DNA from: Camelus ferus
Taxonomy: Eukaryota
DNA: 64,000 bases
Direction of reading: 5' to 3'
Assembly (NCBI RefSeq): GCF_009834535.1
Contig: NC_045696.1
Location: forward strand, 85,004,001 to 85,068,000
Position numbers and translations under genes: made by a program. Positions 1 through 64,000 of this stretch are shown piece by piece; the first letter of the stretch is position 1, and each line of letters begins with the position of its first letter. Under the pieces are notes generated by a model, which did not search any database, was not told the origin of the DNA, and saw only the letters and a program-made list of their open reading frames with translations.

Positions 1-1209
1 AATTCATCTGTAATTGCAGAAACTAAAGATTGGCAGACCAAATAATTGGAAGCTGCTATTCCCACATGAAGAGTCAACTTCAGCTGGCAAACATAAAATA
101 GCAACCAAACTACATAAATTTAGTTTGAAATAAGTTGCTGTTTATATGAATCAGAAATTCTGCCATGATTTTGGCAATGTTTTTTATTTAAATATTTCTC
201 CTTATAATTGTTTCTAGACTATAAATATACCATTTCTAAAACAATTTACCAGTCCTAGTACTGGAAAAGGAACCCTGAAAACAATCTATAAACTTGGGAA
301 TGAAAGTTAGATGTGATAATACACTGTGAATAAGGTCAAACAACCACCATTATATGAGAATATCTGTGACAAAATAGATAAGTTTGGTGAAATAAAAAAA
401 CTTCAGTAAATGAACAAAAATAATCTGCAGTGGTGTAAGATTTATGAGCTCTAGGAATCCCCTTTTCCTACCCCCTTATATATATTTTACAGTTACTTTT
501 GTGGGAAATTTTGACTTGGAAGAGAAACTAACCACGTCCCTGGGGTACAAGTGAACACCCTGAACTGTAACAGAAAGAAACATTTACATCCTTAATCTGG
601 TCAGCCAGTGTCAACTACAAGATTATTCTATCTTCAGATTTTCATAAGATTGTCTCATTATGCAAGCAGAATTGAGCAAATAAGAAGTAAGACCCCATAT
701 AAAATGTGTAAGCCTCAGGAATATATAATTAAATAAACCAACAGTAAATAAATTCCACTTCTTGGGTGAATGCACTAGGGACTAATAAGTTACCAATTCC
801 GAAACATGTACACAACAGAAGGTTAAATCCAGTTGCCATGCAAACCTTGTATGTTCAGGTGGTCTATTGAGATCTGACCAGAAATAGCTTTTCACTTTTG
901 AATAAAAGAACTGAAAAATAGGAACCCTGTGCAGTCAAGGCACGATCTAAGAAAATTCCCTAATGTTATATCTATTACCATATCCATCCTGAAGCAGGAT
1001 AGTTACTCATCCTACACCAGTCTGCAAAATCACCTCACTTTGGAACCAAAGGTAAGAGATATGTGAGGGAATAAAAGGAAGTAACATGCTTTTCTTTTTG
1101 TGCATTATGCACAAATAAGTCTTCCTGCTTGCTTTATGTTAAACATCTTTTAGAATTAACAACTCGATCAGAATGCTTGAAACAGTTAATACAATAGTCG
1201 AGGAAAGAA

Positions 1210-1620
1210 TATCATCTCAGGTTATGCTTAAGAAATTAGATTTTATCTTGATGGCGGTAGGGAGTCACTGAAAGTTTTAAAAGGAAAAGTGACAAGATAT
1301 GGATGGCAATGCTAGCAGCAGTGTGAAAAAAATAGAGTAATAACAAAACTTTCTGGATGAAAATCCATTACAGAAGTTAAGGAGAAATAGAAAGGGTTAG
1401 ATGAAGGCATTAATAGAGATAAAGAGTGAAACCAATAAAGATTAACATGGGGAAATGAGAAATGATCCAAAAACTTCCTGAATTAGAAAGGGTTAAGGAA
1501 GCAAGACAGCAAGTTGGTTAATTGTGGATAAGGTGTCATTAATCACGATTCATAACATAGAAGGAAACTTAGTTTGGGGAAAACAAGTCCACTTTTGGCT
1601 GCAGTGAATATATTAAAGGG
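1210..1620 (-). mobile_element. LINE-2 fragment (ancient)
   Basis: GATGGCGGTAGGGAGTCACTGAAAGTTTTAAAAGGAAAAGTGACAAGAT resembles the antisense L2 3' motif (ggcaatggggagccactgaagggttttaagcag...tgacatgat). Boundaries approximate. Confidence 0.55.
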
Positions 1621-2819
1621 AAAATAAGATTTCTTGGTAACATTCTTATCAACAACAAAAATTAGGATTTTCTTTTAAATAAAGCAACATTGAATACAAA
1701 ATTATGATCATTGCGCAGCTTCTCTAATGTTTATTGTGAGAAAAGGAATTTATTCACGGAATAATACCTATCGAATACACACTGTTTCCACTGATTTACA
1801 TCTCCACCATTATATAGTAGGCATGGTTTTACCTGATTCTATGAAATTATTGACATTCTTTGCCTTATTTACAAACCTGAAAAAATAAGTCAGTAGCTCT
1901 AAGAGATTTCTTTTGAACACAATATGAACCTTATTTCTTCTGCAAATTAAAGACTTCAATTGAAAAGAATGTTTACTCACAAATTTTGTCCTCTTAAGTA
2001 TTCCACTGAATATCACCTCATTGATCTTGTTTTAAAAAACCTTACCAATATATAATGTATAATTATTCTAACTAGTCAAGAAAAATCTCACAGTCATAAA
2101 AAGAGTGATAAAAGTAGGGAAATCAATAAAATTACTGAAAATGGAAATAAAAAATAAGAGGTTTGTGATAAATAGCCAAAACAATCTTACACATTTTGAA
2201 AATTACATGTTAGTAGCTTTTCAATCAAAGACATGTGTTAAATGTTGCTTCATTTTCTTGAAATAAAAATTTTACTATTGTATTAATATTCTTTTTAAAA
2301 TGAGAATGCACATTTACTGTATACCTCTGCATGAGAATATCACTCAACTGAAGTTTGCTCTTTAGGTTTCATGGTTACAGAACAATTCATTTGGAGTTTT
2401 GAACCACCATTTTGTAAGAACCACATTTTGGTAAATTCTACCAAATTTAAATATATGTGAATAATCACAAATTATTTGCAGTATCATATCTTCAGATTAT
2501 ATCTTTAGAACTTCAAAATCATCTCTTCTCAAGTGTGCACTGTTTTCAACATTTTTGATGTCTAATTATTTTTTTTAAAGATTTAGCACAGTCTTTGGAG
2601 ATACTATCTAAAAAGGGATTTAATATTGTTTTAAGCACTGTGGTCGCTGCTGTAAACAATAGTACACAGAGGACTAATGGTTTATACCTCCACAGATGAA
2701 TATTTTAACAAGCAAATTACGTTTTTATGAGAGGAACAAGGGTGGGAATAATATACAAAAATATGCTCAGAAAGAGCAGTGTTGAAGCTGGTACAGCAGG
2801 TGAGCTGAGACAGGAGAAA

Positions 2820-3230
2820 GAAGGAGAGGGAAGATTTAGTTTCACACAGGGGAAAAATACACAAAAACTCAGAAGTAAGTGTGAAACTGATGAATTCAAG
2901 GAGCGAAAAGAGTTCAGCCTTGCTAGGGCTTAACATGTGAGGAGAAGGGACTGAAGTATGAGAGGAGATAAATGAGGAAGAGTCAGATATTGGAAAGCCT
3001 TCTAAATAGCAAATGGGTTTGATTTTCATCATAAGGGCAATAGAAAGTCATGCAAAAATTTTAAGCAGGGGAAAATGTTTTCAAATTTGCATAGCAGGAC
3101 GGTAACTCTCACTGCAATGTGGAAGACAACTCAACAAAAATTGGAGACAGAAAGTCTTGTTCGGAGACTCTTCAGTGGACAAAAAAGAAAAGAGAGTGGA
3201 AGATGTGGTACAGAGAGAAGCAAGTAATTA
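2820..3230 (-). mobile_element. LINE-2 fragment
   Basis: AAGGGCAATAGAAAGTCATGCAAAAATTTTAAGCAGGGG...ACTGCAATGTGGAAGA matches the same antisense L2 motif. Confidence 0.55.
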
Positions 3231-3594
3231 AATCAAATAGAAATCAAAATAAGAAAAAAAAAATACATGATCCAGGATCAATAAAATAGTTTTGAGGTGT
3301 AAGACAGGGATTTTTTAAATTCTGGATCTCTGCCTATAAGGATATATTGGAACCACATCTTCCATAGAGGATAGTTTCCCATATGTTAAAACTTGCAGCA
3401 ATTAAACTGACCCTTGAGCTCTAGCCTTACCTTAGAAAGAAAGAAAAGAACATCTGTCAAGAAAACCCACCTATCCAGAACTTAAGAAGAAATAGGTAAT
3501 CTGTATAAAGTGATAGCAAGTGGAGAGATCAGTCAGCACTGAAAGTCTATTCAGATGGAAAAGCCAAGGTCTGAAAGGCTTAACTTTCTTTTGA

Positions 3595-3910
3595 AGTTCA
3601 GCATGCACCTACCCTTTGACTCAGCAATTATATTCCTATATGTTTAGCAAAGAAAAATAAATACATGTATTAACAATAAAACCTGTATAGGAATAATAAT
3701 TTATAAGTAGTAACAATGCAAACATCCATCGATAGGGGAATGCATGAACAGATTTTGATATATTCAAGGAGTAGAATACTGTTGAACAGTTATAAAAATG
3801 CCTAATACACAACCACAGTAATGGGTCTCACAGATGCTATACTCAGCACAGGAAGCCAGGCACAAAAGAGTATATGATTCTAATTTTATTAATATCTAAA
3901 ATAGCCAAAA
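3595..3910 (+). mobile_element. Old L1 (L1ME-like), ORF2 end / 3' UTR
   Basis: CTACCCTTTGACTCAGCAATT..., CATCCATCGATAGGGGAATG..., GAAGCCAGGCACAAAAGAGTATATGATTC: typical L1M 3' motifs. Confidence 0.7.
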
Positions 3911-6184
3911 CATCGTAAACATGACAAATTGTAAGTGGAAAAGTTTAGTTTTATTTACATTTGCACACTTTTGTCTTGAACAGAATTAAATAAAAAATAA
4001 TTATTTTCCCTAAAGGACAGCAAGTCAGCAAAAAACTGTAACAAAGTAAAATTATCTAAAAATTCAAGTCAAATATATAGACAGCATAATTCTCTTAGGC
4101 GATGTCTGTTTTGTATTCTTTGTAGTCCGGACTGGTCAAGACTCATTATTATAGAAATGCCAAATGCATTATTAATACATATTTCATTATCTCAAAATAA
4201 CAGACCTTATTTTACAATAAAGTAATCATATGAATCCCATTTTAAAGCTCTATTAGACTAATCCAAACACTGCAAACACTGTTTAACCAGTTCTAAAAGT
4301 GGTTGTATAAAAAGTGTACTGTTCACAGAATTGATATCATCAACATTGTTTTTAAAAATGAAATAAGTGTTCATATCTACATTTCAGAATGACTCTCCCT
4401 TGAAGGTAATTACATGTCTGAATTGTATAAGAAATACTGTATATAGATGCACAGATGTCCTATATAACAAGGACATATACTATACAGATTATGTTATGTC
4501 CCTATTCTTAAATATTTACTAAGTTTTATGGACATTACACTAGGAAGAAAAAACTTAGCTGCAAATTCTAAAGATGTGACACATATATAAGCCATGTCAT
4601 GACAAAAAGTATGATTATAATAACAAAATTACTTTGTAAGAGTATAAATTACGTGTATTTATCCCTACACTGTGCCTTAAAAAAAAAAATAGCAAACTCA
4701 GTCACTTGAAAGTCAGTGTTATTTTAAACTTTATAAATTGCCATCTTTTAATGTTACAGGAAGAATACCTCTTTATTGTTTTGCAGTATCATCCTTTATG
4801 TACAAAATTGAAAAGGCTACTAGGAAGTGAGTATGCCTCTTGAAAAGCCTTCATAAAACGCTTTTACACACTTGCATTATTAGGTCAGAAATAATGCTGT
4901 TACATGAAAGACCTTTAGCATTGAAGGGCGTAAAGATCTAATTTACATAAATCTATAGGGCACACAGAACAAGATTCTCTGGATTTGACACAGTGTTTTG
5001 AACTTCATTAGGATCATTCAGAGAAATTCAATGTCTACACATTCTAAATAAGATTAAAAAAAATACTGCTATCAGTACCAATCAGCCATTTACAGTCTTT
5101 TCAAAACAGAGTTCAATGACAGGTGGAAAATTGCCAATGAACTTTCAGCAGATCATGAACATCTGTTCATTGCCAAAGGCCTAAAAGTTAAGTAAAGAAA
5201 GAAAACTATTTCTAAATTCTCAGATAAAAATAATTTTCCAAATATTCTGTTTATTTCACAAAATATTTAAAAGACTACTGTTCAGCTTTAAGAGTTATCA
5301 GGAAAAGAGTAAGTAATTAGTTTGTCTACATAAGGTACTAAATTACAATTATAAATTTGCCCAAGTTATTCTTCCTTAAATGGAGTGAGGAATTGATTAC
5401 AGAAATCACTTCAGTAGCTTGAGAGATGCAAGTTTAAGAAGTCAAAACACTAATCCCTGTAAAATTATCAGTGTTTCTTCAGTTGACACCTCAGACCTAA
5501 CTTAGTATCTGTTTTACTTCTGCTGCTCAATTGTTCCTCTGCTGCAGGTCAGTCTTTTTAAGAGGGCTATTGGCTAGTCTACAGGACTCTTCAAATAATT
5601 TTTTGCAGGTAACAGCTGCTCTGGCAATCCAAACAGCTGTGAAAAGCCTGAACAATTGTCATCAAGCTAGGGTAATGAGAGTTTATAGCAGTGTTCTGGA
5701 GAATTACCAGCTGCGTCTTTGGGTGTCACAAGCTTCTCAAGTTTTCTGATATCTCTTCATCACCAAGCATTTTCTTACCATTGGATCTCATTTATAAGAT
5801 GCTCTTTACTATGAATTCCTCTGAATTGTAAGAGTTTTTAAAGATTGTCTCACTTAGAATTGCAAAGAGGCAGAACATTCTATATTTTTCTAGTATTCAT
5901 CCTTTCCCCAAGATAAAATCTCTGAATATTATAATCAACAAGATATTTTCAAATGCAAGTTGCTGAATAGGGGTTTGTCTCATGACAAACACACACATAC
6001 ACACACACAATAATTTTTCATCCAGTGTGCATTTCTCTTAATTGTTAACATATTCAAAGGCAGTATTAGACAGTGGTAGCTTCTTGTACATGTTTCCACT
6101 CCACAGTTACTTTTCCCTCAGTTTAAATATGGGAAACTTCATCATCTCTTGCACACAAATTTGTGTGTCTACTTTACCTATCTA

Positions 6185-6700
6185 TGTTACACTTGCAATG
6201 ACTTGAACTAAATTTTATGTGAGTTTCTTTAATGTTTGATTTCTTTTCAGAGCTCTTGGAGACCAAGTCAAGACCCAGTTGACCCATGAGCTGAATCCAG
6301 GCAGCTGAAGGTGCCCCTCCTCCTCCTCTGTCCTTGGAATGTGCGTTCAGCTTGCTTTCCCCACTCCCAAAAGCCACCCCAAGGATATAGCCTTGAAATA
6401 GAAGTGTGGTGTTGAGGACCTCTGAACTGAGTGTGTGACTGAACCCAGGTAAGGCTTCCTGTGTACATGACTGAACACAGTTAAGACGTCTGTATAAACT
6501 TTTAAGATTCTGATGGGCAGATGAGGGAGTTTACTCATCTTGTAGCTGCCCAAGACAAATATCTTAAATTCCCTTGCTTGTTAAACCTGCCACCTGCCAA
6601 TCTCATGGGGTCTGCCTTTTCTCAGTCTATCCCTGCCTTCAGATACAGCGGTGCTTCCAGATTACACTTGGTCAGCTCCCAAGTAGGTTGCAAACCAACA
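6185..6700 (+). mobile_element. Probable solo LTR (ERVL class)
   Basis: 516-bp GC-richer block with inverted termini TGTT...AACA and a TATAAA near 6493. Subfamily not determined; TSD not convincing. Confidence 0.5.
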
Positions 6701-6844
6701 AACCAATAGAAACAGCAATGTTATTATAATCAGCTTGCATTCATTTAGTGCTGACTCAGTCACAATACTAGGTCTTGTATTAGTTAGGCATTTAGATTGT
6801 ATATGTCTTGCATTGTGCTAGTAATCAGCATAAACATCACATAG

Positions 6845-7110
6845 CGTGACTTCCCAAGGTGAGAGGAGTAACTAGAGAGTCACATTGTGGTTCAATTACA
6901 GTGTCTTTGGGGCCCTGTGCAGTTGTCACAGGTAAAGACATTATAGTAATAAAACTTAATGACATAAGATACAGATCATTTTTCAACAGGAAAGGACATT
7001 CTGTTCTCTGCAGCAAAAGATGTAAAGCAGCATTTTGGGTACTCAAAGATATACGGGAATCCAGTAGATATTTGGGTATCCTATTTTGATATGCCAGGAA
7101 AACTCTCCAG
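6845..7110 (+). mobile_element. Possible degenerate PIF/Harbinger transposase fragment
   Basis: Translation GPCAVVTGKDIIVIKLNDIRYRSFFNRKGHSVL, then after a frameshift AAKDVKQHFGYSKIYGNPVD. Resembles the Harbinger DDE motif (C.GAIDGKHI.I..P....YFNRKG.HS....AVVD....F.Y..I). Recognised by eye only. Confidence 0.35.
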
Positions 7111-7669
7111 TTCCTGATATTGAACAGCATATTTAGTTAACTTCTAGAGTATCAGTGCAGAATAAAAGATTGAAAATCTATAGCCAGTGAAATGAGGAAT
7201 GTGGGAGGGTGAGACAGGAACTGATGAGCCGTGCAGCAAGAAGACTACAGTAAAATTGCCTGTGGGAGGGTGGTTGGAGTAGGGAGGGATAAAGAGTTCG
7301 TACAGGTAAAAGGGAAAACAGAATGTTGCTTCTTCACACATGAACTTCCCCTTCAAAATATTATCCTCGTTGACCTACAAAAGTATTTACTTTGTGATTT
7401 TTTTTGTGTGAAAATGATTCCACATTAACTGGAGATCTCTTTTGTACTAAGAGAATATTCAGTCTTAATGATTTTGCAGTCTGTCACTTAGTAAGTTTCT
7501 TTGTACACCAGGAAGAACTCAGAACATATATTGGGTAAGAAATATAAAGAAACACAGTGTTTGATATCACAGGAGAAGCCTATGATTTATTAAACAGATA
7601 CATAAGTTCAATAAAAAATCAATTGTTAGTGTTTGCATACAATCAAAATCTTCCATTTAGGAAAAAAGA

Positions 7670-7736
7670 TATGTGTACATATGTATGTATATAGGTATGT
7701 GTGTGTGTGTGTATATTTATGTATATATAATACACA
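7670..7736. repeat. (TA/TG)n low-complexity microsatellite
   Basis: Directly visible ATGTATGTATATAGGTATGTGTGTGTGTGTGTATAT. Confidence 0.8.
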
Positions 7737-8679
7737 TAAATCAAATTTTTAAAAGATTTAAATGAATTGAGGACATGTCCTGATTAGTGATTCAAGGTAT
7801 ATTTCATTTGTCTCTATTGTTGTAGCTTATTTTTAGATGCATTAATGTAATTGCAATATCAGGATAGCTTCAGTGCAAAAACAGTAAAATTACAGAGTTA
7901 TTCACATTATTAACATCTATCAGAGAAGATACCTTTAACTTTTTATCAGAAGTATCATCATTCCCAGGTAATAGATGAGACTGTACTTTTATTAGTTAGT
8001 TATCACAGAATGATATTCAGAAGTCTCTGTATATAAGACCTTGTGCATTTTAAAAAAGAAAAAAATAGTAATTTAAACCAGGATAGCTTCTATCTCAAAC
8101 ATTTATCATTACATCTCTCCAGTAATATCATTATCTTGCATCATTCACCAGAGAACATTATTCTACATGTTAAATTGAGTGATGCACTGAAATGACAAAG
8201 TTTTAATCTTCACTAAATTTTAAAAGACATACAGCTATATTTGGCTGGGGAAGCTGCCACTGATTCATTTATAGATTTTTTTTTCCCCAGCTGCAGTAAA
8301 GTTGCAGCCATTTCTTCTAAGCTTATCATACATTATAAAAGAATAGTGTTTCAATTAATTCAATTTCCAGTAGAAGGAGCTGGAAATAAAATTACTCGAA
8401 CAGGATGTGGGTTAGTCAGTTAAGGGGAAAAAATGACCTTTTAAAATTCAACAATAAAATATTCTTTTTAGTTAAGATAAAAGTAATCGAATAATGGCAT
8501 GTATAGTGAAATGCTATATCCATTTAGAAGCCAAAATATTGAATGTCATAAGCATGGGAGTTGGAATGCCCCAGTTCCAGTGGCAATGGTGCATTCAGAA
8601 GCAGACAAAACCTAAGCCATCTCTATATTCCTAATTGACAAAAAAAGAATGTATTTCTCTTTCCCTCTATAATTTGATT

Positions 8680-9110
8680 ACATTCACTCCACAAGTATTT
8701 ATTGAGCCCATTCATGTGTATAGTCTCTTTTCTAAACACTGAAGAATTTTCATTTTCTAAATTAGATGAAGGGCTTGCTTTTCTATATATTTAAAACCAA
8801 TTCAGAGAGACATGTTTTCATGTGGCTATGTCATAACACAAAGGAGTACCATGGAGCTAGAGAATGAGACACTGGTGTCATCCAGAGGAGGCTGGAAAAA
8901 ATAAATCAATGGACGGAAACCTTTCATTGACAGCTCTGGCTAAATGTGAACAGTCATATAAAGAGTAAAAGGATAGAAACATTACAGGATAGGCAATGAG
9001 AGAAATAATTATTTTGAGTTGGGAGTGAACATGATGTATTGGGGGTTAATAAAGACTGTTGTCTTTCTGAAGTGAAGACTGTGCCCTAGAGAACAGCGGG
9101 ACACATTCAT
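8680..9110 (-). mobile_element. LINE-2 3' fragments
   Basis: CATTCACTCCACAAGTATTTATTGAGC is the antisense L2 3' terminus; purine-rich L2-like sequence follows. Confidence 0.45.
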
Positions 9111-11382
9111 TATTTCACCTAATGATGATTCAGTATGTTGTAAGGTGGTATATACATTTTATTGGTTAAACATTATAAAAATTTTTAATGTCCAATTTAA
9201 TAAAACACTAAATAGTAAAATGATGGGCTAAGAGAGGCAGCTTCAGTTTAGCTCATAAAGCTCGAACTGCCTCCTGAAACCTTAGGTTCTGGACTGAGTT
9301 CCTTTGTTGCCAACTCAGAAGAGCATTTGGCACATCTGTAAATGAGCTGTGTTATGAGGGGGGGGAAGAGAGTGTTTTTGTTGTTGTTCTTTTTGTTTGT
9401 GTTTTGTTTTTTATCCAGTATTTCAACCATAATGATCACTTCCAATTGAAGAGCAAAAAAAATATGCTCTGGAAAGTTGAGTGACATGATGACACTTGGC
9501 AAGGGCACATTAAGAATAGAGATCTATTTATAGAAAAAGTAGATTTTTAGTATAAGCAGAAGAAAAAAAAATCTCATGGAGGAAAAAGCCTACATTATTT
9601 TTTCTCTTTATCTTTTTTATGTTCAAATGCCTCTGGTTTATCAACCATTTCTACATACAATTTGAAAGTAACTAAGTAACACCTATTGAATTAATAAAGT
9701 GAAATTATGATGGGAAGAATTTTAGTCCAATTTAAAAGTTAGGAGAATCAAACTCCTCCATTTTATAGAACAAGCTGCAGTTAATGATAAATCACATATA
9801 ACCATACACAAATATGTAATGATCAGCTGTTTTATGCTATATATAAATTTTACTATGTAACTTTTAGGTAGTGTATTTTAAATTAAAAGTAAAACTATTT
9901 TCTGAGAATTACAATAGTTAAAGTTGAAGGGGCTATTTTTAGTTTAATAAGTTAACATTAATTTCTTCAAAAACAATGAATTATGACCATCATATAATCT
10001 GACACTTTAAGCCATGCTCCTCATTACAAGAAACTTCAAGACCCGAAAAACTGAGAAATGTTTATTTCTTGTGAAATGTGTTTTATTGTATTAACTGTTA
10101 CTCAAAAATAATCACCATCAAGAATTTTCATTTTAAATTTTAGCATTATCTAAATTCTGAAAGTAAAAGCATACTTTAATGATGCCACAGTCAGAAATAC
10201 ATCGCCAAGTCTGTTCTTTAATGAATTATGCTTTATTGAAATTCACACATCTTTTCTCTGTATAATCAGTCTACTGAAATGTTGAGATAGTTATTTTTAC
10301 TGTCCTTTGAAGTTACTTTCTGTATACAATTACTCATGCAACACTAAAGAAGAACATTATCTTGGAATAAAACTCTCAAAAACAATTTTATTTTTGTTTG
10401 GATATTAGAATCTTTGCTTTCTTTTTTTTCCTTTAGAAGTTTTTCCTTTTAGACTGTAAAAGAACTAGAATTTTTTAAATTGTATGTTGATTGCATGAAC
10501 AATTTGATTCTCAAGAAATTGAAAAGCTGTAAGACTTTCCATCCAAATAAAAAAACAAATGTTTCATTAATAGTCATCTTTCTACATTTTAATAAACTAA
10601 AAGAAAATAAGAAATAAATGTAGATATTACAAATAATAGAAAATAACCTTGAAGATTCAGAAGTAATCAGATTTACAATAAATTAGATTTTTTTGATAGA
10701 AATAAAATGCATAGCTCTCTAGACATAAATAACATAAGCAAAAATTTTATTTACAGATACATGGGGTATTATTGTTTATGCAGTGATATTACAGAATTCT
10801 ACTTCACTAAAAGAAAAATAATACTTGATAATCAAGTATGCTCTGTTTTAGTTACAATGATACTTTTTCTGCAGTGGAATCAGAGATTTGGAATTCCTAC
10901 TCATAGTGCTGATATATTTATTGCTTTAGTGCTTTTTAGATGAAATTAGTTCCCAACATTTCTCTACATTTAAGAAGAAACAGTGAAATTTGAGGGAAAT
11001 TATTTTTATGTGTAACTTTGAAGTTGAAAATATATCTAGGAAATACGTTTAAAATAAAAGTTAATTTTCATAGAATTGTTTTCCTGTTCATTTCTAAGAA
11101 AACTCAGCTATTTTTTTCCTTACAATGTATCACACTGTTTTTTTACAATTCTATTTAAGCTACTCAGATTTACTGAATACACGGAAAGGTTTCTGGCAAT
11201 ATAAATTATAATATTTTTGACAAATATTGTATCATAGTCTTTATAATTTTGTATATGAAAAGTATTAGTTAATTAGTGTTAGTAATTGGTATTAGTTAGT
11301 TAAGTATAAACTTTTTTTTAAAGAACTGTATTTAGCTTTTTCCTCACTGTCCACTTTTTAAAATAGACTGGAGCATCTAGCG

Positions 11383-11500
11383 ATGTGCTATCCAATATGG
11401 TACTATGGGATAAATGTGGCTGTTTAAATTTAAATTGCAGTTAAATAAAATACAAAGTTTAATTCCTCAGTCACATTAGCCAAATTTTAGTTGCTCAGTA
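11383..11500. mobile_element. MER3/MER33-like hAT-Charlie DNA transposon fragment
   Basis: GTGCTATCCAATATGGTA...ATGTGGCTGTTTAAATTTAAATT...TTCCTCAGTCACATTAGCCA...TGCTCAGTAG matches the MER3/MER33 terminus. Confidence 0.75.
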
Positions 11501-11744
11501 GGAGGTTATAAAACATATTTCTTAGCTGCTTACTGTATTGTGTGTTTCTCTTGTTACAGTACTCATGCAACCCTATCCTCTTACTTAAATCTTACCATCA
11601 CCTCAAGGTATTTGCTCAAATATATCCGTGCTCTATCAACTCTAATCAAGCTATTAGCCCTTACCAAGATCATTGCTTGTTGTAAATCCAGGGCTTACAT
11701 TATAGCATGTTTACTCCACAATTAACCATTAACCACTTTGGAGA

Positions 11745-11937
11745 TAATACGCTAGTCCTGGAGGCAAGCTGATCTGGATTCATTCCTGGACTCAGCTATG
11801 TATATACCAGATGATCTTGATTAAATAATGCAATCTCCCTATGCTTCATCTGTGAAATTAGGACAACAGTGGCACCGAATCTAGAAAAAATGTGTATGGT
11901 CAAAATGAGGTATTCAAAAAGTGCAGAACCTATGCTT
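11745..11937 (+). mobile_element. MIR SINE
   Basis: GATCTGGATTCATTCCTGGACTC...CTTCATCTGTGAAATTAGGACAACAGT: MIR head plus core. Confidence 0.6.
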
Positions 11938-11939
11938 CT

Positions 11940-12630
11940 AGACTGTGAAGTTCACAAGAGTTCCTCAGGTTTGTTTGTTTCCTCCCCGTCTTAGGTAGGA
12001 CAGGATGGCTCAAGTGGGCTAGATAAGAGTATTTCTTTTCTCCTACATGGAAGGCTAGAGCCTACTGGAGTTGCACACTTCTGTTCCCCCAATTCAGTTA
12101 GGCTCTGATATTGCCCCAGCAAGTTAGACTCTGTGTAAGTAGTTTCTTCTGAGGGCAGGTCTCAAGAAGAACAAAATATTCTGACATATTTCAGAATGGT
12201 TTCTTTTCTCCTGCCTTCCAGAAACATGAAGGAATGTTTCTGGTGTTTTCTGTGAGAACCTGATCAAGCTCGTGGAGGTAAATCTCACAGTACTGTGAGG
12301 TCCCCACTGTGACAGGATTGCCTTGGAGTTTTTAACTCTCAGAGTTGTCTCCACTGAGCCTCCAGACATTTTTCAATTACAGTTTATATTTTCCTAGGAG
12401 AAAACTGTCTGCCTTGGTGGTTTCAGCCAGTGAGACTCTGGTCCAGGATGTAGCAGAGCATTCGCTTATCTGTGTCAACAGTCTTAGGGGATGAGGTTTG
12501 CCCTGTGCCCTCCAGTCTCTTAATAATCCAAGAAGAGTTGTTGATTTTCCAGTCAGTCAGTTCTTTACTTGTTGTTAGGATGAAGTGGCAACTTCCAAGC
12601 TCCTTATGTGCAGAACTGGAAATTATAAGT
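11940..12630 (-). mobile_element. L1MC/L1MD-type 5' region
   Basis: GGAGTTTTTAACTCTCAGAGTTGTCTCCACTGAGCCTCCAG and AGAAGAGTTGTTGATTTTCCAG...CTTGTTGTTAGGATGAAGTGGCAACTTCCAAGCTCC are characteristic antisense old-L1 5'-end motifs. Confidence 0.7.
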
Positions 12631-15110
12631 CTACAGATATATATTTTTAAATTTATCTTATATCTAGTCATCTTTCTGAACTCTTACTCTAATGTTGACG
12701 TAGATTTTCCAGGAAATTTAAGGCAGATCATGCACTCATCCACTGATGTCAAGTTTTTTTCAGTCTTAATTCTTCTCATCTGTCTCATTAACTTGGCTAG
12801 AAACTTCAGTGTAATATTGAATAGAAGGAAAGATAGCCGGAATCCTTATTTCTCTTTTAGCAGAAAAGCTTCTAAATTGATTCTTAATATTAGCAAATAT
12901 CTAGATAGTGTTTAATTTCCATAATTATTTTTCTTAGATGGTTTCTTTGAGTCATTAAAGCAAGTTCCAAATAATGAATTTGGTGAATTTTTAAATCTCT
13001 ACTCCCCCCTTCTTCGTCTTTCCCTTAGCTATTTATTAGTGGAATGTCTGCATTCTGGACTTGACTGATTATAGTGTCATAGCTTTGGTTTATACATGTC
13101 TGTATCCTCTAAAATGTTGGTAAACTGGTATTTAGATCTAGAACACTATCAGATTCAAATTCAATGTTTTGGCAAGAATACTTTATTGGCAGTCCAGTGT
13201 ATTATCTACTCTAATACATAAGGAAATATATATGATAACTTACTGTCTTCTTGTGCTTTTGAGATTGATCAGTGAGTTCACATCTTGTCTACTTGATCCA
13301 TTCATTCTAAATTTTTCCATGAACCTTCTATATGATTCTTTACAGCCAATGATAATCTAAATCTGTCATTTCCTAAGGGCTGCAAAATGATGATGCTCTG
13401 GATTTATCAAGTATTTAGTCTTTATTAGCTGGATTTTTTTCTATATAGATTTCCCCACATCAATTATTTAGTTATTAAATACAGTTCATACAATTAAAAA
13501 AAGATCATTTAATTTCATCCTTTTTCCCCCCTCAGTGTTTAGAAAGAGTGGATGTTGCCTGTTGAACCCAGTGAATTGCTCAGTAGTAACCATTGAGATT
13601 ACTTTGTTAATACCATTATGAACCCATGAATTTGGTATAATGTTTCTATCCATTGCAGTGATTTAAAGCATTTAAAATATGTATACAGTCTGAGTTTTTT
13701 TTTTTTTTTTGACATGTCTGTTGAAATCTCCTGATCATTTAGTAGAATACTATTAGACTGTTTCTCTGCTAACTTTTAAAAAATGCTTTATATTTTAGTG
13801 ATACTAAGCCTTTGTCTGTGAAATAATAGCTTACTTTGGCATTCATCTTTTTACTCCACTTATAATCTGTTTATTTTCATGTTCGGTTTCCTTTATGTAT
13901 GACATTTAACTTACACTTAAACAAATTTTTTCCTTCCCTAATCTGTGGTTCTGTTGTTGATTATAACAGATTTGCTTTATTCTTAGAGATGTGGAATTCT
14001 GCTTTGTGGAAGTTTTTGATTGACTGAAATCATGTGAATGTTCATGTGAGTTTAAAAATGTGCTAGTTTTAATTGTCTATAGTTGTGACATAAGTCTGCT
14101 TTTTTGTTGTTCAGCTATTTTGTTGGATATTACTACTCCTACTCTCTCTTTTTTTGTTTGTTTGTTTTGTTTTTTGGTTGACACTTATATCCATCTCCTC
14201 ATTTTCAATCTTCCTTTATGATTTTTATTTAGGTGTAAGCCTTGAATATATCATAGAGCTAGTGTATCTCTGTGTTTATATTTTAACTAAATTTAACTTG
14301 TGATTTCAGCTGTGCTTGGAATTATTACTGTGTTCTTATTTTTCTATTTACATGATAAGCTCCAGTTGCACACACACACATGCACACACATACCCCTCCA
14401 TAGCTTTTGAGGTTTACTGCATTGGTCAACTTTGTGTTAGCTTTTCTTTAATATTTTGAAAATAATATATTCTGTATATCTTTAAGTTTTCAGTCTAAAA
14501 TGTTTAGTGCACCTACAAACAACATTAAATAAAAAACATAAAATTAATCACTATCTCTACGCCCTCACTCAAAAGTGCAAGAACTGTGGTATGCTTTAAT
14601 TTTCCCATTTTCCTTGTTTTTCCATTTTTTAAAGATAACCTTATGTTTTGTCCTAAATTATTTTTAAAATTAATATCCTCCATCATTTTATTTGTTTCTT
14701 TGGTCACTGTATTGTTAATTCCCAAACATTGCTTTTGTATTCACTATCTTAATTTGGCTTGAAAATGCTTATAAGTTATTTGGAAGATTATCTATGAATT
14801 ACAAACACTGAATGCTTATATCAACATTCATTTTTTAATTTTGTCCTTCTGATTAAATCTTATTTTGTCTGGGTCCACAATTCTATATTTTCATCAACTT
14901 TAAATCTGACAACTAGATAACTCTTGCTTTTTGGGTAATTGTTTTCCTTTTGCAAGATTTTTGAATTTTCATTTTTGCCCCTCACTTTCCTGAAGTTTCA
15001 TCTGCAGTGTAGATTCTGTCTTGTTACTCATAATCAGAACCTGCTTGGGAGGATTTGGAAGCCACTTAGGAGACTTTTCAGCCACTGTTTCTTTCTTTAA
15101 TAAAATCCCA
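12630..15110 (-). mobile_element. Cluster of degenerate old L1 fragments (ORF2 and 3' UTR pieces, L1MC/ME-like)
   Basis: T-rich antisense L1 text: TTGGCTAGAAACTTCAGTGTAATATTGAATAGAAG (ORF2) and TTTAGATCTAGAACACTATCAGATTCAAATTCAATGTTTTGGCAAGAATAC (3' UTR). Confidence 0.6.
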
Positions 15111-15477
15111 CTTTCTATATGCCTTTAATCTTTAGGAAGTGGCAAAAAATAATTTTCTGTGTGCTAGTATACCTTTCATTTTCCTTTGATGGCATGGCAT
15201 ATGTGTAGGTAAGAGATATATGTATATCATACAAGAGATGAAGGAAAGAGTCCATTTCATAACAGTTTTTCAATTAATGAAGATTGATCTAATGCAGGCT
15301 TACTTAATAGATCAAAACATGGCAGCTTATTATTTTAATTCATTAACTTAAAAAATTTTGAAACACATTTTTGAACAAGATTATAACCAATGAATCATAG
15401 TTTCCTAAGAGACCAGAGGCAATAACACTTCCTTGCCTCATCATTTTATTTATTCATTTATTCACGTATTTATTTAT

Positions 15478-15550
15478 TTAGAATTAAAGGAGTTAACATA
15501 TGCAAAGCATCTATCTCAGTGCCTGGGACTTGATAGGAGTTCATTAAACA
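15478..15550 (+). mobile_element. MIR 3' fragment
   Basis: GAATTAAAGGAGTTAACATATGCAAAGCATCTATCTCAGTGCCTGGGACTTGATAGGAGTTCATTAAA. Confidence 0.6.
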
Positions 15551-17859
15551 GAAGTCCCATTTACTTTTGTTTTTGTCCCTGTTTTTAAACCAAATTACAA
15601 CTATTCAAGTACATGCAAACTCATCTCATATGAAAACACAGGTAAACACACACATGCATCTAAAGATGAGTACTTGGTAGAATAACAATCATTTTTACCT
15701 AATTTTATTGAAGATAATCTAACTTCTCATATAAAATACCATGTGCAGAATGGTTCATTTATTGTAATTGTATTTGTATTATCTTTTTAAAGGCTTGGGT
15801 TTCTAAAGGAAAGGGACAATACTATTTTAGGGGAAATCTGTATAGTTCAGGTTTTTTATTAATGCCAACCCAAAAGATATGTAAAACATTTTAATGTCTG
15901 GTAAATAGTCTTAAGAAAGAAAAGTTCCTAACAAAAGACCATAATTGTGTGCATGGAAAGGACAGCATTTCTTGCTAAATTGCCTTAAGTGGATTTGCTA
16001 CAGTCTTTCCAAATATAGACTAATATCTTCCTACAGAAGTTGTTAATTGGGTAATTTGATTAGTAAATTGGTTAGAAATAAAAATCCTATTATATATTTG
16101 TGGCAAAATGATTGACTAATTTTCTCCAATAACCATTGTTTATTTCTTGCCTCATTGCACGCCAATGATGTCTTTTTTTAGAGGCCTTACAGAGAACTTC
16201 TAATTCTACCTTTTCTTACAAGGACAGTTTAGAAAAAAATAACTTCATGGATTTGATTCCAGAAGGAGGCACTCTTTGTACATAGATTATGGAACTGGTA
16301 AAATACTCTATTTTAGGACATCAGAAAAACAGTAAGATTGATATATGAAACTTAGAATTGCTATAGTTGATGTCTACAGTCTATTTAAACCTTGGAAATG
16401 TGTTCATTCTGGTTTACCTGAAAATGAGGAAAAGCAAAGTAACATTAATATCGATATTTATAGTACATTAGTACCTATATCATATCCAATACTAGGTGTC
16501 TTACAAATGATTTTGAATTAGTTTATTCTGTCTTTCAGTTCATTTTCTTTAGCAGGAAGCCCTCAACTGCCTGCAGGGCCAGTGTCAGTGTCATGTGTGA
16601 GAACACCAAAACCTGAAGAAAAGTCACAACATGCAGGTCAGAGCCATGATTATTCCATGGTTTGTTGTAAGTGGAGGAATGTGAGGAAGCTTAATGGTCC
16701 TTCCTCAACTCTGTGAGGGCCTTTGTCACCTGGACCCTAAATGAACACACAAAGGCTCTCATAAATACAGGTTCCCTCCTCTATTGGCTGTATTCATTCT
16801 CTACATGGAGAACTAAAATATTCTTTTAGCCAGGTGGGAGAGAAGATATAAAATTCTTTCCAATGCCCTTGTCCTTTCTACTTCTTCATCAGCAACCATA
16901 CCTTCCTCTTTATTCTTCAAACTTTTGCACATAAAATCTGGAAGAGGCCACTTCCACAAATAATTAAACTCAGATTTCCACTTTGGGCTTTTCTAGAACT
17001 TTAAGGTGTGTAAATATGTCAGAGATTCCAAATTCAGTCTTAACTAAATTTGCTTTTTGGTTCAGTCATGAATGAACATGGCTAGACTCTTTCAGTCCCT
17101 CCTATTTCCCTTCATGAATTCTTACTTATGTTCTAGGGAGATGGAATGCAAAAATGAGTAATTTTTCTGTTAAGACTCGGTTGGTTATTAATAATAACTA
17201 TCAGCATTGACAGCAGCACAGAGCTGAACAAGTTATTAGAGGTAAGAAATCACTTCACAATAATTTATTTCAGCTATCTGGGTACAGCTATCAGCAAAGG
17301 AATCAGCAAAGGAACACACTGTAGCCTAAAGAGGTATTAAATAGACATGAGACATCTCTCCACGTTCTCTCAGGAGGAGGAAGTTGGTGAAATATTGGTA
17401 AAGTGGAAGAAAAGTTCTTTGAAGTCTTGCAAATATCTATGAAACTGAATTAAAGTGTTTCCACTGGTTTTGCTGTAGTGATTATAATCTTACCCTATGA
17501 TGAAACAGCAAAGTTAGAATGAAATATCAAAAGATAAAAAATATTTTCGTAATGCTAAGTATTTACTCATTTGTTTTAAAATACTTTAGTAAAGACAGTA
17601 TGATATCAATGAATATGAGTTTTAATCTATGCCTTTGGGGCAGTGTGTTCCCTAATGAGGAATACAACTCCAAGGGGTTTGGAGACCATGTACCAGAGAA
17701 AGCAAACACACTTCAGCCAGCTGTATCATTAGCATAATGAGAGTTAAAATTAGACTGTTACTGGTGAAATGTGTGGTATTGGCTAGAAATATTTTAGAAT
17801 CATTCCCATAAATATCTAAAGACCTCTTCTTGCTTTTCTATCCAGAAGGATACTTCTGG

Positions 17860-18210
17860 TGTTCCAGTTATGTACCAATAATGTATTGGCCCCACATATG
17901 CCCCTTCTGAATTGCTGGAGCTGTAAGTGTGCAAACAATATTTCCCTAACTGCTTTGCTAGGTTTTGACAGAAGGAACTATTGCTTACGAATGGCGGGGC
18001 TGTCAAATGGTGGGTAGATGAAAGATATTCTCTCTCTCTCTTTTTCCTTGCTTCTTTGTAGCATCTCTGGAAGTGGGTGTGCCCTTACACTGTTTCTGCC
18101 ATTGGCTTCAAGGCCCCACCTTTGTGGTCCCAACACCCTGCAAAGAGCATGCTCAGTGATTCAGTAGTAAGTACACTCTAGGGCTCTGATACTACTTCCT
18201 CCATTTTGTT
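17860..18210. mobile_element. Degenerate ERVL-class LTR (LTR33/LTR16-like)
   Basis: GC-richer block with ATTTCCCTAACTGCTTTGCTAGGTTTTG and GCATCTCTGGAAGTGGGTGTG motifs. Subfamily tentative. Confidence 0.4.
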
Positions 18211-18214
18211 GTGA

Positions 18215-18371
18215 TAAAAGATATAACTATAGATATATTTTTGATACAATACATACACATGAGAAATATGAGAAAGAAGGAGAGAGACCGAGACAGGAAG
18301 AGAGAAAATGAGAGAGAGGTATCTCCTATTGATTACTGATTTTTGTCTCTGGGGAACCCATGACTGATACA
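18215..18371 (+). mobile_element. MLT2 (ERVL) LTR 3' end
   Basis: GA-rich tract then TCTCCTATTGATT...TGTCTCTGGGGAACCCATGACTGATACA, matching the MLT2 terminus cctattggttctgtttctctggagaaccctgactaataca. Confidence 0.7.
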
Positions 18372-19279
18372 GCTCCTATGATTTCATGAATCTAACAAAG
18401 AAAAATTTTATTCCTATCTAATAATAAAGTCGAATTTTGTAATAGTTTGTACTGAAATTTACTTTCATTGTCATCTGATAGTAAGGCTATGGATAGGAAA
18501 TCTATGGTACTCATTCACTTCTAACTATTGGAGTGTACTGTATATATTCATTTTTAAAAAAACTAATACTAATTGTCCAATTAACCTTACATTCATTCAA
18601 AAACACATCATTTTGCATAAAATCTTATTACTACTTGAAATGAGGCCAAATATAAATATCTACATTTACCTGAGTTCAGCTGATACAATATACTGAACAC
18701 CAACCAATGCATGATCTGGAGTTATTGTAGTCATTATATGTCCTGAATAATAAAAGGAAATAAGGTAAGTATTATTTAGATGTATCAACAATATTTACTC
18801 ATTATTGTCAAAGGAATAGTTTCTCTGAATATGGAAGAAAACCATAAATATATATTAATTTATTTAATAAATCTGTCTTGTGGTCAATGTTATTAAATAA
18901 CACAAGACAGGAAACAAAAAAAATCAGGAGAGAAAAAGCAATGCTTCTCTAAAAGACTACATTTATTAAGTTGCACAGAGGAAATAGACATTAAGTAAAC
19001 ACAAGTGATATAAAATAAACTTAGAAGTAACCTTTGATAAATTGTCTTTAAGAGTATGTAAAATGTCCAAAAGTAGGCAAAAATAATGTATAACATTGCT
19101 GCCACAAGTTTGAAAATAACTGATAGAAATATACCAAAGATACAGATTTTGCTCCATGCCCCTTTCATACGGGCACAGATGACAGTTTACAACCTACAGG
19201 AAGCCACACAGAGCAGGAGACACAGCAGCACCCAATGGAGGGTCAATGGCAAAATAGCAGAGACCTTGCCAATTTCAGC

Positions 19280-19750
19280 CATCAAAGTATCCCCAGTGCC
19301 AAGGCCTGCACAGAACTGGTGTCTGATAAATACTTGGTAAATTAATAAATGAATGAGTGAATGGAGTGAGCATTAACTAGGTAAACAACGGTGGTGGGGA
19401 AGGGCATTTCAAGCAGAGAGGACAGGAAAGAGGTCAGGAAGAAGGCTAGTGGGCCTGGAAGGTAGTGGCAGGATGAGAATGGTACCAGAGGGGGCTGGAG
19501 AGCATGGCAATAACCAAACGCAGCAGAATCTTAAAGATAGGGTTAGAGACTCTGTGTTTTATCTCAGGTGCAAAAGAAAATGATTGATGGATTTTGAGCC
19601 TGGGAATGGTAATATATAATTTTTATTTTAGGGTATTCCATCCAACTACTAGGTGGAAAAAAGTTGGGATAGAGAGATACTGAAGAATGAAGAAGGAACA
19701 TAAAAGATATAGCAGTATCTTTGAATGAAGACAATGGCTTGGATCATAAT
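19280..19750. mobile_element. LINE-2 pieces (sense 3' tail followed by an antisense fragment)
   Basis: GTATCCCCAGTGCC...AAATACTTGGTAAATTAATAAATGAATGAGTGAATG (L2 tail), then GGGAAGGGCATTTCAAGCAGAG... (antisense L2). Confidence 0.65.
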
Positions 19751-19819
19751 TAATTAATTTCTGAACAAACACACACACACACAGAGTGAGAGACAAAAGC
19801 TTGGAGATTTGAAAGAGAA

Positions 19820-19980
19820 ATGAACAGAACAGGACATGTTCTGAGAATCATGAGACCTGACTTCTGGTCCTTACTCAGCATTAACTAGCCTTGGGTCCTT
19901 GCAAAAGTAAATTAAACCCATCTGTGAAAGGAAAGATGAGACTTAGATGAACTTTTAGGTCTCTTCTAGTTCTACTACTG
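19820..19980 (+). mobile_element. MIR-family SINE
   Basis: GAGACCTGACTTCTGGTCC...CATCTGTGAAAGG...GACTTAGATGAACTTTTAGGTCTCTTCTAGTTCT. Confidence 0.6.
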
Positions 19981-20801
19981 GAGACAATTTAATTTTTGGA
20001 GGAAGTCATTGTTGAGCCTGAAATTTTAAAAGGTCAATTAACAAAAGTTTTCCAGGGAAATATGCTACTAACACAAAAGTTTTCATGGTAATAAAAAAAT
20101 AGAAGTCTGTTTTCAGAGCACTATAAGCAATGCTGAGTTTTAAGACATGATGTAGTTTGCTAATTTATAGGTCGTAGAAAAGTGATTTGAAAGCACTTTA
20201 AACACATAAAAAGTTTAAACACATAAAAATCTATACACTTTAATTTTTTATAAAATCTCTCTTAAGTAATTTTTGAGTTAAAAAGGAATAAACAGTATTT
20301 ATATTTAGAGAATAAGAACACACAACACTTCATATAAAAAATACATGAAATCCACCCAAAATAGTGGCGATGGTATACAGCAAAATCAGGAGATACATAT
20401 CTGCATTATGATTTTTTAAGGAAGCATTGCATTGTATTGCTCTAAACGCTCTCTAGTCATATTAATTTAACTTTAAAAATAGAATAACATTGGTGATGAG
20501 CAACTTGTGAAACATTTTGAAATGCATATCTTATTGGCACTGTTTTTATTTGCTGCCAAAAGCTTTAATTCAAGGAGGGCCTTTCATCTATAATTGTTAA
20601 AATAAGGCCTCATTCTGTTTACTTCTAGGATTCTAAACCTTTCCACAACCTATCAACAGAATACTGCACACCCATTGCGACCTAGTACGTCACTGACACT
20701 CTTCTTCTGCAACTTTATGTAGAAATTTACTATTAGATTCATCTGCTATTCTTCCAGAAAAGGTGGATGGGTTGAGTGAAAATGAAAATTTTAAATTCCA
20801 A

Positions 20802-21358
20802 TATTGAGAAAGAAAAGCGGCCTCTGATATTTAGGTATCACAGATAATGTGTGTGCTACCCTGTTGAACAGAAGAAATTTCACAAAATTCCAGACCACTA
20901 GTATCAGAGAAACAACTGTGCCCACCGTGGAGCAAGGCTATAGCAACATCACCCACAGAGGGGGCTTCTGTGCCCCCCTGGAGGAACACACAACACTGTC
21001 CAAACCACAGAAATCACCAAAATGGCTAACTGGAATGGCTCTTGCTTTTTTCTTGGGGCAGGGGAGGGGTGGAGCAGAGAAAGGTTTACTGCAGCGTCCT
21101 ACTTCTTTACCATAATAATTTTAGGCCTTCTGACTTTTTGATTAAAACTTGGAATTATCTCCCAATTCCTGCGCCATCTACTATGTAGCAAGCCCCATTT
21201 AAGTAAACAAGAAAATACCTGACACAAGCACAAATCCCGTAGTAAGTTCTCTCACTGAGACACCTAATGGTTCCCCATGATGCATGGTCTCCCCCTTTGC
21301 AGTGATACAAAAACACCAATTTCGTCTGACTGCCAATGTCCCTTGAGATTCCTGAGAG
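20802..21358 (+). mobile_element. 5' LTR of the ERV1 provirus
   Basis: Aligns by eye with 29827-30377 (AACACTGTCCAAACCACAGAAAT vs AACACTTTATAAACTAAAAT; GAATTATCTCCCAATTCCTG..CATCTA..TAGCAAG vs GTATTATCCCTACTTTCTG..CATCCAA..GAGCAAA). Ends just before the PBS. Start inferred from TATTG corresponding to TGTTG. Confidence 0.75.
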
Positions 21359-21361
21359 AAA

Positions 21362-21379
21362 TGGAGTTTCCTCCAAGAT
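21362..21379 (+). promoter_or_regulatory. Retroviral primer-binding site, tRNA-Gln type
   Basis: TGGAGTTTCCTCCAAGAT matches the recalled PBS-Gln TGGAGGTTCCACCGAGAT at 15/18 positions (one mismatch is CpG decay) and lies immediately 3' of the LTR. Confidence 0.75.
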
Positions 21380-21480
21380 CCAGCTGAAGCCCTCACTGCC
21401 ACAAATGAAGACCAATAATAGTGGGCGTATTGGCAATCCCTGAGGATAGACCACAGCGAGGCCACCATGCGCGTAGCTGG

Positions 21481-21489
21481 ATGGTAAGC
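21481..21489 (+). promoter_or_regulatory. Candidate major splice donor in the ERV leader
   Basis: ATG|GTAAGC about 100 nt downstream of the PBS, the usual position of a gammaretroviral splice donor. Confidence 0.55.
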
Positions 21490-22049
21490 TTGTGCTCAGT
21501 GGAGCACCAGTATTTTGCTGAGGCCCTTTATTTTTGGGTTTTATTTGGTTTTTGTTTGTTTGCCAAGAAATAAAGTCCTCTGGGAATTTTGGGTGTCTGA
21601 TTGGATTTCTCTTGTTTATTAATGATTCTTTTTCCTACTCTTCTAAATTCGGTTTATAAGGTTTGCTTATTTGTCTTTGTCTTGAGTGTTTTTGTTTTGT
21701 TTTGTAATCTATAAAGGGGCAAAGTAAGAAAATGGTAGAGATTTGATCAGCTTCCTTGAACCAACCCTGAGGTTGAAGGGTTCTTAAGTTCTCCTCAGAC
21801 CAGTTTTGAGAAATATGTCCTCTGCTCATCATTTGAAACCTTGCAAAGAACTTCTTTCTGTCGTAATATTTCAGAGAACTGCTTTGTTCAGTTTTCTTTG
21901 CACAGAATCAGAAGGTTTATGAACTGGTCTTTGCTAGATTTCCAGAGACAAGCGTTTTCAGAAACATCATATTTACTGGTCATTGCCACTCTTAAGTTAC
22001 CACCTTAATATAAAATGTGACTCTTACAGGCCAACATTCTCTTTTTTCA

Positions 22050-22215
22050 GATTTCTTTACTATAATACTAAGTTACATGCCTGTTTCTCAGATTGGCAAT
22101 TCACTGGTATTGACATACCCAATTTCATCAGGATAATTTGGGATTACAATGGCCACTTTTTGGTGAACAGAATTGTCTATTGAGAAGTGCTTAGAACAAA
22201 GAAGAACTCTGAAGG
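22050..22215 (+). pseudogene. gag: gag (matrix-like) remnant
   Basis: DNLGLQWPLFGE (from 22132) then RIVY..LEQRR across frameshifts; resembles the class I matrix WP..G.F motif. Position after the leader fits. Confidence 0.55.
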
Positions 22216-23844
22216 AAGAAAAAATATTTTGCTTAGCGTATGAGATACTCATGTTTCTACTTTGGGGATTAAAAATTTTTTTAATCATTTAGTTTGTCAA
22301 ATTTTTAAGGGCCCAACTTGTTAATTCAACCACACTTTTTCTTTTTGTGTGTATCTATGTCAGAATGCCTTTTACCACATCTAAATTTTCTGCCTTCTCC
22401 TGACAGAGGAAATTACATTAGTTCCTTTTAATGATAATTACATATATATCTGAAATTGTCTCCATTTCACATCATTTTCTTTGTTTTGCTTCTTGTCTTT
22501 TTTCCTTCGATTTTGAAATTTTAAAGATTGACGAGAAAAAAACTAATTGTATTATTATATGCACACTCTAGGAATATCTAATCTGGAAAGGCACTCAAAA
22601 TGTCTAAAAGAAAGATAGAATGGTAATTAAACCTTTTGTTCTTTTTATTACTTTGAAAAGTATATTTGCATAATAACCTTCAATTGTATAGTTTCTGGTT
22701 ACAAAGAAAAGTTCCAAGACAGGAGAAGCACTTTTGGAATGATTTTAATGACTCTTTAAAATTTTGTTTACTATTAAAAAAAAGTCAGCACAAAATTTAA
22801 CTTGTATATAAGATCAGAATTAAATAGATTAAAATATCTCATGATTTAAGCTTAAACTTTCTGAATTTCCTGCATTGGGTTTATGAGTTAAGTAATTTAT
22901 AAGGTGTCTATAACTTGTTAAAAATTATATATATTAAAATATTATATAATACTGAAATATTAAAATATATAAACTAGTATAAGTAATACCTGAAAATTAT
23001 ATATAACTAAATGGAATAGTAATGACTGGTATCTTTTTAAAGAGTTTATTTCATACTATTCATATCCAAAATTACTATTTTAACTAATACATAAGCTTTA
23101 TGTACCAGGTCAATTTCTAAGTAGAGATAGGTACTTAACACCAGTCACTAAGCATCATTTACCGAATTTATTTGAATGGCTGAAGTTAAGAGAACATGTA
23201 AAGGCCATATGTGATATTATATGGGTACATTTCTTTTTTATCATCTCAAAATTTGTTAATATAAAATGAGTTCTCATGGGGAAAAATAATAGCTAAATAG
23301 TTTTCACTGTATCATTTTTTGTTTTGTTTGGTTTGGTATACATTTTTTTCTTTGTAATGAGAAAAAAGGAAAATTATTAATGTGGTTATCCACTGTTTGG
23401 TTTAAATCACTATTTAAAGTTGATGATTAATATAAATGAATGACCAGACTAGGTAAAATAATTATAGGGAAGTATGAATATGATCAAAAGATAATGGATA
23501 TGATTTTCTTCTTGTTTATTAAGAAAGTTCTTACAGTTTTTCAAGGGAATACATTTAATGATACATACATTGTTTTATTTATATATCAATAGTTAATTAT
23601 ATTTTAAAGCTTTGGTTAAAAGCTTTAAATTTATTGCCTATTTGTATGATTATGTATTTTTGTAGGCCTCAATGCAACTATATAAATGTATGTTAATAAT
23701 TAATTCAATATAAATTGTTTCATGAATAATACATAAAATAGGATTTTCTCTTTTATTTTCTGTAAAATGACAGTTGTTTTCTGCTTATATGTAGAGCTTC
23801 CTTTTTGTCCCTAAAATATTCTGTTAAATCTTAACAGAATAATC

Positions 23845-24845
23845 ATCTTCATCATTCAAAGTCCATAGTTTACATTAAGATTCACCAGGGTTGGATATTC
23901 TGTGGCTTTGGACAAATATATAACGACATATATCCATCATTTTGGTATCACACAGAGTATTTTCACTGTCTGAAAAATACTCTGTGCTCTGCCTGTTCAC
24001 TCCTTCCTTACCAGCCCCTGGCAACCACTAATCTTTTTTCTGTCTCTGTAGTTTTACCTTTTCCAGAATGTTATATAGTTGGGATTATACAGTATGTAGC
24101 CTTTTTCGATTGGTTTCTTTAATTTAGTAATATGCATTTAACTATGCATTTTTATTGCATGTTTTTTCATGCCTAGAGAGCTCATTTCTTTTTAGTGCTG
24201 AATCTCTCCATTCCATTGCCTTGCTATACCACAGTTTGTTTATGTATTCCCCTACTGAAGGACATCTTGGTTGCTTCCGTGTTTTGGCAATTATGACTAA
24301 GGCTGCTGTAAATATCTTTCTGTGGGTTTTTGTGTGGACATTACTTTTCAAGACCTTTGGGTAAACACCAAGGAAAGCATTTGCTGGATTATATAGTCAA
24401 AGTAGGTTTAGTTTTGTAAAAAACTGTCAAACTGTCTTCCAAAGTGGTTGTACCACTTTGTATTTTCACCAACAAAGAATGAAAATTCCTGTTCCTCCAC
24501 ATCTTCACCAGCATTTGGTATTGTACATGTTCCAGATTTTGGCCATTCTAATAGGTATGTAGTGGTATCTCATTATTGTCTTAATTTGCATTTCTCTGAT
24601 GACATATGATGTGAGTGGTTTTTTTTTTTTATATGCCTTTTTACCACTTGTATCTTCTTTTGTGAAATTTCTGTTCAGATCTTTGGCTCAAATTTTAATT
24701 GGGTTGCTCATTTTTATATTGTTGATTTTTAAAAATTATTTGTATATTTTGGATAACAGTCTTTCATCAGATGTATCCTTTACAAATATTTTCTCCCAGT
24801 CTGCAGCCTGTCTTCTCATTCTCTTGACATTGTCTTTCACAGAGT
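23845..24845 (-). mobile_element. L1MC-type LINE-1 (ORF2 end plus 3' UTR) nested in the ERV
   Basis: CAAAGTCCATAGTTTACATT...CCCCTGGCAACCACTAATC 3' UTR motifs. Minus ORF 24142-24351 (VHTKTHRKIFTAALVIIAKTRKQPRCPS) is the L1 ORF2 C-terminus. Confidence 0.9.
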
Positions 24846-24944
24846 GAGAGTGCTTAGGTACTCTTCAAGTTAAGAAAAAGTACTCTTATTAAATTTAGAG
24901 GCTGATAAAATCTGCAGATTTGTTTCCAAGATTCTGGGTTCACA

Positions 24945-26730
24945 AAATCCTATTTCATCTTTGTTCATAAAATGTTTGGGCAGGTACTGTTAGTGCCTCT
25001 GAACCTATTACATGGGAACCACCAAAGAGCTATTGTTTGTTTCAATCTTCCATTAAACCCCAAAGCCAAGGCATACCCACCTTGTATAAATGCAGCAGCA
25101 GCAAAAGTGGGGAATGGTTCCGTTGTTTCCATTTGAAGATCTCCACTAGGTTTAAAAATACTCTATGTTCTGTAGACTCTTCTATTGACAGGAAATAACA
25201 CTTCATGATTAGTTGCCTTTCCTCCTGTGAATTAGTGTTGTCTCCCAGTTACGTACCACCATCTATTTCTGCAACACTCTAAACACAGCCACCCTTGTTC
25301 TCTAACCTGGAGAAAAATAAGTCAATATTCTTAACTACATTGAGTACTATCCACACCATGAACAAACTCTCTAGAAGTCCTATGGATAAACTTTATTTAA
25401 ATTTGTTTGTTGATGGTTCCATACTTTAAAAAAGGAGTCTAAAAATTAGCAAGCAAGCTATGCTATCACTGATATGAATTTACTTTGAAACATAGAAGTA
25501 TTCTAGAAATTAAAACAGTTTTATCAACTAGATTCATTGCCCTCACCAAGTACTTCCAACTGACAAATGATAAAAACACATATGTTTATCCTAATAATTG
25601 TTATGATTATGGGTTAGTTGATAATATTAAAATACTTTGGAAGCAGCTGTTTCCTGATGTTTACAGAAGCCACCTTATAGTAAAGCATAACATGTTAAAG
25701 ACATTTTATACAGTTTGCTATTGCTTAAGGAAACAGCCCTTAAGAAGATTGGAGTTTAGAAAAATCCTTCTTGAAAATATTCACAACAGCAGAGATAAAT
25801 TGGCAATGATATTAAACCAAGCTTGGTGGGATGATGTTATGTGTATTTTCCTATGAATGTCCTGCTCACCAAGTACATAACTTTGGCAAGAAGGCAAAGG
25901 TAGGGCATGGACAAGAACCACACTCTAGTCCCATTTGAATTCCTCCCAATGGGCTATAACTGTCTTCTGATTATTGTTGCTTCTTTTTTAGAATGGTATC
26001 TGGAGATGGTTATTGTTCCTGCTTCCTAGTCTGATTTGGGGATTTTCCTTGCAGGCGAGCTATGCATTCTTCCCATTGAGTAAATATCTCATTGTATCTC
26101 TACTATAAGAGGGACACGCTTTTATGTGCCACTGTTCTTTAAAACAATAAAGCTTTAACATTTACTTACAAAGTTTACTTTCTTTATCACTCACAAAATT
26201 TGGAAACTGTAAAGATAACTAATGGAATTCTACAGTTATAAACATCAAAGGTCTTAGAAAGCAGAACACTTACAAATCCCAAAGTATTACCTGTATCCTT
26301 GATGATAATAAAATCAACTATACCTAGGTCCACAAGTTTTCCTGAGTTAATAATCAACTGTCCCAAGAATTTTAGAATTGTGAGATTCCATTCTCTTACT
26401 GGCTAATATGACTAAATGATGCCAGAATACAAGTATACAATAATTCCAGATTTAGTACAAACATACTCAAATCGCATATCTAAAATTATCACCTCAATAC
26501 CTGTAGCATGATCTGAAACATGGAGATTTGGTCTTCTGAAAAAGATATCAAGAAAAACTAATCTTTAAGGTAATGGAAAAGACACTATCTGTTGTTATTA
26601 ACAACTGACGCAACAGTAAAACCGCATAGTGTTTATCCTTTGATTTATGATTTCCAGCTAAAAAAGATATAACTAACTTTTTCATAACTGTATTTAAACT
26701 CCATTAGAAAACCTCAAATTTAGGATTGTA
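24945..26730 (+). pseudogene. pol: pol remnant: RT connection, RNase H, integrase (many stops and frameshifts)
   Basis: Connection: KSYFIFVH..GQ..LHGNHQRAIVCFNLPLNPKAKAYPPCINAAAA (cf. MLV [22 protein letters not shown]) and CNTLNTATL. RNase H: LFVDGS (25403-25420), FIALTK..QL..YVYPNNCYDYGLV..ILWKQ. IN core: PFEFLPM, FPCRRA, ISTIRGTRF, YHSQNLETVKITNGIL, PKVLPVSLMIIKST. IN C-terminal GPY/F region: WKRHYLLLLTTDATVK. Confidence 0.9.
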
Positions 26731-27253
26731 GAAATTCACCAGAAACTGACCACGGAAGTGGTCTGCTTTCACCCAAACAACAGGGTAGACTAATGATTAC
26801 AAAAGTGGGCAGCTTCTCAGCAAGGTGGAAGAGCAAAATTAAATTTTCCAAGTCTTCAGTAGCCTCTTTCTTCTTTTTTTCTATCATTAATCTAGCATAT
26901 TATTACACTCTGACATGCTCTTTTAATTAACAAAAAATTTTCTTAATGTGCTCTTTTTTACCTTCATCTTGTTACTTTTAAACCTTATGAACTTCTGTGA
27001 TTGCTCTGAATTTAACCAGTTGATGGATATGTCATCTCCTACCTAATCTTACTGACAAAAAATAGCTTTTCCTTTAAGCATTTCAGGAGATATGTATTTT
27101 AAAAATATCTGTTCTGATACTTAGGTTTTCCTCAAATAATTAATTCCAGACTTCAGTCTTGTTAATATTGAACTTTGAGTCCATATCAGCAGATATTGGT
27201 GCTGGGAAACTGCAGCAAAATCTATTCCATTACCAGGAGTGGAAAGTAAACTT

Positions 27254-29057
27254 AGAGGCAAAATAGCTGTACTCCAAAAACTGTAAGATGTTGATGAGAG
27301 AAGTTGAAGATGACACAAACAGAAGGGAAAATATATCATGTGCTTGGATTGGACGAATCAATATTGTTAAAATGGCCATACTACCCAGGTCAATACACAG
27401 ATTCAGTGCAATCCCTGTCAAATTACCAATGGCATTTTTCACAAAACGGGAACCAAAAAAAAAGAATTTTTTTTTTTTAATTTGTATAGAAACACAAAAG
27501 ACCCTGAATAGCCAAAACAGTCTTGAGAAAGAACAGAGCTGGAGGAATCATGCTTCCTGACTTCAGACTATACTACAAAGCTACAGTAATCAAAATATTA
27601 TGGTATTGGCACAAAAAACAGAAACATAGATCAACGAAAGAGGATAGAAGGCCCAGAAATAAACCCACACACTTATGGTCAATTTATTGTTGACGAAGAA
27701 GGCAAGAAAATATAATAGAGAAAAGCCAGTGTGTTCAGTAAGCAGTACTGAGAAAACTGGACAGCTACATGTGAAAGAATGAAATTAGAACATTCTCTAA
27801 CACCATGTACAAAAATAAACTCAAAATGGATTAAAGACCTAAATGTAAGACTGGATACCCTAAAGCTCCTAAAGGAAAACATAGGCAGAACACTCTGACA
27901 TAAACTACAACAATTTTTTTTGGATCCATCTCCCAGAGTAATGGAAATAAAAGCAAAAATAAACAAATGAGATCTAATTAAACTAAAAAGCTTTTGTACA
28001 GTAAAGAAAACCATAAACAAAACGAAAAGATAACCTACAGAATGGGAGAAAATATTTGCAATGATGGGACCGACAAGGGATTAATTTCCAAAATATATAA
28101 ACAACCCATACAGCTTAATATAAAAAAAGGGCAACCCATTAAAAAATGGACAGAAGACCTAAACATATTTCTCTAAAGAAGACATAACAGATGGCCAATA
28201 AGAACATGAAAAGATGCTTAACATCACTAATTATTAGAGAAATTCAAATCAAAACTAGAATGAGGTATCATCTCATACCAATCAGAACGATCATCATTAA
28301 AAAGTCAACAAATAATAAATGCTGGAGAGGGTGTGGAGAAAAGGGAATCCTCCTACGCTGTTGGTGGGAATGTAAATTGGTGCAGCCACTATAGAGAACA
28401 GTACGGAGTTTCCTTAAAAAACTAAAAATAGAGTTACTACATGATCCATCAGTCCCACTCCTGGGCATATATTTAGAGAAAACTCTAATTCGAAAAAATA
28501 CATGCACCCCAATGTTCATAGCAGCACTATGTACAATAATCAAGACATAGAAGCAACCTAAATGTCCACTGACAGATGAATGGATAAAGAAAATGGGTAT
28601 GTATATACAATGGAAGATATTACTTGGCTCTAAAAAAGAATGAAATATCATTTGCAGCAACATGGATGGACCTAGAGATTATCATGTTAAGTGAAATAAG
28701 CCTGATAAAGACAAATATCATATGATATCACATACATGTGGAGCCTAAAAAAAGAATACAAATGAACTTATTTAGAAACCAGAAATAGACTCACAGACAT
28801 AGAAAACAAACTATGGTTACTAAAAAGGAAAGAGGGCAAAGGGATAAATTCAGAGTTTGGAATTAACACATACGTACTACTATGTATAATGTAGATAAAC
28901 AACTGTATAGCACATGGGACTATATTCAATATCTTGGAATAACCTATAATGGAAAATAATCTGAAAAATAATATATATCTGAATCACTTTGTTGTACATC
29001 TAAAACTAACACAATATTGTAAATCAACTATACTTCAATTTCTTTTTTTTTTTTTAA
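27254..29057 (+). mobile_element. 5'-truncated lineage-specific (artiodactyl-type) L1 inserted in the ERV env region
   Basis: ORF2 peptides ISCAWIGRINIVKMAILPRSIHRFSAIPVKLP and [32 protein letters not shown]. 3' UTR ends AATCAACTATACTTCAAT. TSD GAAAGTAAACTT (27242-27253) / GAAAGTAAGCTT (29058-29069). Confidence 0.95.
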
Positions 29058-29244
29058 GAAAGTAAGCTTGGGTTTATCCTTGCTACAATAGTTAGATTAA
29101 TCTCTTTATAGACATTCCAGTCTACTTTGCAGGAACTGCTTAAATTTATTCAAAGAATCTTCCCACCTGAATTAATCAATGATTGATTATCTCTTGACAA
29201 TATAAATAATATTATATCCCCATGATTCTTTGCCCTTCTTATGA

Positions 29245-29470
29245 GAATACAACTTCTGCTCTGGAAGCCCAACAAACCAGTTTAAACTTGAATTTGTTAG
29301 CTAGAGTTGCCGTGGACAGATGCATAATCCTTAATTTCTATTTATCTAGCCAAAGGGGAAATTGTCCTATACACTTCTTGCTGCACGTATTTAAATACTT
29401 CAGGTCACATAGAATAGCCTGTGATTCGGATGAAAAGAAAGCTTATTGGATCTTTAGAAATGTCCAGCTG
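29245..29470 (+). pseudogene. env: env transmembrane (TM) ectodomain remnant
   Basis: NTTSALEAQQTSLNLNLLARVAVDRCIILNFYLSSQRGNCPI, frameshift, TSCCTYLNTSGHIE*: heptad repeat, degenerate immunosuppressive domain and C...CC loop of gamma-type Env TM. Confidence 0.85.
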
Positions 29471-29826
29471 GGCTTAAGACAGATTTTTATTGCCTAGGTT
29501 TGATGACTCAGGCCTCTATCTTTGAGGCCTATCACAAAGACTAATAATTTTTCTTGTATTTGGCTGAAGCATTTTGTTCAGCCTATTAATGCTACTCTCA
29601 TTTCAAATGCACCAGAATGAATGGCAAGAACTAATTTTATTCAAACTCACACAATGTGCTGTGAACAGCCTCCTAAAGAGCAAATCTTGGCAGGAGTGAG
29701 CATCTGAATCAAAGACTACACCCTAAGTCCTCACTTCATCTACCCTTGGACAAAAGCAGGGACCAAGAAAGAGGAAAGTACTCCTGACAGTAAGTAGCTG
29801 ACTCAACTCTAACAGTTAAGACTTGA

Positions 29827-30377
29827 TGTTGCTAGAAGTTGGTCTGATACAACGAAACTCTGATGATCTTATGTTGTACATAAAAAAATTGTACAAAACA
29901 CAAATATCAGGCAAGGCCACTTAACGACCATGATGGAAAAAGAACAAGTGTGACAGCTTAATAATCATGTCTAGGCACAGACAAATGCAATAACACTTTA
30001 TAAACTAAAATAATGGCTAAACACCCACTTCCTGATTAATATATATAACTGCTATGTCTTTCAAAATTATAGCTTTAACTCCACTTTGTTATTCCCATCT
30101 TCTAAATAAAAATTGTTAAGATACTCAAATACAGTATTATCCCTACTTTCTGAGTTCATCCAATCCAGAGCAAAATCCTGCTTCATTTAACCCTCTGCCA
30201 GACTGCTTAATGGAAGCACAGCTCTCGTATGTAATACATCCTGTGGGTACCCTCTTAGTAGCTACAAAGTATAATAATTATCCATTATATGTGTTTTCAT
30301 TCAGCAGTAAGCCAATCCAACTTTATTCAACCATGGATGTCATTCAATTATTTGTCTTTGGCTGAAGGACATCAACA
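29827..30377 (+). mobile_element. 3' LTR of the ERV1 provirus
   Basis: 551 bp bounded by the inverted repeat TGTTG...CAACA, downstream of env, similar to 20802-21358. Confidence 0.85.
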
Positions 30378-30799
30378 AATACGAATACAGAAGGAAAGAC
30401 AATAGGCATTCTCTTTAAGATATGACTAGTATACTTAATTAAAAAAACTTTATATTTTGGTTTATAAAAGCATAATATGTGTATTGTGTTAAACCTGAAA
30501 AAGAAAAAAAATTAAAATTCCATAATCCTACTACAATGAAAATAATCATTTAACATGCCCAGGTACATCTGTATAAGACTTGCCGTTATCTTTCAACACC
30601 ATCTACCATTTTAAGCAAAGTTCAAAAAACTGCATAAATAAAAGAAATTATTACACTACACTGTGGTACGTTCTCAAGAATTTCCTTTTTTTAATAGTTA
30701 CATTAATATAAATAGCAACATAAAAACGAAAAAATATTATCTATAAATAATGATCCTCTGTATTAATATAGAATCTCTTCCAATTTTGAATTAAACACT

Positions 30800-31225
30800 C
30801 TGTGTTAGGTTAGAGTAATCTGCTTAATAAATAGACGATAATATTCCAAACTCAATAAAAGTTTATTTCTCTGTGATATAAAATCTCAGGATAGGTTTTC
30901 AACAACATAGGGCAAAGAGTGATGTTTTCACACAGTGGTTGAAGGACCTGGAAGGGTTATATAAGTCTGTCATCTCCAAGGTGTGACTTATAAAGTTGCT
31001 GGGTTATCATAACTGCACACCCAGGAAAGAAGAAAGAATGGCAAAGAGCACAAACAAGGTGTTTTGACCAGACTTGAAACTGGCCCACACCACTTTCACT
31101 CACATTCCATTTTGAGGGATTAGTCAAATAGCCTAATTCAGCTGCAGAAGAGACCACCAGCACCCTAAAATTCTATGTCTATAGAAGAAATACATGGGTT
31201 TGGAAAACAGCCATTGTTCTCTTCC
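30800..31225 (-). mobile_element. Old MaLR LTR (MLT1J/K/L-like)
   Basis: AATAAAAGTTTATTTCTCTG... and CACTTTCACTCACATTCCATT...AGCTGCA motifs. Confidence 0.6.
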
Positions 31226-32304
31226 CAACTGCGTAAGAAAAGAGTTCTTTACATTTAAACATTTATTGCCATCACATTGTGCCTACTTATTTTAATAAAC
31301 ATTTAATTACATACAATTGCATATATGAGTTGCTATATATATTTTGATCTTTTAAAAAATAACTATAATATTTGTAGAAAACTGTTCACCCAAATGGGCT
31401 TTTGTTTCAATACTTAAAATAGTTATACACCTAGCCATTTCCTGAAGGCTCACATAAGGAATTGTCACATAGTTTGTGTTTAAAATACTCTAAAAAAAAT
31501 CTTTTTATCAATACATTGCTTAAAATAAAGTATGACTGAAAGTATAACACAGTTTAACAGCAAAACAAAGGTGTTTAATAAAACATAACTGAAATCCTTA
31601 ATGTATAGAAATTAAAATCATCAAACCTTTAAGTATTGACTATGCACAAGGTATTGCTAAGCGAAATATGGAATGTTAAAAAAGATGATGACAAAAATAT
31701 TTATTGTTAATAAGTAAAAAGAGGATTCAATTTAAGATATCTACAGATTTCAGATTATGAAAATACAATGCTTTTGTTAAATAGTTTCTTAAATTGTGAG
31801 ACTGAAAATACATCTAATTTGAATTTGTATAACAATAACCCTAAAATACAATATTAAATGAGATAGGTAATTATTTTATATAAAGCTAGGGAAATATTTA
31901 TGTTGGAAGAAAAGTGAGATCAAATTAATAAATACACAAAATTTTCATAAGCAAATATTTTGAGTGGTCAAAGTGCTTTAAAGCAGACAAAATTAGTAAA
32001 AACTCCCATGACATCACAGCTCACCTAAGTCTGCAGGAACTCCTTCCTTGGATTTATTAAGCTGCTACAGACAGATAAATAACAGCATATATTTGCTGAA
32101 ATCATTTTTCAAAGCCTGTAGTCTCCAGCGTGAGGATGTGATATAAAGTGGTTGAATTTTCTTGCAAAAGACAAGTCATTCACATTCTGTAAAAAAAGAA
32201 AAGATCTTTTAAAAATAAAATGAAAGGGATATAAAAATATTAATAATAAAATCCTTGAAAACGTTGCTAATTTAAAAATAGATATGCATATTGCACATAT
32301 TGGG

Positions 32305-32593
32305 CTTTGACTCCTGGGTGATGGAGTAGACGTACTTTTCCCTATTCTTTCTATTTAGTACAACTATCAAATGTGTACATTATATGTAAAATAGGCGAGG
32401 GACCTCAGGATTCAGGAACAACGTGGCAGTGTCCCATGAATTTTCTTTTTGCTTCCTAGATCCCTCAAATGTCAACAGGCACAGACAAACCAAGGCCCAA
32501 CAAAATTTTGGTCTCTCTAGCAAAGGTACCATGAAAAAGACTTCCTAGCAAATCAGAAACCTTTTAGGCAATAATCACTCTTTACCAGCCAAA

Positions 32594-32594
<1 letters not shown>
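32305..32594 (+). mobile_element. Old L1 5'-end fragment
   Basis: GATGGAGTAGACGTACTTTTCCCTATTC...TAGTACAACTA resembles an L1MC/MD 5' terminus. Confidence 0.5.

Positions 32595-32652
<58 letters not shown>
32595..32652. repeat. (CA)29 perfect microsatellite
   Basis: Uninterrupted CA run, directly visible. Confidence 0.98.
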
Positions 32653-32654
<2 letters not shown>

Positions 32655-32655
<1 letters not shown>

Positions 32656-33355
32656 TAAAGTGAAAAGGCAAAATAGAGAGGAAGAAAATACCTGCAGTAT
32701 GCAGTACATCTGGCACAGGTACTGTGCACCAAAAATATAAAGCACTATTACAAGCCAATAAGAAAAAGACAGACAACCTGATTTAAAAAATTTTATCAAG
32801 ATACATTCATACTCTCAAAACAAACAATCACCAAATGGTAATAAACATAGGAAATAGTACTCAGTCTTATTAGCCAACAGGTAAATGTAAAATAAACCCA
32901 CAGTACGTTCTCAATCTCACAGAAGAATGTCAAATAAAAGAGACAGAAGAAACACAGTACTGGAGAGGAGGTGAAACAACTAGCACTCTCACACACTGCT
33001 GGTGGGATGATTCGTTTGTATGAACATTTTGGAAGACAGTTTGGCAGTATCTTAAAGCTGAACAAATGAATATCCCAAGGCCCAGTAATTCTATTCCAAC
33101 AGAAATGTAAACATCTGTTTATATATGTATGTGTGTGTGTGTTTGTGAGACATGAACAAATCATAGTAACACAGTTACTATTATTTCCAAACTGGAACCT
33201 ACCCAAATAACCATTAACAGTAAAATGTATAAATAAATTATGGTACAATCACACACAGGACTACTAAAACAATAATGAGAATGTTCTGCAATGATACCTA
33301 ATATTATGAATAAATTTCACAAACTTAAAATTGAACAAAAGAAGCATACAAAAGA
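32655..33355 (+). mobile_element. Old L1 (L1ME-like) ORF2 end / 3' region
   Basis: CACTCTCACACACTGCTGGTGGGA...TTTGGAAGACAGTTTGGCAGTATCT...CCAAACTGGAACCTACCCAAAT. Confidence 0.8.
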
Positions 33356-33384
33356 CTTTAAAAGACTTTAACTTTCAAAAGCAT

Positions 33385-34200
33385 TTATCCATGAATGGGC
33401 ATGTGGACACTTAAGTTGTTTCCATGTCTTGGTTATTGTTAATAGGCTGCAGGTAGCTTAGAGGTGCAGATATCTCTTTGATAAAGTGATTTTGTTTCCT
33501 TTGGATATACGTTCGGAAGTGAAATTGCTAGATCATATGGTAGTTCTATTTTTAAATTTTTCAAGAATCTCCATAGTGTTTTCCATGGTGGCAATACCAA
33601 TTTACATTCTCACCAACAGTGCACAAGAGTTCCCTTTTCTCCACATCTTCTGCAGTATTTGTTATCTCTTGTCATTTTGAAGATAGCCATTCTAACAAGC
33701 ATGAGGTAATACCTCACTGTGCTTTAAAATTGCGCTTTCCTGATGAGGAGTGATGTCGACGAGCCCATTTTATGAACCTGTTGGCCATTTGAATATCTTC
33801 AATGTATGATTTGTACATATTTGCTGCCATTCTGTATGTTGATTTTTAATTTTGTTGATTGTTTCTCTTGCTGTGCAGAAGCTTTGTGGTTTGATGTAGC
33901 CCACTCATTGATTTTTTATTCTGTTGCTTGTGTTTTAGGTATCATCCAAAAAATTCATTGCCAAGACCTATGTCAAGAAGCTTTTCCCCTATATTTTCTT
34001 CTAGGAGCATTATGGTTTCAGGTCTTACATTTAAGTCTTTAATTCGTTTCCAGTTAATTTGGGGTAGTGGTGTTAGATAGGGATCTGGTTTCATTCTTTT
34101 ACATGTGAATGTCCAGTTTTTTCCAGCACTATTTATTGAGGAGACTGTCTTTTCTCCATTCAGTATTCTTGGCTCTCTTGTCAGATATTAGGTAACCATA
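33385..34200 (-). mobile_element. L1MA/MB-type ORF2 fragment
   Basis: GGTGCAGATATCTCTTTG...ATTGCTAGATCATATGGTAGTTCTATTTT...TTTCATTCTTTTACATGTGAATGTCCAGTTTT: antisense L1 ORF2. Confidence 0.9.
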
Positions 34201-35811
34201 AATATTTGCTGAATTAAGATACATGCCCATCTACATCATAAAATATTACAGGTCAATTAACTACTTTATTATGAGGATGGTGGAACAAACAGTAAAACAT
34301 GCACCACGTGATGGTTTATAGGAAGCATAATGATATGTACAGTGTCATTTTAATAACGTGAAATGTGTACATGTGACAATAAGAATTTCAGAACAATATG
34401 GAAAAACAAAACTAGCCATACCAGGGTTGGAAAATTATGAATAAAATTATCTTTGACCATGATTTTTGCATGGTGGTAATCTAGTCTAGAAGAAAAAAGA
34501 CCAGAGTTTGTTGATACCATTGAGGAAAGCCCCAAAACAAAGACAACCTGTTACACTCAGAGAATTTAAAAGTCTAAGAATATCTGACCTGAATAAAACA
34601 TGTTTTTTTCCTATGAGAAGCTGGTTATGTAATATAACAAGGATGACTTTGAATTATTGCTTAAGAAACTGCAATAGAGAAATCAGATAATATTTATATT
34701 AGTAGTTAATAAAGTTCATCCATCTCATAACACTTTCAGCAAATAAAATTCCCAGTCAGTTTAACCTCATAACTATTCCTTATGCCCAACTGTACAATCA
34801 CCTAATTAACAACTTTATTCTGTCTTAGATCATCTGGTGCTTTCAAAGGTCAATATTTGTATAAGTAGCAGGATATTACATGTGTTCTCTTGGAAACATA
34901 GAATGAATTAAGAAAATAACAATTTAAAATTTTATTCATGTTAAAGGCTCACTAGTCACATGTGAGCACATTATGTTCTTACTGCAGTCATGGGTCAAAG
35001 GTTTATAAAAGTTAAAAAAAGAAAAAGGAAAAGAAAGGGCAGATTCTGTCCTTGCAGTATTTCACAGTTGTCTCTCACTTCACCTCCTGTCCCTCCTCCC
35101 ACGTTGGTTGACAGCATTCAATGCCTCAGTAATTACAATATCAGTGATATTCTAAGAAAAAAAGAGAGAAGTGGCCTACTTAATTGGAACTTTAATTCAG
35201 ATTTGTAGGATCTGAGCCTTTGTTTGTGAGTCTCAGTATTTTAGGACATTTTAGCTTTGCCCATGGTCACTGAAATGTTTTCAATCCGATAATGAAATGT
35301 TTCCAGATGGATGTGGACCTTACTTGCTTTGACACCAGTGATACATTTTGTACTTTCCCCCATGTCTAGCATCTACTCGCTAGACCAAATTAATAAAACA
35401 CTTCTTAATTATACACATTGACTGGGTGACATATCCAAGAAGTCCTCTTTACAGGTGAAAAGAGGTACAAATTAGATTAACCACTCTGTTAAAAATATAA
35501 TGAAATGTAGCATAATGGAACAGTAAAGAACATTAGATCCTGGAAAACAAAGAAGAAATATTTAACAAAATAAATTTTAATTCCATTTAACCAGAATAAA
35601 AGTTAAATTAGAATAATTCCCTCAATTATGATTGAAAGCACCCCATAAACATGCACTACTGCTATCTCCTCACCCAGTGCTATTTCCCTTCAAGTCTTCT
35701 TTTATTAGAACAGTTGTCCCTTTGCCTTTCCCTCACACATACTAATTCCTGCTTGTGCCGTCATTACATTTAACACCATGTTATATCTTATTTTATACTA
35801 TGATTACTTAT

Positions 35812-36220
35812 TTTGGTGGAAAGAGTAATGCCTCTCCCCTAAAGAAAGATGTCCACGTCCTACTCCCTGAAACCTGTGAATACGTGCTTTTACATGGCAA
35901 AGGAGGATTAAAGTTGCAGATGTCATTAAGTTTGCTAATCAGCTGACTGTAAAATAAGGAAATTATCCTGCAGTAGCTGGGTTGCCCAAATGTCATCACC
36001 AAGGTCCTTTAGGAGAGTGGACAAGGAGGGCACATGGGGAAGCTCTTAAAGCTTTCACAGGCTTCAAAGTGAATGCAGCTCTGTGGGCGCCTTGATTTTA
36101 ACCCAACAAGACCAATTCAAGATTTCTTATCTTTACTATTATAAGATAACACGTGACTGTGTTATCTTTAGGCCACTGAGTTTTTGGCAGTTCTTACAGA
36201 AGCAACAAAAAACTAATACA
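35812..36220 (+). mobile_element. MLT1D-like MaLR LTR
   Basis: AAAGATGTCCACGTCCTA..ACCTGTGAATA..TTACATGGCAAAGGAGGATTAAAGTTGCAGATG...AAACTAATACA. Confidence 0.85.
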
Positions 36221-37589
36221 TCAGTTGAGCCCCACCTCCATGCAAGTGTACTGCACTAGCCAGTAATTTTGCTGTTCTTAAGGTAGCCTGGTTTTGTTGT
36301 TGCTTATTTAAATATTTATTCTTATCTAGGAAATTGTCCAGAAAAACTTAAAGAGTTTTGCAGCATTTGTCATTTGCTTATCAGACTTCATTAAAAAAAT
36401 CAATAAACAACGCAATTAAATGATCTCAATTATAAATCAAAGATCGGCTTATATTTATTCATCATAGTGCTAATAAGAGAAAGATAGGTCTATTTTCTCA
36501 GCACATCTGGTCATCTTTTAAACTTTAAAGAACTGCATGTAAGAACTGATTTAATAACTAGCAAAGCTACAACAGATGAAAAGAAAAAACAGGAGTTTTT
36601 ATGTAAATTAACAATAGTTTATACCAAATTTTCTATGCACTGTTGCCAATGTCAACAAAAATACACCTAAAACAAAACAAATAAAATATGCAAACTTTTT
36701 CAAACCCATGGAAAGAAAAAGGCAAATTTTAACAAGAAGAATTGCTAAAAAGTATAAATAAACCCATCATGACTTTGGAAAACTCAACGAACTGTTAATG
36801 ACCTGGACATACTATTTGATGCTTAAGTATGAATATTTTAGTAGCAGCAAACTTAAGAGTCTCTCAGCATTTTTGTAGTATATTTGTTTTAATTTGGTTG
36901 TGAAGATTTGCTAGTAGCAGAAAATTTACAATTTTATTGCCAGCTTTGTATATATTTTATACATTGCTAAATATTTAGACAAATAAGCAGACTTTTGTAT
37001 ATTAATTATGTGCCTAAATTACTCTGTCACCTTATATCTAAAGAAAAACAACATTCTGTATTTTATAATTTGTTGCATTAATGACTGTGCTAATAAATCT
37101 CTGCTCTGCTTTTAAAGTGAACCATCACTTACTAATGAATGGCAGAAAAAATAGGAAATGAAGAAGAAAGAATTAATAAATTTTCCTGTTTTGAAGGTTG
37201 AAGTTGTTATTGTTGCAATATTTTCAATGATCTGGGTAGAAGAAAATGTTTGTTTTTTTCATCAAAATGGAAAATTTAATTGCTTATATTTGCAATTACA
37301 TTTAAAGTATGTGACACTTCTATGCTCTGGCTCACTATAGCAAATAGGAAATAAGTCAAAATTTTTTGAACATTCATGAAATGCGGACAATTTTGAACAA
37401 GTTGGTAAGCTCATTCTGATTTTTTGTAAACTAACTGTTGCTCAGCTTCACAAAATCCTCCAGTGTTTCATTGTAAGAAAATTCAGATCCTTTGGAATAG
37501 AATCTCCTTTCTTATTTTATCAAAATCCTTTCAAATTTTCCCATGCCTTCAGATTTTTGAGGGGAAGAGATTAAATGATCTCATTATCA

Positions 37590-37756
37590 GGGGGGAGGTT
37601 ATAGCTCATGTGGTAGAGCACATGCTTAGCATGCATGAGGTCCTGGTTTCAATCCCCAGTGTCTCCTTCAAAATTAAATAAAGAAATAAATCTAATTACC
37701 TCCCCCCCAAAAAAACCTAAATAAAATCACTCTTCAAAAAATAAAAATAAAATTTT
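37590..37756 (+). mobile_element. tRNA-derived SINE, camelid type (Vic-1-like)
   Basis: GGGGGGAGGTTATAGCTCATGTGGTAGAGCACATGCTTAGCATGCATGAGGTCCTGGTTTCAATCCCCAG with Pol III A/B boxes and an A-rich tail. TSD AATGATCTCATTAT (37574-37587) / AATGATCTCACTAT (37757-37770). Confidence 0.88.
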
Positions 37757-38359
37757 AATGATCTCACTATGGATCAAGTATAATGTTTATAATTACATAA
37801 TAGATAACTGGTCCCAAATATTATATTAAGTGACAACCACTGTATCTTCATCCTTAAAAATGACTAGCTGTGAAAACTTAGTTACAGAATAAAGTTGGAA
37901 AGATTCGGGTGGAGGACTTTTACCATATCCAGGCTTAATTAATGTAACTAGGCAAATATCTGGCTTTATCCTTTCAGGGAGGTCATTTTACTGTTTCCTT
38001 ACCTATTATGTTATAATTTTCCTTTGGAAATAATTAACCGTATTGTTAATAAAAATTGGATCAACTTAAAGATGAAGGTGGGAGAGAAAAATCCTAGATT
38101 CAGATTTGAAGTGAAAAAATAGAGTTAAAGATAAATCTTTGTAAATTTTTTTTTATTCTTTTTGGCCTTCGCATCATTTGTGTTCAATACTCTGCTAAGC
38201 TGAGTTAATTTCTGTTTTGCACTTTGCATTTTATGTGTAAACATTAACGGCTGGTGCCCCAGCTAATCCACATGAGGGTATTTGACCTATTCAAAATGAA
38301 TCAAATGCAATAACATCTCAGTACAAATAGAATAATCTCCCATTGCATTTATAAAATTA

Positions 38360-38635
38360 CACAGAGGTACAAAATTGTAGTTATGTAAGATGAGTAAGTT
38401 TTAGAATCTAATATACAGGGTGGTTAAGTTAATAATATTGTACTGTATGTTGCAAATTTGCTAAGAGTAGATCTCAGATGCTCTCACCCCCCCCAAAAAA
38501 GGGTAGTATGTGAACATATGGATATGTTAATTAGCTTGACTATAGTAGTCATTTCATTTGTATGTGTATATCAAAATATATTGTATACCTTAAGTCTACT
38601 TTGAATTTTATTAGAAAATAAATTTTAAAAGAAAA
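38360..38635 (+). mobile_element. L1MA-type 3' end
   Basis: AATTTGCTAAGAGTAGATCTCAGATGCTCTCACC...GATATGTTAATTAGCTTGA...TATATCAAAA. Confidence 0.85.
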
Positions 38636-38989
38636 TAATAGATATGAAAACATCAAAATACTTATTTAGTATTTAATTTTTCAATTACTTAATTTTTTTA
38701 TAAGTCTTTTGGACAATATTCAAACTCCTACTAACTGTAAGGAATTAAATAGTCCTTCTAAGGTAACTAAGGTAACAAGAGGGTAAGACATGACTGGCAC
38801 CAAAAGCTATTGAGAAGTTGTTGTTCATAAAAACTATTCAGCCACGCAGTGTTTGTGGAGGTCATCTTCCTAGAGGTATAACTGCTTGGTTGTTACAGGC
38901 CTCCTTGTTATTATTGGTAGAACGCCAGACATATCTGTATGACAGTAGAAAATGTAGTAAGTATTATCCATTCCTGGAAATGCACATAT

Positions 38990-39800
38990 ATTTTCTATCT
39001 AGTGTAGGTTTTAACCTGCTCTGGGTTTGGCAGTTACTCTGAGCAAACCACAGCTTCCAGCTCCTCTGATGTTGCCTTGCGGTTACATTGAAGCTGATTT
39101 TCTATAAATTTTTTTCTTCGCATTTTCTCCATACTCAGTTTATGTCTTCTCTTTCACCTGTAACTCAGAGAATGTGTCTCTCCTTGCCCTTCCCCCTCCT
39201 TGACAGTCAACTGCAGTCCTTTTTTAATTTAATTCTGTCTAGCCCTTTGTTGGGAGTGCTGCTCTGTTGTACTGTTCAGAAGCAGTCTTAGTTAGGTCTG
39301 TGTCCCTTTGTCTCATGGATGAGATTTTCTCAGTGATTTCGCTCCTCTTCTCCCAGCAGAAGGTGATTCTTAGTGGTTTATGGCCTTGTCTGGGCTGCAC
39401 TGTGTGACCTGTGACCTGTTGGTGATGAGGTTCAGCACTCTTTCCACAGTGGGTTCAGGCCTTGTTCCACAAGGGAGGTGGGGAGAAGAGGTCTGCATGG
39501 CCTCTGGCTGTCTCTGAAGCAGTTGCTGTCCTCCTCCCTCAGGCCTGAACCACAAAGGAAGCTTTCTCCAGTCTCTGGCTTTGACCCTTATCTATTTTGA
39601 GGGGGCCTATGGAGGTCTGTAGAGAAAAGCTTGAGTACAGGTGTGAGTTCCCCTTGTGGATGCAGCTCATGAAATTCTATAATCTCATACTAGACCCGAG
39701 AGTTGCCAGTTCTGTTTTTGGCAACTGGCAAAATATTTTAGCTGATTTCTTCCAACTGGATTTATTGATATCTTGTATAAATAACCTATCTATACTTTCT
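38990..39800 (-). mobile_element. Old L1 5'-end fragment
   Basis: GC-richer block with GGAAGCTTTCTCCAGTCTC...GGAGGTCTGTAGAGAAAAGC...ATCTCATACTAG...AAAATATTTTAGCTGATTTCTT, resembling an antisense L1M 5' region. Confidence 0.5.
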
Positions 39801-41719
39801 TAAGACTAGAAGAAACTTAAAATTATCTTTTTCCACCTTGTCAATTGATAGATGGGGGCTTTAAATCTCACAATAATAAACTGACTTAACTCTAAGGTGC
39901 AGGTCCAGCTGGAGTTACTTAAGTCCAGTGTTCCTCCATTTTTTCTGTGTTACAGATGTTTCTAACGAAAATGTGTCTGTGTCTTTTTTTTCCTTCTATT
40001 TATATTCCTAGTACCTAGAAATATGCTATGCATGTAGTAGGTGCTCAATTTACTTTTACTTAGTAAGTATTTAATTCTACCAAATATACTTACTCATTAT
40101 TCAATCTCACCCCCCAAAACAAAAATTTATGGAACTCAATGAATAAACTAAAATAAGTTAAAATAAAAAAGGAGAACATACAACAGTTATTATTATCTGG
40201 TTTATGTGCAGAACAAGGCAATTATCTGTATAATGTAATTAAGTATTATTGCTCCCATTCCTAAATCATATGCTAGTATCTCTGTTCTATGAATGGATAT
40301 TCATTTCTTTGTATTAATATATGCCTTTAGAGTTATTAAAATAGAAATATCCCTAGAGAAAAGTGAATCATAAAAATCTGGTTTACACTGATTGGGTTTA
40401 TTGGATCCAGTAGGAAAAAAAAAAAAAACAGCAAGGGCAGTGTGAGAATATTGTTAGTTATTGGGATCAGGGACCAGGGAAATGAAACATGAATGGTCTT
40501 TTATCACATACATAATATATAATTGCAACTTCATGTGATTTTTAATATGAAAAATTTAGCCAAGTCCTTTCTATATTCATCCTTTTCCAAAAGGAAAAAA
40601 AAAAATCTAGTCTTCAGAAATGTTTGGCAACTTGCCCTGGTTACTACATGGAGTAAATGAATGAACTAGAATTCACAGCCCCCTCCCATATCTTGTACTT
40701 TCTTCACTATTCTGAAATGCCTCCTGAGGTAAAGAAGATGGAAATGTAGAAGAGGAAGTACAAAGACTGCATCTGTTCTTTGTCACTGTGCTAGACAGGA
40801 ATTTAGAAAGAAAAAAATAACTAGAGATGAATGAAGATATGAACAAACCTTTATAATGTGTAACTATATATTATAAAGATCTAAGATAATATATAAAGGT
40901 ATATCTTTAGATTCTGACAGGTTGAGAGGTTTTTTATTCTCTTTGGACTAATTTGAAGTAGAACAGTGAAATCAGGTTATCATCACCTTGTTTAACTTTC
41001 TTGATATTCAGGTGTATTTTTAAAGGAAAACTGAAAAATGAGTTTCAATAAACAGGCAGTCTCTTTCATTTTTATATGTTCATTCCTTGCGGCTACAAAA
41101 TATTTAGAGTGGCCATTTATAGGTTTTTAAGGACTTGATCTAGCACAATCTTAAACATGTTCAAATTTTTCTTTCCTTCTGTTTTAAAAAAATACATATT
41201 CATAGAAAAAGAAAAAATTACTTACAAAATGGATTTTTAAAAATATGTCTGACAAAAATAGACCTCTCTCTCTTTTGATCTTCTGAATAAAGCAGCTTTG
41301 CTAATTCCTTTTTTGCATATAAAGGGATGAAGTAGTGAATTGTTAATCATTTTCTTGCACTGTGACTATTAATATTCTTTAATTATCCTGTTAATCAATG
41401 TAAAATGTCACCTGTTACAATATTCATACACTACATCTATGTCATCCATTAGTCCAATTAATTAAAAACTCAAAGTTATTTATTGATTCATAAAATAACT
41501 GGATGCAGTTCATATACCTCTATAAAATTTGCTGAATTAAAATTTTGTATCAGAGCTCTATTTATTTTTCTTTCACCTGCCCACCTTCAAGTCAGAAATT
41601 CCAGATTTTTTGATGCACTTATTCTTTATTTTGCCTTGCTAGTCATCATTTTAAAAAGTGTAATAGTCTTTTACTTTTGAAGTTGGGTAAAATAAGAAAC
41701 AATTATGAACCAAATTCTG

Positions 41720-41910
41720 CTTCTGTGGAACTTGCTTTTTACGGGAAGAAGAAAGACTTCTACAAGAAACAGAGCAAATGAGTAAATTATACAGTGTGTT
41801 AGAAGGTAATAATTTATATGGGAAATACAGAGAAGGTGAGGAGGGAAACAGTGTAAGGAATTTGAATAAGGTGGTCAGGAAAGACCTCATTAAGAAATAG
41901 ACATGGGACC
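41720..41910 (-). mobile_element. LINE-2 fragment
   Basis: TGTGTTAGAAGGTAATAA...AATAAGGTGGTCAGGAAAGACCTCATTAAGAA. Confidence 0.7.
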
Positions 41911-43140
41911 ATAGACTACCACTACCTTCACAGTACTTTGAAAAAATCTACTTTCTTCTCAATTTCCAAATATTCTTTCACTGTCTCTTCCTATCCTTAC
42001 TGAGCATTCCTGGAATATATTTAGGGCATTAGAAAAAAAAAATATATTGGGAGGCTTGATTCACTGCTGCTTTTGTTTAAAGCCTGGCCAGAATCTACAA
42101 GGCAGGGAATTATTATCCCAGTTCAAACTAAAAAAGGAGAAAATATAGCAAAAAAACAAAGTAATATTTCAGTAAATAATTGTAATTCAAAAGATTTTTT
42201 TTCTCTGAAGGAGTTAATGAACACAATGTGAAGATAAGGCATACACATATAAAGTGACAATTACCATTCAATTGTAGAAAGCGTGTAGATTTTAATGCAT
42301 CATTTTGTATGGTAAATGATAGACCAGCAATAAACTGTGAATTATTCTAATTTTATATACTTTTTATTCCAAGCCAGGAAGAAGAAATAATGTGATTTCC
42401 ATCTTTTGGAGGCCTTCAAAGGTTCAATTTTAAAATTGTTGTCAAGCAACTGTTCTTCTCCAGAAATTAGACCAAGCACTTAAATAATTTGAACTTCAGC
42501 TTCTTCAGAATTAACATGAGTAAATCCTACTTTCCCATATTTTACTTGGTATTAAATATAATTTAAAAAGTCATATTTTACTTCTTAAAAGACAGTTCAT
42601 CTCTCCGAATACGTTTGAAAATTTTATTCAAATTTATAAAACTAGTATATTTTATTACTTATAAAATAATACAGTGATTATAATCTCATATAATGTCAAC
42701 TAGCTTCTCTTGCAGTCAGATAAACAGATGTCTTAACTATGATAGTTGATTATCTATTTGCTTCTTAAATTCACCCAGGGAACATTTTTATTTTTGAGAA
42801 ACTAAGAGATAAGTAATTGGATAGCAGCTCTGTTTTCATGCTAATAATTTTCTTGTTACCTGCACATCTTGGACTAGTATGAAACCATATTATATCATTT
42901 AATAGCTGCTTTGCTAAACGAATAAATTTTGCAAGTAAAATTTTATATTTCTAGAATTTGAACAAAACAGGAATTTGGATTGTTTCAATTTTATTTAAAT
43001 AGTCCATCTTTTCTAAAATAGGGTAAATTCATTTAAATAATTTACAGTTATACCTCACTTACGCATCATTAGTACTCTGAAATTTCTTCCAAAGTGTACC
43101 ACAGCTGTACAAACAAGTCAGTCATTAATTGTTTCTATTA

Positions 43141-43620
43141 TGTTGGGGAGAGGGGCAGTATACGAATACTGGAAATCCTCTTTGGGCTTTTCGTTTCCCT
43201 GTGTCTTCCTGAGTGTGCAAGAATACAAAGCCCGCAGCCCGTGACCTATGCCATTTCCCAGAGTTGTGCTTGCAGTGAGCAACCTTGAGGGATGGAGTAT
43301 TATGGGACAAGGAGTAGGTATGCTTATTGCTTAATATAAAAGCATTTGATTCCCCAAGGTCAGTGTTCATCAACTATGAAGAAAACCACTGCAGATGTGG
43401 CATGAATGCTGCATCCATGAGCCACTGGGCTGCTTCGTGTGGACCCCGTGAAACTTGAGGGTGAAGAGAAGTGACACAAATATGCTGATGGTCATGCTGC
43501 TCGCTGTGCTGTAACAGAAGCCTGACCGCTGACTCAGCAGTCTTGTCTTCCGCTCGCATATGTAACAGTTAATGTCCACCTTTTAAGTTGTGCATAGGTG
43601 ATTAAATCCCAGATCCAACA
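43141..43620 (+). mobile_element. Solo LTR (ERVL class; MER54/MER74-like, tentative)
   Basis: 480 bp with 6-bp inverted termini TGTTGG...CCAACA, TATAAAA at 43335, and a GCTGATGGTCATGCTGCTCGCTGTGC motif. Confidence 0.7.
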
Positions 43621-45362
43621 ATGAGCAGTTTATAAATTGCAGAAGACAACTATGAGAAAAACACAGCAAAGCAGATAGAAAATATGGTCCCTTTCCAGGG
43701 TTCATTCGTGTAACACAACTATATTCACAAATACACACAGAGTAAGGAAACTGCCCCAAATACTATTCAACACGAGACATATATCTCTTTAACTTATAGT
43801 CCCACATGGTAGTTTGCCAGATAAAGTTTTAGTGTGATTTTATCTCTTGGGTATATAAACGGCTTTCAGAATCTTTTTCTTTTATAGCATTACCTTTGGG
43901 TGGTAACATTCAGTGCAGTAATACCAAAGTATCTGAGAAATCATTCTGTAGAAAGAAGTCTTTTGGCACTGTGAGCCTATGATAACCTAAATGGTTAATC
44001 AAATATATATTTTCACCTAAAAAAAAAATACAGTGTCCTACTTAGTAGTCAGAAAATAATTTGAAGTCAAGTTCTTCACTTCAAAATAATAACAAGGATA
44101 TGTTGCCAAAATAAATGGAAATGTTCACTTTGGTCTGCTGTTTGATATATCGAAGATAAAATAGCTTATTAGCTAGGAAAGAAAAATTATTTTTACGAAA
44201 GTTTCTGGAGCACTTAATTTCTTCCTAATCCATACTCCTTTAACTATTTTCTTTTGAAGACGCACTGAGCTACTTTAATTGGGAGAAAGCTGATAGAGGC
44301 AGCTGCTTTAAATTCCAACTTTTCTCTCAGCTAAATTAATTTTTGGTATTTACAACCAGGGTCCATAATGTTAGCCACCATGGACTGGCTTTAACATTTT
44401 TATAGTCATTACGGTATTTTCTGTTTCTGTAAATATAGTAAACCCACTTTAAATACTTTACTAGGGACAGAGGGCTCTGTTATAAAATAGGGGAGAATAA
44501 GTCGGAGGAAATAAAAATAAATTAATAAGAATGTTACCTGGCAACTTTAATAGCATGGTAATAATAACATGTGCTGAACCTTCAGTGAATAGTTTTAGTA
44601 AACAGAAACGTAAGCTCTCAAACTTTAAAACCCCAGCACGAGCAAGCAGGCGTCTTCTAGCAAAAGGGGATTTATGCTCTTCAAGCTTGGTCCTGCAGCT
44701 GGAAGACAATGAGCACAAAACTCAGGTGCACAAGAATGTGCTCTTGCTCACTAAAGTTGCTCTTCCAGACAGTGTGCAGCCAGGAAACTTTAATATTGCC
44801 CACATAAATTTCAAGAGGCCTATGAAATCATACTCCACCTGTCTTCCAACTTTGCACGTTTTAGTGCAATTTTCTCTGCTAAATGGTGTATAATAAGGAG
44901 AGAAATAAATTCTGGTATAAGACTAGGTCATTAACGGTAAATAGCACAAGCAGAAATGATAAGCTGGTGAGCTGAGAATCAGAAGCATTTGAAAGCCAAG
45001 TCAGATAGCCTGGAATTTCCAGTCATAGTAGGAGGTTTATCTGTTGGCATTCTAATACCAGAGACAAAAATGCCTCTGGTGTTGAACCAAACCACTTCCG
45101 TTATATCAATTAGAGTATAGAAAAAGCATGTTTAGTATTTGCATGTCGAGCTAGATAGCTTGGGAGAAGTAGGGCCAGGGAGAGAAATGGCAGGACTTTC
45201 ACTAATTAAATAGTAGGTATGAAGAGAAGGTAGCGTGGCAGTAACAATAGAATTTTGGGGGGAATGCCATGTTACTATTTTTAACCGGTTAATATTTTCT
45301 TAACCTCAGGAATAGCTACTCACATTCTGATGGATTTCCATTAACAGTAGAAAGCAGGTGTA

Positions 45363-45420
45363 CACCAGAAACTAATACAATATTGCAAATCAACTATACT
45401 TCAATTTAAAAAAAAGAAGA
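45363..45420 (+). mobile_element. 58-bp extremely 5'-truncated L1 insertion
   Basis: Matches the last ~45 nt of the L1 3' end at ~28995-29040 plus an A tail. Perfect 14-bp TSD AGAAAGCAGGTGTA (45349-45362 / 45421-45434). Confidence 0.93.
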
Positions 45421-46074
45421 AGAAAGCAGGTGTAACGTTGTAGAGTGCCCTTGTCTTTGAGACAAATTCTATGTATGATCATTTGAGTATATCTCAAGAT
45501 ATGCCTAAAGCAATACAGATGTAGTCGATAGTAAAAAGATAAATTCTAAGTTTTTGAGACTACCTTTGCACACTGAGTAATTTCTGCAATTATGACATCA
45601 TTTGGGATATAAGGATATTTTGTGGTGGTGTTTGTAGCCCTTACCACGATTGTAATAAAAATATTTTTGAGGATATGTATATATTCTTAGAGTTTCTGAC
45701 TCTATTACAAAGAGGGTCCCATCAATGTTTGTTAGATAAATGTTGAGTAATGGGTGGGAATAGAATGAAGAAGCAAGTAGGGGGTCCGTGAGTGGAGAGT
45801 GCCGAGCCAGAGAATGAGGAAATCTGCCTCCTGGCCACACCAGCCCTGAGAGCAATCAGTGCTGTGGCATGGAAGGCTGAGTTCTCCTCGGAGTTTTTGC
45901 TTTATGTAATGGCAGGGCATCATCTTTGCATATTTTATACTTTTTGCTAAATTGTATTGCTTCCATTACTTTATTCACTTTGGACATTAGTTCTTTCAAT
46001 TAATGGACAGCTGATTTTTTAATAGAATTCCTATTAGGAATTTAGGAAAAGATTTTGAAGTTTGGTGAATTTCA

Positions 46075-46255
46075 TATAGAGAGTATAGTATCAGTGATTA
46101 ACTTAAGAATATCAGTTCTGAAGCCACATTGTCTGAGGTCAAAAGTCTTTCCGTAATTTCCTGAGTATGTGAATGTGCATGTTAAAATAGCAGCTACCAC
46201 GTAGGATAACACTGGGAAATTATGAGTCAATAAATATAAAGCACTTGGCTATCTC
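46075..46255 (+). mobile_element. MIR SINE
   Basis: GTATAGTATCAGTGATTAA..GTTCTGAAGCCACATTGTCTGAGGTCAAA...TAAATATAAAGCACTT. Confidence 0.55.
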
Positions 46256-46492
46256 TAAAAAGCATGGGAGAAAAAAAGAACTATAGGACTACAGACTGTG
46301 GAAACTTATTATAAACATCACTTACATCTCAGGGAGAAACTTCGTGAGAATTCAAATTTATATTTGGAAATATTTCTTAAAGCTCATAAGCTTTGACATG
46401 TTTAGCCTCACCAGAGATTTCGATACTTAGTACTTCTTCCCCTTAAAATTATTTCATTTGCCTTCCTCAAATAAACATATAGGAAAAAATAC

Positions 46493-46931
46493 TGTATTTG
46501 TTTCCAATTGCTGATGTAGCAAATTACCATGAATGCAGTGGTTTAAAACAACACAAATTTATTCTTTTACAGTCTTGTAGGTCAGTTGTCTGACATGCGC
46601 CTCACTGGACCAGAATCGAAGTTTCATCAAGGAACTTTCCTTGTTTCTTGAATTCTGAAGGCTGCCAGCTGGATCCTAGCCATATCCCCTTAATCTCTGC
46701 TTCCATTATCACATTACCTTTTCCTGTGATTTCCTATGTGAGGATCCTTGAGATTACACCGGGCCCACCTAGATAATGCTCTCATCTCAAAATTCTTAAT
46801 CCCAACACTCAAGATTGTTGTTGTTTTGTTGTTTTTATTTTTGTTTTGTTTTTGCCATGTAAGGTAACACACACAGATTCTGCATATTAGGATATGGACA
46901 TCTTTCTAGGGCAATTATTCAGCCTATTACA
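46493..46931 (-). mobile_element. MLT1D-like MaLR LTR
   Basis: TGTATTTGTTTCCAATTGCTGATGTAGCAAATTACCA..AAAACAACACAAATTTATT...TTTGCCATGTAAGGTAACA...GGACATCTTT..ATTATTCAGCCTATTACA. Confidence 0.85.
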
Positions 46932-48399
46932 AGTATTGAAGGTCAGTTTCATGAGAACAGTTTGGGAGTCACCATTTGATGACCAGGCAAAAAGAGCCTC
47001 CAACGAGGATAAATACTTGTGATGATGCCTGGGAATTTGCTGGGGGCTAGCTGCTTGGGTAAACTGAAGGAAAATATACAATACAATTTCATGAATTGGA
47101 GACCAAGAGTGGCAAACTGTTTATCCTAATTTTCCCATCTGTAGTCTTAGAGTTCCACATTCTGTGGACCTTTATGGAGACATGCCAGAACAAGATTCTT
47201 TGGCCTTCAAATGCCTTTACAGTGGCACTTATCAAAGTTGTTAGTATAGAATCTGCTTATCCTGGCTAACTCACAGAATCTTTCAAAGGGACACAGTATG
47301 CACTGTATTAGTTCAACATCCCCCAGGCATCTGTGCAGGAGAGATTTCTAGAGGGGCTACAAGTAGCATTGCTATGTGTGAGTTATAAATAGCTTAAAAG
47401 ATACCATGCACTCAGCTTATGTAAGGATCTTTTTCAGTTCTTCACAGTTAACTTCACAGCAAAAATAGAAGCATTTTTTCAAACTTGAAAAGTGAGTGTA
47501 AACTTTGTGAAATATAATATGAAATTTAGGAATTGAGGATATATGGACATAGATACAATTTTCGAGAAAAAGAAGTAATTGTAATGTTTGGCAAAGGAAT
47601 TTATTAAATATCAACAAGTAAATGGATTCCCTCAGTACACAAAATATGGGGCTTCTTTCTATAATCACAGAGGGCTGAAATAGTTTCTTATTTATTTGTA
47701 AATTTTAGGGAGAGGGAATCTCCACAGCATAGAACTTCTTAATCAATAATCAGTAGTAATCAGATCTGAAATTGCATAGAGAATCAATGTTTTATCTTGT
47801 GAAGGAGCCATTACTGCAGGATACGTCAGTTTTCAGTTGAAACATGAAGCATGTCATGGCTGCAGCCATTCTAAGAGAATTAACATTTATCATAAAATAA
47901 AAGTACTAAACATAGCTGTGTTTATTTATTCTGGTCATGCATATTTATCTGCCTTTACAATAAAAATTGTTTTCTTCTTCACTTCTCCTAAAGTGAAATA
48001 TTCTGGTAAGCAATATCATAAATCAGATGAAGGTTGGATTCTAAATGAAGAGACTAAACCACCCCTAGAATGGGCTAGAGTAGGAAAATGTAGGAGAAAG
48101 AAATGAGGTCCAGGTTTTGATCCAGTACCGAAGCAGCACCTTGGGTTGGTCAGCTTGGTTGTATAGATGTGACTGATCCCAGCTCTCAAGTGCACTTAAT
48201 AATACCTACCTTGGGTTGAAAGACAAACCAGTGTATATGGGAACATAGCTTTAAATTTTAAGTACTGTATGAATTTTGACAATTAAAACAATCCCCTGAA
48301 AATCACCATCAGAATAATGTCCCTCCTCGACAGTACTTTAAAAGGATGGCTAACTTTAGCACTTCACTTCTCACCCAGTTTTTTTTTGTATAAAACTTC

Positions 48400-48783
48400 T
48401 CTGTTGTCAGTGGTAGCACAGGTGTGGCAGGTAGATTTTAGTATCAATGTCAGGCTCTAAATCTGTATCAAATAAATGATTGTTCTCTTTCTTCAAGGTG
48501 ACCAGGAGGGTGTTTCTGATGCTTCACCCTGTTTGAAGGACCTCATCTAATTAGGGCAGGTCCGCTGAGCATAATCCCTCTTTGGATTGACTCAAAGTCA
48601 ACTAATTGGGAACCTTAATTTCATTTGCAAAACCGCTTCACCCTTGCCATGTAATCTAATCACGGAATTAGCATTCATCATACTCACAGATCCTGCCTAC
48701 ACTCGAGGGGATTGGATTATACCAGCCATGTACACTAGGAGTCTGGGATCTCGGGATTCCATTTTAGAATTCTGGCTACCACA
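48400..48783 (-). mobile_element. MLT1E-like MaLR LTR
   Basis: ACTCAAAGTCAACTAATTGGGAACCTTAATTTCATTTGCAAAA...CATTTTAGAATTCTGGCTACCACA. Confidence 0.8.
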
Positions 48784-49869
48784 ATATGCAAATGCAATAA
48801 CCTTTCAAGCAAAAGTGCCTAACTTTTCTACAAGCACTTCCTTCTCCTGTCCCGATCCCAACCAGATTATCATTCCTAAACTCCCGTCCCCTCAATATAG
48901 AAATTCTGGAGTTGTGACTGTTACTACCATGTTTAACTTCCCTTCACATCAGCATTTCTCAACCTTCTTTTTTTTTTTTTTTATTCACTACTCCTCCCCA
49001 TGGAGCCTTTTTAGACTTCTATTTTTTTCTTATCACTCCACATGAAAATTTAATACTACAAATAATACTTATATAGCCTATGTACTATATGTATATTTGT
49101 GCTTATACATTAAAAAAAAAAGAGAGAGAGAGAGTAAAACTTTCTCTTTTTTTGCTCCTAAAGAACCAGATTGTGTTTCCTTGGGTGTACTGTCACCCCT
49201 ATTGAGAGTGCATTCTTCTTGCTCTTCAGCTCTAAACACAGCACCAATAACAACTGAACACTGCATAACTATTAGAAATGGGTGGATGCATGCATGCTTA
49301 CAGAACAAATCCTGAACTTAGTTAGAGGCTGGCTATAGAATTTGTGTGAACTGTCCTCCTCCTTTGGTACCATTTCTTCTTCTTTGTCACCAAATTTGAA
49401 TTACTTCATTTCTGGCCAATATCTATACTCAGAAATGCACAGAGTCAAGAACTAAAATTTAGAATAGTCAGTGTTTTCAGGTGTTAACAATCTAAGTCAT
49501 GGTTGCATAGAAAGTAGCAACATGAGTGGACAATAATTTGTCATGAGTTTCAATTATTCATAGCCTCCCTTTCTCCCAGGGTGTGGATAATCACTGTGTC
49601 TTCTTTATGTGAAACACTGATTAAAAATAACGACTCAAATAGTGCTTGAAGACACTTGGAACTTTTAATTATAACCCTTATTTTTAATCATTGCTGTCAC
49701 TTTCTTTACTAAATTTCTTGGCATAGATAGTTAACTGCTATAAAAATGTCACATGACATTGTGAACAACACTTGAAGATGAATGAGTGTGTTCATGGAGT
49801 GGACTGGAAGGAGAACACTGGGATGAGTGACAGAGAAAACACTGTTGTCAAGCTGGTAGAGACACCACT

Positions 49870-50130
49870 GTTCCAGTGTTACACTGAGCAACACAATGTA
49901 AGTTCTGTCTCAGGTGTACAGACCTGGGTACAGAGTTTACGGAATGTCCCTAACACAGGGAAACAGGGATGAATCTCTATAAGGCCATCAAGCACAAGGC
50001 CCATCTGTAAAAACAGAATATTATTACCTGTCTCTGGGCTTTATGTACACCTAGTATAATAAATTATTAGTGCAAACAACTTCAGGGAAGGGGAACATGC
50101 AATACATGGCTGTAACAGTTCAGAGTAAAA
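49870..50130 (+). mobile_element. MIR SINE
   Basis: CAGACCTGGGT...CCCATCTGTAAAAACAGAATATTATTACCT. Confidence 0.5.
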
Positions 50131-50309
50131 GTTCCTTGTCTGGTTTGCCGTGAATGCCTTGTTCCCGTGCCACAGTGATCCAAACCCAACATAGAGCATT
50201 CTTTCTTTGGAATTCTTCCTTTCAAGCAACATTCACTGATGACCTACAATGTGGCAGGGACTCTTCAAGGTACTGGGTATGAGTGGTGAATGAAGTGTTT
50301 AGAATCTAG

Positions 50310-50490
50310 TAAAATGCTTCCAAGCCCTTAGTACACATCACCCGGAAAGCTTGTTAAATACAAGATTCCTGAGCCTCACCCCCTGAGATTCTCTTTTAGT
50401 ATGAGAATGAGACCCAAGATTCTCCATCTCTAACAGGCAGCCAGAGCTGATGCAGCTGGTCTGCAAACTGCACTTATATCAGAACTGATC
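50310..50490. mobile_element. MER5A-like hAT DNA transposon
   Basis: ATCACCCGGAAAGCTTGTTAAATACAAGATTCCTGAGCCTCACCCC..GAGATTC...CTGATGCAGCTGGTC. Confidence 0.75.
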
Positions 50491-52444
50491 AACACTGTAA
50501 CACTACACATTACATGTAGCAAGTTTATTCTGTTCCATCCCTCCATTCTGGGCATGCAGCTTTGTTCTACTCAGATGCCTTATCTATCCTGTCATTTCTA
50601 CTATCTCTCCTCCCTTCACAGTCGCCTCTGGGGTGTTTGCTTTCATATTCTGAGTTCTGGAATGGCTTTTCAAAAACAAAACAAAACCAAAAACTGGATC
50701 TCTCCTTAACAGGAATTTCTGAAGGCTTAAATGTTTTGTTCTCCTCACTGCATTTATAACCAAAAGGGAAAGGAAGTATGTTTATAAGAAAATAATTGAG
50801 GATAAATGATACAAGCTACAATACGGAGAGGAAAATTTAATTAGAAGAATCTCTTCTCTTCTAAATATGGGAATTGCAGCAACCTTTGTCTAAGCAGTAA
50901 ACAGAGTTTAGTGTTGTAAATAGGCACAGCTCGCATCCAAAATAATCTGACATATTGCTATACTTTATTATTTTTGTAATATATGCTGTTTAGGCATGAG
51001 TACAAAGTGGTATATTTGTAATGATAAAGCTAATCCAATACTTTCTTCCTCCTCTAGTCAATGTGTTACTTCTCTAGGATCTACAAATTACACCAGTGCA
51101 ATAGGTTTTCTAATGAAATACCCCATTTAATATTCCTCTCTTAGCCATACAATAAAGAGCCACCTGTTCCTACATAATGACTCCAAGTACTTGGGGTTCC
51201 TTCCTTAGCTCTAGTGTGTGATAGAACAAGTACTAGAAACGTTTTTCAGTACCTGGGTTATCTCTGTGTTTGTGTCTAAGAAGGAGGGGAAGGTGGGGGA
51301 GAAGCGTAAGGAGAGCAGGAGGCCTGGAGGGTGAGGACAGTCCACAAGGTGGCATGAACTCAGGCCCCACTGATGTAGCAGACAGAGGCCAGGGTACAAG
51401 AAGGAAAGAAAAAGGAAGGAAATAAAAAAGCCGTGGTTTGCATCCAAAAAAGGAAGAAATCATTCAGTAAACCTGAATTAATTGCATGATCAATTCACTT
51501 CTCTAATTTTAAAATGCCTAATGACCCTTGCTTGTTAACAGACTCATGATAAATACATTTTCTAAAGGTTGGGGGTCATAATGCACAAAACATTTATTGT
51601 AAAAAAGTTCTTACTGTTGGTATATATTTGGGAATCCTTCAGAAACTATGGTTAGTGACTGTTAATGAATGAGAAATAAAATATGTAATTGATGTGTTTT
51701 CAGAATAGGATGTAGTGAGTAAAGTATCTGTAGTGGTGATGTTGCCTCCTGCATTTCTACTAAACAGATTACATAATGCATTCTAATTACCTTAATGAAT
51801 AGAGATCTTTTTTTTAAACTTAATTTATACCACAATGAATCCATCATGAATTTAAATTAGCACTGAGCAGGGTTTTAAAGAATCCAAATACTAAAATATA
51901 TGTTTCTTTCTAAAGATTGCACACACACACAATCATATAATACCTTGAAATTATCAATATTTCCTTTTTTTTTTTTTTTTTAAGTCCAAACTACTCCCTA
52001 AAACAAGAGCTAATTGCTGCTATTCTGTAGCATTCAATGAGGTCTAAAAAACTCAAGGAACATACAAGGTCTTTGGCAGTGACATCAGATCTTCAAAACC
52101 CCAGTACGAATATATTAAGAAATAATAACCCATTGTACAACCCTTCATTACACTTTTATTTGTCATAAAAAACATCAAAATTGCACATTCTCTATACAGA
52201 TGAAAAAGGAAACTACTAACCCATGAAATGCAGTTCGGAATTGAATGCAGCAGTGTGTGGATAAGCACGTGTCTCAGCTTCAACTATAGAACAGAATGCA
52301 TTAGCTCTCTCTGACGCCAGGCCTCTTTATTTTATCTCATTTGGTCAGATATTCAAAACATTCACACCAAAGGCATCAGTATTCAGTTTCTCACCGCATT
52401 TGTCATACAGAGTGTTCCTGATTCATATATTACCTTGGCCTAAA

Positions 52445-52925
52445 CCAGAATTCTCAAACTTTATTGTGCACCCATATCGTTTGGGACTCTTGTTAAAGTG
52501 CAGTTTCTTTCTTTCTTTCTTTCTTTTTTATTGAAGTACAGTCATTTACAATGTGTCTGTCTCTGATGTACAGCTCAATGTCCCAGTCATGTATATACAT
52601 ACATATATTCGTTTTCATATTTTTCCATTAAAGGTTATTACAAGATATTGAACATAGTTCCCTGTGCTATACAGAAGAAACTTTTAAAAAAATCTATTTT
52701 TATATATATTGGTCAATGTTTGTAAATCTCAAACTCCCAAGTTGACCCCCTCCCACCCCCTTTCCCCAGTAACCATAGGATTGTTTACTAAGTCTGGGGT
52801 CTGTTTCTGTTTTGTAGATGAGTTCATATAAAGCGCAGCTTCTGATTGAGGATTTCAGGGGTGGGGCTAGGGAGCCTGCATTTCCAGTGAGCTTACAAGT
52901 AGTGCTGATGCTGCTAGTTCCAACG
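52445..52925. mobile_element. MER5A-like hAT transposon split by an L1 insertion
   Basis: Left part TTCTCAAACTT..CTTGTTAAAGTGCAG and right part TTCTGATT..GGGTGGGGC..CTGCATTTC..TGCTGATGCTGCT flank an L1 3' end. Confidence 0.75.
52509..52828 (-). mobile_element. Lineage-specific L1 3' end (~320 bp)
   Basis: T-rich tail then TTATTGAAGTACAGTC...TTACAAGATATTGAACATAGTTCCCTGTGCTATACAG...GTCTGTTTCTGTTTTGTAGATGAGTTCAT. TSD TAAAGTGCAGTTTCT (52494-52508) / TAAAGCGCAGCTTCT (52829-52843). Confidence 0.9.
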
Positions 52926-53799
52926 AGAGTGAGACCTGGCTGAGAGCTTCCATGGGTCAGGGAACTGTGGGGGCCAGTTAAGAGTTTCCCAGGGCTTCCC
53001 ACGAAATATAATAGTCAATAGTGTGGAATTTTCAGGTGTAAAATCTCTAAGTATAAAAACTCTGAGATTATATTTAAAATAAGATTTCCATCTTTTTTCT
53101 AGTCATGAAAACACATTGCTTACAGTGGACACGTAAAGCATGTATGCTAACACGCACGAGGGCGTATGTGCAGATATAAACAAACAAACAAACAAAAAAC
53201 AAAAATCAACCAGTTATTTAACATTACATTCAAAACCATCACTTACAATGTTTGGTTAAGGCTTCTGTTCTGTCACTTATAATTACAGTGCAAAACCATG
53301 GGAATACTTAAGACAGGAAAATTTTAAAACCTGCTGATTGTAGCTTACTGCTACTCTTTTTCTTTTTACTAATTGTAGATTCAATATATGAAAGTCAAAG
53401 CCACAATCATTTGAAAAGAGGAAATCATTGTGCTTCTGTATATGATGAAAAAGGAAGGCTGAAATGGATTCAGAAAAAAGTGCCTACTTTCTATCCATGT
53501 TTTCCTGTCTTCCTTCTAATGCTGAGTTGTAGTACTTTGAATAAAGGGTTTTAAATCTTGTAACAACCTATCTGGAAAAGAAGATCAAAGTGTATTCAAG
53601 TGACTAACGATTTTAGCATCTTCTTGTGAATGGAGTGATGCTAGAAGTCATTATAGCTGTAGCCAAGAAAGACATTCAGTTATTTTGTTGGCCTATTTTC
53701 TGGAAATACTTTTCATGCCACCTGGAAGAGGCAATCAGTGTTTAGGTCAAAAGATCAACTGAATAGTGGTCAGTGACTCTTCCTTCCATTTCTAGCCTC

Positions 53800-54150
53800 G
53801 AGGATAATCTAGGAGAGGGAATGTATCAAGACATTCCATGCACATACCAAACTCAAATCTAAAATTAAATGAATTAATTTTCACTCTCTCCCATGATTCA
53901 ACCCCTAGTTTCCATCTCTGACTTTGGTCTACATTAATGTTATTTTTTTATTTATACATTAGCCAGTGCTAGAAATCTGGCAATTTATCCTCTTTCTTAC
54001 TTTAAATATCCAAGCAATCTTCATACTTGACTCCTTTAACATGTCTGGAATCAGTTTCTCCTCTCCAGGTGTCCTGTCAGCCCTGCACTGGGACACTCAT
54101 CATCGTTCCTGTGTATCATGGCAGCCTTTTTCTATGTGGCTCACCCTGTG
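53800..54150 (+). mobile_element. LINE-2 fragment
   Basis: CTCAAATCTAAAATTAAATGAATTAATT...GCTAGAAATCTGGCAATTTATCC..AATATCCAA: sense L2 body. Confidence 0.55.
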
Positions 54151-57100
54151 TTCAAGGTAAGTACAGTCTTCTACTTACTTCAGTCACTATCTTAGCATAT
54201 TTCTTCAGAAGTATTTGCTGATAGAGGAGAACAGAAAATTGATAAATTTGAGGATTGTCCCATTTCTTTCTGCCCTCTGTTAATAGTACGAACAAGCACT
54301 GAGGTTGTCAAAACACACAGAAGGTAATAGGACAAAAATCATACAGCCTAGGGATTCCCCAAACTCGACAGAATCCTAGTAATAATAATAATAATAATAG
54401 TTCTATTTCTCTTTCCACTCATGTTAAAATGTTACTAATATTTTATATGTAATTCAATACTACAGAATCAAGATCTTCCAGTTACTACGGGTGTCTAGAA
54501 TTCAGAGACAGTTATATTATGATGGAATTTTTAAAGTCTTTTAATAAATGAGACCTTTATGAAATGAAAAATATGGTTCATTACACTCACATGATATTCT
54601 CAGTTATCATTATTCCCTAAAACATGTTTACTGAATGTGTTTAAAATTCTGTCTCTAATCTTTGCAACATATAACCTAGTGAAAGCCAATACTATAAATT
54701 TTAAAATGCTATGGCTCAACACAAAAAGTTGAATTTTTCTCTGTTCTGTAGTCTAAAGTCAAAGGTCATTCCAGGGTCACCCTGGAGGTATGAACACTAT
54801 AGTTCATTTTTCAGAAAACTGTCCTTTGGGAATAACTGTTGGGTTACAAGTCCCTTGACAGTAAACACATTTGGCTAAGAAATACCATCTCACATCTTCC
54901 TGAAGAATTGGTGTCATCTGGTGTAACCAGATACAGACCATCTGGGGTTGTTCTGAAGCTCCAAACTGATGTTGTGTCTCTTTAATTTTTCATGACGTTT
55001 ATGACTAGGAGGCTATAGGCTGTTTATAAAATGATGGCATGCTAAATAACTTACATTCACATTCCTCTAGTCCACCCAATGTTTTAAAACTGGGACATTT
55101 GTAGAAATATGTTGGCTTACTGAAATGAACAGGTTTTGGAAAATTCATCATTAATAACAAGCTTATCTCATGTAAATGAGATAAACTCTCCTGGGTTAGG
55201 CTGGTATACTGTTTCAAGGAACAAACAAAACTAATGTCTGTAACCTTCCCAGCAGAATTTCTTTAGAGAAGAGAGACCTGTGTGATTTATTAAATAGTGA
55301 CCATATCAACCCCCTACACTGAAAGCAAGGCTTAAAATCTCATCCTTTTACTCAAGCAGACTATGAGTCAGGGTTCACCTCTAGAAACCTAGGTGGTGAA
55401 TTCTGAGTTTTCTCCCCAAACTCTCTTCTATACAAGACCAATGTCAAGGTCTGTTATGTCCCACATCATCTCCTCAGGAAACCTGAGCTACAAGAGCACG
55501 TACAATAGACCTGATATTTTACCTCTATTTTCATCATCAACTGAATGCCAGTTTTCAACTTTTAAAAACCAAGAAAATATTTTTTCTAATTGGCCTCCTA
55601 CAACTTCAAACACATGATAGGAAGACTCAACAGGAACAGTAAAGAAGAGCAGCAATAATAAGTAACAAAGGAAAGTGCACATGGAATTAGGACGCACGGT
55701 AGAAGCCCTCTCTATTCAATTCATGATATAAAAGTAATCGCAGGGACGCTTTGATTTGGTGCTGTAAAGTCATATTACTCTATGTGCATGCTTTTATAAT
55801 CTGCTGGGTGGTTTGAATAGCCAAGCCAAGGATAACTATATACAAATGAATCAGAGGTCAGCTGAAGATAAACTTGGAAAATACAATTAAATCAAACACA
55901 TTTAGCAAGTGTGCATAAAACAATACATATAATTTATTTGTCAGAAGGTTTTGGAGTATCAAATTATACATGAAGTGAAAAATCTTCTATGTATTAGTGA
56001 AATTAAGAGCATCAAAATCTCCTAAACATGTGCTAATGCTAAAATTCGATTCGGAGCTAGAGCTATGCACAGGGGTAAAATAAAAATCAGTCACCGAAAA
56101 AAGTAAAATACAATCAAGTTTTCCCAGGAGGCAAAAAAAGAAATAGCTTCACCTGGGGAGAGGCCTGACTGCACTAAAGAAATGTTACATAACACAGTAA
56201 CCGCAGAAGAACTAGCATAGATGATTTATGGAGCCTGAGGGAGATACAGAGTACACTGAAACATAAATATACGAGCAGATAGGAAATAGTCCTGAATATG
56301 AAAATAGATGAGGGTAAATGGGAGAAAGCCTTTCCTTATGTACTACTGGTTACAGTTTAATGAAAATCCAATATAAGAGCTTCTTCAGATGCAACAGTAG
56401 TATTTAAAAGCACAACTTAAGAAGATGCATAGAAAATAACTATTCATGTTAGGAAGAGAAGGATTCCCAGGAAGGCTCTGCTAGTGCATAGCTTCAGTTT
56501 TTATTTTATGGTCATTAGTATATAAATATCTGTAAATTAGAAAAAGAGAGAGATAAGCCAATAGCAGGATGTCATGTTTAATTTAGAGCTTTGACATTAC
56601 ACAGTCTTACTCTAACTGTAGGCTGTTTTCCAGGGAATAGTTTTAGTTCCGCACATATAAATGCTTCTGTATTTCATATAATATGTGACAATTTTCAAAA
56701 ATAAAAAAGCATTGCTGCTACCACTAAACGGCTTAAGATAAAATGGTTTAACTTATCTTTTTAAGTAGGTAAATAAATAACACTCAAACATACTTCAAAT
56801 GATAAAAAGTATTGGATTTGGGGAATATAAAAGGACCTCCGGAAGAATCTGACTTGTGGATTAATATAAAATATGATGCCTTGGTTAGTTGATGAATGTG
56901 CTTATATAACGTGAAGGACTACAAATTACTGTAAAGAGCTAGGAGTTTCCAGTGTTCTAAATTATTCCAATGACTCCAATATAAGGTTTTTAAAATTCTT
57001 ATCCTGATTCTTTAGGGCAATTTAAAGTGACAAAGGGACCCTTAGAAACTATTATCCTCCAACTCTTTAAAGCCCATTTGTTTCTTCTAATGCTGCTTTT

Positions 57101-57578
57101 TAGACAGACTATTATAACAGAAAGGATGTCAATATTGAGTTAAGTTGAACTCAACCATGATATCCCATGGTTCTAGAAGCAAAACTGCTTGGCACCAATC
57201 AAGTAAAATTGCTCAGATAGACCTGAAGAAGGGACTGACCATTGACATCATATTAGTGGTGATATACAGATTTCTTCCTTAAAGATGTATAACATATAAA
57301 CATTGCTAAAAACTGTTCTTTATTTTTAATATATTTTTGTTCTATGGTTTTTTGGGAAGAGACAGTTCTGGATGTCAAAGAGGCCCATTCCTACCCCATC
57401 TTCCACACGTAAGAAAACCATAAGCGGGTCCAAGTCAGTTCAGTAGAAGAACAGACTGATTCTAGCTTCTAATTCCAGAGGCTCTTCTTTCTCAAAAGGT
57501 TCCCTCCTCCCCTACCAGGGAGTCATTAAAAGAATTTAGAACATTTTGGAAATTCCTAGCCCTTGTGCATTAGTGATG

Positions 57579-57944
57579 TGTCTTAGCCCACTGGGCTGTT
57601 ATAACAAAAATACCATAGACTGAGTGGCTTAAACAACAAATATATCTTTCTTACTTACAGGTTTGGAGGCTGGGAAGTCCAAAACCAAGACACCAGCAGA
57701 TTTGGTATCCGGTGAGAATTTGTTTCCCGGGTCATAGACAACCACCTTCTTGCTGTGTCCTCAGATGGTGGAAAAAAGGAAAAGAGCTTTCTAGGTCTCT
57801 GCTGTGAGAGCACTAATCCGGTTCAAAAGGACTCCATCCGGATAACCTGATCACCTCCCAAAGGCCCCCACCTCCTAATACCTTCACACTGGGAGGCAGT
57901 ACTTCAACACGTGACTTTTGGAGGAACACATGAAGTCCAAAACA
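57579..57944 (-). mobile_element. MLT1A-like MaLR LTR
   Basis: TGTCTTAG..GGGCTGTTATAACAAAAATACCATAGACTGAGTGGCTTAAACAAC..GGAGGCTGGGAAGTCCAA...ATCACCTCCCAAAGGCCCCCACCTCCTAATACC. Confidence 0.9.
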
Positions 57945-58208
57945 TATTGTATATCTGTAACTACTACGTAAGACAGGTAATGGCCATAAAGGATATACTC
58001 TAGTTGCATCAATGTTACTGATTTTGAAAATAGAGTCTATCCAACCCACATACACCATACCATAGTGGAAAATACTCTTTCTGGGGATACTGGCAGGTCA
58101 GAGGGAATCTGGTGACTGGATCCTGCCAGTTTCCAAGTGAATGGAATAGCTGTAAGATGTCCCAGCTCAGCATCTTCCAGAGGGGCTACTGAGACATCTG
58201 TTTTAGAC

Positions 58209-58222
58209 CCTGTAGAGGGCAG
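58209..58222 (+). promoter_or_regulatory. Candidate CTCF core motif
   Basis: CCTGTAGAGGGCAG matches CCASYAGRKGGCRS at 13/14 positions. Motif only; binding unknown. Confidence 0.45.
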
Positions 58223-59086
58223 CACAGATATGATGGCCAGTAGCCCCAGAGGAAGTATGGCAGCCACAAGGTGTGCTAGACAAGGACCATCAAAGCCTCA
58301 GACAGGTTTGCTCCAGACCCTAAGAGTGATGAGGGAGAAGCAGAGTAGTCTGTCAGTAACCAAAACCTGCAAGCAAGAGGCAATTTGAAAGAGCATAAGA
58401 AACTTAAAGCAATGTCCTTAAAACATGCAAAACACTGAAAGCAAGGTGAGTTTGCCACCAAAGGAAATCCTGCGGAGTGAGACTGGTAGCAAAGGAAAGG
58501 AAGCAGGCAAATTGGAGCTCAGAAAATTCCTGCGTGAAGGCATGGGCTCTACAGCTGATGGTTGGGGAAATGATAAGATCAGAAGGACCAAAAGAGCTCA
58601 CAGATGTGAAGACTCAAAGCACAGGCACACAGATGGTCTGATGCAAAAACCCAGAATGCATTTGGCTTCTCCTGTGGAGCAAAAATTAAATAAGCCAATT
58701 TCTGAGCTTCAGAGAATTAACAGAATAAATGAGGCAGAGACAAGAACCAGGTCAGGGAACAGATCTCTGCTCTTCCTTCCAGGGGAGGGAGGGTGCTCAG
58801 AACATTTCTGAACTAGCTAGATATTGGAGCTGACATGACTCTCAAGTTTATTTTTGTGTCTGAATTGTCCTTGCTCTTCTTTTGTTCAGCTGTAACGCTA
58901 TACAAATATTCTAGGTGCAAGACTGTACAGACGCGTTGCTTAGCTATAGGCATTATAGGCTCTGTTTTGGGGCTGCCATGAAAGTTGGGAAATTCATAAC
59001 ACCAAGTTATCTGGACTCATAAAGCCTGCTAGTATTGAACAGGTCTAACAATGTCTCATTCCAGAAGAAGAAAATGTAATAGACCT

Positions 59087-59540
59087 TATAATGGGTTGCA
59101 TTGTGTTTCCCCCCAAATCATGTGTTGAAGTTTTAACTCCCAGTACCTCAGAATGGGATTTTATTTGGAGATGGAGTCTTTCAGAACTATTCAAGTTAAA
59201 ATGAGATCATTGGTTGTATGTGTGTGTTGCAGGGTGGGGGGTGTAAATCCAATATGACTGGTGTCGTTTTAAAAGGGGGACATTTGGACACAGACACACA
59301 GGGAGAAACCACGTGAAAATAAATGCGTAACACTTCTATAGGCCAGGGAACATCCAAGATTGCCGCCAACTCACCAGAAGATAGAAGAGAGGCATGGAAC
59401 GTATTCTTCCTCACAATCTTCAAAAGAAAGCAACCCCGTCAATACCTGGATCTTGAACTTCTGGAACTTGACCTTCTAAAACTGTGAGAAAATACATTTC
59501 TATTGTTTAAGCCAACCAGTTTGTGGTATTTGGTTACAGC
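59087..59540 (+). mobile_element. MLT1C-like MaLR LTR
   Basis: AATGGGTTGCATTGTGT..ATGTGTTGAAG..CCCAGTACCTCAGAATG..TATTTGGAGAT...AACTGTGAGAAAATACATTTCTATTGTTTAAGCCA...AAACTAATATA. Confidence 0.9.
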
Positions 59541-60049
59541 AGCTCGAGTAAACTAATATAGGTCTTCATACGCAAAGTTCAGTAGAGGAGAGGCTCCATG
59601 CCATGCTGTCTCCAGCTTTTGGAGCTGTCTGGCCACCAAGAGTCCTACTGAGGACCATAAAGATTGTGATAAGAACGTGGCCACCACTGCTTCTTTACAA
59701 CTTGATGTCAGAACGGTGCTGCTATAACGACGGCACTTGATCGTAGCCTTAGACTTTGCTAATGCTTTATTTCTTGCATGACTCTGTGAAGAAAAGCAAA
59801 ATCAGTTTGCCTTCATCTAACAAGCCTTGTTATATAACTTTACTCTCCTGAACTCATCGGTGACAGGTCATCAAAACCCAAGCACGATGTGATGCGTAAG
59901 TGGACGTTCAGGCAGTTGTTACAGTAATGTCTACACATGGGAAGATACTGATGCTTTTTTTCTAATACAAGCATAAAAAGAAATAAATGTAGGTTCTTCT
60001 TTAACTGCTCTCACAAAATTCAGTTTTACTTTCATAAACACAATTATGA

Positions 60050-60970
60050 GTATCTGTTCATTTCCTTTGTGTTTTCCTCTTTAATCCATGAGTTAATGAG
60101 AGGTCTACTGTTCGGTTTAAATCCTGTGGGGATTTTCTAGATAGCGCATCATTACTGTTTACTAATTTCATCCTTTGTGGTTAGAGAGCATATTCTGTAT
60201 GACTTCAAACATTTGACGTTTGTTGAAGGAAGACTATAAATGTGAATTAGGTTAAGTGGATTAATGGTGTTCAAATTCCTTTCCTTACTGATTTTTTGAA
60301 AGAGAATGTTTTAAATTTCCATCTAAAAATAGTCTGAAATCTCTTTTCCTTCTTGGTTCTGTCAATTTTTGCTTTTTTAATTCTGTTGTTCAGTCCATAT
60401 AAATTTTGGATTGTTATGCTTTTTTGATGAATTTTTGATGAATTGTTCTTTTTATGAGAATGGTATGTTCCCCTTTATCATTTGTTATAGTCTTTGTCTC
60501 ATACCTTATTTTTCTGATATCAATACTGCCATTCCAGCTTTTTTATAATTTGTGTTGTGCATTTTATCTTTTCCATCTTCTCATTTTCAATCAACTTATG
60601 ATCTTATTTTTGAAATTCATCTTTTGCAGTTAGCTTGCAATTTCATTTATCTCAAAACGTCCTTTTTTAATCTTCATTTTGAAGTATATATGCACTGACT
60701 AGATAATCCTTCATAGAGAGTTTTTGTTCTTTTTTCCTTCAGCACTTTGAGGTGCTGGCCATTTTCTTTTGTCCACTGTTTCTAAGTCAGCTGTTAGTTT
60801 TTGCCTTGATCTTCTGCATGGGATATGAATTTTTATCTTGGGTTGTTTTTGAGATTTCTTTTAATCTATAGTTTTTAGCAGTTTGCGAAAAGTGTGATTT
60901 GGTATGATTTTCTTTTTTAATTAATCTATTTTGTGTTTTCTGGGGTTCCTAGATCTTTGGATTGCTTCTG
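60050..60970 (-). mobile_element. Degenerate old L1/HAL1-like fragment
   Basis: T-rich antisense L1 text (TTTGTGGTTAGAGAGCATATTCTGTATGA..., TCTGATATCAATACTGCCATTCCAGCTT, CTTCAGCACTTTGA). Confidence 0.6.
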
Positions 60971-61197
60971 GGCAATTACTGCCAGCCTGTTACTGAGCAC
61001 TAATTGAGAGAAATCATTTCTCTGAAAGAAAAGTCATGACTTAAACATTCTCATTCTGCAACAGGTCCTTTCTGAATTAAATTTCCATAAAGTGGAACAA
61101 GTTTCAGATAGTTCCATTGTGAAATGAAAGCTATAACTCCAATTAACCAGAGACTGTAAAGAGAGAGCTGCTTCCAATTATATACCAGGAAGTCTTT

Positions 61198-61206
61198 GAA
61201 GAAGAA

Positions 61207-61254
<48 letters not shown>
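61198..61254. repeat. Compound microsatellite (GAA)4(TAA)15
   Basis: Directly visible; produces the poly-Leu ORF on the minus strand. Confidence 0.95.
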
Positions 61255-61256
<2 letters not shown>

Positions 61257-61442
61257 GACTCAAGGGAGCACTACTTAAAATACTTGGCACCTAAACTGAT
61301 AGTATGGTTAACTGATAAAACAGCCCACCTCTTAAGTTGTGATAAAACTAATAGAATATTTAACCAGTCATCCTAATGATGCTAAATTATTGATGCCCCA
61401 ATCTATTAAATGTGTTTTCTTCTAGACTATTTCTAAGGATAG

Positions 61443-61655
61443 GGTAGGATTACCCAGTGTTAGCACTATTGACATTTTGGATCAGATAATTTCTTAAGGG
61501 GGCTATCATGGATTGTAGTATGTTCAATAGCATCCCTGGCTTACTTATCAGGTACCAATAACATCTTCTACCACCACCAAGTGTGACAATCAAAAATGTC
61601 TCCAGATGTTGCATGTGTCTCTTGCAGGAAAAATCACACTAGTTGAGAACCACTG
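61443..61655. mobile_element. MER20 hAT-Charlie DNA transposon
   Basis: GCACTATTGACATTTTGGATCAGATAATT...TAGCATCCCTGGC...GTGTGACAATCAAAAATGTCTCCAGA...GTTGAGAACCACTG. Confidence 0.9.
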
Positions 61656-63784
61656 CTATAGACTATATCTCCCTTAAAGTGACTGAAATACATCTTTATT
61701 CATTTTCTTTTGTGGGGGAGAATGATTAGGTGTTACTAATGGCCTATTTGGGTGGACTATCATACTACTCAGAACTAACTAGCTAAAGTATTCGGTTGCC
61801 ATCCTCTGGAAACATATGCAACAGCTTATTCATGAATCTGATTTTCATATTATACTTGTAAATGCCTATATGAAGTGACACATCTGGAGAAAACTATCTG
61901 GACTTACGAAGCCAATTAAACATGTTAACTGTCATTTTTTTCTGTAAGTCACTAAATCCATGCTGTAACCCATCATAATAATGGAACCACCTTAAAGAAT
62001 TAGAATGACCAATATGAAAATTTCCTGACATGTAACTGCCAGTCTCTCAGTCTTCTCAGTGATAACCACTATAGGAACAACAGTTCCAATTCTAGTCAGC
62101 TATTTAAAGTTACATGTGAACCTACATGCTAGCTGATTTTCTCTGCATCCAAGAGTCAAGAAAACAAAGAGATTGTGAGAGGAAGGAGAAAGTACCAAAG
62201 TGATCCTCATACTTTAGAGTACCTTGTTTGACCTCAGCAGATAGAGAGGTAATATTGTGCAGATGGTGGGCCAGGATAAACATGAACAAGGACACAGACT
62301 TCCCTTCAGGTGATTCCACACTGCAATATTCTGTCTCCAGATGTTATTCATGGTGACAAAAATGTAATTACTGAGTGTCTATGGAACACGTCACTTCAAA
62401 AACAAAAATAGGAACAGTCTGTGTCATTTATGAGAGGGCATGGCATCCAATCCTGGGAAGTGGTAGGAGGCTAGAGGGAGATGGTAAATATCTCTTCTTT
62501 CCTTACAGATGTGGACAAAAAGCTCCTATTAACCTTCTGTGATTTTCCCAAGCAGTAGCTCATAAACTCTCTTCCTTACAATGTCGGATATGTCACTTCC
62601 TATCTGGTCCAGCTGTTTGCGATCTTATTGATTCTTGCATCCCAGAAAATACCTCAACTATCTCTATGACCTGAAGTAAAACAGAGATGAAGGGGGACAA
62701 GATGAAACATTTCCATAAGCATTGAGGGCTAGACTAAGGCTCTGTATTGCCATGGAGGCTAATTCCCTCCTCTCTTTTGGTACGTTAGTAAAAAGCTGAC
62801 TCAGCAGGTCTGACTTGGCACAATGCAAGGACAAACTGATCCCAGTAACTGCTGTTGGACATTTCTCCTTTTCATCCAGCTACCTTCTTAACCAGAGCAC
62901 TTCTATTTTTTCATGTTTGTATAACTGGTTCCTACTAGTTGACCCGATAAGCATGAATGTAACTATTCTAGGAATTATAGGAATGGGTGCTCCTCTACTG
63001 AGAAGTTGGCCATGATAAACATAGTCCATCTATACTCAGCCTAAACTGTAGTTCATAGTTAAACATTTGAGATTGTGATGTTCATCTACTTAAACTTCAT
63101 GTGAGTTTTCCCCCAGTAAAGCCTATTTTATATCCACAGTATGTGTCATCAGTGGTGTTTGTTTCTAACTTTCATCTCATAGTTTTATCCTAGAATATTT
63201 TATAATGCTCATAGTTATTATTAATTTATACACTAAAAAAATTCAATATGCTAACATTATTTTAAGTAGTTAATATATTGGAATGCTCCAAAATATCAAT
63301 GCAATCAAACTTTAAAATTTGTTGTATAACTACGTGTATTCAAATAAACATATATTTAATGACATTTCGATTGAATCTCGAAATGCTCATGGACATTAAT
63401 ACTGGCATTATCATTAAATGCTTTTGGCTGTGGAGAAAAAGTCAGGCTGATCTAATAACATAGTCTTGATAATTAAGATTCTTAACAATAAAAAAAATTG
63501 GAAAATGAAGTGTCACCCAATCCTGACTTAAAATTCAAATTCAGATTTTTTTCTCATATCATTTTTATCATATAATAAAGCTGTTATTCCCCAAATTGTT
63601 TCTGATACTAATGCAGTTTTAGTATATTTTGTGTTCAAACAGGTTTAATGTAATGAGGTTTAATGAATGTAATGAGGCTTAATGGAATTTCCATGCATAT
63701 GTACTCTTACAGTAAAAGCTACACAGCATAATTAAAATCCAGTGGAACATTATATGGTAAGAAGCTTTAAAAAATAGAATATGT

Positions 63785-64000
63785 CATATAATATTCTTTA
63801 TATGAAGTTTTAGAATGGGCAAAATTATCAGAACAGTAGCTGTCACTATAAGTTTGGAATTGGGATTGAATTGGAAAGAGCATGGGTCTACTTTCAGGGA
63901 CAATGGTAATATGTCATAACTTCACAGGGGATTTGGTTACACAGGCAAAATAATTTGTCTAAAGTTAGGCAATGTACATTTAATATTTTTGCATTTCATT
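63785..64000 (+). mobile_element. L1ME-type 3' end (runs off the window)
   Basis: TATATGAAGTTTTAGAATGGGCAAAA..TGGAAAGAGCATG..ACTTTC..ATGGTAATATG..TTGGTTACACAGG. Confidence 0.7.

Follow-up and report, generated by a model that had tools for sequence, protein, structure and literature searches.

The stretch of DNA analysed here, a window of 64,000 nucleotides from Camelus ferus (NC_045696.1, positions 85,004,001 to 85,068,000), probably contains a decayed, non-coding class I provirus of the epsilon-like MER4 group (HEPSI), which entered an early placental ancestor and later received two L1 inserts. The provirus is real, though it was overstated in an earlier note made from the sequence. On the plus strand the order is LTR, PBS, pol, env TM and LTR, with the two L1 inserts in between (Table 1). 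Observed directly at the locus are pol, TM, the PBS, the order of the parts, the similarity of the LTRs, the target duplication of an L1 and one spliced contig. The provirus has no protein product. Many such decayed ERV copies are present in mammalian genomes, and this locus is likely a member of an already catalogued old ERV family. No description of it was found in the literature; the locus has no name to search by, and this result carries little weight.

Table 1. Features of the proviral locus and its surroundings (positions within the window)
Feature	Position	Strand	Basis
Host-side exon, 105 nt, AG before, GTAAGT after, joined to 21303	18062..18166	+	one RNA contig
Left target-site duplication, 5 nt, 4/5 identical to right copy	20800..20804	+	LTR end alignment
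5' LTR, starts TG, GC 44.7%	20805..21361	+	LTR alignment
Pyrimidine tract and CAG in 5' LTR, splice acceptor in one RNA contig, exon from 21303	21288..21302	+	RNA contig
PBS, tRNA-Gln type, 15/18	21362..21379	+	match to published tRNA-Gln(CTG) primer
Splice-donor-like site in leader, cut after 21483	21480..21489	+	sequence
Possible gag MA trace, LQWP motif at 22144	22114..22170	+	not significant by profile
AT-rich stretch, about 26% GC	22300..23844	.	no retroviral protein match
Older L1 fragment, 67% identical to younger L1	23845..24845	-	alignment
Pol remnant: RT connection, RNase H, integrase to C-terminal module	24942..26669	+	profile and protein searches
Presumed 5' env remnant, most of SU likely lost	26680..27253	+	position only; no significant match
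Younger L1, 5'-truncated	27254..29057	+	12-nt target duplication 27242-27253 / 29058-29069, 1 mismatch
Env TM remnant: immunosuppressive-domain-like stretch separated by one frameshift from Cys motif	29243..29426	+	profile, motif
Polypurine-tract-like stretch	29751..29763	+	sequence, LTR alignment
3' LTR, finishes CA, GC 34.9%	29764..30377	+	LTR alignment
Right target-site duplication	30378..30382	+	LTR end alignment

The colinear RT connection, RNase H and integrase of the earlier note were recovered with a pol profile score of 116.3 bits, against at most 25.7 among 24 control tiles; for integrase by itself the score was 47.2 bits, against at most 19.6 among 48 controls. Protein comparison gave significant retroviral matches for pol. 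Of the five phmmer matches with E<=1e-3, two are to retroviral RT/RNase H proteins with Pfam annotation. With tblastn, 25 of 131 proteins contributed 48 HSPs at E<1e-3, and the reversed window gave 0. Plain hmmsearch gave i-E values of 0.004-0.02 for three pol pieces. The LFVDGS motif aligns, as first read, with the first RNase H catalytic position. Pol has suffered about nine frameshifts and a large deletion, near 25712-25772, that fuses the end of RNase H to the start of integrase; about 214 of the 703 profile positions are deleted. All three integrase catalytic positions had been read as apparently substituted. Two are indeed non-acidic and the first lies in a 9-position deletion; that the copy is inactive, as claimed, is supported. 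The extension of integrase through its C-terminal module was borne out by two adjoining pieces that match Pfam MLVIN_C 1-17 and 23-43 (E 0.082 and 0.034), both under the curated cut-off.

Pfam returned no retroviral family for any of 24 whole frames or 26 shorter pieces, and on ten short pieces just the two weak MLVIN_C matches. Word-index protein searches with two window pieces, PDB sequence searches and an atlas search gave no retroviral match, because the remnants are too decayed for them. These results (whole-frame Pfam, PDB, word-index and atlas) are what chance motifs in AT-rich intergenic DNA would give, but such an origin is practically negligible given a PBS and a Cys motif that are unique and in the expected order; for pol it is refuted by the profile score and the HSP count.

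The remaining coding parts are poorly preserved. Protein and profile searches of the window found no match to protease, RT core, CA or NC; the slice spanning PR and the RT core scored 15-16 bits, for which the control median of the neighbouring slice (18.5) serves as comparison. An MA profile from seven gamma-type Gags scored 13.9 bits, the same as the median of its controls, a profile of the whole gag stayed at background level, and the gag MA remnant of the earlier note is reduced to one short motif. In the available part of the HERV supplements of PMC4724089, LQWP occurs only in the Gag of PRIMA4, a HEPSI member. With over half of gag-pol undetectable and gag reduced to that motif, a near-full-length provirus retaining gag, pol and env is unsupported. 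The env TM remnant was upheld: its profile score of 23.7 bits is weak (reached by 1 of 200 shuffles and exceeded by 2 of 166 window tiles), and its Cys motif, accompanied by the immunosuppressive-domain-like stretch and correctly placed downstream of pol, is the sole instance in six frames of the window, where 0.05-0.125 would be expected. A six-residue TM motif of the window occurs, in the same part of the supplements, only in two HEPSI envs, and six short window motifs are absent there. Together with a pol akin to gamma/epsilon retroviruses, a PBS right after the 5' LTR and a purine tract ahead of the 3' LTR, the TM supports the class I ERV (ERV1) reading.

The element starts at 20805, instead of 20802 as first given. 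Its outer TG...CA ends, purine tract and 4/5 target duplication (chance probability 0.023) fit one provirus. The LTRs had been described as weakly alignable, and so they are. Their global alignment scored above 300 of 300 shuffles and best among 1244 tiles; the local alignment was marginal (1 of 200 shuffles equalled it and 7 of 308 tiles scored higher), and a first alignment with lenient gaps fell in the chance range. Identity is 61-64% with 207-223 gap positions, near the 57-65% that shuffled sequence gives over aligned columns, and K2P is 0.51-0.59; the alignment is thus significant yet near-saturated. Similarity spans the LTRs end to end, their GC contents differ by 10 points, and the 5' LTR lacks a terminal CA. 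Human HEPSI LTR pairs are reported, in the available part of PMC4724089, to diverge by 13-31%, and the present pair lies above that. A pattern search for the LTR in viral and metagenome contigs yielded no copy. The tRNA-Gln PBS was confirmed as the only such site in the 64 kb, and 3 of 100 shuffles yield one. A Thr primer (PBS table of PMC4724089) matched 12/18 by eye and was dropped for Gln, with 15/18.

The two L1 inserts inside the provirus, as first read, are supported. The bounds of the younger are exact and it carries a target duplication; no poly-A end or target duplication was seen for the older, which we take to be L1MC-type. A tRNA-Gln-primed genome would have integrated with a short target duplication. 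The element likely carried internal deletions when it integrated (CA, NC, PR and RT core gone), like many MER4-group copies, and would have been copied in trans. The older L1 would have inserted just ahead of the RT connection and afterwards lost its 3' end, the younger would have entered env cleanly, and the remaining damage would represent neutral decay.

That the whole locus stems from a single integration seems rather probable. Alternatively, recombination or deletion at the older L1 may have joined two old, related insertions of ERV1, or a provirus with an independent LTR of a sister subfamily; LTR, PBS and leader on the 5' side would then come from another integration than pol, env and LTR on the 3' side. 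The near-saturated LTR divergence, the GC difference and the position of the older L1, without a 3' end and exactly between both halves, would agree with such a chimera, and mosaic forms are common in the HEPSI group according to the available part of PMC4724089. It is nevertheless unlikely, as the target duplication at the outer ends is improbable by chance, both halves lie on the same strand in correct order, and the LTR similarity runs end to end.

The label gammaretrovirus-like holds only in the broad class I sense. Pol scored 25-49 with the MLV-like references from mammals, 14 in number, whereas references from fish, amphibians and opossum reached as much as 120, so that epsilon-like class I (HEPSI/MER4 group) appears, by sequence score, the better name. 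None of the 20 best among the 97 references scored belongs to the MLV-like clade; these are scores and not a tree, and some non-MLV references are low too (37-50). Pol is thus not nearest to the MLV-like clade by scores against a biased reference set, which was recruited with a coelacanth protein, contains no named epsilonretrovirus and omits 23 of 120 references with <550 residues in the region. MLV-like gammaretroviruses share with this provirus the class I layout, an MLVIN_C-like integrase tail and the TM Cys motif, but are the lowest-scoring clade against its pol.

A HEPSI affinity is quite probable. The family is presumably MER31-int/MER67, an assignment that we somewhat favour, and the LTRs presumably resemble MER67. 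MER31_I (MER31-int), with MER31/MER67A-D LTRs, is placed in the HEPSI supergroup / MER4 group of ERV1 (PMC5753468; PMC4724089 supplement 2, each in part), and MER4-group proviruses are called highly defective in the available supplement of PMC4724089. Both MER31_I and the present provirus are old, highly defective class I elements, and in the latter pol is epsilon-like while the TM and MA motifs resemble those of HEPSI. A single MER31 chain is given in the available part of PMC4724089, with a Leu PBS and no reconstructable proteins, whereas the present provirus has a Gln-type PBS and readable pol and TM traces. Within that portion of the supplement, MER34 is the only group given a Gln PBS, with a question mark. 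MER34-int / ERVMER34, the source of the HEMO env and a HEPSI member about 100 million years old (PMC12704712, in part), resembles the present provirus, by description, in its group, its age and its possible Gln PBS; HEMO retains a full env ORF under selection, whereas the env here is interrupted, frameshifted and likely without most of SU.

Germ-line insertion into a mammal likely took place 80-110 million years ago, which is in line with the very old insertion first proposed. It quite probably occurred at or before the laurasiatherian split; insertion before the eutherian radiation is doubtful. The L1MC insert had been taken as a sign of pre-eutherian age, which it does not imply, because L1MC1 and MER34 were still inserting at superordinal splits: in the available part of PMC1395351, the markers include an L1MC1 insertion for Supraprimates and one of MER34 for Laurasiatheria. 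The reading first suggested, of a gammaretrovirus-like provirus that is nearly complete and predates the eutherian radiation, would accord with the part order, the very high LTR divergence and precedents of about 100-110 million years (PMC3758187; PMC12704712, both in part). It is highly improbable given the missing CA, NC, PR and RT core, the lowest scores for MLV-like references and the activity of L1MC1 and MER34 after the boreoeutherian split. The rarity claimed for such old copies was not substantiated; Repbase catalogues comparable families (PMC5753468, in part). An ERV-L orthologue predating placental divergence (PMC3758187, in part) is likewise a very old provirus dated by nested repeats, but it belongs to class III with orthology shown across placentals, whereas the present provirus is class I with orthology only suggested.

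That suggestion comes from four database ORFs (P0001, P0002, P0004 and P0130) that are 52-71% identical to the window pol, in frame. The lesion at the RNase H-integrase junction is common to the window and P0001, P0004 and P0130, and an altered RNase H motif to the window and P0002; on these sequence features the ORFs are likely orthologues of the window pol. In simulation, 60-66% identity corresponds to K 0.20-0.25, about half the LTR-LTR distance, which fits orthologues split after insertion. As the top matches out of 1.8 billion, the ORFs have identities that are biased upward, and they are known without surrounding DNA. A search for P0130 in metagenomes gave no copy. The pol stretch was found under both species labels, with 15 runs containing 0.98-1.00 of its words, 11 of them possible sources. 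One organism B run yielded flank, LTR and leader with five listed differences from the window; an organism A run over 20300-23800 gave short spurious pieces only and is uninformative. RNA or possibly RNA runs, which may be DNA, contained 0.32-0.45 of the pol words. Run X20 held 0.08 of them, which is no evidence. If orthology holds, the locus would provide a fossil with a date for the MER4/HEPSI group, which is poorly resolved; it keeps readable traces of pol and env along with the Gln PBS, and the two nested L1s act as clocks. Its presence or absence could then serve to mark the early splits among placentals.

In one RNA contig a host-side exon is joined to an AG inside the 5' LTR, a new observation here, with an intron at 18167-21302; the junction 18166-21303 is one contig in one run, and nothing of it was seen in five raw reads of a second RNA run. 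The LTR tract and AG would take the splice from the upstream exon, a passive activity and the only one seen, so that a weakly expressed non-coding RNA of the host likely includes the end of the LTR and the leader as a late exon. A wider reading is decidedly unlikely, namely that one epsilon-like class I provirus became fixed before the placental superorders diverged, that its orthologue can be traced across mammals with both LTRs, pol and env, and that its 5' LTR has stayed GC-richer because a non-coding RNA of the reproductive tract uses it as a spliced exon. The splice adds a further natural example of a host RNA that uses a splice site from an old LTR, and a specialist would find neither fossil nor splice surprising. 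The RNA contig continues 4 nt beyond the donor-like site of the leader.

The pol remnant of the provirus is genuine, and the gene is dead. Of 1.84 billion proteins searched with a single pol frame, X standing at the stops, five matched at E<=0.001; two of them are RT/RNase H proteins (one turtle, one coelacanth), and one of these two served to recruit a reference set of 120 longer relatives. Matches at E<0.001 in a tblastn search with 131 proteins numbered 48 HSPs, from 25 of the proteins, on the window and none on the reversed window; at E<0.05 all bins fall within one plus-strand stretch, except two weak ones near 5 kb. Frameshift-tolerant profile searches gave 58.8 bits for RT connection-RNase H (top of 31 controls, 22.4), 47.2 for integrase (top of 48, 19.6) and 116.3 for the whole remnant (top of 24, 25.7). 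The hidden provirus proposed by the earlier note is real. The pol path covers profile positions 838-1540 with 481 matched codons, 9 frameshift steps and 214 deleted positions, including one long loss that fuses the end of RNase H with the start of integrase. The first acidic position of RNase H is retained and the rest are altered or gone. The integrase triad had been described as apparently wholly substituted; two positions are indeed non-acidic and one is deleted, and the inactivity stands.

Features of the provirus and its surroundings (window positions)
Feature	Position	Strand	Remark
Upstream exon	18062-18166		within what we take to be another old LTR, ~17800-18380
Provirus	20805-30377	+	
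5' LTR	20805-21361	+	GC 44.7%
G-rich stretch	21070-21092		
Exon start after the splice, one RNA contig	21303		within 5' LTR
PBS	21362-21379	+	
LQWP motif	22144	+	
Older L1	23845-24845	-	
tblastn bins	24900-26669	+	
Younger L1	27254-29057	+	
TM Cys motif	29373-29402	+	
3' LTR	29764-30377	+	GC 34.9%
(CA)29	32595-32653		perfect
L1 fragments	33384-34201, 45359-45407, 52595-52827		
tRNA call	37593-37669		
(AAT)16	61208-61256		perfect

Profiles of protease and RT core found no match in the provirus (15-16 bits), and those of Gag and MA none above background (16.9 and 13.9 bits against control medians of 16.0 and 13.85). The sole gag trace is an LQWP motif, of which the window holds three against 0.43 expected; among the HERV Gags in the supplements of PMC4724089, it occurs in PRIMA4 only. 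The 9573 nt of the provirus comprise L1 inserts of 1001 and 1816 nt, 1171 nt of LTR and 5585 nt of internal DNA, about 1.5 kb of the last being AT-rich and without assigned origin. Because of the missing genes and this make-up, 'near-full-length' was wrong: the provirus is a two-LTR, internally deleted copy, most of whose landmarks had been correctly found. A clean 12-nt duplication flanks the younger L1, whose insertion therefore removed nothing; neither poly-A end nor duplication was seen for the older. The env TM stretch scores 23.7 bits with a profile built from two distant envs only, a score reached by 1 of 200 shuffles and exceeded by 2 of 166 window tiles. Its Cys motif is unique across the six frames of the window, and by eye the whole stretch is similar to TM entries of HEPSI, the epsilon-like supergroup of class I ERVs. 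The PBS matches the tRNA-Gln(CTG) primer, as printed in PMC7744096, at 15 of 18 positions, with no other such site in the window.

The LTRs, bounded by TG and CA ends, PBS and purine tract, are presumed to resemble MER67. They are weakly alignable, as the earlier note had it: identity is 61-64%, little above shuffled alignments, K2P between them is 0.51-0.59, and they differ in GC, so that a chimera of sister subfamilies has to be weighed against a single integration. Their global alignment is nevertheless better than 300 of 300 shuffles and 1243 other tiles, and between the outer flanks 4 of the 5 positions match (chance 0.023); one integration is the likelier reading. The G-rich stretch of the 5' LTR, 20-odd nt long, has no 3' LTR counterpart and draws short unrelated contig matches.

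The LTR-LTR distance is too close to saturation for dating. The older L1 is presumably L1MC-type. A pre-eutherian age, put forward as possible from this insert and the weak LTR alignment, is not proven by the insert, because an L1MC1 insertion marks Supraprimates and a MER34 insertion Laurasiatheria (PMC1395351). The database ORFs P0001, P0002 and P0004 with its cluster are short, 52-71% identical to the window in frame, and share with it either the junction of RNase H with integrase (P0001, P0004) or the changed RNase H motif (P0002). Under simulated neutral decay, identity was 60-66% at K 0.20-0.25 and fell to 33-39% at K 0.5-0.6, so the distance of these ORFs from the window is smaller than that between the two LTRs. 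Such closeness, with identity inflated by top-hit selection, would be as expected of orthologues in other mammalian orders. The age may be put at some 80-110 million years, with published precedents of ~100 (PMC12704712) and 104-110 (PMC3758187) million years as bounds. P0001, P0002, P0004 and P0128-P0131 are spurious short ORFs that probably derive from this dead locus in other mammals, and stand in protein collections as though genes.

Against pol DNA, 97 of the 120 references were scored. The 14 mammalian MLV-like ones, two with Gag p12, scored 25-49. Scores of 81.6-120.3 went to the top 20, which come from fish, newt, turtle or opossum or are unnamed; all 20 lie in the non-MLV-like half of the reference-only tree, where a few score only 37-50, and the reading of these scores is limited by a biased set without any named epsilonretrovirus. 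An epsilon-like affinity is thus a lead, which would agree with the TM and LQWP motifs and with the literature on HEPSI, an old, defective, epsilon-like class I branch overlapping the Repbase MER4 group (PMC4724089). Repbase pairs MER67 with MER31_I, under HEPSI (PMC5753468), and MER34, also HEPSI, is the group given a possible Gln PBS (PMC4724089), similar to the Gln-type PBS here. The provirus is likely a member of a known old ERV1 family.

Four sequencing runs were compared with 20300-23800. One RNA run, made from a library of the reproductive system, yielded five contigs, all within 21303-22728 and with nothing upstream. In the first of them, 21303 is preceded by 107 foreign letters, the end of which matches 18144-18164 exactly, in a 105-nt exon preceded by a pyrimidine tract and AG and followed by GTAAGT; a pyrimidine tract and CAG precede 21303. 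The exact match and the splice sites at both ends therefore indicate that a GT-AG intron of 3136 nt was removed, which DNA cannot mimic, in this one contig of one run (depth 6.5); a second RNA run, with 5 reads, adds nothing on the splice. We interpret this as a putative host RNA, non-coding and weakly expressed, that makes use of an acceptor already present in the 5' LTR; the 2 letters beyond the 105-nt exon point to a further exon ahead of it.

Mammalian and AT-rich (GC 34%), the window has 11 ORFs of at least 110 codons, none of which is by eye recognisably protein-coding. Its single tRNA call, a tRNA-Ala (37590-37750 region), was rejected as a gene, as the A-rich tail and flanking duplication alongside mark a simple, vic-1-like SINE; vic-1 is a SINE of this kind in camels (PMC3531059), which makes a camelid host likely. 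Two perfect microsatellites and further L1 fragments, 67-90% identical to their kin within the provirus, were also seen.
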